Sequence record: PP359696.1
Source of the DNA: Escherichia phage Ge15
DNA length: 64,000 nt
Direction: 5' to 3' (one strand)
In this document: positions 1 through 64,000 of the stretch, piece after piece
Position numbering within the stretch: position 1 is the first letter of the stretch
How the letters are laid out: each line of letters begins with the position of its first letter
The notes under the pieces: generated by a model
The model's input: the letters and a program-made list of their open reading frames with translations, nothing else
What the model was told of the DNA's origin: nothing
The model's database searches: none
Made by a program: the position numbers and the translations under genes

Positions 1-263
1 TCTAAAAAATGACCATAAACTCTAGTTCCTTCTACCGGACCAGTAACGGAGCCTCCAATTCCAGACATTGCTGCAGAAGTTATAGGTTGAATAACTGACA
101 TCCATGGTAATTTATCAGTTGGAATACCCATTACATCGCCTTGGGCTCTTTGAGGTGGATGCAAACCAACCACACGAACACGAACACGACCTAATTTTAA
201 TGGGTCCATTCTATCTTCAACAACACCAACAAACCAATTAAGGTTATTACTTATCATTTCCAT
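1..263 (-). CDS. 5: baseplate hub subunit / tail lysozyme gp5, N-terminal fragment (gene continues past window start)
   Basis: Minus-strand ATG at 263 giving MEMISNNLNWFVGVVEDRMDP..., recognised as T4 gp5 N-terminus; overlaps 3' end of gene 53. Confidence 0.8.
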   Translation of the reverse strand, partial: MEMISNNLNWFVGVVEDRMDPLKLGRVRVRVVGLHPPQRAQGDVMGIPTDKLPWMSVIQPITSAAMSGIGGSVTGPVEGTRVYGHFL

Positions 264-837
264 AAGATTTCTCCATTATACGTATAAGGTCGTTCATAAA
301 TGAATTGATGTCTGATTTTGCTATTATTTTTATTTGACGAAGTTTTTCATTTTCAAGAACAGCAGCTTCATACGTATCTACCGCAGCAAGTGCTCCTTCA
401 TATTGAGGATATTTTCTAGCTTTATCGCCTTTGTCATACCAAACATATGGATTATCATCATATGATATTAAATTATAAAATTTTTCACCGTTCTCATTCA
501 CATGATATACTATTTGGTCTCCACCTACGTTTTTGTATTTTTGTATAGATGCTTGATAAGCAGCTTCTTGCGAAGTAATCCATCCATAATACGGATCATA
601 ATTATCATTACACATCAATAAAACCCAATACAACTGCGGATTTCCATATATAGCATTTGCTAATTCTTCAGGGCGTGGTGAACCTTTAATATAATAAGTA
701 CGTAAGCGGTATCCCGCAAGAGCACGTTTGAAATAGTCTTTATAGTTTCTAAAAATATCTGTCATAGGAATAGTCGGCGCGTTTTTATTCACCGTTTTGG
801 CCGCATATTCAATCGGATCAAAAAATGTAAAGAGCAT
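247..837 (-). CDS. 53: baseplate wedge subunit gp53
   Basis: 196-aa minus-strand ORF; size and position upstream of gene 5 and divergent from gene 4 match T4 gp53. Confidence 0.8.
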   Translation of the reverse strand: MLFTFFDPIEYAAKTVNKNAPTIPMTDIFRNYKDYFKRALAGYRLRTYYIKGSPRPEELANAIYGNPQLYWVLLMCNDNYDPYYGWITSQEAAYQASIQKYKNVGGDQIVYHVNENGEKFYNLISYDDNPYVWYDKGDKARKYPQYEGALAAVDTYEAAVLENEKLRQIKIIAKSDINSFMNDLIRIMEKSYGNDK

Positions 838-850
838 GGGCCCTCCTGTT

Positions 851-858
851 TATAAATA
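851..858 (+). promoter_or_regulatory. late promoter TATAAATA for gene 4
   Basis: Exact TATAAATA about 27 nt upstream of gene 4 ATG. Confidence 0.6.
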
Positions 859-866
859 TATTATCT

Positions 867-874
867 ATTTATAA
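867..874 (-). promoter_or_regulatory. late promoter (TATAAATA on minus strand) for gene 53
   Basis: Reverse complement of TATTTATA lies about 30 nt upstream of gene 53 start. Confidence 0.5.
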
Positions 875-884
875 GGAGAATCCA

Positions 885-1337
885 ATGGCATATTCTGGAA
901 AATGGGTTCCTAAAAATATATCAAAATATAGAGGTGACCCTAAAAAAATTACGTATAGATCAAATTGGGAAAAATTCTTTTTTGAATGGTTAGATAAAAA
1001 TCCAGAAATTATTGCATGGGGTAGTGAAACAGCAGTAATTCCTTATTTTTGTAATGCAGAAGGGAAAAAACGTAGATACTTCATGGATATTTGGATGAAA
1101 GATTCTTCTGGACAAGAATTTTTTATTGAAATAAAACCTAAAAAAGAAACACAACCACCAGTTAAACCGGCACATCTAACAACCGCAGCGAAGAAAAGAT
1201 TTATGAATGAAATTTATACATATTCCGTTAATACTGATAAATGGAAAGCAGCGCAAGCTTTAGCTGAAAAGCGTGGAATAAAATTTAGAATTCTAACAGA
1301 AGATGGATTAAGAGCTCTTGGCTTTAAGGGGGCATAA
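885..1337 (+). CDS. 4: head completion protein gp4
   Basis: 150-aa ORF; length and synteny (53 | 4-2-3-1) match T4 gp4. Confidence 0.85.
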
Positions 1338-2161
1338 TGGCTATTTTTCAAATAATTAATGAAAGCACTCCCCAAGTTCCAAAGGTTAAGCAATCATTAA
1401 ACGAAAAGAAATGGATTCAGATAGGTCTTGAATACAGAAAGGCCAAAGCAAAAGGAATGACAGGAAAGCAATTTGCTGAAGAAAGAGGAATCAAATACTC
1501 TACGTTTACTTCGGCAATGTCAAAATATGCTTCAGGAATTAAAACGGCTGAAAAGATTCAAAAGCTTGAATCAAAACCAATGAATAAACTCAATAAGCAA
1601 GAAAGACAACTGCTTATGATAAATTCATTCAGGCAAACATTGCGTGATAAAATTCGTAATGAAGGTGCAGCAATTAATAATAAAACCAGAAAGTGGTTTG
1701 CTGAAACTATTAAGCAAGTAAAAGGACATAAAGTTGTTCGCCCGCAGCCGGGACGAATATATGCTTTTGCTTATGATGCTAAACACAAGGAAACTCTTCC
1801 TTATTGGGATAAATTTCCTTTGATAATTTACCTTGGTTTAGGTAAACATAATTTAATGTACGGATTGAACTTGCACTATATTCCACCTAAAGCTCGTCAG
1901 CAATTTCTAGAAGAGCTTTTAAAGCAATATTCAAATACACCTACTATTACTAATAAAACGAAATTAAAAATTGATTGGAGTCAAGTGAAAGGATTTAGGG
2001 GTGCAGACCAAATGATTAAGGCATATATACCTGGTAATATTATGGGTAGCCTCGTTGAAATCGCCCCGAAAGACTGGGCGAACGTTGTGTTAATGCCACT
2101 TCAGCAGTTCGTTTCAAAAGGAAAACGTTTCTCTGCAAACAAAGTCTGGTCAAATATCTAA
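1337..2161 (+). CDS. 2: DNA end protector protein gp2
   Basis: 274-aa ORF, start overlaps gene 4 stop; T4 gp2 size and position. Confidence 0.85.
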
Positions 2162-2267
2162 TTCTATTATCTTCCATTCTTTTCTATTGTTTGTTCTAAT
2201 TGGAATTGAATGGAAGGGACTTAGACCCATTATACCACCAACATTTATGAAGCATTATGAGGAATAT

Positions 2268-2798
2268 ATGTCGCAAGCACTACAACAAATTTTTAACCAA
2301 GCAAATACAACTAACTTTGTAGTATCAATACCGCATAGTAATACTACATCCGCTTTTACTTTAAATGCTCAGTCAGTTCCTATTCCGGGAATTAGGATAC
2401 CTGTTACTGATACCGTGACTGGGCCGTTTGGACTAGGCCGAGCACAACGTCCAGGTGTTACATTTGAGTACGACCCACTCATCGTGAGATTTATAGTTGA
2501 TGAAGAGCTTAAGTCGTGGATAGGAATGTATGAATGGATGCTAGGAACTAGTAACTATCTTACAGGCGAAAATACTGCCCAAAAAACAGGTCCTGAATAC
2601 ATTACGCTTTACATTTTAGATAATAGTAAAACTGAAATCGTGATGTCAATAAATTTTTATAAGCCCTGGGTTTCTGACCTGTCTGAAGTAGAATTTAGCT
2701 ACACAGAAGATTCAGACCCAGCCTTAGTATGCACAGCAACGATTCCTTATACGTATTTTCAAGTAGAAAAAGATGGAAAAATTATAGCAGAAGTTTAA
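2268..2798 (+). CDS. 3: tail completion / sheath stabiliser gp3
   Basis: Start chosen at ATG 2268 preceded by GAGGAA, giving 176 aa as in T4 gp3; the longer track ORF from 2187 lacks an RBS. Confidence 0.75.
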   Translation: MSQALQQIFNQANTTNFVVSIPHSNTTSAFTLNAQSVPIPGIRIPVTDTVTGPFGLGRAQRPGVTFEYDPLIVRFIVDEELKSWIGMYEWMLGTSNYLTGENTAQKTGPEYITLYILDNSKTEIVMSINFYKPWVSDLSEVEFSYTEDSDPALVCTATIPYTYFQVEKDGKIIAEV

Positions 2799-2847
2799 TG
2801 CTTCAGTTTCATGTGTTATAATCTTAACTAAATTTGAGGAGAAACAT

Positions 2848-3560
2848 ATGAAACTAATCTTTTTAAGTGGTGTAAAGCGTAGTGGAAAAGATACTACTGC
2901 AGATTTTATTATGAATAATTATTCTGCAGTTAAATATCAACTTGCTGGTCCTATTAAGGATGCATTGGCTTATGCATGGGGTGTATTTGCAGCAAACACT
3001 GACTATCCTTGTTTAACTCGTAAAGAGTTTGAAGGAATTGACTATGATCGTGAAACTAATTTAAATCTGACTAAATTAGAAGTAATTACGATTATGGAAC
3101 AAGCATTTTGCTATCTTAATAGTAAAAGCCCAATTAAAGGTGTGTTTGTTTTTGATGACGCAGTTAATTTCGTAGCATTTAACAAGATTGCTGACGTTAT
3201 AAATAATATTGAAGATCAATGGTCAGTCCGTCGTCTGATGCAAGCCCTAGGTACGGATTTGATTGTTAATAACTTCGACCGCATGTATTGGGTAAAATTA
3301 TTTGCTTTAGATTATCTTGATAAATTTAACTCAGGTTATGATTATTATATCGTTCCTGATACTCGTCAAGATCATGAAATGGATGCGGCTAGGGCGATGG
3401 GTGCTACAGTAATTCATGTAGTTCGTCCTGGTCAAAAATCCAATGATACACATATTACAGAAGCTGGATTGCCAATTCATGATGGCGATTTAGTAATTAC
3501 AAACGATGGTTCTCTTGAAGAACTTTTTTCTAAAATTAAAAATACACTAAAGGTACTATA

Positions 3561-3561
<1 letters not shown>
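2848..3561 (+). CDS. 1: deoxynucleoside monophosphate kinase gp1
   Basis: 237-aa ORF with P-loop GVKRSGKDT; sequence recognised as T4 dNMP kinase. Confidence 0.9.
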
Positions 3562-4258
<697 letters not shown>

Positions 4259-4261
4259 TTT

Positions 4262-4312
4262 CACAAAGTTGTTTACATACTGATGAGGTAGTGATACTAT
4301 TACCTCATCAAA
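4262..4312 (+). promoter_or_regulatory. early promoter embedded in stem-loop (PeSL-like cassette)
   Basis: TTCACAAAGTTGTTTACA -35 region, GTGATACTAT -10 region, flanked by inverted arms TGATGAGGTA / TACCTCATCA. Confidence 0.6.
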
Positions 4313-4330
4313 ATTAATTAGGAAAATAAA

Positions 4331-4588
4331 ATGAAAACTTTCAAAGAGTTTGCTACAAAAACTACTATCACTGAATCTTCCCACGGTATGGAAGTAAAGC
4401 TTGGAATGGCTTTAGCTGAAGCTGAGCGTCTTTTCTCTCGTATTAAAGAACTTGCTGCTGCAGTCGATCCTTCATCTTTTAAAGGAGACCAAACTAAAGT
4501 TAAAGCACTTTTAGCATTATGCTCAGATGCAGGAGAAATTGCTAAAAATGGTTCTAAGATGAAGAAACGATTAGAAGATTTAAAATAA
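4331..4588 (+). CDS. internal-protein-like small protein with capsid-targeting-like N-terminus (IPI locus)
   Basis: 85-aa ORF starting MKTFKEFATKTTITE, in the position of T4 ipI next to 57B. Confidence 0.6.
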   Translation: MKTFKEFATKTTITESSHGMEVKLGMALAEAERLFSRIKELAAAVDPSSFKGDQTKVKALLALCSDAGEIAKNGSKMKKRLEDLK

Positions 4589-4591
4589 TTT

Positions 4592-4645
4592 CACAAAGTT
4601 GTTTACACAGGGTTTTAGTAGTGATACTATTACTCTATCAAAACA
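4592..4645 (+). promoter_or_regulatory. early promoter / stem-loop cassette (second copy)
   Basis: Near-identical TTCACAAAGTTGTTTACA ... GTGATACTATTAC core as at 4262. Confidence 0.55.
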
Positions 4646-4664
4646 AAACCAAATGGAAATCAAA

Positions 4665-4898
4665 ATGAAAACTTTCAAAGAGTTTATCGCTGAATCTTCT
4701 GATGTAAAAGTTGAGTTTATTTACACCGGCAAGAAAGATAAAATGGGTGAAATGCCTCATGGAGTTCTTCGTGATGCATTAGATAATTTCGGTCAACTCG
4801 CCGCAGAAGATTACGGTGATAAAATTGTTGTTACTGGTCCTGCTGCAGTTATTGAAAAATGGGCAGCAGAAAATAAATCAATTTTTCGTAAAAAATAA
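4665..4898 (+). CDS. internal-protein-like small protein with capsid targeting sequence
   Basis: 77-aa ORF from ATG 4665, N-terminus MKTFKEFIAE matches the T4 internal-protein CTS consensus. Confidence 0.6.
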   Translation: MKTFKEFIAESSDVKVEFIYTGKKDKMGEMPHGVLRDALDNFGQLAAEDYGDKIVVTGPAAVIEKWAAENKSIFRKK

Positions 4899-4940
4899 GT
4901 TTACTTTTAGATAGGGTAGTGATACTATTACCCTATCAAC
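4899..4940 (+). promoter_or_regulatory. early promoter / stem-loop cassette (third copy)
   Basis: GTTTAC then GATAGGGTA-GTGATACTAT-TACCCTATC inverted repeat around the -10. Confidence 0.55.
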
Positions 4941-4956
4941 TACCGAGGAGAATAAA

Positions 4957-5142
4957 ATGAAACGTTGTGAATTAATTCGAAATGTTGCTATTGCAATTTC
5001 TGCTTCCGCTTTTAGTTTTTCAATGTTTGTTGGATTTATATGCGGATTATTGACTACAGCAGAAAATGTGTTTTCACTTGTAGTAGCATTTTTAATTGGT
5101 TTAATTGCTATCGTTATGGATAAAATTTCTAAAGGTGAATAG
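4957..5142 (+). CDS. small membrane protein, unknown function
   Basis: 61-aa ORF with GAGGAG RBS, two hydrophobic helices. Confidence 0.5.
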   Translation: MKRCELIRNVAIAISASAFSFSMFVGFICGLLTTAENVFSLVVAFLIGLIAIVMDKISKGE

Positions 5143-5143
5143 A

Positions 5144-5524
5144 ATGTACAAAGTGTATGCGGATTATCAGGCTAATCCATCTGAAAAGCCAGGTTGTCAA
5201 ATTGGATGGGCTCATGATACTTTGCTTGAAGCAGTAGATGCTGCTCAAAAATTGGGATATAAATATGTAGAGATTGTTCAACCGTCAGGAAAGGTTATTA
5301 CTCTTGAAGAGTTCAATAACATTAAACCAAACTTTTTACTTTTTGCAGGTGATAATTATTATCCTCGTGGTGGATATGCTGATTTAATCGCGAAAGCCGC
5401 TACCGAAGATGAACTCCGTGATATTATCAAAGAAAATGAAAACAAACCAGATTATGGTTCTAATCGCTTTGATTGGTGGCAAATTGTAAATGCCAATACG
5501 CATACTATTGTTGATGAAGGTTGA
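5144..5524 (+). CDS. hypothetical protein
   Basis: 126-aa ORF from ATG 5144 preceded by AGGTGA; co-directional early array. Confidence 0.55.
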   Translation: MYKVYADYQANPSEKPGCQIGWAHDTLLEAVDAAQKLGYKYVEIVQPSGKVITLEEFNNIKPNFLLFAGDNYYPRGGYADLIAKAATEDELRDIIKENENKPDYGSNRFDWWQIVNANTHTIVDEG

Positions 5525-5814
5525 TAATGATTCTTTACGCGAAAGTATCATCCATTGAAAATGGATATAAATATGATCAAGACGCGGCTAAAGCCTTGAT
5601 TGATGATTATGGCATTTTAACATATTTTGAAGTTGAAAAGGTTTACATTGACCGTTCATCTTCACAAGTTAAATTAGTGAAGGAAGACCGTAAATTTAAT
5701 ACAGTAAATTTTGATTTCTTTATCGAAACAGAAAAAGGTCCTCTTGAATATGATATTTTCAAGAATCCTTTGGGTCTTGAATGTATCGTAAATATGTATC
5801 ATCATAAATGGTAA
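5521..5814 (+). CDS. hypothetical protein
   Basis: 97-aa ORF overlapping upstream stop (coupled). Confidence 0.5.
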   Translation: MIMILYAKVSSIENGYKYDQDAAKALIDDYGILTYFEVEKVYIDRSSSQVKLVKEDRKFNTVNFDFFIETEKGPLEYDIFKNPLGLECIVNMYHHKW

Positions 5815-5911
5815 ATATGCTTTAAGAATTATTTGTTATTATTAATTCATACCGCACTGATTAATACCCTCTATCATCAAGGGTTCTTGTTTGAGAGCCT
5901 TTGTTAATAAT

Positions 5912-5984
5912 TGGGAATTAGCCAAGTTGGTAAGGCACTGGATTTTGATTCCAGGATGCAAAGGTTCGAGTCCTTTATTCCCAG
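5912..5984 (+). tRNA. tRNA-Gln (anticodon UUG)
   Basis: Cloverleaf by eye: acceptor TGGGAAT/ATTCCCA, anticodon loop TTTTGAT, T-arm GGTTCGAGTCC; abuts tRNA-Leu as a dimeric precursor. Confidence 0.85.
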
Positions 5985-5985
5985 C

Positions 5986-6073
5986 GCGAGAATGGTCAAA
6001 TTGGTAAAGGCACAGCACTTAAAATGCTGCGGAATTATTTCCTTGTGGGTTCGAGTCCCACTTCTCGCACCAA
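5986..6073 (+). tRNA. tRNA-Leu (anticodon UAA)
   Basis: Acceptor GCGAGAA/TTCTCGC, anticodon loop CTTAAAA, long variable arm, encoded CCA. Confidence 0.85.
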
Positions 6074-6077
6074 ATTT

Positions 6078-6151
<74 letters not shown>

Positions 6152-6155
6152 ATTT

Positions 6156-6806
6156 ATGACTCGTCGTGAGACGCTCAGTTCTTTATTAGGGACTGATATG
6201 CATTTTTATCTTTATAAAATAACAAATAAAATTAATAATAAAATTTATATTGGTGTGCATTCTACCGAAAATTTAGATGATGGATATATGGGTTCTGGTA
6301 AATTATTAAAAAGAGCCCAAGATAAATATGGTATAGAAAATTTTTCTAAAGAAATATTAGAGTATTTTGATGATAAAGAATCTATGCTTGAAGCCGAGAA
6401 AAATATTGTCACAGAAGAGTTTTTAAATAGACCAGATGTGTATAATTTAAAACTTGGAGGTGAAGGTGGATGGGACCATATAAATAATTATCCTATGACA
6501 GATCAGCAACGCGAATTAATTTCATTGGGTGTTAAAAAGGCACATTCTAACGGAAAATTAAAAGGATGGTCTTCAAATGGATTAATGAAGAATGGCTTTA
6601 CTGGTAAAACTCATTCTCAAGAAGCTAAACGTAAAATAGCAAAAGCAAACGAAGCAAAAGTTTCTGCGGATGAAAGAAAAAGAAGAATAGAAATTTCTAA
6701 ATTATATGATTTTTCTAAGCGTGGTGAATTATCTAAATATGCTAAGCATATTGGCGTAAGTCATACTCAAGCAAAAAGAATTCTAAATCAAATTAACAAT
6801 ATATAA
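6156..6806 (+). CDS. segB: GIY-YIG homing endonuclease SegB-like
   Basis: GIY-YIG motifs (YLYKITNKINNKIYIGVH ... YMGSG) in an ORF embedded in the tRNA cluster as T4 segB; true start may be ATG 6198. Confidence 0.75.
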   Translation: MTRRETLSSLLGTDMHFYLYKITNKINNKIYIGVHSTENLDDGYMGSGKLLKRAQDKYGIENFSKEILEYFDDKESMLEAEKNIVTEEFLNRPDVYNLKLGGEGGWDHINNYPMTDQQRELISLGVKKAHSNGKLKGWSSNGLMKNGFTGKTHSQEAKRKIAKANEAKVSADERKRRIEISKLYDFSKRGELSKYAKHIGVSHTQAKRILNQINNI

Positions 6807-6812
6807 ATATTT

Positions 6813-6902
6813 GGAGGCGTGGCAGAGTGGTTTAATGCACCGGTCTTGAAAACCGGCAGTCGCTCCGGCGACTCATAGGTTCAAATCCTATCGCCTCCGC
6901 CA
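6813..6902 (+). tRNA. tRNA-Ser (anticodon UGA)
   Basis: Acceptor GGAGGCG/CGCCTCC, anticodon loop CTTGAAA, long variable arm, CCA encoded. Confidence 0.85.
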
Positions 6903-6908
6903 GTTTTT

Positions 6909-6984
6909 GCTGATTTAGCTCAGTAGGTAGAGCAACTCACTTGTAATGAGAAGGTCGGCGGTTCGATTCCGTCAATCAGCACCA
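6909..6984 (+). tRNA. tRNA-Thr (anticodon UGU)
   Basis: Acceptor GCTGATT/AATCAGC, anticodon loop CTTGTAA, T-arm GGTTCGATTCC. Confidence 0.8.
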
Positions 6985-6985
6985 A

Positions 6986-7060
6986 GGCCCTGTAGCTGGA
7001 AGGTTCAAGCAAGCGACTCATAATCGCCAGATGGTGGTTCAATTCCACCCAGGGCCACCA
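6986..7060 (+). tRNA. tRNA with CAU anticodon (Ile, lysidine-type as in T4, or Met)
   Basis: Acceptor GGCCCTG/CAGGGCC, anticodon loop CTCATAA, T-arm GGTGGTTCAATTCCACC. Confidence 0.75.
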
Positions 7061-7066
7061 AATTAA

Positions 7067-7153
7067 GGGGAGTTATCCCGTAGAGGTAGCGGTGTGGACT
7101 GTAAATTCATTGTCATTGCGACTCGGGTGGTTCGACTCCACCACTCCCCACCA
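7067..7153 (+). tRNA. tRNA-Tyr (anticodon GUA)
   Basis: Acceptor GGGGAGT/ACTCCCC, anticodon loop CTGTAAA, long variable arm resembling E. coli tRNA-Tyr, T-arm GGTGGTTCGACTCCACC, CCA. Confidence 0.7.
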
Positions 7154-7157
7154 ATTT

Positions 7158-7232
7158 GGATGTGTAGCTCAATGGCAGAGCGATCGCCTGTTAAGCGATT
7201 GGTTATAGGTTCGAATCCTATCACGTCCGCCA
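7158..7232 (+). tRNA. tRNA-Asn (anticodon GUU)
   Basis: Acceptor GGATGTG/CACGTCC, anticodon stem ATCGC/GCGAT with loop CTGTTAA, T-arm GGTTCGAATCC. Confidence 0.8.
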
Positions 7233-7346
7233 AATTTGTGACAACTGTCACATTAATATCTACTTGACGCGATTATAGGGGTTGAACTGATCACTCTTCT
7301 CTTAATTTCGTGTGAAGACATCTTGATTGTTGGAGTAGGTATTAAT

Positions 7347-7422
7347 GTGGCCGTAGTTCAGTTGGTAGAACTCGAGATTGTGATTCTCGTAGTCATGGGT
7401 TCGACTCCCATCGGTCACCCCA
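7347..7422 (+). tRNA. tRNA-His (anticodon GUG)
   Basis: Extra 5' G, anticodon stem CGAGA/TCTCG with loop TTGTGAT, T-arm GGTTCGACTCC, CCA. Confidence 0.8.
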
Positions 7423-7426
7423 ATTA

Positions 7427-7502
7427 CGGGGCATAGCTCAGAAGGAAGAGCAAGGACCTTCTAAGTCCTAGGTCGTAGGTTCGATCCCTACTGCCTCGAC
7501 CA
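7427..7502 (+). tRNA. tRNA-Arg (anticodon UCU)
   Basis: Acceptor CGGGGCA/TGCCTCG, anticodon stem AGGAC/GTCCT with loop CTTCTAA, CCA. Confidence 0.85.
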
Positions 7503-7520
7503 ATTATAAGTGAGGAAAAT

Positions 7521-7871
7521 ATGAAAGGTAATGTTTATTTAGTAGTTCATGATTTAACATTTTACTTCAATGAATATGAAAAACATATCTCATTTCGTGA
7601 AATTAATTTACTTTATCAACATGCGGATTATATTTATATTCAAAACGAATTTGGTCATTGGCAATTTCTCAAAAATCGTTCATTTGGCTTAGATGGTTAC
7701 GAATACTTTGAACGTAAAGACCTTTTAGATAAAATTCCGTTATCTACGCAATATCAAAATCACAAATCTTTATATAAATGCCGTCCAATTCGAAATGTTG
7801 AATCCGCGTATGAAGCAATTGATTTATGGCGTGAACGCCGTAAACAGATTGATGCTTTAAAAGAATATTAA
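7521..7871 (+). CDS. hypothetical protein
   Basis: 116-aa ORF with GAGGA RBS immediately after tRNA-Arg. Confidence 0.55.
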   Translation: MKGNVYLVVHDLTFYFNEYEKHISFREINLLYQHADYIYIQNEFGHWQFLKNRSFGLDGYEYFERKDLLDKIPLSTQYQNHKSLYKCRPIRNVESAYEAIDLWRERRKQIDALKEY

Positions 7872-7874
7872 GAA

Positions 7875-8180
7875 ACCGGGTCGCTACCGGTAAGTCGTCG
7901 GACTGATGTTCCCTGAGTAAGGAATTGCGTTAATAATCTTTGCGTTTATTGATGCCCTCTTACATCACAGCAGAAACGGCGCACCGAATTATCGATTCGA
8001 GGAAATATCTTTGCCGTAAGCCGAGTAGCGTTTTTGACGGAACGTTCGGATATGGTCGAGATATGGCCTTTTAAAAATATTGAGTAGCGTCAACTGCTTA
8101 ATAACCGGGTTCGAATCCCGGCGTTTCGTACAAACACTTGCCTTAGCAGGTGGAACCCCGACAAGGTTGCCGCAAGGCTT
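7875..8180 (+). ncRNA. structured non-coding region, candidate stable small RNA(s) (possibly T4 rnaC/rnaD analogues)
   Basis: About 300 nt with no plausible ORF, GC-rich local hairpins and a tRNA-like T-arm CCGGGTTCGAATCCCGG; ends at a terminator. Confidence 0.25.
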
Positions 8181-8181
8181 A

Positions 8182-8208
8182 GCCCCAGCCGAAAGGTTGG
8201 GGCTTTTT
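8182..8208 (+). terminator. rho-independent terminator
   Basis: Hairpin GCCCCAGCC-GAAA-GGTTGGGGC followed by TTTTT. Confidence 0.7.
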
Positions 8209-8210
8209 AG

Positions 8211-8218
8211 TATAAATA
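8211..8218 (+). promoter_or_regulatory. late promoter TATAAATA
   Basis: Exact TATAAATA about 37 nt upstream of ATG 8255. Confidence 0.6.
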
Positions 8219-8254
8219 AGTATATTAAAACCACGAATTAAAACAGGAAATAAG

Positions 8255-8728
8255 ATGAAATCATATGCTCAATTTTTAAATGAAGCGGTGTTAAATGAAG
8301 CATCTAGCACCGAAATTCAAGCTGTCGCAAAAGCTGCCATTGCCGCGGGTAAATATTCCTATAAAGATGCTTCCGATGAATCACGATTCCAATTTGCTCG
8401 TGATATGAAAGCCGAAGGATTTACAGGGAATGCAGTTAGTATGGCTTGGAAAAGTTTAGTTGCTACTGGAGCTGCTTTTGCAAAGGCTTCAGGTAAACCT
8501 GCTCCTAAGGCTGACCCTAAAGCAGCACAAGAGAAAAATATTGTTAAAGGAATTATCTCCAAATATGAAGCTATCCTTAAAGAGCTTTTAGTAATCAAAA
8601 CTGAAGGCCAAAAACTAGCTCGTGCTTATAGTTTCAAAGATAACCCACATGCTCACTCTCTTGAGTATGTTGAAGACATTCAAAAAATTATTAAAGACCG
8701 CATTTGGTCTGCTAAACAAATCAAATAA
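8255..8728 (+). CDS. internal-protein-like late protein with capsid targeting sequence
   Basis: 157-aa ORF, N-terminus MKSYAQFLNEAVLNEA resembles the internal-protein CTS with L-x-E cleavage sites; late promoter upstream; terminators on both sides. Confidence 0.6.
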   Translation: MKSYAQFLNEAVLNEASSTEIQAVAKAAIAAGKYSYKDASDESRFQFARDMKAEGFTGNAVSMAWKSLVATGAAFAKASGKPAPKADPKAAQEKNIVKGIISKYEAILKELLVIKTEGQKLARAYSFKDNPHAHSLEYVEDIQKIIKDRIWSAKQIK

Positions 8729-8735
8729 CATTCTT

Positions 8736-8763
8736 AGCCCTAGCCGAAAGGTTGGGGCTTTTT
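8736..8763 (+). terminator. rho-independent terminator
   Basis: Hairpin AGCCCTAGCC-GAAA-GGTTGGGGCT then TTTTT; near-copy of the 8182 terminator. Confidence 0.7.
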
Positions 8764-8898
8764 GGTATCTAGGCCTTTCCAGGCCTCTCTAGACATCATT
8801 TAGTTTCTACCCTTTATAATATATTATCCTATCCTTTGATTTCCCCTCCCTGCCCTAGAATTCCCCAAAACTTTTTAAAAATTTTTTTTCACAAAACG

Positions 8899-8928
8899 GT
8901 TTACATCCTTGTCCTTCCATGGTACTAT
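8899..8928 (+). promoter_or_regulatory. early promoter (GTTTAC -35, TGGTACTAT -10)
   Basis: T4 early-promoter-like element; core TGGTACTATACAACTATCAAC recurs at 20759, 24331, 26032 and 51373. Confidence 0.55.
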
Positions 8929-8971
8929 ACAACTATCAACTACTGATACAGAAAACAACTTGGAGAATGAA

Positions 8972-9235
8972 ATGGATAATTACGGCGAACTGTTCAACTT
9001 CTTTATGAAATGTGTTTCAGAAGATTTTGGTCGTACAGTGAATGATATTAAAGTTATCGGTCCTGATCATCCGATGTTTGAAACTTATGCAGTAATGGGT
9101 AATGAAGATGGTCAGTGGTATACTGTAAAGGTTGTAATTAATATGTTCACGGCAGAAGGTTATGTTAAACTGTCTTCTAAAGTTTACCATGATAACGACG
9201 AAATCGCAGAAGAATATTTCAATAATATGAAATAA
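8972..9235 (+). CDS. hypothetical protein
   Basis: 87-aa ORF from ATG 8972 with GGAGAA RBS; the longer track ORF is read-through of the promoter. Confidence 0.55.
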   Translation: MDNYGELFNFFMKCVSEDFGRTVNDIKVIGPDHPMFETYAVMGNEDGQWYTVKVVINMFTAEGYVKLSSKVYHDNDEIAEEYFNNMK

Positions 9236-9291
9236 GTTTACACAGGCTCATGATTGAGATATTATGAGCCTATAACTTTGAGGAGAACATT

Positions 9292-9627
9292 ATGAAACGT
9301 AACTTTAGTAAAGCTTTTTGTAATAGAAATTATTATCCTGAAGAGCTTTTTGAATCTAAGGACTTTAAAGAGTTTAACGAACGTTCTCAAAACATGCCTG
9401 TACAATGGGTGTTAGATTATGCCAAACGTATCTTTGAAGGTGTACGTTGGTTCAGTCCTGATGATGAAGCCCCATATTTTCAAAGGGCATGGTCTATAGT
9501 CAATCAAGCTTATATTGATGCTTTAGAAAATATTAATATTATGGATGATGATGATGCTTTGTTAATCATCGATGAGTCTATTAATAGTAGTATCGATAAA
9601 TTTATTGATGAATTGGACGAAGAATAA
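9292..9627 (+). CDS. hypothetical acidic protein
   Basis: 111-aa ORF, GAGGAG RBS, acidic C-terminal tail. Confidence 0.55.
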   Translation: MKRNFSKAFCNRNYYPEELFESKDFKEFNERSQNMPVQWVLDYAKRIFEGVRWFSPDDEAPYFQRAWSIVNQAYIDALENINIMDDDDALLIIDESINSSIDKFIDELDEE

Positions 9628-9658
9628 GTTTACAAACTCTTGGGAGTAGAGTATAATA
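9628..9658 (+). promoter_or_regulatory. early promoter with stem-loop (GTTTAC ... TATAAT)
   Basis: GTTTACAAACTCTTGGGAGTAGAGTATAAT with GGGAGTA/TACTCCC inverted repeat bracketing the -10. Confidence 0.65.
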
Positions 9659-9701
9659 CTCCCACGGATTATAAAACCCTTAATTAACTAAAGGAAATGC
9701 T

Positions 9702-10295
9702 ATGAACATGCTGAAGAAAATTGTTGAGTTTATTCGCACTAAACTTGGTTCTGCTATGGCTAAAAATTTATCTGTTGAAGAACAGTATACTGCTGCGGCA
9801 GCAAAACTACTTGATAAGATTAAAGATCTAAAAACTGCTTCTGTTAAATCTATTAATGAAGAAAAACGTATTCGTGAACTTATTGTCGAAAAGAATCGAC
9901 AGGCCGAATCAAAAGAGCGTGAAATTCGCAAGCTTCTTTCTGAAGGTCAAGATGTAACAATGCATGCTAAACTCGGCTTGCTATATCGTCGAACAGCTGA
10001 ACAGTTGACTACTAAAGCTGATGGTTATGCTGAAATGCGAATTGAAATCGCCAAGAAAGTAGTTGAATTGGATGATGCTCGCCAAGAACTTGCAGTTAAA
10101 TTGGAATATATCCGTGAAACTCGTGCAGCAAATGCCCTTGGAATTAGTACTGCTGATGATGTAGTTGAAATTGCAGCGCTAACTAAAGTTGATATTGAAG
10201 ATACTCTCGCCCGAGTTGAAACCTTTAATGGTAATATTTCTGGGGTTGAAACTACCTCTGCCGATGTTCAGGAATATATTAATTCTCTGAAATAA
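9702..10295 (+). CDS. coiled-coil protein, unknown function
   Basis: 197-aa ORF, strongly helical and charged heptad-like composition; function not assignable by eye. Confidence 0.55.
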
Positions 10296-10300
10296 TGATA

Positions 10301-10316
10301 AGGGGCTTCGGCCCCT
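10301..10316 (+). terminator. GC hairpin with UUCG tetraloop (terminator / RNA-stability element)
   Basis: AGGGGCTTCGGCCCCT; downstream U-tract is weak. Confidence 0.45.
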
Positions 10317-10336
10317 ATTACTTGGAGTAAGTAGGA

Positions 10337-10942
10337 ATGAAAATGCAAAGTGATTTCAATTCAATGTTTGAAGAGTTCCAAAGACAGGTTGATGTTCCAG
10401 ACCAATTACTAAATGCTCTTAAACGCATGGCAGAAGGACGTAATTACTATTGGGGGTCTTCATATGAAACTGATGAAAGTCTTTCTGGATTTTATAAAGG
10501 TAAAAAGTCTTTAATACGTCCTGGAATACTTATTAACAGTATTGAATCAATTCATTCATTGACATGTGATTTTGATGTTGAATTTACTGATTTCATTTCT
10601 CCTGAATGGACGGTTTGTTATTTAAACGACGATTATGATTATCTTGGCGTTTATAGTTTAAGTGACGCATGGTTTAAACGTAATTTACAAAAGTCAAATT
10701 TATTCTATATTGATACTACTGTAAAATTTCAGGGCAAGAAATATTTCTTTACTCTTATAGTTGATTCTGAAACGAAGCATGAAAATAAACGTATTCTTAG
10801 TAAAAAGAATATCTTAACTATTGTCGATGATCTTTTTGATAAATTCGTAGAAAATCCTAATTTTGAAAGCGATTTATTATTAGAAAAATTTGTTAAGGAA
10901 TGTAGAGAATATGTCAAAGCCATCACTATACCTTCCAAGTGA
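10337..10942 (+). CDS. hypothetical protein (C-terminus shares the FVKECR tail with downstream paralogs)
   Basis: 201-aa ORF ending KFVKECREYVKAITIPSK. Confidence 0.55.
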   Translation: MKMQSDFNSMFEEFQRQVDVPDQLLNALKRMAEGRNYYWGSSYETDESLSGFYKGKKSLIRPGILINSIESIHSLTCDFDVEFTDFISPEWTVCYLNDDYDYLGVYSLSDAWFKRNLQKSNLFYIDTTVKFQGKKYFFTLIVDSETKHENKRILSKKNILTIVDDLFDKFVENPNFESDLLLEKFVKECREYVKAITIPSK

Positions 10943-11303
10943 ACCTGTGAAGTATGAACTAAAGCGTCAGCTAATTCCTACTGATGTATTAATAGGTCCT
11001 GTGACAGCTATATCATTTGTAATTCTATTGATTGTTGGAATGGTTATAGACTTTATGACTGATATTGAATCTGACGTAATATTTTTGTTAGTATTAATTC
11101 TTCCATTAGTAGTTCCATTTTTATTGGTACCTGTAAATTGGGTAGGATATTGGTATCAAGGAAGGCATTATCGTAAACGTGTACGTGAATGGAAAGCTCA
11201 GTGTAAAAAGATTAAAAAGGAACACCAGCTTAAACTAAATATGTATGAATTTAATGAAATTATGAAATTTGTTAAGGAATCACGATGCAAAAGCCAAAAC
11301 TAA
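10911..11303 (+). CDS. small membrane protein, paralog family member
   Basis: 130-aa ORF from ATG 10911, two predicted TM helices, basic tail ending MKFVKESRCKSQN. Confidence 0.55.
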   Translation: MSKPSLYLPSEPVKYELKRQLIPTDVLIGPVTAISFVILLIVGMVIDFMTDIESDVIFLLVLILPLVVPFLLVPVNWVGYWYQGRHYRKRVREWKAQCKKIKKEHQLKLNMYEFNEIMKFVKESRCKSQN

Positions 11304-11659
11304 ATAAAGTCAAATATTCTTTTTCTGAGTCATTTTTAATTTTTGCTGTGGCGTTGGCTGCAGCTCTTGCTGGTAGTCTTATTGGATTAATGATTGACTG
11401 TATTATTTTAAACATCCGCAGTAACGTCAGCGGTATAGTAGATATAATAGAAGTTTGGAGTGAACTTCATTATACTATAGCAATTTCATTATTTTCATTC
11501 TTTAGTATCATTTTATATTTTCATTATGATAATTTTAAAATAAATTGGCAAAGAAAAAAGGATTACAAAATACAATTAAAAGAATATAATAACTACATGT
11601 CTTATATTGAAAATGAATCAATGAAAGAATTCGTGAATGATTGTAGGAAAATCAAATGA
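11285..11659 (+). CDS. small membrane protein, paralog family member
   Basis: 124-aa ORF, TM helices, tail ending KEFVNDCRKIK; stop overlaps next start. Confidence 0.55.
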   Translation: MQKPKLNKVKYSFSESFLIFAVALAAALAGSLIGLMIDCIILNIRSNVSGIVDIIEVWSELHYTIAISLFSFFSIILYFHYDNFKINWQRKKDYKIQLKEYNNYMSYIENESMKEFVNDCRKIK

Positions 11660-12144
11660 TTTTAAAAACTCGCTGGTATGATTTAGATGATGGGGACGAT
11701 GGCATTTCAGTCGATAGAGTTGACTGGAGCGGCTGTTCTGAAGATACAAAGAAACGATTAATTAGGGAGTTTAGAATGGGATATCAAGCAGTTAAGCCAT
11801 CTACTGTAACAGATGATAAATTCGTGTGTATTCAAAATGGTCGTGCTAAGTTAACGAACGCTGATTGGTTCACAGATAAGAAGGTTATTCTGTGGTATAT
11901 TATTAGTTTTCCTGTGACATCATTTGTATTTTGCTTCTTTGGAGAAAGTCCAGTAGGCAGAACGGAAGATTGGATTCTTTTAATTATACTTGTTAATATT
12001 TTTACAGCAGCAGTACTATCAGGAATATGGTGCGTGTTCATTGAAATGCCATGGCGGTTACGTAGGCAGCAAAAGATTTTTGATGAAAAGAAATATACTC
12101 AAAATTTAAATAATTTTATCACTGAATGCAGGAAATTAAAATGA
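11656..12144 (+). CDS. membrane protein, paralog family member
   Basis: 162-aa ORF, TM helices, tail ending NNFITECRKLK. Confidence 0.55.
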   Translation: MILKTRWYDLDDGDDGISVDRVDWSGCSEDTKKRLIREFRMGYQAVKPSTVTDDKFVCIQNGRAKLTNADWFTDKKVILWYIISFPVTSFVFCFFGESPVGRTEDWILLIILVNIFTAAVLSGIWCVFIEMPWRLRRQQKIFDEKKYTQNLNNFITECRKLK

Positions 12145-12581
12145 AAACATTATCAGCTGGTATTATCTTTATGACAGAAGATAAAGATTTATTTATGGGA
12201 CGAGTTACTGGTTCTCGTAAGCCTGGAATGATGGCACATCGCTGGGATATTCCAAAGGGGCGTGTAGAAAATTCTGATTTAAGCGCATTAGATGCAGCAC
12301 GAAGAGAATGCTCAGAAGAGACTGGTTTTAACAATTATAATCCAGACCTTCTAGAAGACCTAGGTGTATTTAAATATTCTAGTAATAAAGACTTACAGTT
12401 ATTTTATTATACGATTCCAGTAGAGCATGAGATGTTCAGAAATTGCCATTGCGAGTCTTATTTTGAAAATAAAGATGGTGTTATGATTCCAGAGATGGAT
12501 GCTTTTGCCCTTATTCCTCGTACTCAGTGGCAATATGTGATGGGTCCTTCACTTTACCGAATAATGAACAGCCTCTTTTAA
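12126..12581 (+). CDS. nudE: Nudix hydrolase NudE
   Basis: 151-aa ORF with Nudix box GRVENSDLSALDAARRECSEETG directly upstream of e, as T4 nudE. Confidence 0.85.
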   Translation: MQEIKMKTLSAGIIFMTEDKDLFMGRVTGSRKPGMMAHRWDIPKGRVENSDLSALDAARRECSEETGFNNYNPDLLEDLGVFKYSSNKDLQLFYYTIPVEHEMFRNCHCESYFENKDGVMIPEMDAFALIPRTQWQYVMGPSLYRIMNSLF

Positions 12582-13112
<531 letters not shown>

Positions 13113-13116
13113 AGTT

Positions 13117-13146
13117 GTTTACTTTCTCCTAGAACTGTGATAGTAT
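13117..13146 (+). promoter_or_regulatory. early promoter with stem-loop
   Basis: GTTTAC, 18-nt spacer, TAGTAT; inverted repeat ACTGTGA/TCACAGT brackets the -10. Confidence 0.5.
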
Positions 13147-13171
13147 ATTCACAGTTACTTGGAGGGATAAA

Positions 13172-13588
13172 ATGACTCGTATTAATTTGACTTTAGTATC
13201 TGAACTTGCTGATCAGCATTTAATCGCAGAATACCGTGAATTGCCACGTGTTTTTGGTATAGTTCGTAAACACGTGGCAAATGGTAAGCGGGTTAAAGAT
13301 TTTAAAATATCTTCCGAGTTTATTTTAGGTTCTGGTCATGTTACGTTCTTTTACGATAAGTTAGAATTTTTGCGAAAGCGTCAATCAGACATTATAACGG
13401 AATGCTTAAAACGTGGGTTTAGTATAAAAGATACTGAAGTTCCTGACATCAGTGATATTCCAGCAGAATGGAAAAATGATTATAATCCATGCAAATCAGC
13501 TATTAAATTGAGTCAACAACGACTCGATGAAAAAATTTTAATGAAGCCACACTGGTACAAGTATTACGGCAAAAATATTTACATTTAA
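13172..13588 (+). CDS. denV: endonuclease V (pyrimidine dimer DNA glycosylase) DenV
   Basis: 138-aa [32 protein letters not shown]..., recognised as T4 endonuclease V. Confidence 0.95.
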
Positions 13589-13597
13589 AGGAAACAT

Positions 13598-13915
13598 ATG
13601 AAAACGTATAAAGAATTTATTGCAGAATCTGCCGCAGGACAACGTGTAGAAGGCGGTTATATTTGGATTGAAGAAGTTGAGCCACCTAGTCGTACTTCTA
13701 CTGGTAAATGGAAAATTACTGTCGATGGTCCTGGCGGAAAACGCAGAACTTTAAAAGAAATTAATGGATATTATAGTGAAGCTCTTTCAGACGCGGGCAC
13801 TTATATGATGCAAATTATGATTAAAAATCCAGAAAATCGTTTTGCAGCTAGAGTTTTCCGCCGCATTGGAAATAAACTTTACGATGCATATTCTAAAAAT
13901 TTTCCTAAAGCATAA
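13598..13915 (+). CDS. internal protein (IPII-like) with capsid targeting sequence
   Basis: 105-aa ORF with N-terminus MKTYKEFIAE, the canonical T4 CTS. Confidence 0.7.
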   Translation: MKTYKEFIAESAAGQRVEGGYIWIEEVEPPSRTSTGKWKITVDGPGGKRRTLKEINGYYSEALSDAGTYMMQIMIKNPENRFAARVFRRIGNKLYDAYSKNFPKA

Positions 13916-13931
13916 AAATTAAAGGAAACAT

Positions 13932-14405
13932 ATGAAAACATATCAAGAATTTATTACTGAAGCAGCTATTAATTCTCAAATTATTGCTGAATCTTTTACT
14001 GATCTTTTGAAATTTAAAAAAGGTCAAAAAATCACTGCTGTATTGGATGATGGTACAGAAGTTGAGATGGATGTACAGGGATATAATTATGCAGTAGATG
14101 GAAAACTGTATAATAAATCTCATGCTAAATTTGATTCATTTGACGACTTTGTTAATACAGTTGAAGATGAAAAAACTCGTAGATCCATTGCAACTGGTGA
14201 TGCTAAGGTTCTTATGGCACACGGCCATGAACGCATTCGCGCTAAGCAGAATAAAATGGGCGAAGATAATTTCGCATTAGTTGGTTATCAATCTGGTAAA
14301 CAAACTTATGGTTATCAGCGTACTGCTACCATGTATAACAAAAATGGTAAAATCGCTTTCGTGAATAGTAAAGGTTCTGTTCAGTACGTTAAATCGTTCA
14401 AATAA
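13932..14405 (+). CDS. internal protein (IPIII-like) with capsid targeting sequence
   Basis: 157-aa ORF with N-terminus MKTYQEFITE; shares upstream AAAGGAAACATATG element with the preceding gene. Confidence 0.7.
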   Translation: MKTYQEFITEAAINSQIIAESFTDLLKFKKGQKITAVLDDGTEVEMDVQGYNYAVDGKLYNKSHAKFDSFDDFVNTVEDEKTRRSIATGDAKVLMAHGHERIRAKQNKMGEDNFALVGYQSGKQTYGYQRTATMYNKNGKIAFVNSKGSVQYVKSFK

Positions 14406-14540
14406 TATGGGAACAGCCTGGACCTCATTTGAGGTATTCCCGCCAACCTGTGATAAGGTCGAGCCAAAGCGCGGTAATGGGTAATGCAGGAATGGACAAC
14501 TCATGTGCCATGGAATGGCCCAAAAATTAAGAGAGAAAAT

Positions 14541-15083
14541 ATGAAAACATTTTTAACTGGCCCGTATCTATCCCTGATGAATGCTTTTACACACCATTCT
14601 GATGCTAGAGTAGAAGAAATTTGTAAAAACGAATATATCCCGCCATTTGAAGAATTACTTAAACAGTACTGTACACTTCGTATAGATGGTGGACGTCAAT
14701 CCGGTAAATCACTTGCTGTGACTAACTTTGCTGCTAATTGGCTGTATGATGGCGGAACAGTTATTGTTCTATCTAATACTTCAGCTTACGCTAAAATTTC
14801 TGCAAATAACATTAAAAAGGAATTTTCGCGTTATTCTAATGATGATATACGTTTTCGTTTATTTACTGATTCTGTGCGCAGTTTTATTGGTAATAGAGGT
14901 AGCAAGTTCAGAGGTTTATCGCTTTCACGAATTTTGTATATAATTGATGAGCCTGTTAAATCTCCTGATATGGATAAAATTTACGATATTCATATTGAAA
15001 CTGTGCAACACTGTTGTCGAAGCTATAATGCTGAAACAGGTGAAACAGTTCGTCCTCAATTTTTTGTGATTGGAATGCAATGA
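14541..15083 (+). CDS. P-loop NTPase-like hypothetical protein
   Basis: 180-aa ORF from ATG 14541 (RBS GAGAGA); Walker A-like GGRQSGKS and Walker B-like ILYIIDEP. Confidence 0.5.
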   Translation: MKTFLTGPYLSLMNAFTHHSDARVEEICKNEYIPPFEELLKQYCTLRIDGGRQSGKSLAVTNFAANWLYDGGTVIVLSNTSAYAKISANNIKKEFSRYSNDDIRFRLFTDSVRSFIGNRGSKFRGLSLSRILYIIDEPVKSPDMDKIYDIHIETVQHCCRSYNAETGETVRPQFFVIGMQ

Positions 15084-15409
15084 TGACAGACACACAGCTT
15101 TTCGAATATCTTTATTTTTCGCCAAAAACTATTAAAAATAAATTGGTGAATCATTTTGAAATTTTGGCAAATAACAACGTCTTGAGCGAATTTTATCCTA
15201 AGCAATACAAATTACAAAAAGGCGTATTCAAAGGATGCAGAGTTTTGTGTACTGCTCCTAACGCGCAGTTAATGAATAAAATTCCATATTTTACCATGGA
15301 ATTTATTGATGGACCTTTTAAAGGACTAATCACCCAAAGTTTAATGGCATATGATTCTGAGCCATTTTTAATTAAAGAACAATCTTGGATAAATTTATTT
15401 TCTAATTGA
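15080..15409 (+). CDS. hypothetical protein
   Basis: 109-aa ORF, start overlaps upstream stop. Confidence 0.5.
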
Positions 15410-15416
15410 GGTTTAT

Positions 15417-15779
15417 ATGAAAGCATATCAAATTCTTGAAGGCACACATAAAGGTACTATTTATTTTGAAGATGGTATTCAAGCACGAATTATTGTCTCT
15501 AAAACCTTTAAAGAGGACTCTTTTGTAGACCCAGAAATTTTCTATGGTTTGCATGCCCGTGAAATTGAAATTGAGCAACAGCCTACAGTTAAAATTGAAG
15601 GTGGTCAACACCTGAACGTTAACGTTCTGCGTCGCGAAACTTTGGAAGATGCAGTTAAGCATCCGGAAAAATATCCGCAGCTGACCATCCGTGTATCCGG
15701 TTATGCAGTTCGCTTTAACTCTCTGACTCCGGAACAGCAGCGCGACGTTATTGCTCGTACCTTTACTGAGAGTTTGTAA
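15417..15779 (+). CDS. autonomous glycyl radical cofactor (GrcA/YfiD-like; T4 Y06I homolog)
   Basis: 120-aa ORF whose C-terminal ~60 aa ([59 protein letters not shown]) match E. coli GrcA including the RVSGY glycyl-radical motif. Confidence 0.85.
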
Positions 15780-16000
15780 TGGCAAAGATAATTATTGAAG
15801 GTTCTAAAGATGTGCTAAATGCTTTCGCCGAGTGGTTTAGTAATTCAGGCGAACAGCAATTTAATGAAGCCTGGAATATGGGTGATATTGATGGAATTTA
15901 TCCTACGACAGAAATTTCTGTTCAAGGATATGGCATTCATGAACCTATTCGTTTAGTTGAATATGATTTATGTACTGGTGAGGAAGTCAAATATGATTGA
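15779..16000 (+). CDS. hypothetical protein
   Basis: 73-aa ORF, start overlaps upstream stop. Confidence 0.5.
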   Translation: MAKIIIEGSKDVLNAFAEWFSNSGEQQFNEAWNMGDIDGIYPTTEISVQGYGIHEPIRLVEYDLCTGEEVKYD

Positions 16001-16259
16001 AGACATTAAAGGTTATAAGCCGCATACTGAAGAGAAAATCGGTAAAGTGAATGCTATTAAAGACGCTGAAGTTCGTTTAGGACTTATCTTTGACGCTTTA
16101 TACGATGAATTCTGGGAAGCACTAGATAATTGTGAAGATGATGAACTCGCGAAGAATTATGCTGAAAGCCTCGATCAGTTAACTATTGCTAAAACGAAAC
16201 TCAAAGAAGCCAGTATGTGGGCTTGTCGTGCAGTGTTCCAACCAGAGGAAAAATACTAA
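15993..16259 (+). CDS. hypothetical protein; by synteny possibly the vs.4/Acb2-type anti-CBASS sponge
   Basis: 88-aa ORF from ATG 15993 (RBS GAGGAAG); position between the GrcA-like gene and regB corresponds to T4 vs.4; not verified by sequence. Confidence 0.4.
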
Positions 16260-16537
16260 TGGCTCAATTAAGTGCAGGGTTTGGTTATGAGTATTATACT
16301 GCACCTCGTCGTGTATCTGCCGCTCCTAAGAAAATTCAAAGTCTTGATGACTTCCAGGAAGTAGTCCGTAAAGCTTTTCAGGACTATGCACGTTATCTTA
16401 AAGAAGATTCACAGGACTGTCTCGAAGAAGATGAAATTGCTTACTATGAGCAGCGTCTTGAACAGCTTAAAAACTTACATGAGGTTCGTGCAGAAGTTTC
16501 AAAGTCTATGAATAAATTGATTAGATTTAAAGAATAA
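16259..16537 (+). CDS. hypothetical protein
   Basis: 92-aa ORF from ATG 16259. Confidence 0.5.
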
Positions 16538-16539
16538 CT

Positions 16540-16569
16540 GTTTACTTTTCCTCTTGACTGTGGTATAAT
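16540..16569 (+). promoter_or_regulatory. early promoter (GTTTAC ... TGGTATAAT)
   Basis: -35 GTTTAC, 18-nt spacer, extended -10 TGGTATAAT upstream of regB. Confidence 0.65.
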
Positions 16570-16596
16570 TTTTCTATCAGTTAAGAGGAGAATAAC

Positions 16597-17058
16597 ATGA
16601 CTATCAACACAGAAGTTTTTATCCGTCGAAATAAGCTCCGTCGTCACTTTGAGTCGGAGTTTCGTCAAATTAACAATGAGATTCGTGAGGCATCAAAAGC
16701 AGCAGGGGTCTCATCGTTTCATCTAAAATATTCTCAGCATCTTCTTGATCGTGCAATTCAACGGGAGATTGATGAGACATATGTTTTTGAATTATTCCAT
16801 AAAATAAAAGATCATGTTTTAGAAGTTAATGAATTCCTGAGTATGCCTCCGCGTCCTGACATTGACGAGGATTTTATTGATGGGGTTGAATATCGTCCTG
16901 GACGTTTAGAAATCACAGATGGAAATCTTTGGCTTGGATTTACAGTTTGTAAGCCTAATGAGAAGTTCAAAAACCCGTCACTTCAATGCAGGATGGCAAT
17001 TATCAACAGTCGTCGTTTACCAGGAAAGGCTTCTAAAGCAGTAATTAAAACTCAATGA
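16597..17058 (+). CDS. regB: endoribonuclease RegB
   Basis: 153-aa ORF MTINTEVFIRRNKLRRHFESEFRQ..., recognised as T4 RegB. Confidence 0.95.
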   Translation: MTINTEVFIRRNKLRRHFESEFRQINNEIREASKAAGVSSFHLKYSQHLLDRAIQREIDETYVFELFHKIKDHVLEVNEFLSMPPRPDIDEDFIDGVEYRPGRLEITDGNLWLGFTVCKPNEKFKNPSLQCRMAIINSRRLPGKASKAVIKTQ

Positions 17059-17065
17059 GGTAAAC

Positions 17066-17611
17066 ATGAGAAAAGCACTACTCGCTGGTCTATTGGCCAT
17101 TTCAATGATGGCACATAGCTCCGAGCATACTTTCAGTAATGTCCAACTCGATAACATGCGTTACGCGTATCAATTCGGGGAACAATTTTCTAAGGATGGA
17201 AAATATAAAACACACAAAAATATCCACAAGAGCGGATTAGGTCATATAATGGCTGCCATTTTATGGCAAGAAAGCTCTGGCGGAGTTAATTTAAAATCTA
17301 AACCAAAGCATCACGCCTACGGAATGTTCCAAAATTATTTGCCTACTATGCGAGCAAGAGTTAAGGAACTTGGTTATAATATGACCGATGCTGAAATAAA
17401 AAGAATGTTGAATAAACGGTCCAATTCAGCTTCCTGGGCGTACATTGAACTTTCTTATTGGTTAAATATACATAAGGGCGATATAAGAAAAGCAATATCC
17501 TCTTATAATTCGGGATGGAATGTTAAAGCAGGTTCTAAATATGCTTCTGAAGTCCTAGAAAAGGCTAATTACCTTAAAAATAATAAACTTTTGGAAATAG
17601 TAAATGACTAA
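17066..17611 (+). CDS. secreted lytic-transglycosylase-like protein (vs.1-like)
   Basis: 181-aa ORF with signal peptide and SLT-like motif LWQESSGG ... AYGMFQ. Confidence 0.65.
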   Translation: MRKALLAGLLAISMMAHSSEHTFSNVQLDNMRYAYQFGEQFSKDGKYKTHKNIHKSGLGHIMAAILWQESSGGVNLKSKPKHHAYGMFQNYLPTMRARVKELGYNMTDAEIKRMLNKRSNSASWAYIELSYWLNIHKGDIRKAISSYNSGWNVKAGSKYASEVLEKANYLKNNKLLEIVND

Positions 17612-17945
17612 AATTTTGGTTTTATGTATAGGATTAATTTCATTTTCTGCGTTAGCAGATACATCATATACTGAAATTAGAGAGTATGTAAACCGTACTG
17701 CAGCGGATTATTGCGGGAAAAATAAAGCATGCCAAGCTGAATTTGCGCAGAAATTAATATATGCATATAAAGACGGAGAAAGAGATAAATCAAGCAGATA
17801 CAAAAATGATACATTGTTAAAACGATATGCTAAAAAGTGGAATACCTTAGAATGTTCAGTTGCGGAGGAGAAAGATAAAGCCGCTTGTCATTCAATGGTT
17901 GACCGTTTGGTAGATTCTTATAATCGAGGATTGAGTACTAGATGA
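17604..17945 (+). CDS. periplasmic protein with signal peptide (in the vs position)
   Basis: 113-aa ORF, N-terminal signal peptide MTKILVLCIGLISFSALA. Confidence 0.5.
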   Translation: MTKILVLCIGLISFSALADTSYTEIREYVNRTAADYCGKNKACQAEFAQKLIYAYKDGERDKSSRYKNDTLLKRYAKKWNTLECSVAEEKDKAACHSMVDRLVDSYNRGLSTR

Positions 17946-18421
17946 TTGTAAAATATATCAAGGGCGATATTGTCGCCCTCTTTCTTGAAGGTAATATTAT
18001 TGCGCACGGGTGCAATTGTTTTCATACAATGGGCAGTGGTGTAGCTGGTCAATTAGCAAGAGCCTATCCCAAAATTTTAGAAATAGATAAGACCACAACT
18101 GAATATGGTTCGCGTGAAAAACTCGGTGATATGTCTATTGTTTTTAAACATAAACCTAATGGTTTTGGCATATGTTATAACTTGTATACGCAATACGAAC
18201 CAGGTCCTAATCTTGATTATGGTGCTTTAGTAAACTGCATGATAGAATTAAATCTACAGGCAGAAACCCTTTTGTTTAAACCGGTAATTTACATTCCACG
18301 CATAGGTTGTGGTATTGCTGGCGGCGATTGGGATAAGGTTTCTAAATTAATCGACATGTTTACTCCTGATATTGATTTAATAGTGGTGGATTATGAAAGT
18401 GCATTACCCGCATCCGTTTGA
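17942..18421 (+). CDS. macro-domain protein (putative ADP-ribose binding / de-ADP-ribosylating enzyme)
   Basis: 159-aa ORF with macro-domain hallmarks GDIVALF...IAHGCNCFHTMGSGVAGQL and IGCGIAGGD. Confidence 0.65.
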   Translation: MIVKYIKGDIVALFLEGNIIAHGCNCFHTMGSGVAGQLARAYPKILEIDKTTTEYGSREKLGDMSIVFKHKPNGFGICYNLYTQYEPGPNLDYGALVNCMIELNLQAETLLFKPVIYIPRIGCGIAGGDWDKVSKLIDMFTPDIDLIVVDYESALPASV

Positions 18422-18605
18422 TCCTAAAAACAAAGCAGTAATTATTCGTCAATGGGAACGCATTTGCCGTACTAAATGTCCAATTAATAGTCCACATGAT
18501 GTAGATAAAGACTACATTGGAACATTCGTTGAATATACCTTTATTGATAAGAAAGGTCGTAAACAACATGTAGAAGAATATTGCTTAAAGGTTACATGGT
18601 TATGA
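18393..18605 (+). CDS. hypothetical Cys-containing small protein
   Basis: 70-aa ORF with GGTGGA RBS. Confidence 0.45.
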   Translation: MKVHYPHPFDPKNKAVIIRQWERICRTKCPINSPHDVDKDYIGTFVEYTFIDKKGRKQHVEEYCLKVTWL

Positions 18606-18626
18606 GCCAAACTAGTATTCTTAAAA

Positions 18627-18809
18627 ATGCCCACTGTGAAAAGTGTAAGTGGCCGGTTGTTTTTTGCTTTATGCAACGATGAAATGGCTTGTGATTTCGA
18701 TTATTGGTGCTATTGTTCTAATAAAGGATGCATCAATCATAAAGGTGAAGGATTTTATTCAGGATTTTACCCTTATCCTGATTTCGTTAAAGAAGGTAAA
18801 CCAAAATGA
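18627..18809 (+). CDS. hypothetical Cys-rich small protein
   Basis: 60-aa ORF with seven Cys (CDFDYWCYCSNKGCINH); possible zinc-binding. Confidence 0.45.
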   Translation: MPTVKSVSGRLFFALCNDEMACDFDYWCYCSNKGCINHKGEGFYSGFYPYPDFVKEGKPK

Positions 18810-18982
18810 ATGATGATTTAAAATATCAATTATTACGTGAACTTGATGTTTTGATTGAACTTTCTGCACAAAAAGGATTTATAATTGGATCGGGTCAAAA
18901 AGACCCCAACGGTCATTCAATCGTAGCGGTTATGAATCAGAAACGAGTCATTTTAAAACTTTTGGGGATTGACATACTGTGA
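18806..18982 (+). CDS. hypothetical small protein
   Basis: 58-aa ORF (below track cutoff) from ATG 18806, coupled to neighbours. Confidence 0.4.
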   Translation: MNDDLKYQLLRELDVLIELSAQKGFIIGSGQKDPNGHSIVAVMNQKRVILKLLGIDIL

Positions 18983-19164
18983 GCCTAAGCAAAGAACAAA
19001 AAGATAAATTGTTTGAGCTTATCCATGAACTTCTAGATGAGCATGCAGAAGCAAACACCTTTTATGATGAATACGGCCCGCTATCTCCCGAACAGCAGGA
19101 AGAATTTGCTGATCGGTTTGATAAGAAAGAAAATGAATTAATAGCTTATGTGAATACGCTTTAA
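18979..19164 (+). CDS. hypothetical acidic small protein
   Basis: 61-aa ORF, GTG start overlapping upstream stop. Confidence 0.45.
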   Translation: MSLSKEQKDKLFELIHELLDEHAEANTFYDEYGPLSPEQQEEFADRFDKKENELIAYVNTL

Positions 19165-19173
19165 GAAGGTGAT

Positions 19174-19755
19174 ATGGCGAGTTTAATTTTTACTTATGCA
19201 GCAATGAATGCTGGAAAATCTGCTTCTCTTTTGACTGCTGCACATAATTATAAAGAACGTGGAATGAGTGTATTAGTTCTTAAGCCTGCTATTGATACTC
19301 GCGATTCTGTCTGTGAAGTTGTTTCTCGCATTGGAATTAAACAGGAAGCGAATATTATTACAGATGATATGGATATTTTCGAGTTCTATAAATGGGCTGA
19401 AGCACAAAAAGATATTCATTGCGTATTTGTAGATGAAGCTCAGTTTTTAAAAACTGAACAGGTGCACCAATTAAGCCGAATTGTTGATACATATAATGTT
19501 CCTGTTATGGCTTATGGATTAAGGACTGATTTCGCTGGAAAATTGTTTGAAGGTTCTAAAGAACTTTTAGCGATTGCAGATAAACTTATTGAACTAAAGG
19601 CAGTTTGTCATTGCGGCAAAAAAGCGATTATGACAGCTCGATTAATGGAAGATGGAACACCAGTTAAAGAAGGTAATCAAATCTGTATTGGTGATGAAAT
19701 TTATGTTTCTTTGTGCAGAAAACATTGGAATGAATTAACTAAAAAGCTTGGTTAG
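19174..19755 (+). CDS. tk: thymidine kinase
   Basis: 193-aa ORF with P-loop AAMNAGKSASLL and zinc ribbon CHCGKK...CRKH; T4 Tk. Confidence 0.9.
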   Translation: MASLIFTYAAMNAGKSASLLTAAHNYKERGMSVLVLKPAIDTRDSVCEVVSRIGIKQEANIITDDMDIFEFYKWAEAQKDIHCVFVDEAQFLKTEQVHQLSRIVDTYNVPVMAYGLRTDFAGKLFEGSKELLAIADKLIELKAVCHCGKKAIMTARLMEDGTPVKEGNQICIGDEIYVSLCRKHWNELTKKLG

Positions 19756-19764
19756 TGCAAAAGT

Positions 19765-19772
19765 TATAAATA
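19765..19772 (+). promoter_or_regulatory. late promoter TATAAATA
   Basis: Exact TATAAATA upstream of the rI cluster. Confidence 0.5.
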
Positions 19773-19797
19773 GGTTTATCTAACTAAAGGGGTATAT

Positions 19798-20010
19798 ATG
19801 CTACAATTAACTGAAAAGCAACTTCGCAATCTTACTGTGCTTCAATTAGATGAAATTCGTAGGGAAGTTGGAAATATCATTTCAGCTTTGCGTCGAGAAG
19901 TATCACTCAACCAATCTCCGGCAGACTATACTAGATTGCGAAATTTTGAAAAATACCTTGATAAAGTTAAGGCCGTGCATCGGCATAAAGTAAATACAGG
20001 ACAAAAATGA
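19798..20010 (+). CDS. hypothetical protein (rI.-1 position)
   Basis: 70-aa ORF upstream of rI. Confidence 0.55.
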
Positions 20011-20022
20011 TAGGAGGCCTTT

Positions 20023-20316
20023 ATGGCCTTAAAAGCAACGGCACTATTTGCCATGCTAGGATTGTCATTTGTTTTATCTCCATCGATTGAAGCGAATGTC
20101 GATCCTCATTTTGATAAATTTATGGAATCTGGTATTAGGCACGTTTATATGCTTTTTGAAAATAAAAGCGTAGAATCGTCTGAACAATTCTATAGTTTTA
20201 TGAGAACGACCTATAAAAATGACCCGTGCTCTTCTGATTTTGAATGTATAGAACGAGGCGCGGAGATGGCACAATCATACGCTAGAATTATGAACATTAA
20301 ATTGGAGACTGAATGA
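20023..20316 (+). CDS. rI: lysis inhibition regulator RI
   Basis: 97-aa ORF with N-terminal signal-anchor MALKATALFAMLGLSFVLSPSIEA; recognised as T4 RI. Confidence 0.85.
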   Translation: MALKATALFAMLGLSFVLSPSIEANVDPHFDKFMESGIRHVYMLFENKSVESSEQFYSFMRTTYKNDPCSSDFECIERGAEMAQSYARIMNIKLETE

Positions 20317-20699
20317 AATTCAGCGACTTTTCACAAAGTGGAAAACCTTCAAAGGCAGATGAATACTTAGGTTTATTAATGGCTGCACAAGCTTATTTTC
20401 ATTCTGCACATTTTGAAACTAAAAGTTATGCTAGACACAAAGCATACGATTTTATTTTCTCCGAGTTGCCAGATTTGATTGATAAATTTGGTGAGCAATA
20501 TTTGGGGTATTCTGGTAGAAAATACACACCTTCAATTCCAGATGCCAGTAAACTTCCTACCGACACAATTAAAATGATTGATCACATACTAGACCAATCT
20601 AACAGCATTTATAAAGAAATGCCTCCAGCCATCCAAAGCACGATAGATGATATTACTGGAATGTTTTACCAGAGTAAGTATCTTCTTTCCCTCGAATAA
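20313..20699 (+). CDS. hypothetical protein (rI.1 position)
   Basis: 128-aa ORF overlapping rI stop. Confidence 0.55.
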
Positions 20700-20703
20700 C
20701 ATT

Positions 20704-20727
20704 AGTCTCCTTCGGGAGACTTTTTTC
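20704..20727 (+). terminator. rho-independent terminator
   Basis: AGTCTCCTTCGGGAGACT hairpin then TTTTTT. Confidence 0.75.
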
Positions 20728-20736
20728 ATTTTACCG

Positions 20737-20766
20737 GTTTACTTTCCGTTTGAGCTGTGGTACTAT
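20737..20766 (+). promoter_or_regulatory. early promoter (GTTTAC ... TGGTACTAT)
   Basis: Shares upstream TTTTCATTTTACCGGTTTACTTTCC with the promoter near 61565. Confidence 0.55.
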
Positions 20767-20794
20767 ACAACTATCGGATAAAGAGGAGAACATC

Positions 20795-20983
20795 ATGAAA
20801 ATTGAAGCACTCAATCAAGAAGGAAATATCTACGTCATCATTAATGGTGATTTTTTCGTCGACATGGATGAAGTTACTAGTGAAGAACTTGTAGAATTTC
20901 TTAAGAAACGTTATAATATGTGTGATGAAGTTGCAACTCACATGGCGTGTGCAATATTCTCTCTTTCATATGTGGTGGAATAA
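20795..20983 (+). CDS. hypothetical protein
   Basis: 62-aa ORF from ATG 20795 with GAGGAGAA RBS. Confidence 0.5.
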
Positions 20984-21186
20984 TGATTAGTATCGAACAA
21001 GCGGATAAAATTAAGGAATTGGTAGCTTTAATTCGTAAAGCAGATGAGGAACTTAGTGACTTTGCTTGGTTTTCGTCAGGCATTGCAAATAAAAGTATTG
21101 AAGAACTTGAAGCTAAAGTTGATAATGCTTTAGAAGCGTTAGATATGTTTCTTGATGAAATTATCGATCATAATACGAGAGTTTAA
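20983..21186 (+). CDS. hypothetical protein
   Basis: 67-aa ORF from ATG 20983 overlapping upstream stop. Confidence 0.5.
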   Translation: MISIEQADKIKELVALIRKADEELSDFAWFSSGIANKSIEELEAKVDNALEALDMFLDEIIDHNTRV

Positions 21187-21188
21187 TT

Positions 21189-21383
21189 ATGCTAACACGT
21201 GAACAGTTTGAAAAAATCATTAAATTAGCACGTGATATTGAAATAGATTCATATCAATTAGCAGTTGAGCATTGTGAAGGATATTCATACGACGGTATAG
21301 AAGCAGCTAAAAGAGATTTGGATAAATCCAAAGCTAAGTTAGTTCAATATCTTGAAATGATTAGGTGGAATAATGAAAACTGA
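21189..21383 (+). CDS. hypothetical protein
   Basis: 64-aa ORF. Confidence 0.5.
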   Translation: MLTREQFEKIIKLARDIEIDSYQLAVEHCEGYSYDGIEAAKRDLDKSKAKLVQYLEMIRWNNEN

Positions 21384-21546
21384 AAAGCAGATGTTTTTAA
21401 TGAAGCTAATTGAAGAATATGCTAATGCAGTTTCTGACTATGAGTATTCTGCTCGGGAAAGAGGTACAGCTTTCGCAAAAGAAGAAATGAAAATCATGGT
21501 TGATGCTCACACAAAGCTTCAGAATTTTATTGAAAACGTCATTTAA
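21373..21546 (+). CDS. hypothetical small protein
   Basis: 57-aa ORF (below track cutoff) overlapping upstream gene end. Confidence 0.4.
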   Translation: MKTEKQMFLMKLIEEYANAVSDYEYSARERGTAFAKEEMKIMVDAHTKLQNFIENVI

Positions 21547-21710
21547 TGGTTTACAAGTTGGCAAGGTTATGGTATAGTAATCTTGTCAACTGCCAAGGAG
21601 AAGAGAATGAAAGTTTTGTTTGTTGTGTATGTGGTGATTCAATATAATTACCCAATGTTTACTTATAATCTGGTGAACAACATTATTGATATGATTCAGA
21701 GGAGTATGTA

Positions 21711-22256
21711 ATGACGGTAGCGGCGAAACGATTAGTATTAGAAGTTAGTTCACTTTTTGGTGAATTGGCTATAGAAAAAGTAAATAATATGTATCGTTTG
21801 ACACAAGAAGACGATATGCTGTATTTTACGCCTAGTGAAATCATTCATTTAACCAAAATTGAAAATCCTTATACTGATAAAATTGTAAGCATTAATGATG
21901 AGCATAAAATTCATTTTTATTCTTCATGCCCAGGATTTAATATTGAAAGCGAGTCAATATGCTTATCAGTTATCCATTGGGATAGTTTTATAGATAAGAT
22001 TAAATATTTTTATTATTCTAATGAAAGAAAACATAGTTTAAAATGGTTTAAAAATTGCAATGCTATTATTACTAACGCTTGCAATCAGAATGATGAAACT
22101 GTTTTAAACGTATCAAAATGTTATGAAGATGGAGATGTCTTAACTATTCGTCAAATTGATGATTTTCGAGCACATATTGTCACATTTACCAAAGACGAAG
22201 CTATTGCACTAAAGACTTATCTTGATTCTGTCATTCCAACTATGATTTCAAAGTGA
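21711..22256 (+). CDS. hypothetical protein, paralog A
   Basis: 181-aa ORF; shares GFNIE and C-terminal TKDEAIALKTYLDSVIPTM motifs with the next gene. Confidence 0.55.
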   Translation: MTVAAKRLVLEVSSLFGELAIEKVNNMYRLTQEDDMLYFTPSEIIHLTKIENPYTDKIVSINDEHKIHFYSSCPGFNIESESICLSVIHWDSFIDKIKYFYYSNERKHSLKWFKNCNAIITNACNQNDETVLNVSKCYEDGDVLTIRQIDDFRAHIVTFTKDEAIALKTYLDSVIPTMISK

Positions 22257-22262
22257 GGAAAT

Positions 22263-22784
22263 ATGTTTATTTCAAGTGAAAGTGGTTTAATTCGTGTTGA
22301 ATTTAAAAATGACATCTTTCTTATTCAAGGAGATGATATTATTAAAATGAGTTATGACGAAATCAAGAAAATTTGTCATGCTCTTGAAAGTCATGGAAAA
22401 GTGAACGCTGTTATTGATATTGGCGATTTATGGGTGACACTTTATGAAGTATCCGAAGGATTTAACATTGAAGATGAAAATAACATTTTAGCTATTGATA
22501 AAAGAACTGATTTGCTTGATGTGTTAAAAGTTTATGAACAGTCAAACGGTGGAAGAAAAGCTGTATTGATTTATCAAAAACCGCATTCATGTGGAACTGC
22601 TTCAATCATTTCAAATATTGAAGGCGAAGTTGATACTTATATGTGTGTTTTAAAAGCTGGTGGTGACCGTCATCCGGATTTTATTTCTATTCGTCAAAAC
22701 AATGGAGAAATTTCATTATCAAAATCAGAAGCTGAAGCTATGATTAAGTATTTAACAACCGTTACGCCTTCAATGAAAGGATAA
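22263..22784 (+). CDS. hypothetical protein, paralog B
   Basis: 173-aa ORF; C-terminus SKSEAEAMIKYLTTVTPSM parallels paralog A. Confidence 0.55.
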   Translation: MFISSESGLIRVEFKNDIFLIQGDDIIKMSYDEIKKICHALESHGKVNAVIDIGDLWVTLYEVSEGFNIEDENNILAIDKRTDLLDVLKVYEQSNGGRKAVLIYQKPHSCGTASIISNIEGEVDTYMCVLKAGGDRHPDFISIRQNNGEISLSKSEAEAMIKYLTTVTPSMKG

Positions 22785-22786
22785 TT

Positions 22787-23248
22787 ATGATTATTAATGA
22801 AAACTCTTGGCACTATAAATTATTCAAATTGTTTAACGATGAATGGCAACGACCTAAGACATTATGCGCATATTTTTGGTCTATTGCCATTCCTACATTT
22901 TTCGTTTCTATTTTTGGATGTGTTATACTCGTAGGGCTAACAATTATTTGTGCAGAAAGCCTACAACGTTGGCTTATTTTCGGTAGTTTATGGACTCTTC
23001 TTCCATCGGCATTTATACTTGCACTTTTGGTTGTTTTACTTATTATCGGTTCATTTGTTATTCCTGCACATTTGCGTGAAAAATATAAAGATTATAAATG
23101 GAAAAAGGATTATGCTTTACACGTAGAAAATATTGATAGGGCGTATAAAGGTTTACCTCCTATTCAACCCAAGAAATCGGTTATCGTTGAATTTTTAAAA
23201 GCTCGTAAAGCTAAAGTATGTCCTGTTATTGAATATAAGGCTGAATGA
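22787..23248 (+). CDS. membrane protein, unknown function
   Basis: 153-aa ORF with two or three predicted TM helices. Confidence 0.55.
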   Translation: MIINENSWHYKLFKLFNDEWQRPKTLCAYFWSIAIPTFFVSIFGCVILVGLTIICAESLQRWLIFGSLWTLLPSAFILALLVVLLIIGSFVIPAHLREKYKDYKWKKDYALHVENIDRAYKGLPPIQPKKSVIVEFLKARKAKVCPVIEYKAE

Positions 23249-24258
23249 TGAAAACAGTAATGAAAAGCTATTTTGGTAGTCATCTTTATGGAACTTCTAC
23301 CCCAGAATCTGATGTAGATTTTAAAGAAATCTTTGTTCCTCCTGCTCGTGATATTCTTATCGGAAATGTTAAAGAGCATATGAGTAAAAATACCAACAAC
23401 ACATCATCTAAAAACACTAAAGATGATATTGACCACGAATTGTATAGTCTTAAGTATTTCTTTAAATTAGCAGCAGATGGTGAAACTGTAGCATTAGATA
23501 TGCTTCACACTCCACCTGAACTAGTGGTTAAATCTGATTTGCCTGATGTGTGGAAGTTTATTCAAGACAACCGTTCTCGTTTTTATACGACTAACATGAA
23601 ATCCTATTTAGGATATGTCCGCAAGCAAGCTTCTAAATACGGTGTCAAGGGTTCTCGTTTGGCTGCATTACGCGATGTATTGAAAGTAGTTAATCAAATC
23701 CCTGAGCAATGGGTTGATTACCAAGAAGACGGTTCCATTAAGCAGCGTCGTACTAAAGTTGAAGATATTAAGCATCGTCTTCCAGAAAACGAATTCTGTG
23801 AATGGGTGTTCCATAATCATGAGAAAACAGGTCCACAAACGTTCTATACAGTGCTGGGTCGTAAATATCAGACAACGCTTTCTCTTATTGAGCTTAAGCA
23901 GTCACTGAACAAATTAGATGCTGAATATGGTGAACGTGCTCGTAAAGCCGAAGCTAATGAAGGTATTGATTGGAAAGCACTAAGTCATGCTTGTCGTGGT
24001 GGACTTCAACTATTGGAAATTTACAAAACTGGCGACTTGATTTATCCACTCCAAGATGCTCCATTTATTCTCGACGTGAAGTTGGGTAAACATCCATTTA
24101 AAACAGTTCAAGAGTTTTTGGAAGATGTGGTCGATCAAGTAGAAGCAGCATCTACTGAAGCTTCTAAGAACGGTATGCAGCAAAAAGTAGACATGGGTTT
24201 CTGGGATGACTTCCTTGAGAAGGTCTATCTTGAAAACCACCGAAGTTATTATAAATGA
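23245..24258 (+). CDS. Pol-beta-superfamily nucleotidyltransferase-like protein
   Basis: 337-aa ORF with N-terminal motif YFGSHLYGTSTPESDVDF (GS-x9-D-x-D). Confidence 0.6.
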   Translation: MMKTVMKSYFGSHLYGTSTPESDVDFKEIFVPPARDILIGNVKEHMSKNTNNTSSKNTKDDIDHELYSLKYFFKLAADGETVALDMLHTPPELVVKSDLPDVWKFIQDNRSRFYTTNMKSYLGYVRKQASKYGVKGSRLAALRDVLKVVNQIPEQWVDYQEDGSIKQRRTKVEDIKHRLPENEFCEWVFHNHEKTGPQTFYTVLGRKYQTTLSLIELKQSLNKLDAEYGERARKAEANEGIDWKALSHACRGGLQLLEIYKTGDLIYPLQDAPFILDVKLGKHPFKTVQEFLEDVVDQVEAASTEASKNGMQQKVDMGFWDDFLEKVYLENHRSYYK

Positions 24259-24260
24259 TA

Positions 24261-24284
24261 GGGAGCCTTCGGGCTCCCTTTTTT
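24261..24284 (+). terminator. rho-independent terminator
   Basis: GGGAGCCTTCGGGCTCCC hairpin then TTTTTT. Confidence 0.75.
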
Positions 24285-24308
24285 ATTTCAAAAATTTTTC
24301 ACAAAGTT

Positions 24309-24338
24309 GTTTACAAGCATAAAGCTTTATGGTACTAT
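24309..24338 (+). promoter_or_regulatory. early promoter (TTCACAAAGTTGTTTACA ... TGGTACTAT)
   Basis: Same upstream element and -10 core as other early promoters in the window. Confidence 0.55.
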
Positions 24339-24376
24339 ACAACTATCAAAACAAATGAGTAAATTGGAGATACAAA

Positions 24377-24577
24377 ATGACTACTTTGAATAAACGTTTC
24401 GGTAAAGCTAAATCTGGGTGTGCAGCTGAACGTCGTTATGTTTTCGCTCAGTTAGAAGATGTAGAGTATCAGATTAATCAAGTTCACATTACTGGTATCG
24501 AGCCTATGTGTGGCCTTGAAGCTCTTCGTGAAGTTCGTGACGGGTATCGTCGTGACATCGAAGAAATGTCAAAATAA
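24377..24577 (+). CDS. hypothetical protein
   Basis: 66-aa ORF with GGAGA RBS. Confidence 0.5.
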   Translation: MTTLNKRFGKAKSGCAAERRYVFAQLEDVEYQINQVHITGIEPMCGLEALREVRDGYRRDIEEMSK

Positions 24578-24634
24578 GTATACAAACTGATAGGACTATG
24601 TTATAGTAGTCCTATCAAATCAAAGGAGAATAAA

Positions 24635-25603
24635 ATGAAAACTGTAACTATCAATAAGGGTATCTACTTTGGCAAAGAAATCTCTGGAACTTTTGAGCTC
24701 TTAGGCGAATGGTTCCCAGATAATGCTCCGGTAGATGCACAAGGAGATGGTAAAGTTTTTGTTGAAATTGACGGTAAACGTCGCGGTGTTTGGGTTTACA
24801 AATCAGATATTTCATATGATGGTGTAAAAGTTGAAGAAGTTAAAGAATCGTATGAAGATATGAAAACCCGCATTAATAAAAGATTTAATGTTATGGGAAT
24901 GATGACGAATGGTATTATTAATGGAAATATTCGTTCATTAATTATCTCTGGCGCAGCAGGTATTGGTAAAACGTATTCTTTAGATAAAGCTTTAAATAAA
25001 GCAAATGATATTGGATACATTGAATATAAAAGCATTAATGGTAAAATCTCTGGTATCGGTCTTTATGAACAGCTTTGGAATAATCGTGAAGAGAATTCTG
25101 TCCTTTTGATTGATGATGTGGATGTTTTCTCTGATATGGACATTCTTAATCTTCTGAAAGCTGCTCTGGACACCGGAGAGACCCGCAAAGTCTGCTGGAG
25201 CACTGCATCTTCTTACTTAGAAGAAAAAGGCATTGAGCGTGAGTTTGAATTTAAAGGAACGATTGTTTTTATCACAAACGTTGACATTGACCGCGAATTA
25301 GACCGTGGTACTAAACTTGCTCCACATTTACAAGCATTAGTTTCCCGCTCGGTTTATTTAGATTTGGGTGTTCACACTAATGAAGAAATTATGGTCAGGG
25401 TTGAAGATGTTATTCTTTCAACTGACATGATGCAAAAACGCGGTCTTTCTGATGAAGAAACTTATAAAGCATTATCATGGATGAAAGTCAATGTTAATCG
25501 TTTACGCAATGTTTCACTGCGTACTGCACTTTATCTTGCTGACTTTATTATGACCGACAAAAACGGTTGGGAAGAAATCGCTGAGGTTACTCTTCTGAAA
25601 TAA
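24635..25603 (+). CDS. AAA+/P-loop ATPase, unknown function
   Basis: 322-aa ORF with Walker A ISGAAGIGKTY and Walker B VLLIDDVD. Confidence 0.65.
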   Translation: MKTVTINKGIYFGKEISGTFELLGEWFPDNAPVDAQGDGKVFVEIDGKRRGVWVYKSDISYDGVKVEEVKESYEDMKTRINKRFNVMGMMTNGIINGNIRSLIISGAAGIGKTYSLDKALNKANDIGYIEYKSINGKISGIGLYEQLWNNREENSVLLIDDVDVFSDMDILNLLKAALDTGETRKVCWSTASSYLEEKGIEREFEFKGTIVFITNVDIDRELDRGTKLAPHLQALVSRSVYLDLGVHTNEEIMVRVEDVILSTDMMQKRGLSDEETYKALSWMKVNVNRLRNVSLRTALYLADFIMTDKNGWEEIAEVTLLK

Positions 25604-25692
25604 TTCATAAGAGGCCTTCTATGACAAAAAGGCAGTTCAGAAATAGATTATATGGACTGCCATCAAAAAGATGACTAGAATTAAACTAGTAA

Positions 25693-26007
25693 ATGGAGGT
25701 AATGATGTTATACTCAAAGGCTCGTGAAATTTACGAAACTAAAATTAAAGAAGCAGTATTTCAGTTCGCAACAACGATGCGATGGACAAATGACTGGGAG
25801 TATTCAAAAAATCATAAGAAGCCCTTGGTGACAAGAAAGGCTCATATGTTAGTGTTAATAGACCGTGAGCAGATTAAAGCCCGAGAAGCCCTCCAGAATC
25901 ATAAAAAGGCTGCCTTTGAATGGTTTATGGATAATACTGCTCCTGAGACTAAGAAAGCGGTCAGCGCATGGTTCAGTGGAAAAAATTGTGAAAGAAGTTT
26001 CTTTTAG
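25693..26007 (+). CDS. hypothetical protein
   Basis: 104-aa ORF; true start may be ATG 25702 or 25705 after GGAGG. Confidence 0.5.
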   Translation: MEVMMLYSKAREIYETKIKEAVFQFATTMRWTNDWEYSKNHKKPLVTRKAHMLVLIDREQIKAREALQNHKKAAFEWFMDNTAPETKKAVSAWFSGKNCERSFF

Positions 26008-26009
26008 TT

Positions 26010-26039
26010 GTTTACAAGACCGTTCCTCTGTGGTACTAT
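26010..26039 (+). promoter_or_regulatory. early promoter (GTTTAC ... TGGTACTAT)
   Basis: Upstream arm GTTCCTC is complementary to the downstream RBS GAGGAAC. Confidence 0.55.
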
Positions 26040-26067
26040 ACAACTATCAACTACGGAGGAACACAAA

Positions 26068-26595
26068 ATGAACGCTAAAGATATTTTCAACCTGGTAAAT
26101 TACAACGATGGTAAATTTAAATCAGAAGCACAAAGCAAGTTCTTTAATGACATCTCAATCGGAGGTGAAATCACGGTTGATGGAGGACAAATTTACAAAT
26201 CCCGTTGGAATTGGATCGTTATTATTGATGAGATTGGTATCGTAGAAATTTATAAAAATACGAATAAAAATCGTACATTACACTGGTCTCGTGATACTAA
26301 CGAACAGTACAAAAAGGATAAAGCATCTAAATTATCTCGTGTAACTCAAGAAGATATTGAGTTCATCAAGAAAGATATTTTGATGTATGATAACTTAATT
26401 GCTGAAGAGCAAGCTGTTATTGATAAATTTGACGAGATTAAAGCTTCTCGTGAAATTCCTGATTTTATGAAAGAATCAGTAAATGAACGATACACTCTCA
26501 TTTCAGAGCGTATTGAAACTTACAAAAAGCAAAGAGCTGAACGCCAGAATACTCTTCGGAAGTTTGAAGAACGGTTAAAGACGGTACTCGCATAA
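26068..26595 (+). CDS. hypothetical protein with C-terminal coiled coil
   Basis: 175-aa ORF from ATG 26068; track ORF extension is promoter read-through. Confidence 0.55.
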   Translation: MNAKDIFNLVNYNDGKFKSEAQSKFFNDISIGGEITVDGGQIYKSRWNWIVIIDEIGIVEIYKNTNKNRTLHWSRDTNEQYKKDKASKLSRVTQEDIEFIKKDILMYDNLIAEEQAVIDKFDEIKASREIPDFMKESVNERYTLISERIETYKKQRAERQNTLRKFEERLKTVLA

Positions 26596-26650
26596 CCGCT
26601 TTATACCAAGGATGGTATAATGGTTCTAAGCCCTTTTAATTGAGATTATT

Positions 26651-27052
26651 ATGAAACAGTTGATAATTAAAAGATTGAATTTATTGATATGTTGTTTATG
26701 TATAGTAATTGCATATGGTTATTACGTAATTAATGATTATATGCATTATAAAGATTATGATGTTACTGTAGTTAATACCATTACAGGAACACAAGGAAAA
26801 GGGTCTAGTTTATCGTTTATTGCTGTATATGAACTCAAAGACGGTTATAGATTTAGTGAATATATTTCCCCAGAGATGTATTCTTCAATAGAAAAAGGTG
26901 ATAATATTACTGTAAGTTTACGTCCTTTCGACGTAAAACAGACATGGTTTGATAATATTGTTTGGTTCTTTGGAATGGCATTAGTTCAGTCTATATGTGG
27001 TACTTATATAGTTTGTTCAATCTTATTCCGCGTAATTAATAAAATTGAGTGA
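26651..27052 (+). CDS. membrane protein, unknown function
   Basis: 133-aa ORF with N- and C-terminal TM helices. Confidence 0.55.
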   Translation: MKQLIIKRLNLLICCLCIVIAYGYYVINDYMHYKDYDVTVVNTITGTQGKGSSLSFIAVYELKDGYRFSEYISPEMYSSIEKGDNITVSLRPFDVKQTWFDNIVWFFGMALVQSICGTYIVCSILFRVINKIE

Positions 27053-27059
27053 GGAAAAT

Positions 27060-27947
27060 ATGTCAGTAGTAATTAATAATGTCAATGCAGTAATTAAATC
27101 TTTAGTTAATAAAAAATTGAATGAATGGACTGTACTTCGTCGTGGAGAGCCAGATAAATTTTTTCATAGATTTAACCCAACTTTGGATTTGAATGTTATT
27201 GACAGAGATGTTCATGCTGAAATTTTAGATAAATTTAAAGTTGATATTGGGTTTGGATTAGATAAACATTTACAACGAACAAACGGGTCTGGAATGGGTT
27301 TATCTAATCGCATTATGAAAGCCCTTAATAAAATTGGAGCATTGTCTCGTATTAACGCGAGTGAAATCCTTCGTAATTATAATAAAGGATATGACCTTTA
27401 CGGTCGACTAATGCCGAAATTATCATTTGACCAAATGATCGCAGATTTGTGGGAAAATCAACGACGATTATTAGCATTAGGCGCTAGATTAGCTAAAGGT
27501 CTAGATAAACAAATGATTTTTAAGACCAATAATACAGAAGACCTTAAATGCTTTAAATTTAGTATTCGCGGCGATGATTATTACGTCAGAGCTCGCTCTA
27601 CAGATTATGTTAATATGGGGCATCATCTCTGTTTAGCTTTTGAAGTTTTAAAAGAAGCCGGAACATTAGAATATGTGTCTGGTGCTAAATGCCCGATTGG
27701 TTCAAGTTGTATTTTAATTTATCGCCCGGATGAATCCAGTTTAACTAAATTGCCTACAAAACCTGTACCAGTTCGTAGTAATGAAAAATATTCCGAGCAA
27801 ATTGATTATTTTAATAAGCAAATTGAAGAGCTGAATATTTCTATTCAACAGTATGACGATGAAATTTTCAGACTATCTGGATTGAGTAGTAAAGCTAAAT
27901 CTGAGCGTGAAAAATTAATTAAAATTGTTGATTTACTTAAATCTTAA
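27060..27947 (+). CDS. hypothetical protein with C-terminal coiled coil (array member 1)
   Basis: 295-aa ORF from ATG 27060 (RBS GAGGAAAA); last ~50 aa heptad-like. Confidence 0.55.
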   Translation: MSVVINNVNAVIKSLVNKKLNEWTVLRRGEPDKFFHRFNPTLDLNVIDRDVHAEILDKFKVDIGFGLDKHLQRTNGSGMGLSNRIMKALNKIGALSRINASEILRNYNKGYDLYGRLMPKLSFDQMIADLWENQRRLLALGARLAKGLDKQMIFKTNNTEDLKCFKFSIRGDDYYVRARSTDYVNMGHHLCLAFEVLKEAGTLEYVSGAKCPIGSSCILIYRPDESSLTKLPTKPVPVRSNEKYSEQIDYFNKQIEELNISIQQYDDEIFRLSGLSSKAKSEREKLIKIVDLLKS

Positions 27948-27955
27948 GGAACACT

Positions 27956-28981
27956 ATGAAAACTCGTTCTCAAATTGAAGATATGGTTCGTAATGCCAGC
28001 TATACCCGTAATGTTATGACATTTTTGTGCCAAAATAATTTAGACCCTGATAAAGTTAATCGTGATATTCACTTTAAGTATATGAATAGCAGTGAATGGT
28101 TACGTCATTTTAATGAAGCAGGGTATATTACTCAAATGACTGCTCGTGAGCAGCTCACCGATTTCTGTAAAACTATTGATTATAAAAATCCTCTATTTGT
28201 TCAAGGCGTTGGTCAAAGTAAGGTCGATTTATCATCTGGATTTTTCAATCCGAATCATTATCGTATTGAATGGAGATTTATTGCTCTGTTCCGTAGACAA
28301 TTAAAGCAAATTTTGTCTACTGCTAGTCGATTAAAAGGCTCTGATATTAACTTAAAGAACCTGAAATTTGATGGTTATACTCTTCAGATGGAAGTAAGAC
28401 CATTAAAAGAAAATAATAGAACTGCACGAATTAGCTTTAAACCTAATACAAAAAATTCTCTTTCAATTTGTGAATGCCTTAAATCACAGTTGACAGAAGC
28501 ATTTAAGTATATGGATGTTGTTGCTGCTGTTCAATCTAAGATTTTACCTCGTTTTGAACGATTTAAGTTAGATACAACATCATATGAACTTGATATGATC
28601 GTTTCATTTAAATACGATTTTTTGAGAAAGGACGAAGTCCCGCAAGAGAAAAAGCAGGAAGTACAAGATAACTTAAATTTAAATTTATCCAATTACTTAT
28701 CAAACGATCCTAAATTTTGGATGTATAGTTCAGGTAATAAAGATGCATGGAAATTTAATAAAGTGAATTTTCTTCCTATTGAAAATCCGAGTCTTAAACC
28801 TGTTGAAAAATGGCATGCAGATGCAATTGAGAAGTCTATCAAGGCAGTAGATGATGAACTCGTTAAAGCAACTAATGAAGTGCTAGAAGCTGAAAAGATG
28901 TTGGAAAAAGCTCAAGAAAAAGTCAAAAATCTTACGAAGCAACGTTCTAAACTGAACAATGCACTAAATGCACTGAACTAG
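27956..28981 (+). CDS. hypothetical protein with C-terminal coiled coil (array member 2)
   Basis: 341-aa ORF; C-terminus KATNEVLEAEKMLEKAQEKVKNLTKQRSKLNNALNALN. Confidence 0.55.
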   Translation: MKTRSQIEDMVRNASYTRNVMTFLCQNNLDPDKVNRDIHFKYMNSSEWLRHFNEAGYITQMTAREQLTDFCKTIDYKNPLFVQGVGQSKVDLSSGFFNPNHYRIEWRFIALFRRQLKQILSTASRLKGSDINLKNLKFDGYTLQMEVRPLKENNRTARISFKPNTKNSLSICECLKSQLTEAFKYMDVVAAVQSKILPRFERFKLDTTSYELDMIVSFKYDFLRKDEVPQEKKQEVQDNLNLNLSNYLSNDPKFWMYSSGNKDAWKFNKVNFLPIENPSLKPVEKWHADAIEKSIKAVDDELVKATNEVLEAEKMLEKAQEKVKNLTKQRSKLNNALNALN

Positions 28982-29038
28982 TTTACATTGCCACAAGGAT
29001 GTGGTATAATGTTCTTACTTTCTACTGAGGAGATTATT

Positions 29039-30040
29039 ATGACTCGTAACGAATATATCAAATCATTCAATAGCGTTATTGATGATAAAGCTATACCGAT
29101 GTTTGGTCAAAATATCATTCTTTCTATTATCAATCAATGGCTCAATAGTGTTGATGCAAGTATTGTTTCTTCTGCTAAATTTATTCATGAAATTCGTAAA
29201 ATTTCTAGCCGTGTAGATAAAGATGTTATCAAGAAAACTTTTAAAGAGTCTCGTCTTCTTTCATATTTGGTTAATCGGGATATTCTTGGTAATTTTGGGA
29301 AAGAAATTAAACGAACCAAAGATGTAGTAGGATATAATTGGTTCGGTGATGTTAATTCTTATCATCTTAATAATAAAGAAGACCCTGAGAATATTTTTAC
29401 TCGTCGTTGGATTAGTAATTTCAGACTTTTCAAAGGACAAATTCTAAAATCAGCTTCTAAATTATGTTATGGCGATTATCGTCAAATTCATCCTTTGGCT
29501 TCTGATATGATTATCGTAAAAGAATATGAGCTTGATGAAAATAAAGTAGCTATTTTTGTGAATTATGGATTTTTTACACCAAACGCTAACCAAAAGAATA
29601 TTAATAAATTTTTCTCAATTGCTAGCACTATAACTCGTCAGTTAGAGACTGCATTACTTTGTATGGAAACAGTAGAAAATATTCATACATATCCTTTTAA
29701 GAATATATGCGGATGGGAAGGATATAAAATTATAATTAGCCTTCGTGAAGTGAAACGTACGTACTCACCGACTGATAAAGAAATTTACCAACAAAAATGT
29801 GATGAAATTGTGAATACTCCTAAAGAAGAAACTACCCTTGAAGAACTAATGGAATGTCTTGACGATTCGCCTGAACCGATAGAAATTCGTCCAGAAGTTA
29901 TTGCACTAGAAAAAGCTTATAAAGAAGTTCTAGAAATTTCTAATAAAGCGCAGAAAGAATATGAGAAGGCTAAAAGGATTTGGGAAGAATCTGTTAATCG
30001 CCTTGATCGTTTGGAACAAGCTTTACAGTTAATTAAGTAA
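29039..30040 (+). CDS. hypothetical protein with C-terminal coiled coil (array member 3)
   Basis: 333-aa ORF from ATG 29039 (RBS GAGGAG) after a TGGTATAAT promoter. Confidence 0.55.
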   Translation: MTRNEYIKSFNSVIDDKAIPMFGQNIILSIINQWLNSVDASIVSSAKFIHEIRKISSRVDKDVIKKTFKESRLLSYLVNRDILGNFGKEIKRTKDVVGYNWFGDVNSYHLNNKEDPENIFTRRWISNFRLFKGQILKSASKLCYGDYRQIHPLASDMIIVKEYELDENKVAIFVNYGFFTPNANQKNINKFFSIASTITRQLETALLCMETVENIHTYPFKNICGWEGYKIIISLREVKRTYSPTDKEIYQQKCDEIVNTPKEETTLEELMECLDDSPEPIEIRPEVIALEKAYKEVLEISNKAQKEYEKAKRIWEESVNRLDRLEQALQLIK

Positions 30041-30092
30041 TTTAAAGCCAAGGATGGCTCGGAGTATAAATCATTAACCAAGTGAGAAGAAC

Positions 30093-31022
30093 ATGAAAAC
30101 TCGTAAACATTATATTGATTATTTTGACAGTCTTATTATTAAACACCGTAATTATCAGATCGGACACAGAGCAGTAATCAATAATATTCTTCGTGATTTC
30201 CTTCAATATGTTGGCCAGGAAAATCATATCTGTAAAGATACTCAAAACGCTTATTCTCATTCGTTGGGCAATTTGCTTCAATGGTTTAAACGTTCTCGTA
30301 TGTTATCTTCTACTGTAGCTCGCGATAACATTAAAAACTTTATGAAGCCGAGCTTTATTAAATCTGAGACATCTATAACTGATTTGGTTGAATTTACTAT
30401 TGTTAACGATGTTAAAAAGACCCATTTGGCTGATTGGTTATCTACCATTCCTGAAACTAAATTTGCTGATAAATTTGCTTGTCAATTCAATGACCAAGTG
30501 AATATGCTTTTTAAGCATGCTCGCAAACTATTTACCGCGGGCGATGACCGTACAAATACAGTTCATGTTAAGGACTGGGTTATTGCTGATGAAGTAACAC
30601 ACAAGCCAGGTGGTTCATCAGTATTAATTAATATCCAGGTTCCTTATTATTACTCACGTAATCTCGGCACCATGAACTCTAGAGAAATTAATAAGCACAA
30701 CAAAACTATTCGTTCGTTATCTTATAAACTCCGCATGATGTTAAAAATCATGGACGTAGTAGAAATGTATGACGAAACCGAAGATAATGGTTCAATGTTA
30801 TACAGTTCACGCATTTTAATTAAACTGAAGAACCCTAATACATATAAGACAGTTGTAAAAGAGCCTAAAGTAGAAAAGATTGATAACTTGAGCGAAGAAC
30901 GTGAATACCTCAAATCTCGACTAGTTGAAGTTGAAGCTCAGATTGCCGAACACACTAAATTGTTAAAAGCTCTTAATGCAAAAGCAAATGGTTTACGTAA
31001 TGCTATTGAGGTATTGAAATGA
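30093..31022 (+). CDS. hypothetical protein with C-terminal coiled coil (array member 4)
   Basis: 309-aa ORF; C-terminus [44 protein letters not shown]. Confidence 0.55.
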   Translation: MKTRKHYIDYFDSLIIKHRNYQIGHRAVINNILRDFLQYVGQENHICKDTQNAYSHSLGNLLQWFKRSRMLSSTVARDNIKNFMKPSFIKSETSITDLVEFTIVNDVKKTHLADWLSTIPETKFADKFACQFNDQVNMLFKHARKLFTAGDDRTNTVHVKDWVIADEVTHKPGGSSVLINIQVPYYYSRNLGTMNSREINKHNKTIRSLSYKLRMMLKIMDVVEMYDETEDNGSMLYSSRILIKLKNPNTYKTVVKEPKVEKIDNLSEEREYLKSRLVEVEAQIAEHTKLLKALNAKANGLRNAIEVLK

Positions 31023-31408
31023 AAAAGCGTCTATTAGAAGATATTGCAGCTTCAAGTAATTCCAGTCTAATTAAAATTATTATGGCTGGTGAAGAAGACG
31101 ATCTGGAAATGCGCGGAAAGATTCATGGTTGTGATGATTTAGATTTTAAACCTCCAGCCTGGGATGCTATTATGGTTATGGTTGAACGTCGCGAAAGGGC
31201 TTCTAAAAACGTTCCTAATTGTCCTGAATGCGGTACTGAACAAGTTCAATTGATTAACTGGCGTAAACCGGAACTTGAATATAAATGCCGTCATTGCAAA
31301 CATAAATTTAGTAAGCATGCTCCGGAAATGGTTAAATTACCTGACTCTACTGAGTTCTTTAAAGAACTTGCGAGTGTTCAACCAATGCCTAATAATATTT
31401 TGGATTAA
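31019..31408 (+). CDS. hypothetical zinc-ribbon protein
   Basis: 129-aa ORF with CPECG ... CRHCKH. Confidence 0.5.
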
Positions 31409-31409
31409 A

Positions 31410-31652
31410 ATGACAAAGCGTAAAGAATATATGGAGACTGCTGAAAAGGCAGTCCGTGAATTAGCAATAGCGTATTATAATGAACATGGTAAATTTCCTG
31501 ATAGATATAGCGTGCTTAAATCTGCTTTAACTCGTTCATATAAAAATATGCTATCAGAAGTAAGTGATATTATATACAAACATAAAGAACAAACAGGTCA
31601 AAGTCTTGATTACGACGAGACTTTTAAACAAGTACTAGGAATTAAGGAATAA
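31410..31652 (+). CDS. hypothetical protein
   Basis: 80-aa ORF from ATG 31410. Confidence 0.5.
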
Positions 31653-31653
31653 T

Positions 31654-31917
31654 ATGTTTAAAGTATATGGTTATGATAGCAACATCCATAAATGTGTGTA
31701 TTGCGATAATGCAAAACGTCTCTTGACTGTGAAGAAACAGCCATTTGAATTTATCAACATTATGCCGGAAAAAGGTGTTTTTGATGATGAGAAAATCGCT
31801 GAGCTTCTGACGAAACTAGGTCGTGATACTCAAATTGGTTTGACAATGCCACAAGTATTTGCTCCTGATGGAAGTCATATTGGTGGATTTGACCAACTGC
31901 GAGAATATTTTAAATGA
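31654..31917 (+). CDS. nrdC: glutaredoxin (thioredoxin) NrdC
   Basis: 87-aa ORF MFKVYGYDSNIHKCVYCDNAKRLL... with CVYC active site; T4 NrdC. Confidence 0.92.
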   Translation: MFKVYGYDSNIHKCVYCDNAKRLLTVKKQPFEFINIMPEKGVFDDEKIAELLTKLGRDTQIGLTMPQVFAPDGSHIGGFDQLREYFK

Positions 31918-32129
31918 TGCTCGAAGGAAATGACTATATTCATGATTACCGCGGAAGCGCGGTATATGTAGGTGATGAAGTTGCAGTTTATTATGGGTAT
32001 GGAACTTTGATGACAGCAAAGGTTATTCAAATTAAAAATAATCGTGCTAAACTCGAAGTTTATTATTCTAATGGTGAAAAGTCTATTTCTAAGTGGAAAT
32101 ACGGCGATTGTATGGTTAAATTGGGGTAA
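31914..32129 (+). CDS. hypothetical protein
   Basis: 71-aa ORF overlapping nrdC stop. Confidence 0.5.
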   Translation: MMLEGNDYIHDYRGSAVYVGDEVAVYYGYGTLMTAKVIQIKNNRAKLEVYYSNGEKSISKWKYGDCMVKLG

Positions 32130-32131
32130 AT

Positions 32132-32302
32132 ATGATTTACGATATTAATGTATCACGAGCTCCGTCAATGGTTACTATTCCTGCTGAAGAACTAGATCGT
32201 CTTCATAAAATTGAAGAACTTCTTTGGGAAATTGAATGTGCCCTGCCATCAGGACTAGAATCCTGGATTGATGATGAAGAACTTAATAAATTGCGAAATT
32301 AA
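32132..32302 (+). CDS. hypothetical small protein
   Basis: 56-aa ORF (below track cutoff). Confidence 0.4.
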   Translation: MIYDINVSRAPSMVTIPAEELDRLHKIEELLWEIECALPSGLESWIDDEELNKLRN

Positions 32303-32312
32303 TTGGTGAAAA

Positions 32313-32633
32313 ATGACTATTGAAAATAAATTAGATGTTGATGCAGTTCTGAGCGAAATCATTGAAGACCATGATGCATTTTCGGAAAACTATGATTTCG
32401 ATTTTTCCGATTATCTTAAACCTGTCGAAATAGAAGACTGGGTGCAAGATGGTAAATGTCAATATCGTCAGTGTGTTTACTTTAGTCCAAAACATAATGT
32501 ACATGTGGCTGTAAATGAATCTCGCTCAGGTTCTTACCATTCTGACTGGTATTATGCAGTTCCGACTGTTGAACTAGTCGAGCCCCATGAACGTGTAGTA
32601 ACTCAGACAGTACGAGAATGGATTACGCTATAA
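32313..32633 (+). CDS. hypothetical protein
   Basis: 106-aa ORF. Confidence 0.5.
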   Translation: MTIENKLDVDAVLSEIIEDHDAFSENYDFDFSDYLKPVEIEDWVQDGKCQYRQCVYFSPKHNVHVAVNESRSGSYHSDWYYAVPTVELVEPHERVVTQTVREWITL

Positions 32634-32756
32634 AACCTTGGTGGGCGGCTAGATGGGAAACTGTAGAGCCAGAGCCGGAAGAACCGGTTTACACTGATGA
32701 AGAAACAATATATAATGAACCAACGATAAATGACTTAATTGATATGGAGATGGGAC

Positions 32757-33242
32757 ATGATTACAGTAGATAAGTGGTTTAGAATTAATCGTGCTGATAC
32801 AGGGCTGTGTAATTACTGGCCGGAACTTAGTGCAGGTACTGTCTTTAAAGTTCGTGAACTTGCAAAAGAATGTGAAGATGATATAGAGCCTGATACTGGA
32901 ATTATTGAAATTGAACTTTCTGATGGAAAGATTATTAACATCTACGATAAGCCAATTACGTATTGGTGCTTGTGGAATACTGAATCAGTAGAAAATGGCG
33001 AAATTGAAGAAGTTGTAGATAGAACTAATCAAGTTGTTCAGAAGCCTAAAGCTGATTTTCAAGGTGAACGTATTTCATATGCATTAGCTAAATTAGCTGC
33101 ACAAGAAAATAACGATGGCTATGAAGGAAATTTGATGCAAGCTGCGGCAGAATATATTGAATGGCTTGAAACCCAAATTTCTTTTTCTGACCAAAAGATT
33201 CGGCAATATAAGCGATTGAATCAAATGTTTTACAATACTTGA
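32757..33242 (+). CDS. pin: Pin-like protein (host protease inhibitor)
   Basis: 161-aa ORF from ATG 32757, directly upstream of gene 49 as T4 pin; the track ORF begins at an upstream TTG. Confidence 0.6.
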   Translation: MITVDKWFRINRADTGLCNYWPELSAGTVFKVRELAKECEDDIEPDTGIIEIELSDGKIINIYDKPITYWCLWNTESVENGEIEEVVDRTNQVVQKPKADFQGERISYALAKLAAQENNDGYEGNLMQAAAEYIEWLETQISFSDQKIRQYKRLNQMFYNT

Positions 33243-33283
33243 AAATAATAAATACCCTTATCTATTTAAGGTAAGGGTTTATT

Positions 33284-33757
33284 ATGTTATTGACTGGCAA
33301 ATTATACAAAGAAGAAAAACAGAAATTTTATGATGCACAAAACGGTAAATGCTTAATTTGCCAACGAGAACTAAATCCTGATGTTCAAGCTAATCATCTT
33401 GATCATGACCATGAATTAAATGGACCAAAAGCAGGAAAGGTGCGTGGATTGCTTTGTAATCTCTGCAATGCCGCAGAAGGTCAAATGAAACATAAATTTA
33501 ATCGTTCTGGCTTAAAGGGGCAAGGTGTTGATTATCTTGAATGGTTAGAAAATTTACTTACTTATTTAAAATCCGATTACACCCAAAATAATATTCATCC
33601 TAACTTTGTTGGAGATAAATCAAAGGAATTTTCTCGTTTAGGAAAAGAGGAAATGATGGCTGAGATGCTTCAAAGAGGATTTGAATATAATGAATCTGAC
33701 ACTAAAACACAATTAATAGCTTCATTCAAGAAGCAGCTTAGAAAGAGTTTAAAATGA
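33284..33757 (+). CDS. 49: endonuclease VII (Holliday junction resolvase) gp49
   Basis: 157-aa ORF with zinc-binding CLICQ ... CNLCN motifs; T4 endo VII. Confidence 0.9.
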   Translation: MLLTGKLYKEEKQKFYDAQNGKCLICQRELNPDVQANHLDHDHELNGPKAGKVRGLLCNLCNAAEGQMKHKFNRSGLKGQGVDYLEWLENLLTYLKSDYTQNNIHPNFVGDKSKEFSRLGKEEMMAEMLQRGFEYNESDTKTQLIASFKKQLRKSLK

Positions 33758-35571
33758 CAATTGAAAAAGAAATTGAAGGATTGATTCATAAAACTAATAA
33801 AGACCTTTTAAACGAGAATGCTAATAAAGATTCTCGTGTTTTTCCAACTCAACGGGACCTTATGGCTGGTATTGTGTCTAAACACATTGCCAAAAATATG
33901 GTCCCGTCTTTTATTATGAAAGCGCATGAAAGCGGAATTATTCATTTCCATGATATTGATTATTCCCCTGCTCTTCCATTTACTAATTGCTGTTTAGTAG
34001 ATTTAAAAGGAATGCTTGAGAACGGATTTAAGCTTGGTAATGCACAGATTGAAACTCCTAAATCAATTGGCGTTGCTACTGCAATTATGGCACAAATTAC
34101 TGCACAGGTTGCTTCCCATCAATACGGCGGAACGACTTTTGCTAATGTAGATAAAGTACTTTCTCCTTATGTTAAACGCACCTATGCAAAACATATTGAG
34201 GATGCAGAAAAATGGCAAATCGCTGATGCGTTGAATTATGCTCAATCTAAAACAGAAAAAGATGTATACGATGCATTCCAAGCTTATGAATATGAAGTAA
34301 ATACTCTCTTTAGTTCAAACGGACAAACACCTTTTGTAACAATTACATTTGGTACAGGAACTGACTGGACTGAACGAATGATTCAGAAAGCAATTCTGAA
34401 AAATCGTATTAAAGGTCTCGGTCGTGATGGGATAACTCCTATTTTCCCTAAGCTTGTTATGTTCGTTGAAGAAGGTGTTAATCTTTATAAAGACGATCCG
34501 AACTACGATATTAAGCAGCTTGCTCTAGAGTGCGCAAGCAAAAGAATGTATCCTGATATTATTTCAGCTAAGAACAATAAAGCTATCACCGGCTCATCTA
34601 TTCCTGTTTCTCCAATGGGTTGCCGTAGTTTCTTGAGCGTATGGAAAGATTCGACTGGTAATGAAATTCTTGATGGACGTAATAATCTCGGTGTTGTAAC
34701 ACTGAATCTTCCTCGTATCGCATTAGATTCTTATATTGGAACACAGTTCAATGAACAGAAATTTATCGAATTATTTAATGAACGAATGGATTTATGTTTT
34801 GAAGCTTTGATGTGTAGAATTAGTTCCTTAAAAGGAGTTAAAGCTACTGTTGCTCCTATTCTTTACCAAGAAGGTGCATTCGGGGTTCGTCTTAAACCTG
34901 ATGACGACATAATTGAGTTATTTAAAAACGGTAGAAGTTCAGTGTCTTTAGGATACATTGGTATCCACGAATTGAATATTCTTGTCGGACGTGATATTGG
35001 ACAAGAAATTTTAACTAAAATGAATGCTCTTCTTAAACAATGGACTGAAAGAACTGGGTTTGCTTTTAGCTTGTATTCTACACCTGCTGAAAACTTGTGT
35101 TATCGCTTCTGTAAACTCGATACAGAAAAATATGGAAGTGTAAAAGATGTTACAGATAAAGGCTGGTACACTAATAGTTTCCATGTTTCAGTAGAAGAAA
35201 ATATTACTCCGTTTGAAAAGATTTCTCGTGAAGCGCCATATCATTTCATTGCGACAGGTGGTCACATTTCTTATGTTGAACTTCCTGATATGAAAAATAA
35301 CTTAAAGGGTCTTGAGGCCGTATGGGATTATGCTGCACAACATTTAGATTATTTTGGTGTTAATATGCCAGTAGATAAATGTTTTACATGTGGAAGTACT
35401 CATGAAATGACTCCTACTGAAAACGGATTTGTTTGTTCTATTTGTGGAGAAACTGATCCTAAAAAGATGAACACAATAAGAAGAACATGTGGTTATTTGG
35501 GAAATCCGAACGAACGCGGATTTAATCTCGGTAAAAATAAAGAAATCATGCATAGGGTTAAACACCAATGA
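33754..35571 (+). CDS. nrdD: anaerobic ribonucleoside-triphosphate reductase NrdD (uninterrupted)
   Basis: 605-aa continuous ORF with C-terminal glycyl radical motif RRTCGYLG and zinc ribbon CFTCGS...CSICG. Confidence 0.95.
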   Translation: MTIEKEIEGLIHKTNKDLLNENANKDSRVFPTQRDLMAGIVSKHIAKNMVPSFIMKAHESGIIHFHDIDYSPALPFTNCCLVDLKGMLENGFKLGNAQIETPKSIGVATAIMAQITAQVASHQYGGTTFANVDKVLSPYVKRTYAKHIEDAEKWQIADALNYAQSKTEKDVYDAFQAYEYEVNTLFSSNGQTPFVTITFGTGTDWTERMIQKAILKNRIKGLGRDGITPIFPKLVMFVEEGVNLYKDDPNYDIKQLALECASKRMYPDIISAKNNKAITGSSIPVSPMGCRSFLSVWKDSTGNEILDGRNNLGVVTLNLPRIALDSYIGTQFNEQKFIELFNERMDLCFEALMCRISSLKGVKATVAPILYQEGAFGVRLKPDDDIIELFKNGRSSVSLGYIGIHELNILVGRDIGQEILTKMNALLKQWTERTGFAFSLYSTPAENLCYRFCKLDTEKYGSVKDVTDKGWYTNSFHVSVEENITPFEKISREAPYHFIATGGHISYVELPDMKNNLKGLEAVWDYAAQHLDYFGVNMPVDKCFTCGSTHEMTPTENGFVCSICGETDPKKMNTIRRTCGYLGNPNERGFNLGKNKEIMHRVKHQ

Positions 35572-36038
35572 ATTACGATAGATTTTATCCCTGTGATTTT
35601 GTGAATGGCCCTGGATGCAGGGTCGTTCTTTTCGTTACAGGTTGTTTGCATAAATGCGAAGGGTGTTATAATAAATCGACATGGAATGCTAGAAATGGTG
35701 TTCCATTCACTGGTGAAACACTAGAACAATTAATTGAATGTTTGAATAATGATTATATAGAAGGATTGACTATAACCGGAGGTGACCCTCTCTATCCTGA
35801 TAACAGAGACGTGATTCACTCTGTGGTTCAAACTATTAAAAATCTTTATCCCAATAAAAGCATTTGGTTGTGGACAGGATATAAGTTTGAAGATATTAAA
35901 CAACTAGAAATGCTTAAATATGTTGATGTTATTATTGATGGGAAGTATGAGAAAAATCTTCCGACCAAAAAGCTGTGGCGAGGATCAGATAATCAGCGAC
36001 TTTGGTCAAATACCGATGGGGTGTGGACACATGATTAA
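35568..36038 (+). CDS. nrdG: anaerobic RNR activating enzyme NrdG (radical SAM)
   Basis: 156-aa ORF with Cys cluster CLHKCEGC, coupled to nrdD. Confidence 0.9.
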   Translation: MNYDRFYPCDFVNGPGCRVVLFVTGCLHKCEGCYNKSTWNARNGVPFTGETLEQLIECLNNDYIEGLTITGGDPLYPDNRDVIHSVVQTIKNLYPNKSIWLWTGYKFEDIKQLEMLKYVDVIIDGKYEKNLPTKKLWRGSDNQRLWSNTDGVWTHD

Positions 36039-36153
36039 ATTGAATTACATTATGGATACTATAAATGATATGATTTTTCATTTTGGTCCAGAATTTTATT
36101 CGCAATATAGTTTAGTGCTTATCAATGCTTGGTTAATCAATTAAGGGTAAAAT

Positions 36154-36369
36154 ATGTATAAATTTCGTAAAGGTTTAGCTGATTTTCTTACAACTGTAAC
36201 GTTCTTTTTGTTTATGGCAGTTGGTGCTATTTTTCTTATTCCTTTTATTGCTATATTTTTCGTGATTAGCTTAATTTCTCCAGAAAAAGGCTTATCTTCT
36301 AGCGAGTTCAATGAGCGTCTGGATAAAATTACTAACAAACTGAATGCTGTTCTTGATAAAAAGGCCTAA
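36154..36369 (+). CDS. small membrane protein
   Basis: 71-aa ORF with one or two TM helices. Confidence 0.5.
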   Translation: MYKFRKGLADFLTTVTFFLFMAVGAIFLIPFIAIFFVISLISPEKGLSSSEFNERLDKITNKLNAVLDKKA

Positions 36370-36371
36370 TT

Positions 36372-36683
36372 ATGATTAGTTTTGAGCGATATGTGGTAGA
36401 GAGTTGGAAGGGTTTTGATATGTTCGGTAATGACTATTATTTCTATGAATGTAGTCTAAATCCTAGTTTTTGGGCTGGACGAGAACGAGAACTTGAAGAA
36501 ATTAATAACCGTGCTGAATTGTTAGGTGAATTACCTACGGTTTATTTTACCTTTGATGCATCTGGATTTGTTATCCAGGTTTATTTTCCTGAAGAAAATT
36601 CTGGCGATGATTCTGTTAACCCGCCATACTGGGCTTATCAAGGAATTATTTCTCGTGGAACAAAACTCGAACTTAAAGAATAA
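36372..36683 (+). CDS. hypothetical protein
   Basis: 103-aa ORF. Confidence 0.5.
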   Translation: MISFERYVVESWKGFDMFGNDYYFYECSLNPSFWAGRERELEEINNRAELLGELPTVYFTFDASGFVIQVYFPEENSGDDSVNPPYWAYQGIISRGTKLELKE

Positions 36684-36978
36684 GATTGAAGTCTATGGAA
36701 TTCCAGATGAAGTAGGTCGTTGTCCTGGATGTCAATCAGTTACAAAACTTCTAAAGGAGCTTAATGCTCCTTTTACTTTCTATAAAGTTCTTACAAATAA
36801 TGGTAAGATTGAGTATGATCGTCCACTGATTGTATCTCTTGCTAAACGCGCTGGATTCACATCTCTTAACATTCGTTATCCAGTCATTTTCATCAATGAT
36901 TCTAGACAAAAGAACATTAAACACTTCAAAGAAACTCTCATTTCACTTGGATATGATAGAGATATCATAGAAGACTAA
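36655..36978 (+). CDS. nrdH: glutaredoxin/thioredoxin-like redoxin (NrdH-like)
   Basis: CPGC motif (YGIPDEVGRCPGCQ); start inferred at GTG 36655 with AAGGA RBS, 29-nt overlap with upstream gene; no in-frame ATG near the domain. Confidence 0.55.
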   Translation: MEQNSNLKNKIEVYGIPDEVGRCPGCQSVTKLLKELNAPFTFYKVLTNNGKIEYDRPLIVSLAKRAGFTSLNIRYPVIFINDSRQKNIKHFKETLISLGYDRDIIED

Positions 36979-37003
36979 GGCGGGCCCTCTGGGCCTTTCT
37001 TTC
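36979..37003 (+). terminator. rho-independent terminator
   Basis: GGCGGGCCC-TCT-GGGCC hairpin then TTTCTTTC. Confidence 0.6.
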
Positions 37004-37136
37004 TTACATTCTGTATATTACCATTCTAAGCTATCGTTCCTTTCTTATCATTCCCTAAAATATTTTTCACAAAGTTGTTTACAACAAGCTCAAACTGTGG
37101 TATTATTAACACATGAATTGCCTTTGAGGAATTGAT

Positions 37137-37319
37137 ATGGTTGTGGTTGATAAAGAAATTAAAAAGGGGCAGTATTATCTCATTAATGGTAATGCTGTTC
37201 GTGTTACTCATGTAAATAGTTTTGAAGTTTGCTATATTATACTCAAGTTACATAAACGCATGATTTGCGATCGTGCTGCATTTAGTTCAGTTGCTAAGGA
37301 AATTAAACTCCATGGGTAA
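37137..37319 (+). CDS. hypothetical protein
   Basis: 60-aa ORF after a TGGTATTAT promoter. Confidence 0.45.
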   Translation: MVVVDKEIKKGQYYLINGNAVRVTHVNSFEVCYIILKLHKRMICDRAAFSSVAKEIKLHG

Positions 37320-37605
37320 AACGTATCGTCGTAAAGATTTAAAAGTACGTGATTATGACTATTTCGGAAAGCGTAAAGCTCCTGATGGGGTAAGTCATAA
37401 AGATATGGTTGAAAACATTTTTCGCTCAGATAAATGGCGTAGAATGAAAGGTATTGATTCAGAAGTTAAAGATGAGCTAAATCGCCAATTACGTGGTGAA
37501 GTAAGAAAGTTGAAAAAATCAGTTTACATTGACGATGATTTTGATTATAATACTTCTCAACGAGTTGCTAAACGTAAATCAAACGAGTGTTATCGTTACA
37601 GCTGA
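37312..37605 (+). CDS. hypothetical basic protein
   Basis: 97-aa ORF from ATG 37312, Lys/Arg-rich. Confidence 0.5.
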   Translation: MGKTYRRKDLKVRDYDYFGKRKAPDGVSHKDMVENIFRSDKWRRMKGIDSEVKDELNRQLRGEVRKLKKSVYIDDDFDYNTSQRVAKRKSNECYRYS

Positions 37606-37612
37606 GGAAATT

Positions 37613-37744
37613 ATGAATATCAAACGAATGCTTTTTAAGCAGGGGTTATACACTTTAAATGTTACTCCAAAAGGTGATACAACTAAGTGGTCAGTAAATG
37701 ACTGGATTAAATTTATTGATGAAAACGGTAACTGGAAAATTTAA
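37613..37744 (+). CDS. hypothetical small protein
   Basis: 43-aa ORF from ATG 37613 with GAGGAAA RBS. Confidence 0.4.
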   Translation: MNIKRMLFKQGLYTLNVTPKGDTTKWSVNDWIKFIDENGNWKI

Positions 37745-37945
37745 ATGAATCCTGAATCTAAATTATCACAACGAATTGCCGAATCTCGTCGTCAGTTCTT
37801 TGAAAATATGATAGCCCAAGGTATTGATGATGAAGTTTTTCTAAACTGGTTTTGGAATCACAAATATTCAAGTTGCTCAGGAGCAATATTAATATCAGCC
37901 GCAATGATGTATGAAGGCTGGAAGGGTGCCAAACAGTTTAGCTAA
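37745..37945 (+). CDS. hypothetical protein
   Basis: 66-aa ORF followed by a terminator. Confidence 0.5.
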   Translation: MNPESKLSQRIAESRRQFFENMIAQGIDDEVFLNWFWNHKYSSCSGAILISAAMMYEGWKGAKQFS

Positions 37946-37962
37946 GGGCTTCGGCCCTTTTT
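37945..37962 (+). terminator. rho-independent terminator
   Basis: AGGGCTTCGGCCCT hairpin then TTTTT. Confidence 0.75.
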
Positions 37963-37997
37963 GGATAATAAAATTTTAACGCAATTGAGGATAATGT

Positions 37998-38324
37998 ATG
38001 ACTATTCAAATTAAAAACGCCATCAATTCTTATGCATATGATAAAGTAGTCTCTTTGCTAGAAAAAGGCAATATTGTAACTCCTCAAATTTTGGATAAAT
38101 GGGAAAAAGAGCTTCATCAGACGATGAAACAGAATGATCAGAAAATTGGGCGCAATACTGTCCGTGAATTGTTGGTTCAATATATCTTGTCAGAATTTGA
38201 TGTTAAAGCTTTTGGTGTAGAATCTAAAGCTTATCAAAAGCATGAAATTTCCGATAAAACTATTCGTCGTATGAAAAACCAACGCAAGAAAAAATTTGCT
38301 GACCTGAAAATTGCTAAGGTATGA
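37998..38324 (+). CDS. hypothetical protein
   Basis: 108-aa ORF with GAGGA RBS. Confidence 0.5.
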   Translation: MTIQIKNAINSYAYDKVVSLLEKGNIVTPQILDKWEKELHQTMKQNDQKIGRNTVRELLVQYILSEFDVKAFGVESKAYQKHEISDKTIRRMKNQRKKKFADLKIAKV

Positions 38325-38542
38325 ATATGAACGAAGCTCTTATTAACGATTTACGTCTTGCCGGATATGAAGTAAATACAAATGGCATTGGTTTAACTCA
38401 AATTGAGGGAAATGGATTCATCCTTGAGTATGAATTTAGCCAATGGTGGTTATATGCCAATTACGGCGAATTGATTGAATACGTTGACCAATTTGATTCA
38501 CTAGATGCAGCTCTTGAAGCGGCTAAGTTGATGAATGTATGA
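38321..38542 (+). CDS. hypothetical protein
   Basis: 73-aa ORF coupled to upstream gene. Confidence 0.5.
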   Translation: MNMNEALINDLRLAGYEVNTNGIGLTQIEGNGFILEYEFSQWWLYANYGELIEYVDQFDSLDAALEAAKLMNV

Positions 38543-38808
38543 AATTTATTAATATTTCTATTACTATTGAAAATTATGGCATTTTCTATGTTGACCAATA
38601 CATGAAAATTTCATTTTTCCCAAATAAGACTGGTGTTGGATATTGGGAAAGCCATGTTTCTGAATTAAATGAAAGTGAATATGTTAGTACACATGAAAAG
38701 TTTTTAGACTTTTTATATCATGCTGATCTAACTAGTCATTATATAGATATTCATGAATTTAAAAAGATGATGGAGAAAGTGTTTCAAGCATACTGTTTAC
38801 TTAGATAA
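38539..38808 (+). CDS. hypothetical protein
   Basis: 89-aa ORF coupled to upstream gene. Confidence 0.5.
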   Translation: MKFINISITIENYGIFYVDQYMKISFFPNKTGVGYWESHVSELNESEYVSTHEKFLDFLYHADLTSHYIDIHEFKKMMEKVFQAYCLLR

Positions 38809-38886
38809 CTGATATCCTCTATGCTTTAAGATAGATCTTCAAATATTATGATATAATAGATCTATGAATTGAGCTAAGAGGTGAAA

Positions 38887-39444
38887 ATGTCAGAAACTAA
38901 GCCTAAATATAATTACGTAAACAATAAAGAGCTTTTACAAGCTATTATTGATTGGAAAACAGAATTAGCAAATAATAAAGACCCAAATAAAGTAGTTCGT
39001 CAGAATGATACTATCGGATTAGCCATTATGCTTATTGCAGAAGGCTTATCTAAACGTTTCAACTTTTCAGGATACACCCAGTCTTGGAAACAAGAAATGA
39101 TTGCAGATGGTATAGAAGCTTCTATTAAGGGGCTTCACAATTTTGATGAAACGAAATATAAAAACCCACATGCATATATAACTCAAGCTTGTTTTAATGC
39201 ATTCGTCCAGCGTATTAAAAAAGAACGTAAGGAAGTTGCAAAGAAATATAGTTACTTCGTTCACAATGTCTATGACAGCCGTGACGACGATATGGTTGCG
39301 TTAGTAGATGAAACTTTTATTCAAGACATCTATGATAAAATGACGCATTACGAAGAATCAACCTATAGAACACCGGGGGCTGAAAAGAAAAGTGTTGTAG
39401 ACGATTCTCCTAGTTTGGATTTTTTATATGAGGCTAACGATTAA
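38887..39444 (+). CDS. 55: late-transcription sigma factor gp55
   Basis: 185-aa ORF from ATG 38887; sequence recognised as T4 gp55. Confidence 0.9.
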
Positions 39445-39646
39445 CCTCTCCGGATTCTTGGAAGAAATACCTGAAGTTGAAGCTATTCCCTATTTACTTA
39501 AAATGTATCTCAGGGAAGTTTTAGCTCTTGACATTGATATTGATCCAGAAAATCCGTATGATACCGCTTTTAAATCTAATGGTGTAGAATTAAACTATCG
39601 GTATCATTTAACAGATGATGATTTTTATTTTATATTAGAGAAATAA
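39428..39646 (+). CDS. hypothetical protein
   Basis: 72-aa ORF. Confidence 0.5.
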
Positions 39647-39647
39647 T

Positions 39648-39965
39648 ATGACTGATAAACCCGAAATTAATGATGAAGTGGAAAAGCTTATTTCTTCTAT
39701 TGAAGAAAAGAACCGTCTTGAAGCAGAAAGAAAAGCAAATAAGTTATTGTCTAAAAACAAACGCGAATTGAACCGTCTTTATAAGCACGCTCAGATTGCA
39801 GCTGAAAACAATAATTTTGCTCAATACGAATATGCTATCAAGAAAAGTCGGGATATTCTAAAACAGCCATATAACGATGAACTCATTAGTATTCTTTGGA
39901 AGACTACTAGATCGCAGATTGAGGATATGATTGATGCTTACACACGTAAAATTCAAGCGTCTTAA
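39648..39965 (+). CDS. hypothetical protein
   Basis: 105-aa ORF. Confidence 0.5.
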   Translation: MTDKPEINDEVEKLISSIEEKNRLEAERKANKLLSKNKRELNRLYKHAQIAAENNNFAQYEYAIKKSRDILKQPYNDELISILWKTTRSQIEDMIDAYTRKIQAS

Positions 39966-40137
39966 AATTAATGCAGGATTTACTGAATCTTTGAATGGTC
40001 ATCTTTGTGTGAAAATTTCTGAAAAAGAATACCATGATAGTTCAATTAAAGAAGTTAATCCTCCTATTGTAAGAGCAGACCCTAATATGAAAGTGTGGGT
40101 TGATTCTTATCAAGTTAAAAAATGGTGGCAACTGTGA
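39934..40137 (+). CDS. hypothetical protein
   Basis: 67-aa ORF from ATG 39934. Confidence 0.45.
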   Translation: MLTHVKFKRLKINAGFTESLNGHLCVKISEKEYHDSSIKEVNPPIVRADPNMKVWVDSYQVKKWWQL

Positions 40138-40140
40138 AAG

Positions 40141-40314
40141 ATGAACATCCAGACTTCTGAAATAGATTATAATAAAATTCGTTCCTCTAAAGTAGAAATG
40201 ATGAGACTCTTTAAAGAGTCTCATGATAAAGCTAAAGCAGAAGGAACTATAACATATAAGCGTATAAAATTTAGAAGCTCTAATGAGCCTCTGTATGGTG
40301 TATTATGCGGATAG
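40141..40314 (+). CDS. hypothetical small protein
   Basis: 57-aa ORF (below track cutoff). Confidence 0.4.
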   Translation: MNIQTSEIDYNKIRSSKVEMMRLFKESHDKAKAEGTITYKRIKFRSSNEPLYGVLCG

Positions 40315-40330
40315 GAGCTTCGGCTCCTAT
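40312..40330 (+). terminator. GC hairpin with UUCG loop (terminator-like)
   Basis: TAGGAGCTTCGGCTCCTA. Confidence 0.5.
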
Positions 40331-40380
40331 ATTGCTTTATAAATTTTTGGTAAAATAAACCAAAACAATGAGGATATTAA

Positions 40381-41583
40381 ATGAAAGTATGTATTTTTAT
40401 GGCTCGAGGTCTTGAAGGTTGCGGCGTAACTAAATTTTCTCTCGAGCAGCGTGATTGGTTTATTAAAAATGGTCATGAAGTAACTTTGGTTTATGCTAAA
40501 GATAAATCATTTACTCGTAATTGCGCGCATGATTATAAATCATTTTCAATTCCGGTTTTATTGGCAAAAGAATACGATAAAACACTTAAGCTGGTAAATG
40601 ATTGTGATATTCTAATTATCAATTCAGTTCCTGCTACTTCAGTAGAAGAAGACACTATTAATAACTATAAAAAAATTATTGATAACATTAAACCTTCGGT
40701 TCGTGTTGTAGTTTATCAACATGACCATTCTTCTCTTTCTTTGCGCCGAAATTTGGGATTAGAAGAAACTGTTCGTCGAGCTGATGTTATTTTTAGTCAT
40801 TCTGATAATGGCGATTTTAATAAAGTTTTGATGAAAGAATGGTATCCAGAAACAGTTTCTCTGTTTGATGATATTGAAGAAGCACCGACTATATACAACT
40901 TTCAGCCTCCTATGGATATTGCGAAGGTTCGATCAACATACTGGAAAGATGTTTCTGAAATTAATATGAATGTCAACCGTTGGATTGGTCGTACGACTAC
41001 ATGGAAAGGCTTTTATCAGATGTTTGATTTTCATGAAAAACATCTTAAACCTGCAGGACTAAGTACTATTATGGAAGGTCTGGAACGTTCTCCAGCGTTC
41101 ATTCCTATTAAAGAAAAAGGAATTCCATACGAGTATTATCGTCTTCATCAAGTAGACCAAATTAAAATTGCTCCTAATTTACCAACGCAAATTCTCGATC
41201 GTTATGTAAATAGCGAAATGCTTGAACGTATGAGTAAATCCGGATTTGGTTATCAGTTGAGTAAGTTGGATAAAAAATATCTACAACGTTCTTTAGAATA
41301 TACTCATCTCGAGCTTGGTGCATGTGGAACAATTCCGGTATTTTGGAAATCTACTGGCGAAAATTTAAAATTCCGTGTTGATAATACTCCTTTGACCTCG
41401 CATGATAGCGGTATCATTTGGTTTGATGAAAATGATATGGAATCAACATTCGAGCGTATTAAAGAACTGTCATCTGACCGAGCTCTTTATGACCGTGAGC
41501 GAGAAAAAGCGTATGAATTTTTGTATCAACATCAAGATTCAAGCTTCTGCTTTAAAGAACAGTTTGACATTATTACAAAATAA
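40381..41583 (+). CDS. agt: DNA alpha-glucosyltransferase
   Basis: 400-aa ORF MKVCIFMARGLEGCGVTKFSLEQRDWFIKNGHEVTLVYAKDKSF..., recognised as T4 Agt. Confidence 0.95.
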   Translation: MKVCIFMARGLEGCGVTKFSLEQRDWFIKNGHEVTLVYAKDKSFTRNCAHDYKSFSIPVLLAKEYDKTLKLVNDCDILIINSVPATSVEEDTINNYKKIIDNIKPSVRVVVYQHDHSSLSLRRNLGLEETVRRADVIFSHSDNGDFNKVLMKEWYPETVSLFDDIEEAPTIYNFQPPMDIAKVRSTYWKDVSEINMNVNRWIGRTTTWKGFYQMFDFHEKHLKPAGLSTIMEGLERSPAFIPIKEKGIPYEYYRLHQVDQIKIAPNLPTQILDRYVNSEMLERMSKSGFGYQLSKLDKKYLQRSLEYTHLELGACGTIPVFWKSTGENLKFRVDNTPLTSHDSGIIWFDENDMESTFERIKELSSDRALYDREREKAYEFLYQHQDSSFCFKEQFDIITK

Positions 41584-41599
41584 AGGGCTTCGGCCCTTT
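41582..41599 (+). terminator. rho-independent terminator
   Basis: AAAGGGCTTCGGCCCTTT hairpin. Confidence 0.65.
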
Positions 41600-41622
41600 A
41601 GCTTTATATGGAGTTTGATATA

Positions 41623-41763
41623 ATGATATTTCTTGGATATGTGATACTTTTTCTTGCATTTTATCTATTCACTAGAGCGTGCTGGATTGGGTTCTTTAGC
41701 ACACCAGATGGGTTTATTTCAATAATTTTATTTTGCATTTCAATGACGGTTCTTGATATATGA
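41623..41763 (+). CDS. small hydrophobic protein
   Basis: 46-aa ORF (below track cutoff), stop overlaps gene 47 start. Confidence 0.4.
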   Translation: MIFLGYVILFLAFYLFTRACWIGFFSTPDGFISIILFCISMTVLDI

Positions 41764-42779
41764 AAATTTTAAATTTAGGTGATTGGCATTTAGGCGTTAA
41801 AGCCGATGATGAGTGGGTTCAATCCATTCAGTTGGATGGAATTAAACAAGCAATAGAATATTCTAAGAAAAATGGAATTACTACCTGGATTCAATACGGC
41901 GATATTTTTGATGTGCGAAAAGCAATCACACATAAAACTATGGAGTTTGCTCGTGAAATAGTTCAAATGCTTGATGATGCTGGTATTACCCTACATACTG
42001 TTGTAGGAAACCATGATATGCACTTTAAAAATACTTTAACTCCAAATGCCTCTACTGAGCTTTTGGCTAAATATCCTAATGTTAAAGTATATGATAAGCC
42101 TACTACAGTCGATTTTGACGGATGTTTAATTGATTTAATTCCTTGGATGTGCGAAGAAAATACTGGTGAAATTCTTGAGCACATCAAAACTTCATCTGCT
42201 TCTTTTTGTGTTGGTCACTGGGAACTGAATGGATTTTATTTTTATAAAGGAATGAAATCTCACGGTCTTGAACCTGATTTCCTTAAGACTTATAAAGAGG
42301 TGTGGTCTGGTCACTTCCATACTATCTCTGAGGCTGCTAACGTCAGATATATTGGGACACCATGGACACTAACTGCAGGTGACGAGAATGACCCTCGTGG
42401 GTTCTGGATGTTTGATACAGAAACAGAACGAATGGAATTTATTCCAAACAATACTACCTGGCATCGTAGAATTCATTATCCATTTAAAGGAAAAATTGAC
42501 TATAAAGATTTTACAAATCTATCAGTACGTGTTATAGTAACTGAGGTAGACAAAAATCTGACGAAGTTCGAATCTGAACTAGAAAAAGTTGTGCATTCAT
42601 TACGAGTTGTGTCAAAAATTGATAACTCTGTCGAGTCAGATGAAAGTGAAGAAGTTGAAGTTCAATCTCTTCAGACGTTGATGGAAGAATACATTAATGC
42701 AATTCCAGACATCACTGATTCTGACCGTGAAGCACTTATTCAATATGCGAATCAGCTATATGTAGAGGCAACACAATGA
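41760..42779 (+). CDS. 47: recombination endonuclease subunit gp47 (Mre11-like)
   Basis: 339-aa ORF with phosphoesterase motifs (GDWH, GDIFD, GNHD); T4 gp47 size. Confidence 0.92.
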   Translation: MKILNLGDWHLGVKADDEWVQSIQLDGIKQAIEYSKKNGITTWIQYGDIFDVRKAITHKTMEFAREIVQMLDDAGITLHTVVGNHDMHFKNTLTPNASTELLAKYPNVKVYDKPTTVDFDGCLIDLIPWMCEENTGEILEHIKTSSASFCVGHWELNGFYFYKGMKSHGLEPDFLKTYKEVWSGHFHTISEAANVRYIGTPWTLTAGDENDPRGFWMFDTETERMEFIPNNTTWHRRIHYPFKGKIDYKDFTNLSVRVIVTEVDKNLTKFESELEKVVHSLRVVSKIDNSVESDESEEVEVQSLQTLMEEYINAIPDITDSDREALIQYANQLYVEATQ

Positions 42780-43039
42780 CTTTTGATGAATTTAAAAATG
42801 TTATGATGAGTCAGCATTTTGAATGCGAAGTAAAAGATGATATTGGGCATAAAGAAATTATTGAATATTGGTTTGAACCGCTAGAGGTTGAAGATAATTG
42901 TATTAAAAAGGTCACGGTCTGCACTGACTGGGCTGTATCTTTTAACTTCAACATTTTAGATAATGACACACCTAAATCATTACAAGATATGGCTGTATCT
43001 TGTATTAAGGATGCATACTGTGAAGTTTTCGACATTTGA
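42776..43039 (+). CDS. hypothetical protein (46.x position)
   Basis: 87-aa ORF coupled to gene 47. Confidence 0.5.
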   Translation: MTFDEFKNVMMSQHFECEVKDDIGHKEIIEYWFEPLEVEDNCIKKVTVCTDWAVSFNFNILDNDTPKSLQDMAVSCIKDAYCEVFDI

Positions 43040-43226
43040 CATTAACGATGAATTCATAGCAAATATTGATTACACCGAAGAAGATTCTAGATATGTTGGA
43101 ATAATTTATATCACATCAAAAGCAGCACAAGGTGTTGTTTGCATGGCTGAATTTGATGAATACTTTTTAGATTATGATGATATGATAGAATGGTCTAAAA
43201 GATACATTAAAAGGAATCTTTTGTGA
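43011..43226 (+). CDS. hypothetical protein (46.x position)
   Basis: ORF ending at gene 46 start; start codon uncertain (ATG 43011 or upstream 42963). Confidence 0.4.
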   Translation: MHTVKFSTFDINDEFIANIDYTEEDSRYVGIIYITSKAAQGVVCMAEFDEYFLDYDDMIEWSKRYIKRNLL

Positions 43227-44905
43227 AGAATTTTAAACTAAACCGAGTTAGGTATCAAAATATAATGTCAGTAGGTGGAAATCCTATTGACATTCAACTA
43301 GATAAGGTTCAAAAAACTCTTATTACTGGACGAAATGGCGGTGGTAAGTCTACTATGTTAGAAGCCATCACATTTGGGCTTTTTGGCAAGCCATTTCGTG
43401 ATGTAAAGAAAGGTCAATTAATAAACAGCACAAATAAGAAAGAACTTTTAGTTGAACTGTGGATGGAATATGATGAGAAAAAGTACTATATCAAAAGAGG
43501 ACAAAAACCAAACGTTTTCGAAATCACCGTTAACGGTACACGTCTTAATGAATCTGCCAGCAGTAAAGATTTCCAAGCAGAATTTGAACAGCTTATCGGA
43601 ATGTCATATGCCAGTTTCAAGCAGATTGTTGTCCTTGGTACAGCAGGGTATACCCCTTTCATGGGTTTGTCGACCCCTGCGCGAAGAAAGCTTGTGGAAG
43701 ACCTGCTCGAGGTAGGAACATTAGCTGAAATGGATAAGCTTAATAAAGCACTAATACGTGAATTAAATTCACAAAACCAAGTGCTTGACGTTAAAAAAGA
43801 TAGTATTATCCAACAAATTAAAATATATAATGATAACGTTGAACGCCAGAAAAAATTAACCGGTGATAACCTTACTCGTCTGCAGAATATGTATGATGAT
43901 TTGGCTAAAGAAGCACGTTCATTAAAGTCCGAAATAGAAGAAGCCAATGAAAGATTAGTTAATATTGTTTTGGATGAAGACCCGACTGATGCATTCAATA
44001 AAATAGGTCAAGAAGCATTTTTAATTAAATCAAAAATTGACTCATATAATAAAGTCATTAATATGTATCACGAAGGTGGATTATGTCCAACCTGTTTGTC
44101 ACAATTAAGTTCCGGTGATAAAGTTGTTTCTAAAATTAAAGATAAAGTTTCTGAATGCACACATTCGTTTGAACAGCTTTCAGCACACCGTGATAATTTA
44201 AAAGTTCTTGTTGATGAATATCGAGATAATATCAAGACTCAGCAGTCATTGGCAAATGATATTCGCAATAAAAAGCAAACTTTAATTACTACAGTCGATA
44301 AAGCTAAAAAAGTTAAAGCAGCTATAGAAAAAGCATCTTCTGAGTTTATTGACCATGCTGATGAAATAGCACTGCTTCAAGAAGAACTTGATAAAATTGT
44401 TAAGACAAAAACTAATTTAGTAATGGAAAAATACCACCGAGGAATTTTGACTGATATGCTCAAAGATTCTGGTATTAAAGGTGCTATTATTAAAAAGTAC
44501 ATTCCATTATTTAATAAGCAGATTAACCATTATCTTAAAATAATGGAAGCGGATTATGTGTTTACATTAGATGAAGAATTTAATGAGACAATTAAATCCC
44601 GTGGTCGTGAAGATTTTAGTTATGCTTCATTTAGTGAAGGTGAAAAGGCAAGAATTGATATTGCTCTTTTATTTACTTGGCGTGATATTGCTTCTATTGT
44701 ATCTGGTGTTAGTATTAGTACATTAATACTCGATGAAGTGTTTGATGGGTCATTTGACGCCGAAGGTATTAAAGGTGTAGCTAATATTATAAATTCAATG
44801 AAAAACACTAATGTTTTTATAATTTCGCATAAAGACCATGACCCGCAAGAATATGGTCAGCATCTTCAAATGAAGAAAGTTGGTCGATTTACTGTAATGG
44901 TTTAA
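43223..44905 (+). CDS. 46: recombination endonuclease subunit gp46 (Rad50-like ATPase)
   Basis: 560-aa ORF with Walker A GRNGGGKST, zinc hook CPTC, coiled coil and Walker B LILDEVFD. Confidence 0.93.
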   Translation: MKNFKLNRVRYQNIMSVGGNPIDIQLDKVQKTLITGRNGGGKSTMLEAITFGLFGKPFRDVKKGQLINSTNKKELLVELWMEYDEKKYYIKRGQKPNVFEITVNGTRLNESASSKDFQAEFEQLIGMSYASFKQIVVLGTAGYTPFMGLSTPARRKLVEDLLEVGTLAEMDKLNKALIRELNSQNQVLDVKKDSIIQQIKIYNDNVERQKKLTGDNLTRLQNMYDDLAKEARSLKSEIEEANERLVNIVLDEDPTDAFNKIGQEAFLIKSKIDSYNKVINMYHEGGLCPTCLSQLSSGDKVVSKIKDKVSECTHSFEQLSAHRDNLKVLVDEYRDNIKTQQSLANDIRNKKQTLITTVDKAKKVKAAIEKASSEFIDHADEIALLQEELDKIVKTKTNLVMEKYHRGILTDMLKDSGIKGAIIKKYIPLFNKQINHYLKIMEADYVFTLDEEFNETIKSRGREDFSYASFSEGEKARIDIALLFTWRDIASIVSGVSISTLILDEVFDGSFDAEGIKGVANIINSMKNTNVFIISHKDHDPQEYGQHLQMKKVGRFTVMV

Positions 44906-44960
44906 TTTATAAGAGATTATGCTTTAATTTATTAGAGTATAATCTCTATGGAGGAAAAAC

Positions 44961-45149
44961 ATGGAATATTCAACTGGACAGCATTTATTAACTTTTCCTG
45001 AAATAAAACGATATATTCTGAGAAATAATTTTTCTAATGAAGAGCATATAGTTACTGAATCTATGCTTAGGAATGCATTTAAAGCAGAATATACAAAAAT
45101 AATGTCCAATAGAAATGAAGCTTGGACTGTTACTGATTATTATGACTAA
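44961..45149 (+). CDS. 45.2: gp45.2
   Basis: 62-aa ORF between 46 and rpbA; size matches T4 45.2. Confidence 0.7.
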   Translation: MEYSTGQHLLTFPEIKRYILRNNFSNEEHIVTESMLRNAFKAEYTKIMSNRNEAWTVTDYYD

Positions 45150-45158
45150 AGGTGTATT

Positions 45159-45548
45159 ATGACTAAAATTACTGTGAATTATACTGTTGATGTAAAAGAT
45201 ATTCAGCCAAAACACGTGCGTTCTGAATCAAATCCACAAAACCAAAATAAAATTCGTCGCGCATGGGTTTTGTCTCTTTCTGATAACGCAATGGAAGTTA
45301 TTCAGAACAAAATTAAATCTGCACCTGCTCGTCATGCGTATTATGAAGCTATCGATCGTGAAGTAAGTAATAAATGGATTGAACTAATGCGCAAACATAC
45401 TGCAGAATCCCTAAACGCCGGTGCTAAATTTATTATGACTTCATGTGGTGAACGCCTTGAAGATGAATATTGCGGTAATGCAGATGAACGCCTAATTGTT
45501 GCTGCTCAAATTGTTGCTGAAACAATTGCGGCTGATTTTAATCGTTAA
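45159..45548 (+). CDS. rpbA: RNA polymerase binding protein RpbA
   Basis: 129-aa ORF immediately upstream of gene 45. Confidence 0.8.
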
Positions 45549-45603
45549 TTGCTTTATTAAATTAGTTATAAAATTAAATCTCATTTGAATTGAAGGAAAT
45601 TAC

Positions 45604-46290
45604 ATGAAACTGTCTAAAGATACTACTGCTTTGCTTAAAAATTTCGCTACTATTAACTCCGGTATTATGCTTAAATCTGGTCAATTTATTATGACTCGTG
45701 CAGTTAATGGTACAACTTATGCGGAAGCAAATATTTCTGACGTTATTGATTTTGATGTAGCAATTTACGATTTGAACGGTTTTCTCGGTATTCTGTCGCT
45801 AGTTAATGATGATGCAGAAATTTCCCAGTCAGAAGATGGAAATATTAAAATTGCTGATGCTCGTTCAACAATTTTTTGGCCAGCAGCCGATCCGAGTACA
45901 GTAGTTGCTCCTAATAAACCAATTCCATTTCCGGTAGCATCTGTTGTTACTGAAATTAAAGCTGAAGACCTTCAACAACTGTTGCGTGTATCTCGTGGTC
46001 TGCAAATTGATACAATTGCTATCACGGTAAAAGAAGGTAAAATCGTAATTAACGGTTTTAATAAAGTAGAAGATTCTGCTCTGACCCGTGTTAAATATTC
46101 TTTGACTCTTGGTGATTATGATGGTGAAAATACATTTAATTTCATTATCAATATGGCAAATATGAAAATGCAACCAGGAAATTATAAACTTCTGCTCTGG
46201 GCAAAAGGTAAACAAGGTGCTGCTAAATTTGAAGGTGAACATGCGAATTATGTAGTAGCTCTTGAAGCTGATTCTACCCACGATTTTTAA
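45604..46290 (+). CDS. 45: sliding clamp gp45
   Basis: 228-aa ORF, T4 gp45 size and position. Confidence 0.92.
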   Translation: MKLSKDTTALLKNFATINSGIMLKSGQFIMTRAVNGTTYAEANISDVIDFDVAIYDLNGFLGILSLVNDDAEISQSEDGNIKIADARSTIFWPAADPSTVVAPNKPIPFPVASVVTEIKAEDLQQLLRVSRGLQIDTIAITVKEGKIVINGFNKVEDSALTRVKYSLTLGDYDGENTFNFIINMANMKMQPGNYKLLLWAKGKQGAAKFEGEHANYVVALEADSTHDF

Positions 46291-46293
46291 TAG

Positions 46294-46307
46294 AGGGCTT
46301 CGGCCCT
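46294..46307 (+). terminator. GC hairpin with UUCG loop (terminator-like)
   Basis: AGGGCTTCGGCCCT after gene 45. Confidence 0.55.
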
Positions 46308-46341
46308 TTATAATTTACACTAAAACTTGAATGAGGAAATT

Positions 46342-47301
46342 ATGATTACCGTAAATGAAAAAGAACACATTCTTGAACAGAAATATCGTCCATCTACTAT
46401 CGATGAATGTATTCTTCCCGCCTTTGATAAAGAAACCTTTAAATCTATTACAAGTAAAGGTAAGATTCCACATATTATTCTTCATTCTCCTTCTCCAGGA
46501 ACAGGTAAAACAACTGTAGCAAAAGCATTGTGTCATGATGTAAATGCTGATATGATGTTTGTAAATGGATCAGACTGTAAAATTGATTTCGTTCGTGGTC
46601 CTTTAACTAATTTTGCGAGTGCAGCTTCATTTGATGGTCGTCAAAAAGTAATCGTTATTGATGAATTTGACCGCTCAGGTTTAGCAGAATCTCAGCGACA
46701 TCTTCGTTCCTTTATGGAAGCTTATAGTTCAAACTGTAGTATTATTATTACTGCTAACAATATTGATGGTATTATTAAACCACTTCAGTCACGCTGCCGA
46801 GTTATTACGTTCGGTCAACCGACCGATGAAGATAAAATTGAAATGATGAAGCAGATGATTCGTCGATTGACTGAAATCTGTAAACATGAAGGTATTGCTA
46901 TAGCTGATATGAAAGTTGTAGCAGCTTTGGTTAAAAAGAATTTTCCTGATTTTCGTAAAACTATTGGCGAGCTCGATAGTTATTCATCTAAAGGTGTTTT
47001 GGATGCTGGTATTTTATCACTGGTTACTAACGATCGTGGTGCTATTGATGATGTTCTTGAGTCTCTCAAAAATAAAGATGTTAAACAACTCAGAGCTTTA
47101 GCACCAAAATATGCGGCTGATTATTCGTGGTTCGTTGGTAAACTTGCCGAAGAAATCTATACACGCGTAACTCCACAAAGTATTATTCGTATGTATGAAA
47201 TTGTTGGTGAAAATAACCAGTATCACGGAATTGCGGCTAATACGGAATTACATTTAGCATATCTTTTCATTCAATTGGCATGCGAAATGCAGTGGAAGTG
47301 A
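46342..47301 (+). CDS. 44: clamp loader large subunit gp44 (AAA+)
   Basis: 319-aa ORF from ATG 46342 (RBS GAGGAAA); Walker [11 protein letters not shown], Walker B VIVIDEFD. Confidence 0.92.
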
Positions 47302-47302
47302 T

Positions 47303-47866
47303 ATGAGCTTATTTGAAGATGATATTCAATTAAACGAGCATCAAGTTGCTTGGTATTCAAAAGATTGGACAGCTGTCCAATCTGCTGCTGATTCTTTTAA
47401 AGAAAAAGCTGAAAATGAGTTTTTTGAAATAATTGGAGCTATTAATAATAAAACTAAATGCTCTATTGCTCAAAAAGATTATTCAAAATACATGGTTGAG
47501 AATGCATTATCACAATTTCCTGAATGCATGCCAGCTGTATATGCTATGAATTTAATTGGATCAGGTTTAAGCGATGAAGCCCATTTTAATTACCTGATGG
47601 CTGCTGTTCCTCGGGGTAAAAGATATGGTAAATGGGCAAAACTGGTCGAAGATTCTACTGAAGTATTGATTATTAAGTTACTTGCTAAGCGGTATCAAGT
47701 TAATACAAATGATGCAATTAACTATAAATCAATTCTTACTAAAAATGGAAAACTTCCTTTAGTATTAAAAGAACTAAAAGGTTTAGTCACGGATGATTTT
47801 TTAAAAGAAGTGACTAAGAATGTAAAAGAACAGAAACAACTCAAAAAACTAGCATTGGAATGGTAA
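47303..47866 (+). CDS. 62: clamp loader small subunit gp62
   Basis: 187-aa ORF between 44 and regA. Confidence 0.9.
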
Positions 47867-47867
47867 A

Positions 47868-48236
47868 ATGATTGAAATTACTCTTAAAAAACCTGAAGAT
47901 TTTCTGAAAGTAAAAGAAACTTTGACTCGTATGGGAATTGCTAATAATAAAGATAAAGTTCTGTATCAGTCCTGCCACATTCTTCAGAAAAAAGGACTAT
48001 ACTATATCGTTCATTTTAAAGAAATGCTTCGTATGGATGGCCGTCAGGTTGAAATGACAGAAGAAGATGAAGTTCGTCGTGATTCGATTGCGTGGCTGTT
48101 AGAAGATTGGGGACTGATTGAAATCGTTCCTGGTCAAAGAACTTTTATGAAAGATTTAACCAATAACTTCCGAGTTATTTCTTTTAAACAAAAACATGAA
48201 TGGAAACTCGTTCCTAAATATACGATTGGTAATTAA
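47868..48236 (+). CDS. regA: translational repressor RegA
   Basis: 122-aa ORF, T4 RegA size and position. Confidence 0.9.
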   Translation: MIEITLKKPEDFLKVKETLTRMGIANNKDKVLYQSCHILQKKGLYYIVHFKEMLRMDGRQVEMTEEDEVRRDSIAWLLEDWGLIEIVPGQRTFMKDLTNNFRVISFKQKHEWKLVPKYTIGN

Positions 48237-48237
48237 T

Positions 48238-48459
48238 ATGACTGCTATAACTCCGCAAGAATACATGGCGTCTCTTAAAGAAAAATATAATCTTTCTGCA
48301 ACAGAAACACTTTTTGATTTACCAGAAAACCTCCAACTAAAATTTCAGGTAGAATTTCAAAAATTAGTTCACCCAGAACAAAAACACTTTACCGCAGTGG
48401 TTAAGTCAATTAATGCAGATGGATTAACAATTTTTCACCGACAACTGGTATTAATTTAA
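48238..48459 (+). CDS. hypothetical protein between regA and gene 43
   Basis: 73-aa ORF from ATG 48238, followed by a terminator hairpin. Confidence 0.45.
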   Translation: MTAITPQEYMASLKEKYNLSATETLFDLPENLQLKFQVEFQKLVHPEQKHFTAVVKSINADGLTIFHRQLVLI

Positions 48460-48461
48460 GC

Positions 48462-48479
48462 AAGGGGCTTCGGCCCCTT
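48462..48479 (+). terminator. GC hairpin with UUCG loop (terminator)
   Basis: AAGGGGCTTCGGCCCCTT. Confidence 0.65.
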
Positions 48480-48499
48480 ATTTGGAGTATAATATATCA

Positions 48500-48537
48500 A
48501 GAGCCTAATAACTCGGGCTATAAACTAAGGAATATCT
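48500..48537 (+). promoter_or_regulatory. gene 43 translational operator (autoregulatory hairpin plus SD)
   Basis: GAGCCTAATAACTCGGGCT hairpin followed by AAGGAA RBS; gp43 is known to repress its own translation at such a site in T4. Confidence 0.5.
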
Positions 48538-51234
48538 ATGAAAGAATTTTATATCTCTATTGAAACAGTCGGAAATAACATTGTTGAACGTTATATTGAT
48601 GAAAACGGAAAGGAACGTACCCGTGAAGTAGAATATCTTCCGACTATGTTTAGGCATTGTAAGGAAGAGTCAAAATACAAAGACATCTATGGTAAAAACT
48701 GCGCTCCTCAAAAATTTCCATCAATGAAAGATGCTCGAGATTGGATGAAGCGAATGGAAGACATCGGTCTCGAAGCTCTCGGTATGAACGATTTTAAACT
48801 CGCTTATATCAGTGATACATACGGTTCAGAAATTGTTTATGACCGAAAATTTGTTCGTGTAGCTAACTGTGACATTGAGGTTACTGGCGATAAATTTCCT
48901 GACCCAATGAAAGCAGAATATGAAATTGATGCTATCACTCATTACGATTCAATTGATGATCGTTTTTATGTTTTCGACCTTTTGAATTCAATGTACGGTT
49001 CAGTATCAAAATGGGATGCAAAGTTAGCTGCTAAGCTTGACTGTGAAGGTGGTGATGAAGTTCCTCAAGAAATTCTTGACCGAGTAATTTATATGCCATT
49101 CGATAATGAGCGTGATATGCTCATGGAATATATCAATCTTTGGGAACAGAAACGACCTGCTATTTTTACCGGTTGGAATATTGAGGGATTTGACGTTCCG
49201 TATATCATGAATCGCGTTAAAATGGTTCTCGGTGAACGTAGTATGAAACGCTTCTCTCCAATCGGTCGAGTAAAATCTAAATTAATTCAAAATATGTACG
49301 GTAGCAAAGAAATTTATTCTATTGATGGCGTATCTATTCTTGATTATTTAGATTTGTACAAGAAATTCGCTTTTACTAATTTGCCGTCATTCTCTTTGGA
49401 ATCAGTTGCTCAACATGAAACCAAAAAAGGTAAATTACCATACGACGGTCCTATTAATAAACTTCGTGAGACTAATCATCAACGATACATTAGTTATAAC
49501 ATCATTGACGTAGAATCAGTTCAAGCAATTGATAAAATTCGCGGGTTTATCGATCTAGTTTTAAGTATGTCTTATTACGCTAAAATGCCTTTTTCCGGTG
49601 TAATGAGTCCTATTAAAACTTGGGATGCTATTATTTTTAACTCATTGAAAGGTGAACATAAGGTTATTCCTCAGCAAGGTTCGCATGTTAAACAGAGTTT
49701 TCCGGGTGCATTTGTGTTTGAACCTAAACCAATTGCTCGTCGATATATTATGAGTTTTGACTTGACGTCTCTGTATCCGAGCATTATTCGTCAGGTTAAC
49801 ATTAGTCCTGAGACTATTCGTGGACAGTTTAAAGTTCATCCAATTCATGAATATATCGCAGGAACAGCTCCTAAACCGAGCGATGAATATTCTTGTTCTC
49901 CGAATGGATGGATGTATGATAAGCATCAAGAAGGTATCATTCCAAAGGAAATCGCTAAAGTATTTTTCCAACGTAAAGATTGGAAAAAGAAAATGTTCGC
50001 TGAAGAAATGAATGCCGAAGCTATTAAAAAGATTATTATGAAAGGCGCAGGGTCTTGTTCAACTAAACCAGAAGTTGAACGATATGTTAAGTTCAATGAT
50101 GATTTCTTAAATGAATTATCGAATTACACTGAATCTGTTCTTAATAGTCTGATCGAAGAATGTGAAAAAGCAGCTACACTTGCTAACACAAATCAGCTAA
50201 ACCGTAAAATTCTTATCAACAGTCTTTATGGTGCTCTTGGTAATATTCATTTCCGTTACTATGATTTGCGAAATGCTACTGCTATCACAATTTTCGGCCA
50301 AGTTGGTATTCAGTGGATTGCTCGTAAAATTAATGAATATCTGAATAAAGTATGCGGAACTAATGGCGAAGATTTCATTGCAGCAGGTGATACTGATTCG
50401 GTATATGTTTGTGTAGATAAAGTTATTGAAAAAGTTGGTCTTGACCGATTCAAAGAGCAGAACGATTTAGTTGAATTCATGAATCAATTCGGTAAGAAAA
50501 AGATGGAACCTATGATTGATGTTGCATATCGTGAGTTATGTGATTATATGAATAACCGCGAGCATCTGATGCATATGGACCGTGAAGCTATTTCTTGCCC
50601 TCCACTTGGTTCAAAGGGCGTTGGCGGATTTTGGAAAGCGAAAAAGCGTTATGCTCTGAACGTATATGATATGGAAGATAAGCGATTTGCTGAACCGCAT
50701 CTAAAAATCATGGGTATGGAAACTCAGCAGAGTTCAACGCCTAAAGCGGTCCAAGAAGCTCTCGAAGAAAGTATTCGTCGTATTCTTCAGGAAGGTGAAG
50801 AGTCTGTCCAAGAATATTACAAGAACTTCGAGAAAGAATATCGTCAACTTGACTATAAAGTTATTGCTGAAGTAAAAACTGCGAACGATATAGCGAAATA
50901 TGATGATAAAGGTTGGCCAGGATTTAAATGTCCGTTCCATATTCGTGGTGTGCTAACTTATCGTCGAGCTGTTAGCGGTTTAGGTGTAGCTCCAATTTTG
51001 GATGGAAATAAAGTAATGGTTCTTCCATTGCGTGAAGGAAATCCATTTGGTGACAAATGCATTGCTTGGCCGTCGGGTACAGAACTTCCAAAAGAAATTC
51101 GTTCTGACGTACTGTCTTGGATTGACTACTCAACTTTGTTCCAAAAATCGTTTGTTAAACCGCTTGCAGGCATGTGTGAATCGGCTGGTATGGACTATGA
51201 AGAAAAAGCTTCGTTAGACTTCCTGTTTGGCTGA
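48538..51234 (+). CDS. 43: DNA polymerase gp43
   Basis: 898-aa family B polymerase with exonuclease and polymerase motifs (DIE, YGDTDS); exact T4 gp43 length. Confidence 0.97.
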   Translation: MKEFYISIETVGNNIVERYIDENGKERTREVEYLPTMFRHCKEESKYKDIYGKNCAPQKFPSMKDARDWMKRMEDIGLEALGMNDFKLAYISDTYGSEIVYDRKFVRVANCDIEVTGDKFPDPMKAEYEIDAITHYDSIDDRFYVFDLLNSMYGSVSKWDAKLAAKLDCEGGDEVPQEILDRVIYMPFDNERDMLMEYINLWEQKRPAIFTGWNIEGFDVPYIMNRVKMVLGERSMKRFSPIGRVKSKLIQNMYGSKEIYSIDGVSILDYLDLYKKFAFTNLPSFSLESVAQHETKKGKLPYDGPINKLRETNHQRYISYNIIDVESVQAIDKIRGFIDLVLSMSYYAKMPFSGVMSPIKTWDAIIFNSLKGEHKVIPQQGSHVKQSFPGAFVFEPKPIARRYIMSFDLTSLYPSIIRQVNISPETIRGQFKVHPIHEYIAGTAPKPSDEYSCSPNGWMYDKHQEGIIPKEIAKVFFQRKDWKKKMFAEEMNAEAIKKIIMKGAGSCSTKPEVERYVKFNDDFLNELSNYTESVLNSLIEECEKAATLANTNQLNRKILINSLYGALGNIHFRYYDLRNATAITIFGQVGIQWIARKINEYLNKVCGTNGEDFIAAGDTDSVYVCVDKVIEKVGLDRFKEQNDLVEFMNQFGKKKMEPMIDVAYRELCDYMNNREHLMHMDREAISCPPLGSKGVGGFWKAKKRYALNVYDMEDKRFAEPHLKIMGMETQQSSTPKAVQEALEESIRRILQEGEESVQEYYKNFEKEYRQLDYKVIAEVKTANDIAKYDDKGWPGFKCPFHIRGVLTYRRAVSGLGVAPILDGNKVMVLPLREGNPFGDKCIAWPSGTELPKEIRSDVLSWIDYSTLFQKSFVKPLAGMCESAGMDYEEKASLDFLFG

Positions 51235-51247
51235 TAGAATAAATCTA

Positions 51248-51268
51248 GGGACCTCCGGGTCCCTTTTT
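51248..51268 (+). terminator. rho-independent terminator
   Basis: GGGACCTCCGGGTCCC hairpin then TTTTT. Confidence 0.75.
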
Positions 51269-51350
51269 CATACAAGTAATATAAATCTATACTTATGAAA
51301 AACAGATGATTCTGGACCTTTAGAATTCCCTAAAAAATTTTCACAAAACT

Positions 51351-51380
51351 GTTTACAAGACTGTTCTTCCATGGTACTAT
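51351..51380 (+). promoter_or_regulatory. early promoter (GTTTAC ... TGGTACTAT)
   Basis: TTTTCACAAAACTGTTTACA upstream element and shared -10 core. Confidence 0.55.
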
Positions 51381-51414
51381 ACAACTATCAACTAATACGG
51401 ATTTGGAGAATAAA

Positions 51415-51651
51415 ATGAAAATTGTTATGGGATGCTTAGCAGTTTGTTTAGTTGCATTAGCAGCAGTTCCATTTGTTAGTGTTGAAAATGATACTCAACC
51501 TGTGATTGAATCTAGCACCGTTATTCACACTAATGGTAAAATATCAGTTAAAATTGATGATAATCTTCATGTGAATACAAATGGATCTTTAGGTGTGCAA
51601 ATGGGTAATACCTGCATAAGCACTACTGGAGTAATTACTACTTGCATTTGA
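51415..51651 (+). CDS. small secreted or membrane-anchored protein
   Basis: 78-aa ORF from ATG 51415 with hydrophobic N-terminus MKIVMGCLAVCLVALAAVPFVS. Confidence 0.5.
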   Translation: MKIVMGCLAVCLVALAAVPFVSVENDTQPVIESSTVIHTNGKISVKIDDNLHVNTNGSLGVQMGNTCISTTGVITTCI

Positions 51652-51661
51652 GGAAATTATT

Positions 51662-52042
51662 ATGAAAATCGCTATTTTGGTTATTGCATTAGGTCTTACT
51701 GGTTGTGTAGCTCAAGGACCGGTAGTAAATCAGTCTGATGTAGGAAAAATTGTAAACTGTTCAAGCAAATTTTATAATCCTAATGTCAAGTGTTATAAAG
51801 AAGCTCCAAAACAGACAGTAGAACAGATGCAGGCGAATTTTGACGAAGCTATTCGCCCAGATGAATCTGCTCAAGCATATCGTAATTCAGATGTAATTAC
51901 ACGCGAAGAAAAAATTGAAAACTACTGCGCTGAGCTTTGGGCCAATTGGGCTAATAATTACCAATGGCGTACAGGTAAAAATGCTCCGATGGAGTATGTA
52001 GTGAATTCTTATAATTCATGTGTAAAAAATTTGACTAAGTGA
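51662..52042 (+). CDS. predicted lipoprotein
   Basis: 126-aa ORF with signal peptide and lipobox MKIAILVIALGLTGC. Confidence 0.6.
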   Translation: MKIAILVIALGLTGCVAQGPVVNQSDVGKIVNCSSKFYNPNVKCYKEAPKQTVEQMQANFDEAIRPDESAQAYRNSDVITREEKIENYCAELWANWANNYQWRTGKNAPMEYVVNSYNSCVKNLTK

Positions 52043-52049
52043 GGAAAAC

Positions 52050-52301
52050 ATGGAAACTTTAGTAGCAGGTTCAATTTTTATGGTTTTAGTTTCAGGCGTG
52101 TTGGCTATTATTATATACATGCTTCCGTGGTTCATCGCCTTGATGCGTGGGTCAAAATCGACAGTAGGAATCTTTTTCACATCTTTACTGTTTAACTGGT
52201 CAATCATTGGTTGGTTTATTACTTTTATTTGGTCAATTGCGGGTGAAACTAAAAAATCTGTACAGCAAAATCAAGTAATTATCATCAGAGAGAAGGAATG
52301 A
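52050..52301 (+). CDS. imm: superinfection immunity protein Imm
   Basis: 83-aa two-TM membrane protein, T4 Imm size and position between 43 and 42. Confidence 0.85.
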   Translation: METLVAGSIFMVLVSGVLAIIIYMLPWFIALMRGSKSTVGIFFTSLLFNWSIIGWFITFIWSIAGETKKSVQQNQVIIIREKE

Positions 52302-52447
52302 AAAGCAAAATTTTAGCAGTATTGCTTTTAATCTTGATGATTATAATAAGTATATACTATAGCGTAACAGTTCCTCTTATGATTCCGCCACTTATTATAG
52401 GTTGGAGTTTATTACTGTTACAAATTAAATATGAATGCATCAATTGA
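52298..52447 (+). CDS. small hydrophobic membrane peptide
   Basis: 49-aa ORF (below track cutoff) overlapping imm stop; almost entirely hydrophobic. Confidence 0.4.
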   Translation: MKSKILAVLLLILMIIISIYYSVTVPLMIPPLIIGWSLLLLQIKYECIN

Positions 52448-52454
52448 GGTTTAA

Positions 52455-53195
52455 ATGATTAACGATTATATGACAGTTGAAGAAATCCGTCTTCATTTGG
52501 GGCTTGCATTAAAGGAAAAAGATTTCGTAGTTGATAAAACTGGCGTTAAAACTATTGAAATTATTGGCGCATCATTTGTAGCAGATGAACCATTTATTTT
52601 TGGCGCTCTTAATGATGAATACATTCAGCGTGAACTTGAATGGTATAAATCTAAAAGTTTGTTTGTTAAAGATATTCCAGGTGAAACACCGAAGATTTGG
52701 CAACAGGTAGCATCTTCTAAAGGCGAAATTAACTCGAATTATGGTTGGGCCATCTGGTCAGAAGATAACTATGCCCAGTATGATATGTGTTTAGCTGAAC
52801 TTGGTCAAAATCCTGATTCTCGACGCGGTATCATGATTTATACTCGTCCATCCATGCAGTTTGACTACAATAAAGATGGTATGTCAGATTTCATGTGTAC
52901 GAATACAGTACAGTACCTGATTCGTGATAAGAAAGTCAATGCAGTAGTGAGCATGCGTTCAAATGACGTTGTCTTCGGATTCCGTAATGATTATGCATGG
53001 CAAAAATACGTACTAGATAAATTAGTATCTGATTTGAATGCAGGTGATTCAACTCGTCAGTATAAAGCAGGTTCTATTATATGGAATGTTGGAAGTCTTC
53101 ATGTATATTCTCGTCATTTTTACTTGGTTGATCATTGGTGGAATACTGGCGAAACTCATATTGTGAAAAAAGATTATAATGGTGAGTGGAAATGA
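52455..53195 (+). CDS. 42: dCMP hydroxymethylase gp42
   Basis: 246-aa thymidylate-synthase-like ORF, T4 gp42 size and position. Confidence 0.92.
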   Translation: MINDYMTVEEIRLHLGLALKEKDFVVDKTGVKTIEIIGASFVADEPFIFGALNDEYIQRELEWYKSKSLFVKDIPGETPKIWQQVASSKGEINSNYGWAIWSEDNYAQYDMCLAELGQNPDSRRGIMIYTRPSMQFDYNKDGMSDFMCTNTVQYLIRDKKVNAVVSMRSNDVVFGFRNDYAWQKYVLDKLVSDLNAGDSTRQYKAGSIIWNVGSLHVYSRHFYLVDHWWNTGETHIVKKDYNGEWK

Positions 53196-54034
53196 TTCAA
53201 TTCGTAATTCCAAGCTATCAACGCGTAGGGGCAGTTTCTGCCCTTGATATGTTTCCGACTGATTATGAACCTCATATTGTAGTACGTGAACACGAAGAAA
53301 AAGCTTATTATGACGCTTACGGGTCTAAAGCCAAAATTATAACTATTCCTGATGATGTTAATGGAATTGCTGGTACTCGTAAAGCAATTACTGATATGTA
53401 TGCAGGTCAACGAATCTGGATGATTGATGATGATACTACTATTCGTATGAGTTCAATGCGAAAGAAAGATGATCGTCGCTGTGTAGATAAAATTAATCAA
53501 TTAACTCGTGAACAGTTCTATGAATTGATTCAATACGTTGAAGATGCCATGGATTGTGGGTATTATCATGGTCATGCTCGTTTACCAATTTTTAAAATTA
53601 CTTCATCTTGGGGTAATTATCGTGAAAATTCATATGGATTCACGAATACTTGGTATGACCTTGGAAAACTTACGACAGAACAAATTGGGTATGGAAAAAT
53701 TGATTTATGCGAAGATATGTATGCATTTCTCAATTTAATTAATCAAGGTTATCCGCATTTGGCCTTGTTCAAATATCTAGTTGTATCTGGAAAAGCACAA
53801 GCTCCTGGCGGGTGTAGTTCAATTCGTAGTAATTCTAAACATAATAGAGCGCTTGAGCAAATCAATAGAGAGTTTCCAGAGCAAGCTCGTTGGAAAACAT
53901 CGAATATTGAAAAACGAAAATCGTTGGGTGAAGAAGATGAACCACTAAAGGTTCTTCGCATGTGTGTTTCGCGTAAAGAAAAATCAGAAGCATTTCATAA
54001 GTTTAATGCTATTCATCCAATAGCAGTTGATTAA
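53186..54034 (+). CDS. DXD-motif (GT-A-like) glycosyltransferase in the bgt locus; candidate T2/T6-type beta-alpha-glucosyltransferase
   Basis: 282-aa ORF with RIWMIDDDTTI; does not resemble the 351-aa T4 Bgt sequence I know. Confidence 0.55.
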   Translation: MEMIQFVIPSYQRVGAVSALDMFPTDYEPHIVVREHEEKAYYDAYGSKAKIITIPDDVNGIAGTRKAITDMYAGQRIWMIDDDTTIRMSSMRKKDDRRCVDKINQLTREQFYELIQYVEDAMDCGYYHGHARLPIFKITSSWGNYRENSYGFTNTWYDLGKLTTEQIGYGKIDLCEDMYAFLNLINQGYPHLALFKYLVVSGKAQAPGGCSSIRSNSKHNRALEQINREFPEQARWKTSNIEKRKSLGEEDEPLKVLRMCVSRKEKSEAFHKFNAIHPIAVD

Positions 54035-54111
54035 TGCCTAAATTTATTGTGTTATAATTACTCTATCTTTAACCAGTGAGGAAAATATAATGATGCCTAT
54101 GGAAAAAATGA

Positions 54112-55293
54112 ATGTCTATTGCAGATTTAAAATCCCGTTTGATTAAAGCTTCCACTTCTAAAATGACTGCTGAACTGACTACATCTAAATTCTTTAATGA
54201 AAAGGATGTAATCCGTACAAAAATCCCAATGCTTAATATCGCTATTTCTGGTGCGATTGATGGTGGTATGCAGTCTGGTTTAACCATTTTTGCAGGTCCT
54301 TCTAAACACTTTAAATCAAATATGTCTTTGACTATGGTTGCGGCGTATTTGAACAAATATCCTGACGCGGTTTGTCTATTCTATGATAGCGAATTTGGTA
54401 TTACTCCAGCTTATTTGCGATCCATGGGAGTTGACCCGGAACGAGTAATTCATACACCAATCCAGTCAGTTGAACAACTGAAAATTGATATGGTGAATCA
54501 GCTTGAAGCTATTGAGCGCGGTGAAAAAGTTATTGTATTCATCGACTCAATTGGTAATATGGCTTCTAAGAAAGAAACGGAAGATGCCTTGAATGAAAAA
54601 TCTGTGGCAGATATGACTCGTGCTAAATCACTGAAGTCATTATTCCGTATTGTTACTCCTTATTTTAGCATTAAAAATATTCCATGCGTTGCGGTTAACC
54701 ATACAATTGAAACAATTGAAATGTTTAGTAAAACCGTGATGACAGGTGGTACAGGCGTAATGTATTCGGCTGATACTGTATTCATTATCGGTAAACGCCA
54801 GATTAAAGATGGTTCTGATCTTCAGGGGTATCAATTTGTTCTAAATGTAGAAAAATCTCGTACCGTTAAAGAAAAAAGTAAATTCTTTATTGATGTTAAA
54901 TTTGACGGCGGTATCGATCCTTATTCTGGATTGTTAGATATGGCTCTTGAATTAGGATTTGTAGTAAAACCTAAAAATGGCTGGTATGCTCGTGAATTTC
55001 TTGATGAAGAAACCGGCGAGATGATTCGCGAAGAAAAATCTTGGCGTGCAAAAGATACCAACTGTACTACATTCTGGGGTCCTTTATTTAAGCATCAACC
55101 ATTCCGAGATGCTATTAAACGTGCTTATCAGTTAGGTGCTATTGATAGTAATGAAATTGTTGAAGCTGAAGTTGATGAATTGATTAACTCAAAGGTTGAA
55201 AAATTTAAATATCCAGAAAGTAAAAGTAAATCAGCAGCTGATTTAGAAACTGACCTAGATCAGTTAAGTGATATGGAAGAATTTAATGAATAA
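54112..55293 (+). CDS. uvsX: RecA-like recombinase UvsX
   Basis: 393-aa ORF with Walker A GPSKHFKS; recognised as T4 UvsX. Confidence 0.95.
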   Translation: MSIADLKSRLIKASTSKMTAELTTSKFFNEKDVIRTKIPMLNIAISGAIDGGMQSGLTIFAGPSKHFKSNMSLTMVAAYLNKYPDAVCLFYDSEFGITPAYLRSMGVDPERVIHTPIQSVEQLKIDMVNQLEAIERGEKVIVFIDSIGNMASKKETEDALNEKSVADMTRAKSLKSLFRIVTPYFSIKNIPCVAVNHTIETIEMFSKTVMTGGTGVMYSADTVFIIGKRQIKDGSDLQGYQFVLNVEKSRTVKEKSKFFIDVKFDGGIDPYSGLLDMALELGFVVKPKNGWYAREFLDEETGEMIREEKSWRAKDTNCTTFWGPLFKHQPFRDAIKRAYQLGAIDSNEIVEAEVDELINSKVEKFKYPESKSKSAADLETDLDQLSDMEEFNE

Positions 55294-55630
55294 AGATGAT
55301 TTGGATTTAGATCTAGAAATTATCGACGAATCCCCCTCTTCGGAGGGGGAAGAAGAAAGAAAAGAACGTCTTTTTAATGAATCTCTTAAGATAATTAAAT
55401 CTGCCATGGAAAATGTTATCCAGGAGATTGTCATTAAACTAGAAGACGGTTCTACACACATTGTGTATGTGACAAAATTAGATTGGGTTGATGGAAAAGT
55501 CGTAATGGACTTTGCTGTTCTTGACCAAGAAAGAAAAGCTGAGTTAGCTCCTCATGTAGAAAAATGTATTACAATGCAACTACAAGATGCATTTAATAAA
55601 AGGTCAAAGAAAAAATTTAAATTCTTTTAA
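55286..55630 (+). CDS. 40: head vertex assembly chaperone gp40
   Basis: 114-aa ORF between uvsX and 41. Confidence 0.7.
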   Translation: MNKDDLDLDLEIIDESPSSEGEEERKERLFNESLKIIKSAMENVIQEIVIKLEDGSTHIVYVTKLDWVDGKVVMDFAVLDQERKAELAPHVEKCITMQLQDAFNKRSKKKFKFF

Positions 55631-55639
55631 GGAGTAAGT

Positions 55640-57067
55640 GTGGTAGAAATTATTCTTTCTCATCTCATATTTGATCAAGCTTATTTTTCAAAAGTTTGGC
55701 CATATATGGATTCAGAATATTTTGAAAGTGGTCCAGCTAAAAATACATTCAAATTAATTAAATCTCATGTTAATGAGTACCATAGCGTTCCATCTATTAA
55801 TGCGTTAAATGTTGCATTAGAAAATAGTTCATTTACTGAAACAGAATATTCTGGTGTAAAAACACTTATTTCAAAACTAGCCGATTCTCCGGAAGACCAT
55901 AGTTGGTTAATAAAAGAAACAGAAAAATATGTTCAGCAAAGGGCGATGTTTAACGCCACATCTAAAATAATTGAAATTCAAACTAATGCTGAGCTTCCTC
56001 CGGAAAAACGAAATAAGAAAATGCCGGATGTTGGTGCTATTCCTGACATCATGCGCCAAGCATTATCAATTTCATTTGATAGTTACGTTGGTCATGATTG
56101 GATGGATGACTACGAAGCACGTTGGCTATCTTATATGAATAAAGCTCGTAAGGTTCCATTTAGACTCAAAATTCTAAATAAAATTACTAAAGGCGGAGCT
56201 GAAACTGGAACACTGAACGTTTTAATGGCTGGTGTTAACGTTGGTAAGTCATTAGGATTGTGTTCATTGGCAGCAGATTATTTGCAGCTTGGTCATAACG
56301 TTCTTTATATCTCCATGGAAATGGCAGAAGAAGTCTGCGCTAAACGTATTGATGCTAATATGCTCGATGTTTCTCTTGACGATATTGATGATGGACATAT
56401 TTCTTACGCCGAGTATAAAGGAAAAATGGAAAAATGGCGTGAGAAATCTACTCTCGGTCGTTTAATCGTTAAACAGTATCCTACTAGTGGAGCAGACGCT
56501 AATACATTCAGGTCTCTCTTGAATGAATTGAAGCTCAAAAAGAATTTTGTTCCAACAATCATTATTGTTGACTATCTAGGTATTTGTAAATCTTGCCGCA
56601 TCAGAGTTTATTCAGAAAATAGTTACACAACTGTTAAAGCTATTGCAGAGGAATTGCGTGCTCTGGCTGTTGAAACCGAAACCGTTCTTTGGACTGCAGC
56701 ACAGGTTGGTAAGCAAGCTTGGGACTCTTCTGATGTTAACATGAGCGATATTGCAGAATCTGCCGGGCTTCCAGCAACAGCCGATTTTATGCTTGCGGTC
56801 ATTGAAACCGAGGAGCTAGCAGCTGCTGAACAACAACTAATTAAGCAAATCAAATCACGATATGGTGATAAGAATAAATGGAATAAGTTTTTGATGGGTG
56901 TTCAAAAAGGAAATCAGAAATGGGTAGAAATTGAACAAGATTCTACTCCAACTGAAGTGAGTGAAGTAGCAGGTTCACAGCAGATTCAGGCTGAACAGAA
57001 TCGCTATCAAAGAAACGAATCTGCTCGAGCCCAGTTAGATGCTTTGGCAAATGAATTAAAATTTTAG
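55640..57067 (+). CDS. 41: replicative DNA helicase gp41
   Basis: 475-aa ORF with GTG start, MVEIILSHLIFDQAYFSKVWPYMD..., Walker A GVNVGKS; recognised as T4 gp41. Confidence 0.96.
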   Translation: MVEIILSHLIFDQAYFSKVWPYMDSEYFESGPAKNTFKLIKSHVNEYHSVPSINALNVALENSSFTETEYSGVKTLISKLADSPEDHSWLIKETEKYVQQRAMFNATSKIIEIQTNAELPPEKRNKKMPDVGAIPDIMRQALSISFDSYVGHDWMDDYEARWLSYMNKARKVPFRLKILNKITKGGAETGTLNVLMAGVNVGKSLGLCSLAADYLQLGHNVLYISMEMAEEVCAKRIDANMLDVSLDDIDDGHISYAEYKGKMEKWREKSTLGRLIVKQYPTSGADANTFRSLLNELKLKKNFVPTIIIVDYLGICKSCRIRVYSENSYTTVKAIAEELRALAVETETVLWTAAQVGKQAWDSSDVNMSDIAESAGLPATADFMLAVIETEELAAAEQQLIKQIKSRYGDKNKWNKFLMGVQKGNQKWVEIEQDSTPTEVSEVAGSQQIQAEQNRYQRNESARAQLDALANELKF

Positions 57068-57096
57068 TTTACAAGCCGACAAGACTATGGTATAGT
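57067..57096 (+). promoter_or_regulatory. early promoter with stem-loop (GTTTAC ... TGGTATAGT)
   Basis: Inverted repeat ACAAGACTA/TAGTCTTGT brackets the -10. Confidence 0.55.
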
Positions 57097-57125
57097 AGTC
57101 TTGTTGGTTAAATGAGGAGATTGTT

Positions 57126-57308
57126 ATGGAATTGGTAAAGGTAGTTTTTATGGGGTGGTTTAAGAATGAAAGCATGTTTACTAAAGAAATCACAATGATG
57201 AAAGATGACGTTCAATGGGCTACTACTCAATATGCTGAAGTTAATAAAGCATTAGTTAAAGCTTTCATTGATGACAAGAAAGTGTGCGAAGTGGATTGCC
57301 GAGGATAA
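57126..57308 (+). CDS. dmd: Dmd (inhibitor of RnlA/LsoA toxins)
   Basis: 60-aa ORF immediately downstream of gene 41; T4 Dmd size and position. Confidence 0.85.
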   Translation: MELVKVVFMGWFKNESMFTKEITMMKDDVQWATTQYAEVNKALVKAFIDDKKVCEVDCRG

Positions 57309-57309
57309 T

Positions 57310-57567
57310 ATGCATATTGTTTTATTTAAACCTACTCCGTATAACGTCAGGAAAAATACTCAATTCAAAGCACTTATTGCAGATACGTGGGAATTGGTGT
57401 TAGATATTCCAGCAGAAGAAAGTCCTCCATTTGGTCGAGTGGAATTTATTAAGTTTGCTGTACGTCCTACGAAGAGGCAGATTCGTCAGTATAAAAGGTA
57501 TTTTCGTAAAATCGTTAAGCTAGAGAAACATTTTGTAACATGTGATTACGCAGAAGTTTTAAAATAA
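57310..57567 (+). CDS. gp61.4-like protein (position of the ToxN-inhibitor tifA locus, as I recall it)
   Basis: 85-aa ORF from ATG 57310 (RBS GAGGATAA) between dmd and sp. Confidence 0.5.
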   Translation: MHIVLFKPTPYNVRKNTQFKALIADTWELVLDIPAEESPPFGRVEFIKFAVRPTKRQIRQYKRYFRKIVKLEKHFVTCDYAEVLK

Positions 57568-57627
57568 CTGTTTACTTTTGTTGGAAATTGAGATACTATA
57601 TAAACATAAACTACTGAGGAGATTATC

Positions 57628-57921
57628 ATGAAAAAATTTATCTTTGCTACAATTTTTGCTTTAGCTTCTTGTGCTGCTCAGCCTGCTATGGCAGGTTATG
57701 ATAAAGATTTGTGCGAATGGTCTATGACTGCTGATCAGACTGAGGTTGAAACTCAAATTGAAGCGGATATTATGAATATTGTTGAGCGCGATCGTCCTGA
57801 AATGAAAGCTGAAGTGCAAAAACAGCTTAAGTCTGGTGGTGTAATGCAGTATAATTATGTTCTGTATTGCGATAAAAACTTTAATAACAAAAATATCATC
57901 GCTGAAGTGGTAGGTGAATAA
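57628..57921 (+). CDS. sp: spackle periplasmic protein Sp
   Basis: 97-aa ORF with signal peptide MKKFIFATIFALASCAAQPAMA; T4 Sp size and position. Confidence 0.85.
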   Translation: MKKFIFATIFALASCAAQPAMAGYDKDLCEWSMTADQTEVETQIEADIMNIVERDRPEMKAEVQKQLKSGGVMQYNYVLYCDKNFNNKNIIAEVVGE

Positions 57922-58547
57922 TGCTTTATCAAATGCACAAGTGCAAAGATACATACAAATATAAAGGTGCCCAGTGTTATATCATTAATCGTGAAAACGC
58001 GGGTCCAGGTCATTCGCATCAATCACGGTTTGTATTCGTTAAAAACAATGAAATTATAGCAGTTGCTAATTACATGCTTGTGACTAATGATGTTAATCCG
58101 GTGCCTTTTACATATTATAATCTAATGGATTTGGCGTACGATTATAATTGGTTTAATCATGACACTTTGGCTCATATCGAAGGCGTAGGATTTGACATCT
58201 CTTATTCTAGTTACTCGTTGTGTCCTATGAGCCGAGCTCATAAAGAGCCTGAATATTTTTCATTTCGTCGGCGTGTAGACTTTAAACGCAGTACAGAGTA
58301 TGTCGGTGGAATATTTGTTAAAGATAATCGAATTACTCGCATTATTTATCCTTTGGGCTGTGGTCAAAAAGATATTGATGTTGATTTAGACTTTACTGAA
58401 AACATCATTAATCATATTGCTTCTGTGTATTTTGATATTGATCACAAAATTGTGATATGTGGATATGAATTACCATCAGAAAAACAGTCTAAAGTAAATG
58501 TTTCTATTGATGACCAAATTTTTAATGCTTTTATGAATAAAGGTTAA
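57921..58547 (+). CDS. gp61.2-like protein (position of the anti-DarTG factor adfA, as I recall it)
   Basis: 208-aa ORF after sp; C-terminus SIDDQIFNAFMNKG repeated in the next gene. Confidence 0.55.
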   Translation: MLYQMHKCKDTYKYKGAQCYIINRENAGPGHSHQSRFVFVKNNEIIAVANYMLVTNDVNPVPFTYYNLMDLAYDYNWFNHDTLAHIEGVGFDISYSSYSLCPMSRAHKEPEYFSFRRRVDFKRSTEYVGGIFVKDNRITRIIYPLGCGQKDIDVDLDFTENIINHIASVYFDIDHKIVICGYELPSEKQSKVNVSIDDQIFNAFMNKG

Positions 58548-58551
58548 TATG
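58503..58551 (+). repeat. 49-bp direct repeat copy 1 (gene 3' end plus next-gene start junction)
   Basis: TCTATTGATGACCAAATTTTTAATGCTTTTATGAATA[A/G]AGGTTAATATG occurs at 58503 and again at 58861 with one mismatch. Confidence 0.85.
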
Positions 58552-58905
58552 TATAGTTCTGAATTTTCATATTTAAAAATGGAAAAAATTTCATACGATT
58601 TTATAGATGAAAAGGTTTATTACAGTTTCCATGAACCACGTTTTAATAGTGAGGTTGGGTTTATTGTAGTAAAAGACAATTTCATTTTAAAGATATATTC
58701 AGCATTAAAGGATTTTCACTACGAAAATATTAACCTAAAATTTGATAAAGAAAACGTTCGTAATTGTGCAGTAACAATTACAGGAAATAAAGGCACATGT
58801 GTTATGCTATCTGATGAAATTAATGATTTGCTAAATGATGCCGAAAAGGTTGCTATTCCATCTATTGATGACCAAATTTTTAATGCTTTTATGAATAGAG
58901 GTTAA
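58549..58905 (+). CDS. gp61.1-like hypothetical protein
   Basis: 118-aa ORF ending SIDDQIFNAFMNRG. Confidence 0.55.
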   Translation: MYSSEFSYLKMEKISYDFIDEKVYYSFHEPRFNSEVGFIVVKDNFILKIYSALKDFHYENINLKFDKENVRNCAVTITGNKGTCVMLSDEINDLLNDAEKVAIPSIDDQIFNAFMNRG

Positions 58906-58909
58906 TATG
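58861..58909 (+). repeat. 49-bp direct repeat copy 2
   Basis: Second copy of the junction repeat, 358 bp downstream of the first. Confidence 0.85.
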
Positions 58910-59071
58910 AAAACATATAAAGAATTTATTAAAGAAGATATGGTAGCTGGAGATTCAGGTGGTAATCCTGAAAATATCTCTACTGGAACAACGTCAGGTG
59001 CTGTAGTAAATAAAGGTCCTGAACAGATTCCTAAAAAGAAAAAAGAGGAATCTAAAGAAAAAGAAGAGTAA
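58907..59071 (+). CDS. mini-protein with capsid-targeting-like N-terminus
   Basis: 54-aa ORF (below track cutoff), MKTYKEFIKEDMVAG..., Lys/Glu-rich tail, immediately upstream of primase. Confidence 0.45.
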   Translation: MKTYKEFIKEDMVAGDSGGNPENISTGTTSGAVVNKGPEQIPKKKKEESKEKEE

Positions 59072-59073
59072 AA

Positions 59074-60102
59074 ATGTCATCAATACCTTGGATTGATAAT
59101 GAGTTTGCATACCGTGCATTGGCTCATTTACCTAAATTCGCACAAGTAAATAATAGTTCAACTTTTAAATTACGGTTTAGATGCCCTGTTTGTGGAGATT
59201 CAAAAACCGACCAAAATAAAGCCCGTGGATGGTATTATGGTGATAATAATGAAGGAAATATTCATTGTTATAACTGTAACTATCATGCACCAATCGGAAT
59301 ATATTTAAAGGAGTTTGAACCTGATTTATATCGTGAGTATATCTTTGAAATAAGAAAAGAAAAAGGTAAAAGTCGTCCAGTAGAAAAACCTAAAGAACTT
59401 CCTAAACAACCCGAGAAGAAAATAATTAAATCTCTTCCGTCATGTGTTAGATTAGATAAACTGACGGAAGACCATCCAATTATAAAATACATAAAAGCTC
59501 GCTGTATTCCAAAGGATAAATGGAAATATCTTTGGTTTACAACTGAATGGCCTAAATTAGTTAATAGCATAGCGCCGGGAACATATAAAAAGGAAATACC
59601 TGAGCCTCGTCTTGTTATTCCAATTTATAATGCTAATGGAAAAGCTGAGTCGTTTCAAGGACGTGCATTAAAGAAAGATGCTCCTCAAAAATATATCACC
59701 ATCAAAGCTTATCCTGAAGCAACAAAAATCTATGGAGTCGAACGGGTTAAAGATGGTGATGTATATGTTCTAGAAGGACCTATAGATTCACTTTTTATTG
59801 AAAATGGTATAGCTATTACGGGTGGTCAATTAGACCTAGAAGTTGTTCCATTTAAAGATAGACGCGTGTGGGTTTTAGATAATGAACCTCGTCACCCTGA
59901 CACTATTAAGCGAATGACTAAATTAGTTGATGCAGGAGAAAGGGTTATGTTTTGGGACAAATCTCCCTGGAAATCAAAAGATGTTAATGATATGATTAGA
60001 AAGGAAGGTGCAACCCCTGAACAAATTATGGAATATATGAAAAATAATATTGCGCAGGGGTTGATGGCTAAAATGCGGCTATCTAAATATGCTAAGATTT
60101 AA
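59074..60102 (+). CDS. 61: DNA primase gp61
   Basis: 342-aa ORF with zinc ribbon CPVCGDS...CYNC and TOPRIM region; T4 gp61 size. Confidence 0.93.
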   Translation: MSSIPWIDNEFAYRALAHLPKFAQVNNSSTFKLRFRCPVCGDSKTDQNKARGWYYGDNNEGNIHCYNCNYHAPIGIYLKEFEPDLYREYIFEIRKEKGKSRPVEKPKELPKQPEKKIIKSLPSCVRLDKLTEDHPIIKYIKARCIPKDKWKYLWFTTEWPKLVNSIAPGTYKKEIPEPRLVIPIYNANGKAESFQGRALKKDAPQKYITIKAYPEATKIYGVERVKDGDVYVLEGPIDSLFIENGIAITGGQLDLEVVPFKDRRVWVLDNEPRHPDTIKRMTKLVDAGERVMFWDKSPWKSKDVNDMIRKEGATPEQIMEYMKNNIAQGLMAKMRLSKYAKI

Positions 60103-60299
60103 ATTAACCCAACTAAAGCAAATGCTAAATCTACGAATGTATCAAGAGTAATTACTGGAATATTAACACCATGAGCAATAGCAATTGGTGATAAAACAAA
60201 ATTCCAGAGTAAAATTCCTACCATAGCAGAAATAGTAAAAGCTATACGTTTTTTATTACCTTTTATGGCATTAACAAGTGCCATTAATTTTTGTACCAT
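60099..60299 (-). CDS. small membrane protein on the opposite strand
   Basis: 66-aa minus-strand ORF with strong SD (AAGGAGGA then ATG) and two hydrophobic segments, in the 61-56 intergenic space. Confidence 0.45.
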   Translation of the reverse strand: MVQKLMALVNAIKGNKKRIAFTISAMVGILLWNFVLSPIAIAHGVNIPVITLDTFVDLAFALVGLI

Positions 60300-60370
60300 A
60301 TGTCCTCCTTATTGCTTTATATATTTATTGTATAATTAATCTACTAACCCATGAATTGAAAGGAAAAATA

Positions 60371-60889
60371 ATGGCATACTTTAATGAATGTTCACAACTG
60401 ATCGAAGGCGCTGATAAAGCTCAAAATGAATACTGGGATATTCTCGGTGATGAAAAAGACCCACTACAGGTTATGCTTGATATGCAGAAATCTTTGCAGG
60501 TTCGTTTAGCTAAAGATAAACCTGAATATAACCGTCATCCTGATGATTTGGCTACTGCAGGCGAAGTTGTTGATTGGCTGCGTAATCAAAAAGATTATAT
60601 TGACGATGAATTCCGTGAACTTCTGACTTCTCTTGGCGGCATGAGCAATGGTGAAAAAGATGCATCTGCTGTATGGAAGCCTTGGAAAGCTCAACATGGT
60701 GAACGCCGTGAAACTCTAATTACTGATTTGTCTCCGCAAGATCAGTTGGAAATTAAATTCGAAATGATTGATATTCTTCATTTCGTTCTGAACATGTTCC
60801 AAGGTCTTGGTCTTACGGCTGAAGAAATCTTTAAACTTTATTATCTGAAAAATGCTGAAAACTTCGCTCGTCAAGACCGAGGTTATTGA
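60371..60889 (+). CDS. 56: dCTPase/dUTPase gp56
   Basis: 172-aa ORF from ATG 60371, MAYFNECSQLIEGADKAQNEYWDILG...; recognised as T4 gp56. Confidence 0.9.
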   Translation: MAYFNECSQLIEGADKAQNEYWDILGDEKDPLQVMLDMQKSLQVRLAKDKPEYNRHPDDLATAGEVVDWLRNQKDYIDDEFRELLTSLGGMSNGEKDASAVWKPWKAQHGERRETLITDLSPQDQLEIKFEMIDILHFVLNMFQGLGLTAEEIFKLYYLKNAENFARQDRGY

Positions 60890-61089
60890 TGGCTCGTTTA
60901 AATAAACGCCAGCTTAAGAAAGCCCGCAAGAAACGTATTGACCAGCTATTTAAAAATTATGATAAGGAGCTCGTATGTGAGCTCTTATCTAATCAGCTTC
61001 GTGTGGTTGATTGGGTTGTAGAAGAAGGTCCTGATGAAATTTTTGTCAGCGAAGAAGCCTTAAAATTAATTATAGAACATTCAAAATGA
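60886..61089 (+). CDS. hypothetical basic protein
   Basis: 67-aa ORF coupled to gene 56. Confidence 0.5.
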   Translation: MMARLNKRQLKKARKKRIDQLFKNYDKELVCELLSNQLRVVDWVVEEGPDEIFVSEEALKLIIEHSK

Positions 61090-61259
61090 AAATATCCAAA
61101 GAAGAATTTATTAGACGTCAAAAAGCTTTAATTAATTTATACGAGTGGTATGCTTATCAGCTTAAAGTAGATAGCTCTAATATAAATGCTGTAATGGCTT
61201 TATATAAACAAATTCAAGATGAACACGAATTCCTGGCACAAGTTTTCATTGAAGACTGA
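61086..61259 (+). CDS. hypothetical small protein
   Basis: 57-aa ORF (below track cutoff). Confidence 0.4.
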   Translation: MKISKEEFIRRQKALINLYEWYAYQLKVDSSNINAVMALYKQIQDEHEFLAQVFIED

Positions 61260-61267
61260 TATAAATA
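61260..61267 (+). promoter_or_regulatory. late promoter TATAAATA for soc
   Basis: Exact TATAAATA about 30 nt upstream of soc ATG. Confidence 0.65.
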
Positions 61268-61298
61268 CACCTGTAATTAAACAATAAAGGAGTTTATT

Positions 61299-61535
61299 AT
61301 GGGTGGTTTCGTTAACATCAAGACCTTTACTCATCCAGCAGGTGAAGGCAAAGAAGTTAAAGGTATGGAAGTTTCTGTAGCATTTGATGTATATTCAAAT
61401 GAACACCGTATTGCAGATTCTCATTATCAAATCTTTCCGTCAGAAAAAGCAGCTTATTCTGATGTAGTTTCCGATGCAGCAACTTGGAAAACTAAGAATG
61501 CTGCAATGTTTACACCTACAGAAATAGGTGGTTAA
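61299..61535 (+). CDS. soc: small outer capsid protein Soc
   Basis: 78-aa ORF (FVNIKTF ... HYQIFPSEKAAYS) resembling T4 Soc; late promoter upstream and terminator downstream. Confidence 0.85.
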   Translation: MGGFVNIKTFTHPAGEGKEVKGMEVSVAFDVYSNEHRIADSHYQIFPSEKAAYSDVVSDAATWKTKNAAMFTPTEIGG

Positions 61536-61542
61536 TAATTCA

Positions 61543-61567
61543 AGGACTCCCTAGGGAGTCCTTTTTT
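61543..61567 (+). terminator. rho-independent terminator
   Basis: AGGACTCCCTAGGGAGTCCT hairpin then TTTTTT. Confidence 0.75.
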
Positions 61568-61633
61568 CATTTTACCGGTTTACTTTCCAAAATGAGTATG
61601 GTATAATAGAATTATCTTATAGAGGAGAGCACT

Positions 61634-61840
61634 ATGTTAAATCGTTGGATTAAACCAAATGAAGATTTAGATATTATCATTTCACGGCATGTAATGAAGA
61701 AATATGAACTACAGCCATGGTCTACAGAAGTTGTTGTGCATTCATTTATGATGTACGCAGATGGTTCTGTCGAATTTAATGCAGAGATTCGGTATGATTA
61801 TGGTGAGAAGCAAGTCGAATTCAAAAGAGGCTTTTTGTAA
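61634..61840 (+). CDS. hypothetical protein
   Basis: 68-aa ORF after a TGGTATAAT early promoter. Confidence 0.5.
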   Translation: MLNRWIKPNEDLDIIISRHVMKKYELQPWSTEVVVHSFMMYADGSVEFNAEIRYDYGEKQVEFKRGFL

Positions 61841-62181
61841 TGTTTATCTTTAATTGGTTTAAAAGTTTCTTTACGGATTTTTTCTCTACGACTCCTGGGG
61901 AAGGTGTAGTTCCTATTTCAAATGACTACCTTCCTTTAACTGTAGTTGAATATGTTTATATGGGAGATGGAACAGTAGAAGCAGTTACTATGACTTATGA
62001 AGAAGCCCAAGAATATTATAAAAATCCTTGGCGCTGGTCAACACCTACTACATCATCTAACACACAGAATACACAGTCTAGTTCTGATTCATATGATACA
62101 AATGTTCCTGTTCACGTATGGGCAGGTGATTCATGTGGAAGTTCTTGTGATTCTAGTTGTTCATCTACATCTTGTGATTGA
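61840..62181 (+). CDS. hypothetical protein with Ser/Cys-rich C-terminal tail
   Basis: 113-aa ORF ending [19 protein letters not shown]. Confidence 0.5.
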
Positions 62182-62189
62182 GGAAAATT

Positions 62190-62675
62190 ATGGAAGCAAT
62201 TTTGTTTGAAATGTCTATCAATAGTATTAGTATGGCGTTTGTCAAGGATGTTCCAATTACCGTAGCAGTAATGATTGATAAAAGATATGACAATAACATG
62301 TATCTAGTAGAAGATTTTATTTCAATGCCAGTTCCAGAAGATGTTGAAATAAAACTTAAAAAGATCGGAATTATTGAAACTGTACAAAATTCTCCATTTA
62401 TGGCAATTCAAGCATTTACTAAATCTAACTATATTGATGTTGCTGAAGCATATTATAATAATAAACCATTATCCTTCTATTCATATGATTCAATACATGA
62501 TTGGAAAATAGATAAAGGAAATAAATTTATAATTACAGACGAAAGTGCGCTATCATATTTTATTACCTCTTTATGGAATAATTTAAATCCAAATTTGCTA
62601 AAAATTCATAAATTTGACGATGCTCCTACTGTCGTTTTAGGTAAAACAAATGAAAGTTCTGAAGAAAATACTTGA
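62190..62675 (+). CDS. hypothetical protein
   Basis: 161-aa ORF from ATG 62190 (RBS GAGGAAAA). Confidence 0.5.
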
Positions 62676-62853
62676 ATGGTTTAGTAGACCAAACTCAATG
62701 TACATTGATGATGGTTGGGTTGAACAAGCAAATAAAGAAATGCAGAACGAATCGGAAGAATGGATGAAATCAATGATTAGTGCTGAGAAAGAAAAGAAAT
62801 TAGAACGCTCAGCGCTTAAATTGATGAGAGACATCTATGGTGATAAATCATGA
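62650..62853 (+). CDS. hypothetical protein
   Basis: 67-aa ORF. Confidence 0.45.
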
Positions 62854-63011
62854 ACAAAGATATGACGCTGGAAGAGGCTAAAGCAAAAGCAAATGAAGCC
62901 TTAGATTTGCTTCTTAAAATTGGCAGTAAAATGATGGAAGAAAATGAGAAATATATCCAGGAAAACAAAATTCCTGACGGCCCATTAGTAGGCAAGAGGA
63001 AATCACATGAT
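62850..63011 (+). CDS. hypothetical small protein
   Basis: 53-aa ORF (below track cutoff). Confidence 0.4.
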
Positions 63012-63477
63012 TGAAGTAGCAAAACATTATTCAATAGAATTTATGTCCAAAGAAGGTAAATCAGTAAATACACTTGATAAAAAATGCTCGTTAATTATTC
63101 CTTTAGCAGAAAATCCGGATATTTTAATTAAAGATATAAAAGAAAGAAAATATCCAGAAAATGTTATTCTAATTATAAAGCATACTGAAGATATTTTGCA
63201 GAATACTGATTCACCATTTTCTTCTTCTGAAGCTTTAACTATTAAAGGCTATAAAAGAGCTCATGAATATGGTCTTTTTGACCTGTTTGAAGACGATAAA
63301 GTTAAATTAGTTAGTCAACCTTCTAAAAGTAAAACATTCATTATTGAAGATATTAAAGATATAAATGCATTTGTTAAGATGGTCTGGGCTCATTTTGATG
63401 TTGGACTACGCTGGAGAATGTCCGAAGAAGAAAGAAAGATTATTGAAGCTAATCGTCAATTTGGTTTTTATCGCTAG
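63007..63477 (+). CDS. hypothetical protein
   Basis: 156-aa ORF. Confidence 0.5.
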
Positions 63478-63485
63478 GAATTAAT

Positions 63486-63668
63486 ATGGATTTATTTGAG
63501 ATGTTAGAAGATAATCATTCTACGAATATCCAGAATGATTCTAGTGATTATAAGAAAGAGTACCGTATAGTATTACAGAATTATGGAATTGAAGCCCCAG
63601 ATGCTCTTCTAGAAGAACTAGCTTCATACCATCTTGACCCTCCGCCTTGGGCTCCCTGGGCAAAATAA
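63486..63668 (+). CDS. hypothetical acidic small protein
   Basis: 60-aa ORF. Confidence 0.45.
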   Translation: MDLFEMLEDNHSTNIQNDSSDYKKEYRIVLQNYGIEAPDALLEELASYHLDPPPWAPWAK

Positions 63669-63735
63669 TTCAAAAAGTTGTTTACTTTCCTTCCTAACAA
63701 TGATATGATAGCTTCTGAAGTATATGGAGGCTATC

Positions 63736-64000
63736 ATGATTATTAATCTTGCAGATGTTGAACAGTTATCTATAAAAGCTGAAAGCGTCGATTTTCAATA
63801 TGATATGTATAAAAAGGTCTGTGAAAAATTTACGGACTTTGAACAGTCAGTTCTTTGGCAATGTATGGAAGCCAAAAAGAATGAAGCTCTTCATCGGCAG
63901 TTGAATAAAATCGTTAAAAATCATTTAACTAAATCACCTTATCAGCTATATCGTGGTATATCAAAATCGACAAAAGAACTTATTAAAGATTTACAAGTTG
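63736..64000 (+). CDS. partial ORF, possibly Mod-type ADP-ribosyltransferase (continues past window end)
   Basis: ORF from ATG 63736 after an early promoter; contains LYRGIS, reminiscent of the Arg motif of R-S-E ADP-ribosyltransferases; T4 modA/modB lie in this map region. Confidence 0.3.
   Translation, partial: MIINLADVEQLSIKAESVDFQYDMYKKVCEKFTDFEQSVLWQCMEAKKNEALHRQLNKIVKNHLTKSPYQLYRGISKSTKELIKDLQV

Follow-up and report, generated by a model that had tools for sequence, protein, structure and literature searches.

Two neighbouring genes of Escherichia phage Ge15 (PP359696.1) end in almost the same 49 bp, and the question that this locus raises is what the repeat is and what keeps its copies alike. 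We analyzed a stretch of 64,000 nucleotides of the phage genome, here called the window. We consider it likely that the repeat is the common 3′ end of adjacent AdfA-family paralogues, kept alike by selection and conversion, and that it doubles as a crossover site.

The anti-TA island in the window

The window belongs to a Tequatrovirus, and the block that contains the repeat is the published "anti-TA island" of T4, namely dmd, tifA/61.4, sp, and adfA/61.2 (Table 1). An earlier note on this DNA had recognized ORFs for Dmd, a 61.4-like protein, Sp, and a 61.2-like protein, all of which were confirmed by Pfam matches (Dmd, DUF7279, T4_Spackle, and AdfA, respectively). The counter-defence links that it named are borne out in the literature: Dmd acts against RnlA, the 61.4 gene, renamed tifA, acts against ToxN (PMC9391042), and 61.2 is AdfA, which acts against DarT (PMC11257639). 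The start of tifA lies 2 nt past the dmd stop, as expected for co-operonic genes. At the left edge of the island, the early-promoter-like site matched 10/12 positions in the promoter scan, with the TG extension present, and the hairpin that encloses it has a folding energy of -21.8 kcal/mol (z = -7.0). A second copy of this PeSL-like element was observed at 21556-21591, where the stem sequence is altered and the pairing is kept.

Spackle is a superinfection-exclusion protein and not an anti-defence factor; its placement in the anti-defence set has to be given up. The Pfam match confirms its identity only. Comparison with T4 also shifted the gene names to the right of adfA. The label "61.1-like" given to the 118-aa ORF was wrong by one gene, as this ORF is an extra gene without a T4 counterpart, and the "CTS mini-protein" that had been taken for a separate gene is T4 61.1 (96% identical). 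The CTS comprises the ten N-terminal residues, of which 4 and 7 serve in targeting and 8 and 10 in processing (I/L-x-E; PMC9026906), and the N-terminus of 61.1 fits these rules with Y4, F7, I8, and E10. The same pattern is present in the ip-like ORFs at 13598 and 13932, and the first 26-27 nt of 61.1 match the starts of these two ipII/ipIII-like ORFs. The AdfA-family paralogues would be immediate neighbours within one compact transcription unit, sp-adfA-short paralogue-61.1-61.

Table 1. Features of the anti-TA island and of the 49-bp repeat (positions are those of the window).
Feature	Position	Strand	Evidence and remarks
Early-promoter-like site TTTACA-17-TATAGT inside a 15-bp stem-loop (PeSL-like)	57068..57108	+	Between gene 41 and dmd; start of the dmd-tifA unit
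dmd (61.5), RnlA/LsoA toxin inhibitor	57126..57308	+	Pfam Dmd PF17587, 156.9 bits; 60/60 residues identical to T4 Dmd (100%)
tifA (61.4), 85 aa, ToxN inhibitor	57310..57567	+	Pfam DUF7279, 72 bits; 82/85 residues (96.5%) identical to T4 gp61.4
sp (spackle), periplasmic, signal-peptide-like N-terminus	57628..57921	+	Pfam T4_Spackle, 151 bits; 99% identical to T4 Sp
adfA (61.2), 208 aa	57921..58547	+	Pfam AdfA PF23813, 452.8 bits, full length; 96.6% identical to T4 gp61.2
Repeat copy 1	58503..58551	+	Last 14 codons of adfA (SIDDQIFNAFMNKG), TAA, T, ATG of the short paralogue; AAAGG 7 nt before ATG
Short AdfA-family paralogue (probable), 118 aa, phrog_4122, RB32ORF033c	58549..58905	+	Pfam AdfA, 34.1 bits; phrog_4122, 243.6 bits
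Repeat copy 2	58861..58909	+	Last 14 codons of the short paralogue (SIDDQIFNAFMNRG), TAA, T, ATG of 61.1; AGAGG 7 nt before ATG
61.1, 54 aa, CTS-like N-terminus MKTYKEFIKE	58907..59071	+	Position and size of T4 61.1; 96.3% identical; phrog_1823
Gene 61, DNA primase, conserved right-hand border of the island	59074..60102	+	98.2% identical to T4 gp61; annotation in T4 and relatives

The repeat encodes a selected C-terminal peptide

The two direct copies, of 49 nt each, are identical at 48/49 positions, and their starts are 358 nt apart. The single mismatch is an A/G difference in the penultimate codon, which reads AAA (Lys) in copy 1 and AGA (Arg) in copy 2. With up to 3 mismatches allowed, the pattern was found at two sites in the 64-kb window, that is, at both copies and nowhere besides; 100 dinucleotide-preserving shuffles gave 0 matches, so none is expected by chance. 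A near-exact repeat of two gene ends, each with the following start, had been reported at this very place, but the genes concerned are adfA/61.2 and the extra gene rather than 61.2-like and 61.1-like genes. Nucleotides 1-42 encode the C-terminal peptide S-I/V-D-D-Q-I-F-N-A-F-M-N/K-K/R-G/D, and the remainder consists of the stop codon, a Shine-Dalgarno-like (A)AGG, and the ATG, such that the last 13 nt are the SD-spacer-ATG serving the downstream gene.

We counted 905 occurrences of the peptide, hereafter the tail, in 708 T-even-type records, and it was not found in other phage groups of the phage record collection. It is invariant in three size classes, AdfA (208-216 aa), the short form (116-125 aa), and a 145-aa class, which were sampled from Tequatrovirus, Mosigvirus-like, Dhakavirus, and Gaprivervirus phages and from a more distant contig. 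The length of the preceding linker differs by up to 12 residues, and in the AF2 models the tail is a separate low-confidence helix past the disordered linker. Between the short genes of the window and DK-13, dS is 1.43 and dN 0.06 in the tail, as compared with 1.78 and 0.52 in the body; between the window and Sf21, the tail has a dS of 0.34 and a dN of 0. Between genera, the tail varies at synonymous sites and hardly ever in amino acids. As judged from these substitution patterns, the tail peptide is shown to be under strong purifying selection, and its place at the end of a variable linker suggests that it is a short functional peptide.

Selection could in principle be the whole explanation, in which case the copies would be alike only through the same essential peptide and ribosome-binding region under A/T codon bias, with no real part for recombination. 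The invariance of the peptide everywhere and the initiation signal in the last nucleotides of the repeat agree with this, as does the near-identical TAGAGGTTAGTATG before the short gene in T2-type phages, where the adfA tail is absent. Moreover, the tail offers ~7-8 synonymous sites only, and the T4-type bias for A/T-ending codons could yield part of the within-genome identity without conversion. However, orthologous tails of different genera differ at most of these sites (5 of ~7.8), as the dS of 1.43 also indicates, so the sites are free to vary, whereas the two tails within the window have 0 synonymous differences. Neither lineage-specific states common to both paralogues nor the differences of exactly one repeat unit and the allele mosaics described below would follow from selection alone, and we regard this explanation as unlikely.

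Exchange between and across the repeat copies

The repeat was conserved in every two-gene genome examined. In Gaprivervirus, both paralogues have Lys for Asn and CGA for AGA/AAA; in DK-13, CAG/GCC/TTC are common to both tail copies, and the VR25 copies differ. Since the tail copies within one genome share synonymous and lineage-specific states, we infer occasional gene conversion or unequal homologous recombination between them.

The relatives of the window also differ from it by whole units. Exactly one repeat unit of 358 bp separates the window from T4 and from eight other adfA-only loci, three being metagenomic contigs, and all nine have a single copy in the AGA, downstream-type state directly before 61.1, although these genomes may share one deletion event, so that the AGA state does not amount to nine independent observations. 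In two-gene genomes the adfA copy has AAA; the exception is PinkRuby, in which both copies have AAA. Mosaic alleles change at the same places: identity to the window rises from 86-88% to 96-99% at tail 1 in SHBML-50-1, UFV11, and BCH953P2, and from 79-82% to 98% at tail 2 in Sf21. The junction-mediated recombination proposed earlier fits both the exact unit differences and the allele changes at the two tails.

We propose that the tail is attached to differing globular domains through the variable-length linker and that three forces would keep its copies alike: the strong purifying selection on the peptide, a constraint on the translation-initiation region that the sequence suggests, and, probably, occasional gene conversion or unequal homologous recombination. 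As the copies are nearly identical, the very active recombination system of the phage would also use them as crossover sites. Crossover at the copies would lead to the precise 358-bp presence/absence polymorphism, whether by loss from a two-gene ancestor or by gain, with T4 carrying one hybrid copy; it would let alleles of adfA and of the short paralogue assort independently, and it would account for the three common arrangements of Tequatrovirus, which are adfA only, both genes, and short gene only. With ~539 Tequatrovirus-type records considered, the short gene was present in 298 phage records, together with the adfA 3′ end in ~157 and alone in ~141 (T2 among them), and the remaining records have adfA only. 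For the T2-type junction, a simple microhomology deletion between the ends of sp and adfA does not reproduce the sequence exactly, as there is one extra T.

No verified natural amplification of the repeat unit was found in the phage records. The apparent tandem duplication in phiD1 (HE956711), with four repeat copies and two short genes, was rejected as an assembly artefact, because right behind a repeat copy the extra segment opens with an Illumina TruSeq adapter string interspersed with Ns; assemblers are thus misled by the same repeat. One further record shows the short gene at two places.

The 118-aa gene is an old gene and probably a one-domain AdfA paralogue

In RB32, the 118-aa gene is annotated as "similar to gp61.2" (Table 1). 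Like adfA, the gene lies after sp, and its product has the C-terminal tail of AdfA, resembles AdfA residues 109-169 weakly but in register, and is predicted to have its strands and helices in the same order. It differs in having one domain and not two, a Cys at the switch position, a Pfam threshold reached only through the tail, and a PHROG of its own (4122). AdfA aligns over residues 1-208 to positions 1-211 of the PF23813 profile, far above the cut-off of 27 bits, and its AF2 model (pLDDT 71.5) has a repeated strand/helix pattern, with two predicted tandem beta5-alpha units, a linker, and the tail. This two-domain architecture (~208-216 aa) is not that of the 118-aa protein, for which the model (pLDDT 82.8, core >90) predicts a single beta5-alpha-beta-alpha core, comprising residues 8-100, then the variable linker and the tail common with AdfA.

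How far the similarity extends beyond the tail was evaluated in several ways. The Pfam match of the 118-aa protein exceeds the same cut-off and covers profile positions 113-211, tail included; after removal of the 14-residue tail there was no match to Pfam AdfA at E <= 10. By hhalign, the 118-aa family and AdfA gave a probability of 97.7% with the tail and of 13% without it, the latter to the N-terminal half, the profiles being shallow (Neff ~1.3-2). Without tails, BLASTP aligned AdfA residues 109-169 with residues 21-77 of the short protein (E = 0.013, ~34% identical), a score reached by 13/3000 shuffles, and five consecutive secondary-structure elements predicted in the AF2 models are in register with this alignment. 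Foldseek searches, tail included, retrieved tail-bearing proteins of 212, 157, and 145 aa with E values of 7e-5 to 8e-4, the lowest for the 212-aa protein. A comparison past the final residues, on which the reading of the earlier note depended, thus gave a weak but in-register similarity. The 118-aa gene probably represents a paralogue of AdfA with one domain in place of two, and the homology of the bodies rests on weak sequence signals and predicted structure, because the Pfam and hhalign matches depend on the tail. The idea of a gene fission or fusion was dropped, as shuffle tests that place the 145-aa class and the short gene on the N- or C-half of AdfA were inconsistent.

The dN/dS of the short gene against its orthologues is 0.2-0.33, and by this measure it is a real gene under purifying selection. 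Orthologues at 42-49% identity are present in Gaprivervirus and in a T4-like contig of more distant relationship, in each case directly behind sp; their length of 116-125 aa is intact across genera, and neither the T2-type phages nor the distant contig have a family member besides this gene. Given the purifying selection and the orthologues in other T-even genera, we consider the short gene to be of old origin rather than the scar of a recent duplication. A very narrow family was all that searches of 5.8 billion and 1.84 billion proteins returned, without distant cellular homologues that might suggest a function, and proteins of the phrog_4122 type formed only three 50%-identity clusters among the 1.84 billion representatives. 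In IMG/VR, a handful of relevant contigs were seen.

These data bear on two other explanations. The earlier note had offered cassette duplication as one of two likely origins of the repeat, which would make the 118-aa gene a young partial copy of the adfA 3′ half and the 49 bp its undiverged scar. The short protein does align to the C-terminal half of AdfA and has the identical ending, but a young duplicate would be alike over its whole length and not diverged as much as the bodies are, the distant orthologues have kept their place, dS between short-gene orthologues is saturated, and the repeat itself is a selected peptide plus an initiation region; a recent duplication is very improbable. The ORF might otherwise be a decaying fragment without function, and the repeat the remnant of a broken adfA copy. 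The gene is indeed dispensable, as T4 and ~45% of the relatives are without it, and it carries frameshifts in one record (BCH953P2), although the assembly is unannotated and the frameshifts, which fall in homopolymer runs, may reflect sequencing errors. We find decay equally hard to believe in view of the dN/dS values and intact length, the confident AF2 core, the gene's own SD and ATG, and its retention as the only family member in the ~141 T2-type records.

Comparison with known systems

The preferred reading, a common selected 3′ end that also serves for crossover, has parallels in other shuffled regions of T-even phages. In PeSL shuffling (Arbiol et al., 2010, PMC2839356; PMC4122927), short conserved flanking sequences of accessory genes in the hyperplastic regions are also recombination sites, and close relatives also differ by insertion, deletion, and replacement. 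PeSLs are non-coding promoter-plus-terminator hairpins, whereas the 49-bp repeat is made of a coding C-terminal peptide and a ribosome-binding site. That the repeat should itself be a mobile PeSL-type regulatory cassette (promoter plus stem-loop) moving genes is barely conceivable, for even though PeSLs shuffle genes in T4-type hyperplastic regions (PMC2839356) and one PeSL-like element lies at the left edge of the island, the repeat is coding, the site scan detected no promoter-like or terminator-like site overlapping either copy, and the RNA around the copies folds no better than shuffled sequence (z = +1.45 and -0.12).

A different segmental change has been described in the same island: dmd-tifA was amplified when T4 was put under selection by toxIN (Srikant et al., 2022, PMC9391042). 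Both cases concern an anti-TA cluster in which copy number or content changes via short homologies. The T4 events used 2-10-bp microhomologies and arose de novo in the laboratory, whereas here a standing repeat of 49 bp flanks one adfA-like gene, and the natural outcomes are loss or retention and allele exchange.

The CTS leaders of T-even internal-protein genes are also alike in being short conserved coding segments at a gene end, common to unrelated or diverged neighbours, selected at the level of the peptide, and available as homology for recombination. CTS homology reportedly mediates the shuffling of ip genes, as Repoila et al. are said to have described in 1994. The CTS is N-terminal, with known functions in prohead targeting and gp21 cleavage (PMC9026906), whereas the adfA-type tail is C-terminal.

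Possible functions and significance

AdfA neutralizes the DNA ADP-ribosyltransferase toxin DarT1 by binding it (PMC11257639), and it is among the few known phage inhibitors of DNA-ADP-ribosylating toxins. Binding to DarT1 was shown by two-hybrid for RB69 AdfA(R164H), and T4 AdfA supplied in trans rescues RB69 on DarTG1 cells (PMC11257639). At this specificity-switch position, the AdfA of the window carries His (NIINHIAS; H165 in the 208-aa numbering), and the RB69-like protein in L018 has Arg at 164, counted from the start codon of PMC11257639. In the short protein, Cys73 aligns with H165, and the His/Arg specificity residue is absent. Deletion of T4 adfA gave no phenotype on DarTG1 (PMC11257639), which leaves the natural target uncertain even for the full-length gene. 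The published deletion spans residues 65-196 and retains the tail, and mutational studies of AdfA have so far not addressed the tail peptide.

Against this background, the short gene product would most likely bind some other variant of DarT or else an unrelated toxin, and the common tail would most likely be a docking or oligomerization peptide for a partner common to all family members. More speculatively, and in our opinion rather doubtfully, the tail might plug any AdfA-type domain into one common partner, for instance a surface conserved among DarT-like toxins, or a factor of the replisome or bound to ssDNA where DarT acts, while its coding DNA would be the standard connector by which T-even phages swap, stack, or drop toxin-binding domains through homologous recombination.

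More than half of the Tequatrovirus records, T2 included, carry this uncharacterised one-domain relative either beside adfA or in its place, which makes the short gene a concrete and cheap candidate for further anti-toxin activity. As the shuffling of accessory genes, what we describe is tidy but fairly ordinary, and it leaves the understanding of phage accessory regions unchanged; it does show cleanly, and in nature, how a coding segment under selection can serve in addition as a site of recombination, with exact indels, allele mosaics, and concerted evolution. If the connector idea were true, these phages would have a plug-and-play system of anti-toxin cassettes, and the T2-type phages, which have been described as lacking adfA, T2 itself being used experimentally as an "adfA-less" phage (PMC11257639), would carry a working one-domain anti-toxin.

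Gene order and anatomy of the repeat

The window is a segment of a Tequatrovirus genome; by nucleotide comparison, phage PinkRuby matches 57000-59200 at 99.8% identity, and many T4-like phages do so at 97-98%. The gene order was read from the window sequence and its ORFs and set against annotated T4, whose counterparts of the island proteins are 96-100% identical (see the table). The region has been published as the "anti-TA island", in which Dmd inhibits RnlA, TifA (61.4) inhibits ToxN and AdfA (61.2) counters DarT (PMC9391042). Because the island could be matched gene by gene to T4, the labels of the earlier note proved to be shifted by one: the ORF that it called 61.1-like, here the short gene, has no counterpart in T4, and its capsid-targeting sequence (CTS) mini-protein is 61.1.

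Features of the island and related elements in the window
Feature	Position	Remark
41 helicase	55640-57067	
dmd	57126-57308	Pfam Dmd
61.4/tifA	57310-57567	Pfam DUF7279
sp	57628-57921	Pfam T4_Spackle
61.2/adfA	57921-58547	Pfam AdfA
Extra 118-aa ORF (short gene)	58549-58905	No T4 counterpart
61.1	58907-59071	
61 primase	59074-60102	
Repeat copy 1	58503-58551	End of adfA
Repeat copy 2	58861-58909	End of short gene
61.1 leader	58907-58936	MKTYKEFIKE
ipII/ipIII-like ORFs	13598-13915, 13932-14405	Downstream of denV-like ORF
PeSL-like elements	57068-57108, 21549-21591	

The direct repeat reported in that note was borne out (49 nt, 48/49 identical, spacing 358 nt; 0 matches to the pattern in shuffled sequence), and its anatomy could be read directly: each copy runs from the final 14 codons of a gene (SIDDQIFNAFMN-K/R-G) through TAA and a single T to the ATG of the following gene, with (A)AGG 7 nt upstream of that ATG. 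A regulatory cassette of the promoter plus stem-loop (PeSL) type was rejected, since a site scan found no promoter-like or terminator-like sites overlapping the copies, and RNA folding around both was no better than in shuffled controls. The two PeSL-like elements of the window each have an early-promoter-like site (GTTTACAAG ... TATAGT) inside a 15-bp hairpin (folding energies of -21.8 and -19.0 kcal/mol, with z about -7 and -6); promoter and loop are kept between them, and the stem sequences differ, still being complementary.

The C-terminal tail is conserved as a peptide

The peptide encoded by the repeat, S-I/V-DDQIFNAFM-N/K-K/R-G/D, ends three protein size classes at the locus: AdfA of 208-216 aa, short forms of 116-125 aa and, in Dhakavirus/Gaprivervirus-type phages, a class of 145 aa. 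With tblastn it gave 905 matches in 708 records, which all belong to T-even-type phages; the segment directly before it varies in length by at most 12 residues, and AlphaFold models set the tail apart as a low-confidence helix that follows a disordered linker. Selection at the peptide level is directly visible in the substitution rates between genera: the synonymous rate in the tail is about that of the gene body (dS 1.43 vs 1.78), and amino-acid change is nearly absent (dN 0.06 vs 0.52 in the body), so that such selection is the primary reason for the conservation of the tail. The last bases of the repeat are probably also under constraint because the next cistron uses them as its ribosome-binding site.

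The short gene and its relation to AdfA

The short gene corresponds to phrog_4122, and its RB32 annotation reads "similar to gp61.2". It aligns to the C-terminal half of the Pfam AdfA model with 34.1 bits (cut-off 27) and to AdfA in hhalign with 97.7% probability; when the last 14 residues are removed the Pfam match is lost and the hhalign probability falls to 13%, so that its AdfA score depends on the tail. Beyond the tail, the signs of homology are weaker, though they agree with one another: without tails, BLASTP aligns AdfA 109-169 with residues 21-77 of the short ORF (E = 0.013; 13/3000 shuffles reach the observed score), and the AlphaFold models of the short protein (pLDDT 82.8, core >90) and AdfA (pLDDT 71.5) have five strands and a helix in the same order, in register with that alignment. 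In these models the strand/helix unit seems to occur twice in tandem in AdfA and once in the short protein. Foldseek of the short protein against viral models matched only the Gaprivervirus orthologue and three other tail-bearing proteins (212, 157 and 145 aa).

A fresh duplication scar or fragment is contradicted by a dN/dS of 0.2-0.33 and by orthologues of 42-49% identity, each placed immediately downstream of sp, in Gaprivervirus and in a T4-like contig that is more distant; this purifying selection and distribution mark the short gene as old and real.

In T2 (NC_054931.1, 2194-2857 of locus L010) the short AdfA-family gene directly follows sp and is annotated '61.2' from an internal ATG; a one-base insertion near the 3' end of sp alters its last residues, and the annotated protein is cut to 92 aa. 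In BCH953P2 (OZ035785.1, about 2500-2560 of locus L009) the short gene has two small frame-breaking deletions in or beside homopolymer runs, and is either a pseudogene or affected by sequencing error in an unannotated assembly.

Arrangements across phages

Among about 539 records matching the region, the short gene is present in 298, in 157 together with adfA; by subtraction, roughly 241 records (T4 type) have adfA without the short gene, and about 141 (T2 type) the short gene without adfA. The two-tail records (905 - 708 = 197) match these 157 plus roughly 38 Gaprivervirus-type genomes. At the T2-type junction, sp-TAA-TTAGAGGTTAGTATG, the sequence is similar to the repeat end; a simple microhomology deletion was rejected as its source, the observed sequence not being reproduced. 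Shuffle tests that compared the 145-aa class with the N-terminal half of AdfA disagreed with one another.

Other genera also show rearranged island content (VR25, 2859-3080 of locus L006; 2036-2614 of locus L026). In VR25 the short AdfA-like gene is followed by a second tifA-like gene, annotated 'similar to T4 gp61.4', and additional small ORFs lie around dmd; a homing endonuclease gene lies right after the primase gene in YenM_P8 and DK-13.

Probable recombination between the repeat copies

We infer that the two copies also interact as DNA, by gene conversion or recombination, because of concerted evolution, an exact indel, mosaic breakpoints and population frequencies. The tails of both paralogues cluster by genome: those of the window have 0 synonymous differences, and the orthologous tails of DK-13, with CAG/GCC/TTC common to both copies, show 5 differences from them over about 7.8 synonymous sites; in Gaprivervirus both paralogues have Lys in place of Asn and CGA in place of AGA/AAA. 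In VR25 the copies have diverged from each other. T4 has one repeat copy and differs from the window by exactly one missing 358-bp unit. At the penultimate codon, two-gene genomes have AAA (Lys) on adfA and AGA (Arg) on the short gene, except PinkRuby, with AAA in both; AGA stands directly before 61.1 in T4 and in eight further loci with adfA alone, of which three are metagenomic contigs, as expected of a crossover within the 36 identical bases that lie upstream of the differing base.

The breakpoints fall at the tails. SHBML-50-1, UFV11 and BCH953P2 have a divergent adfA allele (~51% DNA identity in its first 160 nt, 86-89% beyond), and identity is back to 96-99% immediately after tail 1; Sf21 has divergent alleles of both genes, and identity is back to 98% immediately after tail 2. 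Tequatrovirus adfA occurs as two very different alleles, the 208-aa (T4/window) and 210-aa (Sf21/RB68-type) forms. DNA identity between them, with the window compared to loci L005, L027, L028 and L009, is ~51% in the first 160 nt (57921-58080) and 86-89% in the rest, which suggests a further recombination boundary inside the AdfA N-terminal domain.

No natural amplification could be verified. The apparent tandem duplication in Yersinia phage phiD1 (HE956711.1, locus L003) is an assembly artefact: the extra segment opens with an N-masked Illumina TruSeq adapter string, GATCGGNNGANCNNANNTNTGAACTNNAG (2307-2340), directly after a 49-bp repeat copy, and a spurious second short-gene copy follows, a repeat-seeded misassembly in the public record.

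Possible functions and related systems

In published work, AdfA(R164H) binds DarT1; T4 AdfA has the His allele, yet adfA deletion is without phenotype on DarTG1, and T2 is treated as an adfA-less phage (PMC11257639). The window AdfA has His at this position and the short protein Cys. The short gene product could be a one-domain toxin binder against another DarT variant or another toxin, and the tail could be a peptide for docking or oligomerisation with a partner that all family members share.

The 61.1 leader has the T4 CTS pattern (Y4, F7, I8, E10), and over its first 26-27 nt it matches the starts of the two ipII/ipIII-like ORFs at 96% identity; on these grounds, the 54-aa product may enter heads and be cut after Glu10. 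PHROG 2086 (156 aa) and 61.1 have the C-terminal 46 residues in common.

Four known systems come nearest. The short gene fits the AdfA family only in part. PeSL-mediated shuffling (PMC2839356) has the same outcome, but its repeats are of a different type, and the CTS leaders of internal-protein genes follow the same principle, but at the N-terminus; laboratory dmd-tifA amplifications (PMC9391042) are located in the same island. The earlier interpretation of the repeat stands in part: the short gene would be an uncharacterised AdfA-family member, and the functional repeat on either side of it would serve as a site of recombination. Anti-toxin work gains a useful lead here, and the repeat is a neat case of concerted evolution, unsurprising for a T4-type hyperplastic region.

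Follow-up and report, generated by a model that had tools for sequence, protein, structure and literature searches.

[quoted passage not shown] The gene occupies positions 58907-59071 on the plus strand of the window, the whole 64,000-nucleotide stretch of record PP359696.1 that was analyzed. Its relatives and its pattern of substitution identify this ORF as gene 61.1 of the T4 type and show it to be a genuine coding gene on which purifying selection acts. The preliminary description of this DNA had placed a 54-residue ORF at these positions, as the sequence and the ORF list confirm, but had called it unannotated. That label has to be dropped because the ORF is T4 gene 61.1 (NP_049649.1, T4 18966-19130) and is annotated elsewhere. 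The Ge15 product, MKTYKEFIKEDMVAGDSGGNPENISTGTTSGAVVNKGPEQIPKKKKEESKEKEE, differs from that of T4 at 2 of 54 residues. Matches to 61.1 occur in 511 phage records of the Tequatrovirus type, with a hypothetical-protein CDS beneath the match among the matches listed, and the gene is still entered as 'unknown' in functional-genomics tables from 2025. The features of the locus are as follows.

57126-57308: dmd, upstream of 61.1
57310-57567: 61.4, upstream of 61.1
57628-57921: sp, upstream of 61.1
57921-58547: 61.2/AdfA, upstream of 61.1, with an AdfA match (PF23813)
58861..58909, plus strand: copy 2 of a 49-nt direct repeat, spanning the final codons of the upstream ORF, the ribosome binding site and the 61.1 ATG (repeat search)
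58898..58901, plus strand: Shine-Dalgarno sequence GAGG, 5 bases before the ATG (read from the sequence)
58907..59071, plus strand: gene 61.1 CDS, 54 codons and a stop, ortholog of T4 61.1 (ORF list and sequence)
58907..58936, plus strand: residues 1-10, MKTYKEFIKE, a CTS-like propeptide ending in I-K-E, with a putative gp21 site after Glu10 (CTS match and gp23 alignment)
58937..59020, plus strand: residues 11-38, DMVAGDSGGNPENISTGTTSGAVVNKGP, homolog of gp23* 66-93, that is, the N-fist (66-91) and the start of the N-arm (BLASTP, PDB, PHROG and hhalign)
59021..59068, plus strand: residues 39-54, EQIPKKKKEESKEKEE, a variable Lys-rich tail (tail comparison)
59033-59044, plus strand: A-run, the indel hotspot that sets the 54-aa and 62-aa (T6-type) alleles apart (+1 frame reading)
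59074..60102, plus strand: gene 61, DNA primase, directly downstream and the conserved syntenic partner of 61.1 (ORF list; PinkRuby and T4 annotation)

Gene anatomy, neighbors and conservation

The Shine-Dalgarno sequence sits within the final codons of the upstream ORF, which suggests that 61.1 is translationally coupled to that ORF. The direct repeat that covers this region has two copies, which are 98% identical and spaced 358 nt apart, the first lying at 58503-58551. The Gly/Ser stretch and the Lys/Glu tail noted in the earlier description are both present in the product. Reading the Gly/Ser stretch as a linker was rejected, as it is a homolog of the gp23 N-fist instead, within an alignment to gp23 55-100 that takes in the entire protein. 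The tail differs between lineages, being basic and of the KKRK type in other genera. In the 54-aa allele of Tequatrovirus, it is a mixture of Lys and Glu with a net charge of 0 and is not basic, and the whole 44-residue peptide has a charge of about -2. Read in the +1 frame, the Ge15 sequence ends in RNLKKKKSKNVINTLD followed by a stop, which is identical to the P0002 tail, and the reading frame of the T6-type allele extends into gene 61. Ribosomal frameshifting at the A-run was considered and rejected, as the run consists of six A's only and is out of the canonical X_XXY_YYZ register; fixed 1-nt indel alleles account better for the two tails.

Gene 61.1 was correctly placed between the anti-defense genes dmd, sp and AdfA and the primase gene. 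Of the anti-defense setting proposed for it, the neighborhood stands, but nothing beyond the neighborhood ties 61.1 to anti-defense. Searches of Pfam and NCBIfam with the 54-aa product found no homology to known anti-defense families, and the AdfA family PF23813 is matched by the neighbors only. On the downstream side, the stop codon of 61.1 ends at 59071, two bases ahead of the primase ATG at 59074, and T4 and PinkRuby have the same arrangement. Among the 12 phages whose loci were examined, ranging from T4 to KVP40-type phages, 61.1 is directly upstream of primase in 10. Two small ORFs each intervene in KP27 and G37-3, and in phiM12, followed up for its match to the N-domain described below, one ORF lies in between.

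Contrary to the possibility that the ORF is not conserved, which the preliminary description had raised, 61.1 proves to be strongly conserved. The short-form family phrog_1823 matches residues 1-54 of the Ge15 protein (E 7e-34), and the long-form family phrog_2086 matches its C-terminal module (E 2.6e-16). With tblastn, relatives turned up in 1,493 phage records, among them phages of Klebsiella, Aeromonas, Acinetobacter and Vibrio. A word-index protein search with the 54-aa query returned 17 close relatives only, and the wider family was reached through tblastn, the long form and a profile search. The profile search covered 1.84 billion representatives and returned only proteins of 50-251 aa. 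These sequence matches show gp61.1 to be a single conserved family that spans the Straboviridae and keeps a near-fixed position, most often directly upstream of primase. The 54-aa protein matched nothing in Pfam or NCBIfam even at permissive E-values (Pfam, none at E<=1).

Selection was analyzed over a 27-codon core in pairs from different genera and between Ge15 and T4. Between genera, pN is 0.08-0.30 against a pS of 0.45-0.90, while Ge15 and T4 differ with a pS of 0.14 and a pN of 0.02. The core dN/dS is about 0.1-0.3 in most of the estimable pairs and reaches 0.47, with synonymous sites saturated. Moreover, 18 columns are invariant in 15 short forms, and 12 are invariant in 35 long forms. 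This pattern bears directly on whether 61.1 might be a functionless frame, open by chance or left over from decay. Such a reading would fit the dispensability of the gene and its lack of detection in the T4 infection proteome, but the conservation between genera, where dN is low and synonymous sites are saturated, comes close to refuting it. The invariant columns, the good ribosome binding site and the spread of the family through so many phage records argue the same way, leaving this explanation scarcely credible.

The long form of gp61.1, found in distant lineages, is 150-160 aa long and carries an extra N-domain. This domain comprises about 105 residues and is predicted to be helical (AF2 pLDDT 83-89 over residues 11-60). 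A Foldseek search gave no PDB match to its fold (best E 3.4), and Pfam returned sub-threshold noise only, so that the domain offers no hint of a function. Among the sampled matches, no homolog of the N-domain was found in T4-type (Tequatrovirus) phages.

The targeting sequence and the gp23-like module

The N-terminus of Ge15 61.1, MKTYKEFIKE, shares 8 of 10 residues with the CTS of T4 IPII and IPIII, MKTYQEFIAE, and differs at positions 5 and 9 only. The internal-protein signature reported for it earlier is thus borne out, as is the count of six CTS-like genes in the window. A six-frame scan with the motif M-K-[TS]-[YF]-x-[EDQ]-[FVLIM] gave exactly six matches, all on the plus strand, at 4331, 4665, 8255, 13598, 13932 and 58907. 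The chance rate of this motif is presumably about 4e-5 per start codon, a rough estimate from typical residue frequencies rather than a computed value, and at such a rate the shared signature is not a product of chance. Divergent short forms also repeatedly start in a CTS-like manner, of the MK[TS]F.[ED][FL] type. Amber-suppression experiments assign CTS positions 4 and 7 to targeting and positions 8 and 10 to processing (PMC9026906). In IPIII, the change E10D reportedly stops processing while leaving targeting intact. The corresponding residues Y4, F7, I8 and E10 are all kept in Ge15 61.1, whose N-terminus, as judged by residue matches, is a genuine CTS look-alike. For the Ge15 protein as a whole (pLDDT 61), AF2 places a short helix at residues 4-11 and predicts disorder otherwise. 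The first 24 nt of 61.1 are identical at 23 positions to those of the ORFs at 13598 and 13932. Recombination with an internal-protein gene was considered as the source of this match and set aside, as identical peptides would be expected to show this much identity from the codon bias of T4 alone.

Several comparisons show that gp61.1 is homologous, without gaps, to gp23 55-100, a relationship that is new here. BLASTP aligns the two proteins ungapped at 43% identity (E 1e-8), with Glu10 on Glu65. A phmmer search of the whole PDB with gp61.1 returns gp23 as the top match (E 0.0085), and residues 1-135 of T4 gp23 match phrog_1823 and the second 61.1 profile, phrog_2086, at E-values of 4.8e-10 and 5.9e-8, respectively. 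The hhalign probabilities are 97.1% and 97.8% (E 6e-11 and 7e-13). When the N-termini of seven gp61.1 and seven gp23 proteins were paired, all 49 combinations aligned locally, with scores of 64-112, and a Glu falls on Glu65 in six of the seven own-phage alignments printed. The matched part of gp23 takes in the propeptide's last residues, the site of maturation by gp21 and the N-fist of the mature protein gp23*, as the N-fist is defined by others (PMC7136217, PMC9958956). Within it, residues 1-10 of gp61.1 align to AQAFGSFLTE (gp23 56-65), whose final residue is Glu65 of the known cleavage site, so that the gp21 site Glu65|Ala66 is aligned with Glu10|Asp11 of gp61.1. In the same 7 x 7 comparison, co-variation between gp61.1 and the N-fist of the gp23 from its own phage was not evident: the gp23 N-fist is too conserved for this comparison, and the own gp23 was not consistently the best match. 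Acj61 and XZ1 have an insertion in the gp61.1 module, and the gp23 of Acj61, the only one of the two compared, lacks it.

The likeness to gp23 is limited to residues 55-100, and the HK97-fold body (the A, P and I domains, about 520 aa in gp23) is absent from the 54-aa protein. The database name 'major capsid domain-containing protein', given automatically to 61.1-type ORFs, is therefore misleading on sequence grounds, as gp61.1 has 54 aa and no HK97 body and members of the family are only 50-251 aa long.

The putative cleavage site is conserved throughout the family. A Glu lies 1-3 residues upstream of the core in 169 of 171 members. The strict pattern [LIVMFY]-x-E precedes the core in 154 of these and hydrophobic-x-E|E in 10 more, giving about 164/171 (about 96%). 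This hydrophobic-x-Glu directly precedes the MVAGD..GP module despite a linker that varies in both length and sequence. In Ge15, the residues are I8-K9-E10, which match the gp21 motif (L/I)-x-E in sequence, with cleavage putative. At P1', gp21 probably accepts the Asp, by analogy with A66D, a characterized head-length mutation of gp23 (PMC9546572), on the assumption that A66D mutants are viable.

Possible roles of gp61.1

The joining of a CTS to a copy of the gp23 junction and N-fist, the retention of the junction motif in most of the family and the exchange of the N-domain for a CTS in the T-even phages turn gene 61.1, so far 'hypothetical' in the T4 annotation, into a concrete and testable hypothesis. 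The reading favored here, though tentatively and with less than even confidence, is that the prohead core takes up gp61.1, which gp21 then cleaves to a 44-aa peptide. Like IPI-III and Alt, the protein would enter the prohead scaffolding core by way of its CTS, and the prohead protease gp21 would then cut after Glu10. The new N-terminus at Asp11 would begin a semi-tryptic peptide, DMVAGDSGGNPENIS(T/I)GTTSGAVVNK. Inside the head, the product of about 44 residues would consist of the N-fist-like segment and the Lys-rich tail. It might lie along the shell or the DNA and might leave the head together with the DNA. In the unexpanded head, gp23 66-105 is inside, disordered and thought to touch the scaffolding core (PMC9546572), and a free copy of this arm could plausibly use the same contacts. 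The gp61.1 module is itself predicted by AF2 to be disordered alone, which fits an arm that becomes ordered only upon binding.

Several observations weigh against the prohead reading, namely the early mRNA, the lack of a near late promoter, the undetected protein, the dispensability of the gene, the tail that is not basic and a co-variation with gp23 that was not evident. The T4 61.1 mRNA is classed as early, and gp61.1 is not detected in the time-resolved proteome of T4 infection, in which 61.2, sp, 61.4 and dmd are detected (PMC9697503 Table S2). The late-promoter core TATAAATA does not occur on the coding strand within 39 kb upstream of 61.1, and it lies 44-1,467 nt upstream of each of the five IP-like ORFs. 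Early-made gp61.1 could persist to the late stage (prohead assembly takes place at 10-15 min), so the missing late promoter lowers the probability of a head location without excluding it. In favor of the prohead reading, the head-assembly gene 40 lies in the same early gene cluster, and the gp40 protein appears late. In the texts searched, gp61.1 is not named as a head component and its name appears in gene tables only; a mass-spectrometry study of T4 virions makes no mention of it, in the paper or in its supplements. To our knowledge, near-atomic capsid maps contain no assigned peptide of this kind. In CRISPRi-ART, 61.1 scores -0.84 and is called 'Not Fit', and in transposon sequencing all 13 of its 13 TA sites were hit, both of which mark it as dispensable. 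As the gene is dispensable in two genome-wide screens, no phenotype backs any role for it, and since it is not needed in the laboratory, its role in the head would be an accessory one.

A further elaboration is that gp61.1 acts in trans as a copy of the N-fist, tuning capsid expansion, head length or shell stability while its tail contacts DNA. The cleaved peptide would dock on the surfaces that bind the gp23 N-fist, for instance at the portal or beside the gp24 vertices, sites at which the five D subunits have disordered N-fists. It could also compete with the gp23 arms for the scaffolding core. This proposal is improbable, but if true it would establish a new class of capsid accessory, an arm paralog of the major capsid protein made as a separate gene product. 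The proposal might also bear on unassigned densities in T4 head maps.

Instead of entering the head, gp61.1 might be an early cytoplasmic mimic of the gp23 N-terminal segment that binds a gp23-recognizing partner in trans. The partner could be the GroEL-gp31 folding system or a capsid-triggered host sensor, which would be primed, titrated or blunted before gp23 is made, and the CTS-like start and hydrophobic-x-Glu would be merely inherited from the copied segment. Early transcription without a late promoter, a place among the host-takeover and anti-defense genes dmd, sp and AdfA, and a disordered module suited to a linear-motif mimic are all consistent with this view. The Gol peptide, at about gp23 93-122, triggers Lit and directly follows the region copied in gp61.1. 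Additionally, fusion proteins are reported to be directed to GroEL by the gp23 N-terminus (PMC3012670, after Snyder and Tarkowski 2005), although the texts searched do not map the part responsible, which may or may not overlap 55-100. The capsid protein also triggers CmdTAC via a SecB-like chaperone, with the binding region unmapped (PMC11618068), but a mimic that engaged a sensor such as CmdC ought to trigger it rather than block it. Moreover, a near-universal hydrophobic-x-Glu in front of the module, within a variable linker, is hard to explain without proteolysis, CTS-like starts recur in divergent short forms, and the T4 screens reported no conditional phenotype. The mimic is accordingly judged unlikely, though not far-fetched.

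The link to primase invites another reading, in which gp61.1 is a coupled leader setting gene 61 expression or a small basic primosome accessory, with its likeness to gp23 a relic. The gene adjoins primase in most of the loci examined and is near it in the rest, with only two bases between stop and start in Ge15; the T6-type frame enters gene 61, and a Lys/Arg-rich tail could bind nucleic acid. However, selection acts on the amino acids of the N-fist-like core and not merely on the act of translation, and the gp23-like module is conserved whereas the tail varies freely and even switches frame. The ORFs that intervene in KP27, G37-3 and phiM12 also speak against coupling, as does the absence of a fitness effect upon knock-down or insertion in 61.1, gene 61 itself being intermediate in transposon sequencing and 'Not Fit' in CRISPRi-ART. 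A primase function thus seems quite improbable. Still more doubtful is an injected anti-defense effector of the internal-protein class, which, like IPI*, would be packaged by its CTS and ejected with the DNA to act against a host nuclease or sensor. The CTS match and the anti-defense neighbors dmd and AdfA would suit it, and internal proteins are diverse defense proteins that share only the CTS (PMC3012670). Yet these proteins are hypervariable and occupy plastic loci, while gp61.1 is one conserved family whose mature part would be a 44-residue disordered homolog of a capsid arm rather than a folded inhibitor. Transcription is early only, and 61.1 was not flagged as conditionally essential in transposon-sequencing screens against defense systems and clinical isolates.

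If the prohead cargo reading is true, gp61.1 adds a conserved member to the T4 head cargo, and the CTS and the end of the gp23 propeptide become variants of one signal for core binding and cleavage. It would also be the smallest natural CTS cargo and useful for engineering T4 head delivery. If that reading is false, gp61.1 would be an early-expressed mimic of a capsid segment, relevant to the many defense systems that sense capsids.

Comparison with known systems

The closest functional parallels are the T4 proteins IPI, IPII, IPIII and Alt. These share with gp61.1 a 10-residue N-terminal CTS, MKTY(Q/K)EFI(A/K)E, with the same determinants and the gp21 motif I-x-E, and they are likewise non-essential and small with a Lys-rich part. 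In contrast to the hypervariable internal proteins with their plastic loci, gp61.1 is conserved across the Straboviridae at a near-fixed position. Its body is a 44-residue disordered capsid-arm homolog and not a folded effector, and it has an early mRNA, no late promoter and a presence in the head that is only predicted.

The likeness to gp23 extends over 46-48 columns (gp23 about 55-100), including the cleavage Glu and the motif GD.G....I..G.TSGAV...GP, with the same hydrophobic-x-Glu site in front. Despite this likeness, gp61.1 lacks the HK97-fold body and is a tenth as long. Its GP motif is followed by a Lys-rich tail, in place of the N-arm and Gol region of gp23. The genes are also far apart: in T4, about 86 kb separate gene 23 from 61.1, which belongs to the early replication cluster.

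The long-form gp61.1 proteins (phrog_2086) of RB69/Mosigvirus, CC31, KP27, Acj61 and KVP40-type phages share the C-terminal module, the hydrophobic-x-Glu junction, a basic tail and the position just upstream of primase. They differ in their conserved helical N-domain of about 105 residues, which is replaced in Ge15 and T4 by the 10-residue CTS.

Locus and identity of gene 61.1

The open reading frame (ORF) at 58907-59071 on the plus strand, encoding 54 amino acids, was recovered at the coordinates and length given in the preliminary description. The label "unannotated" applied to it there was wrong, because the ORF is T4 gene 61.1 (NP_049649.1; the two products are identical but for two residues), and in those records listed among the 511 that a sequence search matched, the match falls on a CDS annotated as a hypothetical protein. 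The window belongs to Tequatrovirus, and Escherichia phage PinkRuby is closest among the matches listed (99.4%). The product, gp61.1, has the sequence MKTYKEFIKEDMVAGDSGGNPENISTGTTSGAVVNKGPEQIPKKKKEESKEKEE. 61.1 is an already known ORF of unknown function; what is new is the anatomy of its product (a capsid targeting sequence or CTS, a putative gp21 site, an N-fist copy and a Lys-rich tail) and its evolutionary history. The features of the locus are as follows:

58503-58551 and 58861-58909: 49-nt direct repeat, 98% identical, bounding a 358-bp cassette
58549-58905, plus strand: 118-aa ORF between 61.2 and 61.1, absent from T4
58907-59071, plus strand: gene 61.1, with Shine-Dalgarno GAGG 5 bases 5' of its ATG
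59074-60102: gene 61, primase, 342 aa, with its ATG two bases past the 61.1 stop

This spacing indicates tight packing in an operon. The gene order is dmd, 61.4, sp, 61.2, the extra 118-aa ORF, 61.1 and 61. The 61.2 product is the Anti-DarT factor AdfA (PF23813, E 1.7e-136), and the 118-aa ORF, of family phrog_4122, is a diverged paralogue of the AdfA C-terminal half (PF23813 E 2.3e-8; BLASTP 34% identity, E 4e-8). Since the repeat contains the last AdfA-type codons, a ribosome-binding site and the ATG of the next gene, recombination between the two repeat copies can add or remove the cassette. In the stretch from primase to gene 56, within 60102-60900, T4 dam is absent, and segF is missing downstream too; their place is taken by a 66-aa ORF of hydrophobic sequence (60099-60299, minus strand), hypothetical in PinkRuby.

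Two alleles of Tequatrovirus 61.1 are separated by a 1-nt indel in an A-run (59033-59044; region 59021-59100). One encodes 54 aa with the tail KKKKEESKEKEE, and the other, T6-type, 62 aa with the tail KKKKRNLKKKKSKNVINTLD. The latter tail is exactly the +1 frame of the window and overlaps the initial 26 nt of gene 61; either frame yields a Lys-rich tail.

61.1 is a real gene. The short-form family phrog_1823 matches gp61.1 over its full length (E 7e-34). By tblastn, 1,493 phage records contain a relative, among them records of Klebsiella, Aeromonas, Acinetobacter and Vibrio phages, and residues 8-42 are the conserved part. Between genera, the 27-codon core has a saturated pS of 0.45-0.90 and a pN of 0.08-0.30, with dN/dS of ~0.1-0.3 in most estimable pairs and a maximum of 0.47. 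When 1.84 billion representative proteins were searched with a profile, only 50 clusters were returned, every one of 50-251 aa, indicating that the family is small and phage-restricted.

A CTS-like start and a copy of the gp23 cleavage region

A six-frame scan for M-K-[TS]-[YF]-x-[EDQ]-[FVLIM] returned exactly the six CTS-like ORFs already counted in the window and no others, and the N-terminal signature common to them is real rather than due to chance. IPII and IPIII of T4 start MKTYQEFIAE, from which gp61.1 deviates at positions 5 and 9 only. A review of Black's work assigns targeting mainly to CTS residues 4 and 7 and processing to residues 8 and 10, and states that residues 1-10 of IPIII suffice for incorporation (PMC9026906). 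According to reviews, foreign proteins are carried into the head by a CTS (PMC9026906, PMC9958956). Retention of Y4, F7, I8 and E10 qualifies the gp61.1 N-terminus, by sequence, as a CTS with a putative I-x-E site for the prohead protease gp21.

The internal-protein loci of the window (12618-14405, 4331-4898 and 8255-8728) are unlike those of T4. Here the order is e, denV and two CTS ORFs (105 and 157 aa), whereas in T4 it is e, ipIII, ipII, denV. A 151-aa ORF at 3803-4258, a putative 57B homologue, precedes two further, small CTS ORFs, and a fifth CTS ORF at 8255 has a late-promoter core 44 nt upstream. In the N-terminal 22 residues of these five ORFs, no match to T4 IPII or IPIII was found past the CTS. 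The ORF at 4331 starts MKTFKEFATK, without the hydrophobic-8/Glu-10 pair, and its product may be cut later, at I-T-E15.

Comparison with gp23, the T4 major capsid protein, was prompted by records naming the 61.1 ORF "major capsid protein". In BLASTP, residues 2-38 align ungapped with gp23 57-93 (43% identity, E 1e-8), and FIKE|D falls exactly over FLTE65|A66, the gp21 maturation site of gp23. A whole-PDB search with the 54-aa protein also gave gp23 as top match (E 0.0085). In reverse, T4 gp23 1-135 matched phrog_1823 (E 4.8e-10) and the long-form family phrog_2086 (E 5.9e-8), the latter back to residue 40 of gp23. Profile-profile alignment paired residues 1-45 of the short forms with gp23 55-100 (97.1%) and residues 99-146 of the long forms with gp23 53-102 (97.8%). 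The Gly/Ser stretch noted in the preliminary description is present, but on these alignments it is a copy of the gp23 N-fist behind a copy of the cleavage junction. A literature search, conducted largely outside subscription journals, returned no paper on a gp61.1 CTS or a relationship to gp23.

The N-fist, a 25-residue element specific to capsid proteins of the T4 type, comprises residues 66-91 of mature gp23*; it touches four subunits and takes part in forming the Soc site (PMC7136217, PMC9958956). In the unexpanded head, gp23 66-105 is disordered, points inward and is thought to contact the scaffolding core, shifting outward upon expansion (PMC9546572). AF2 predicts the window's gp61.1 alone to be disordered except for a helix at 4-11. 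For the long form it predicts a confident helical N-domain (pLDDT 83-89 at residues 11-60) and a disordered gp23-like module (pLDDT <50); Foldseek of this form against the PDB found no relative. The predicted disorder of the module fits an arm that would order only on a partner.

Short and long forms of the family

The anatomy of the family was established from the loci of twelve phages. Short forms (51-62 aa) occur in Tequatrovirus, Gaprivervirus, one Klebsiella phage, Krischvirus and Tulanevirus, and long forms (149-162 aa) in Mosigvirus, Karamvirus, Slopekvirus and Acinetobacter, Aeromonas and KVP40-type Vibrio phages. Long-form genes lie at these positions of the examined loci:

L005:1198-1665
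L007:1177-1641
L008:1144-1632
L010:1183-1662
L011:1168-1647
L013:1204-1653

The long-form N-domain, of ~105 residues, is well conserved (motifs YAY+FI+LMQK.F.EW.A and KRP.T.EEK.AYTPFH), has no Pfam family and is common to phrog_18642. Because it also occurs in Sinorhizobium phiM12 and in Pseudomonas and Methylophilales phages, and was not seen in T4-type (Tequatrovirus) phages among the sampled matches, the long form is probably ancestral, the T-even phages having swapped the ~105-residue domain for a 10-residue CTS. In the RB69 reference record the long-form gene is broken into two ORFs.

At the junction, MAFFT pairs a long-form example, QKEIFKELPLFE|DMVAGD, with MKTYKEF-IKE|DMVAGD. A Glu lies <=3 residues upstream of the core in 169 of the 171 core-containing members collected; the strict motif [LIVMFY]-x-E precedes it in 154/171, and hydrophobic-x-E|E in 10 more. 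This motif is kept even though neither the length nor the sequence of the preceding linker is constant. Many short forms that are divergent from one another start MK[TS]F.[ED][FL] (e.g., P0141, P0144, P0154, P0160, P0161 and P0163), and two of these have E|AE[IV]SGD, closer still to the E|AEIGGD of gp23. Four metagenomic members (P0129, P0152, P0165 and P0170) have a second CTS-like motif, M.E[VM]..FK[QA]F[VM]E, after the basic tail, followed by an extra ~90-residue domain; this looks like fusion with a downstream gene itself having a CTS-like start.

Possible roles and comparison with known head proteins

Uptake of gp61.1 into the prohead core, with gp21 then cutting at the conserved Glu, is a tentative reading whose chances we put somewhat short of even. 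Entry would be via the CTS, or via the N-domain in long forms, and cleavage would give the same ~44-50-residue peptide in every lineage. gp21 probably tolerates Asp at P1', since a head-length mutation of gp23, A66D, has been characterised (PMC9546572), viability of the mutants being assumed. The expanded-head map of T4 has unassigned helical densities under the gp24* P domains (PMC9546572), for which cleaved CTS-type propeptides, that of gp61.1 included, would be candidates. The sequence logic for head entry is strong and the CTS works on arbitrary cargo, but timing and absence of detection weigh against it. On the coding strand, no late-promoter core TATAAATA lies <=39 kb upstream of 61.1, whereas one is found 44-1,467 nt upstream of each IP-like ORF. 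T4 61.1 mRNA is classed as early, and gp61.1 was not detected in the infection proteome, in which the products of its neighbours 61.2, sp, 61.4 and dmd were found; ipII, ipIII and gene 40 combine "early" transcripts with "late" proteins (PMC9697503 Table S2). gp61.1 goes unmentioned in a mass-spectrometry study of T4 virions.

Alongside this early class and the gp23 resemblance stands a rather unlikely alternative, in which gp61.1 would mimic the gp23 N-terminus early in the cytoplasm and act on GroEL-gp31 or a capsid sensor. 61.1 lies directly 5' of primase in 10/12 loci, with two small ORFs between in KP27 and G37-3; even so, a primase-linked role seems improbable. Slightly more doubtful still is the injected anti-defence effector of the preliminary description, whose observation of the ORF was confirmed and whose interpretation is supported in part only. 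CRISPRi-ART knock-down of 61.1 left fitness unaffected (score -0.84, p 0.93; PMC11879866 supplement), and transposon sequencing hit 13/13 TA sites (bioRxiv 2025.11.20.689424 supplement), so the gene is non-essential; that this conserved ORF is non-functional is scarcely credible.

Compared with the CTS cargo of T4, gp61.1 appears alike, but that class has a late promoter and is hypervariable, whereas gp61.1 has no such promoter and is not hypervariable; the defining feature of the class is presence in heads, and the likeness of gp61.1 to it is one of sequence. With gp23 the relationship is one of homology, yet gp61.1 is not a capsid protein, and the name "major capsid (domain-containing) protein", assigned automatically, is therefore misleading.
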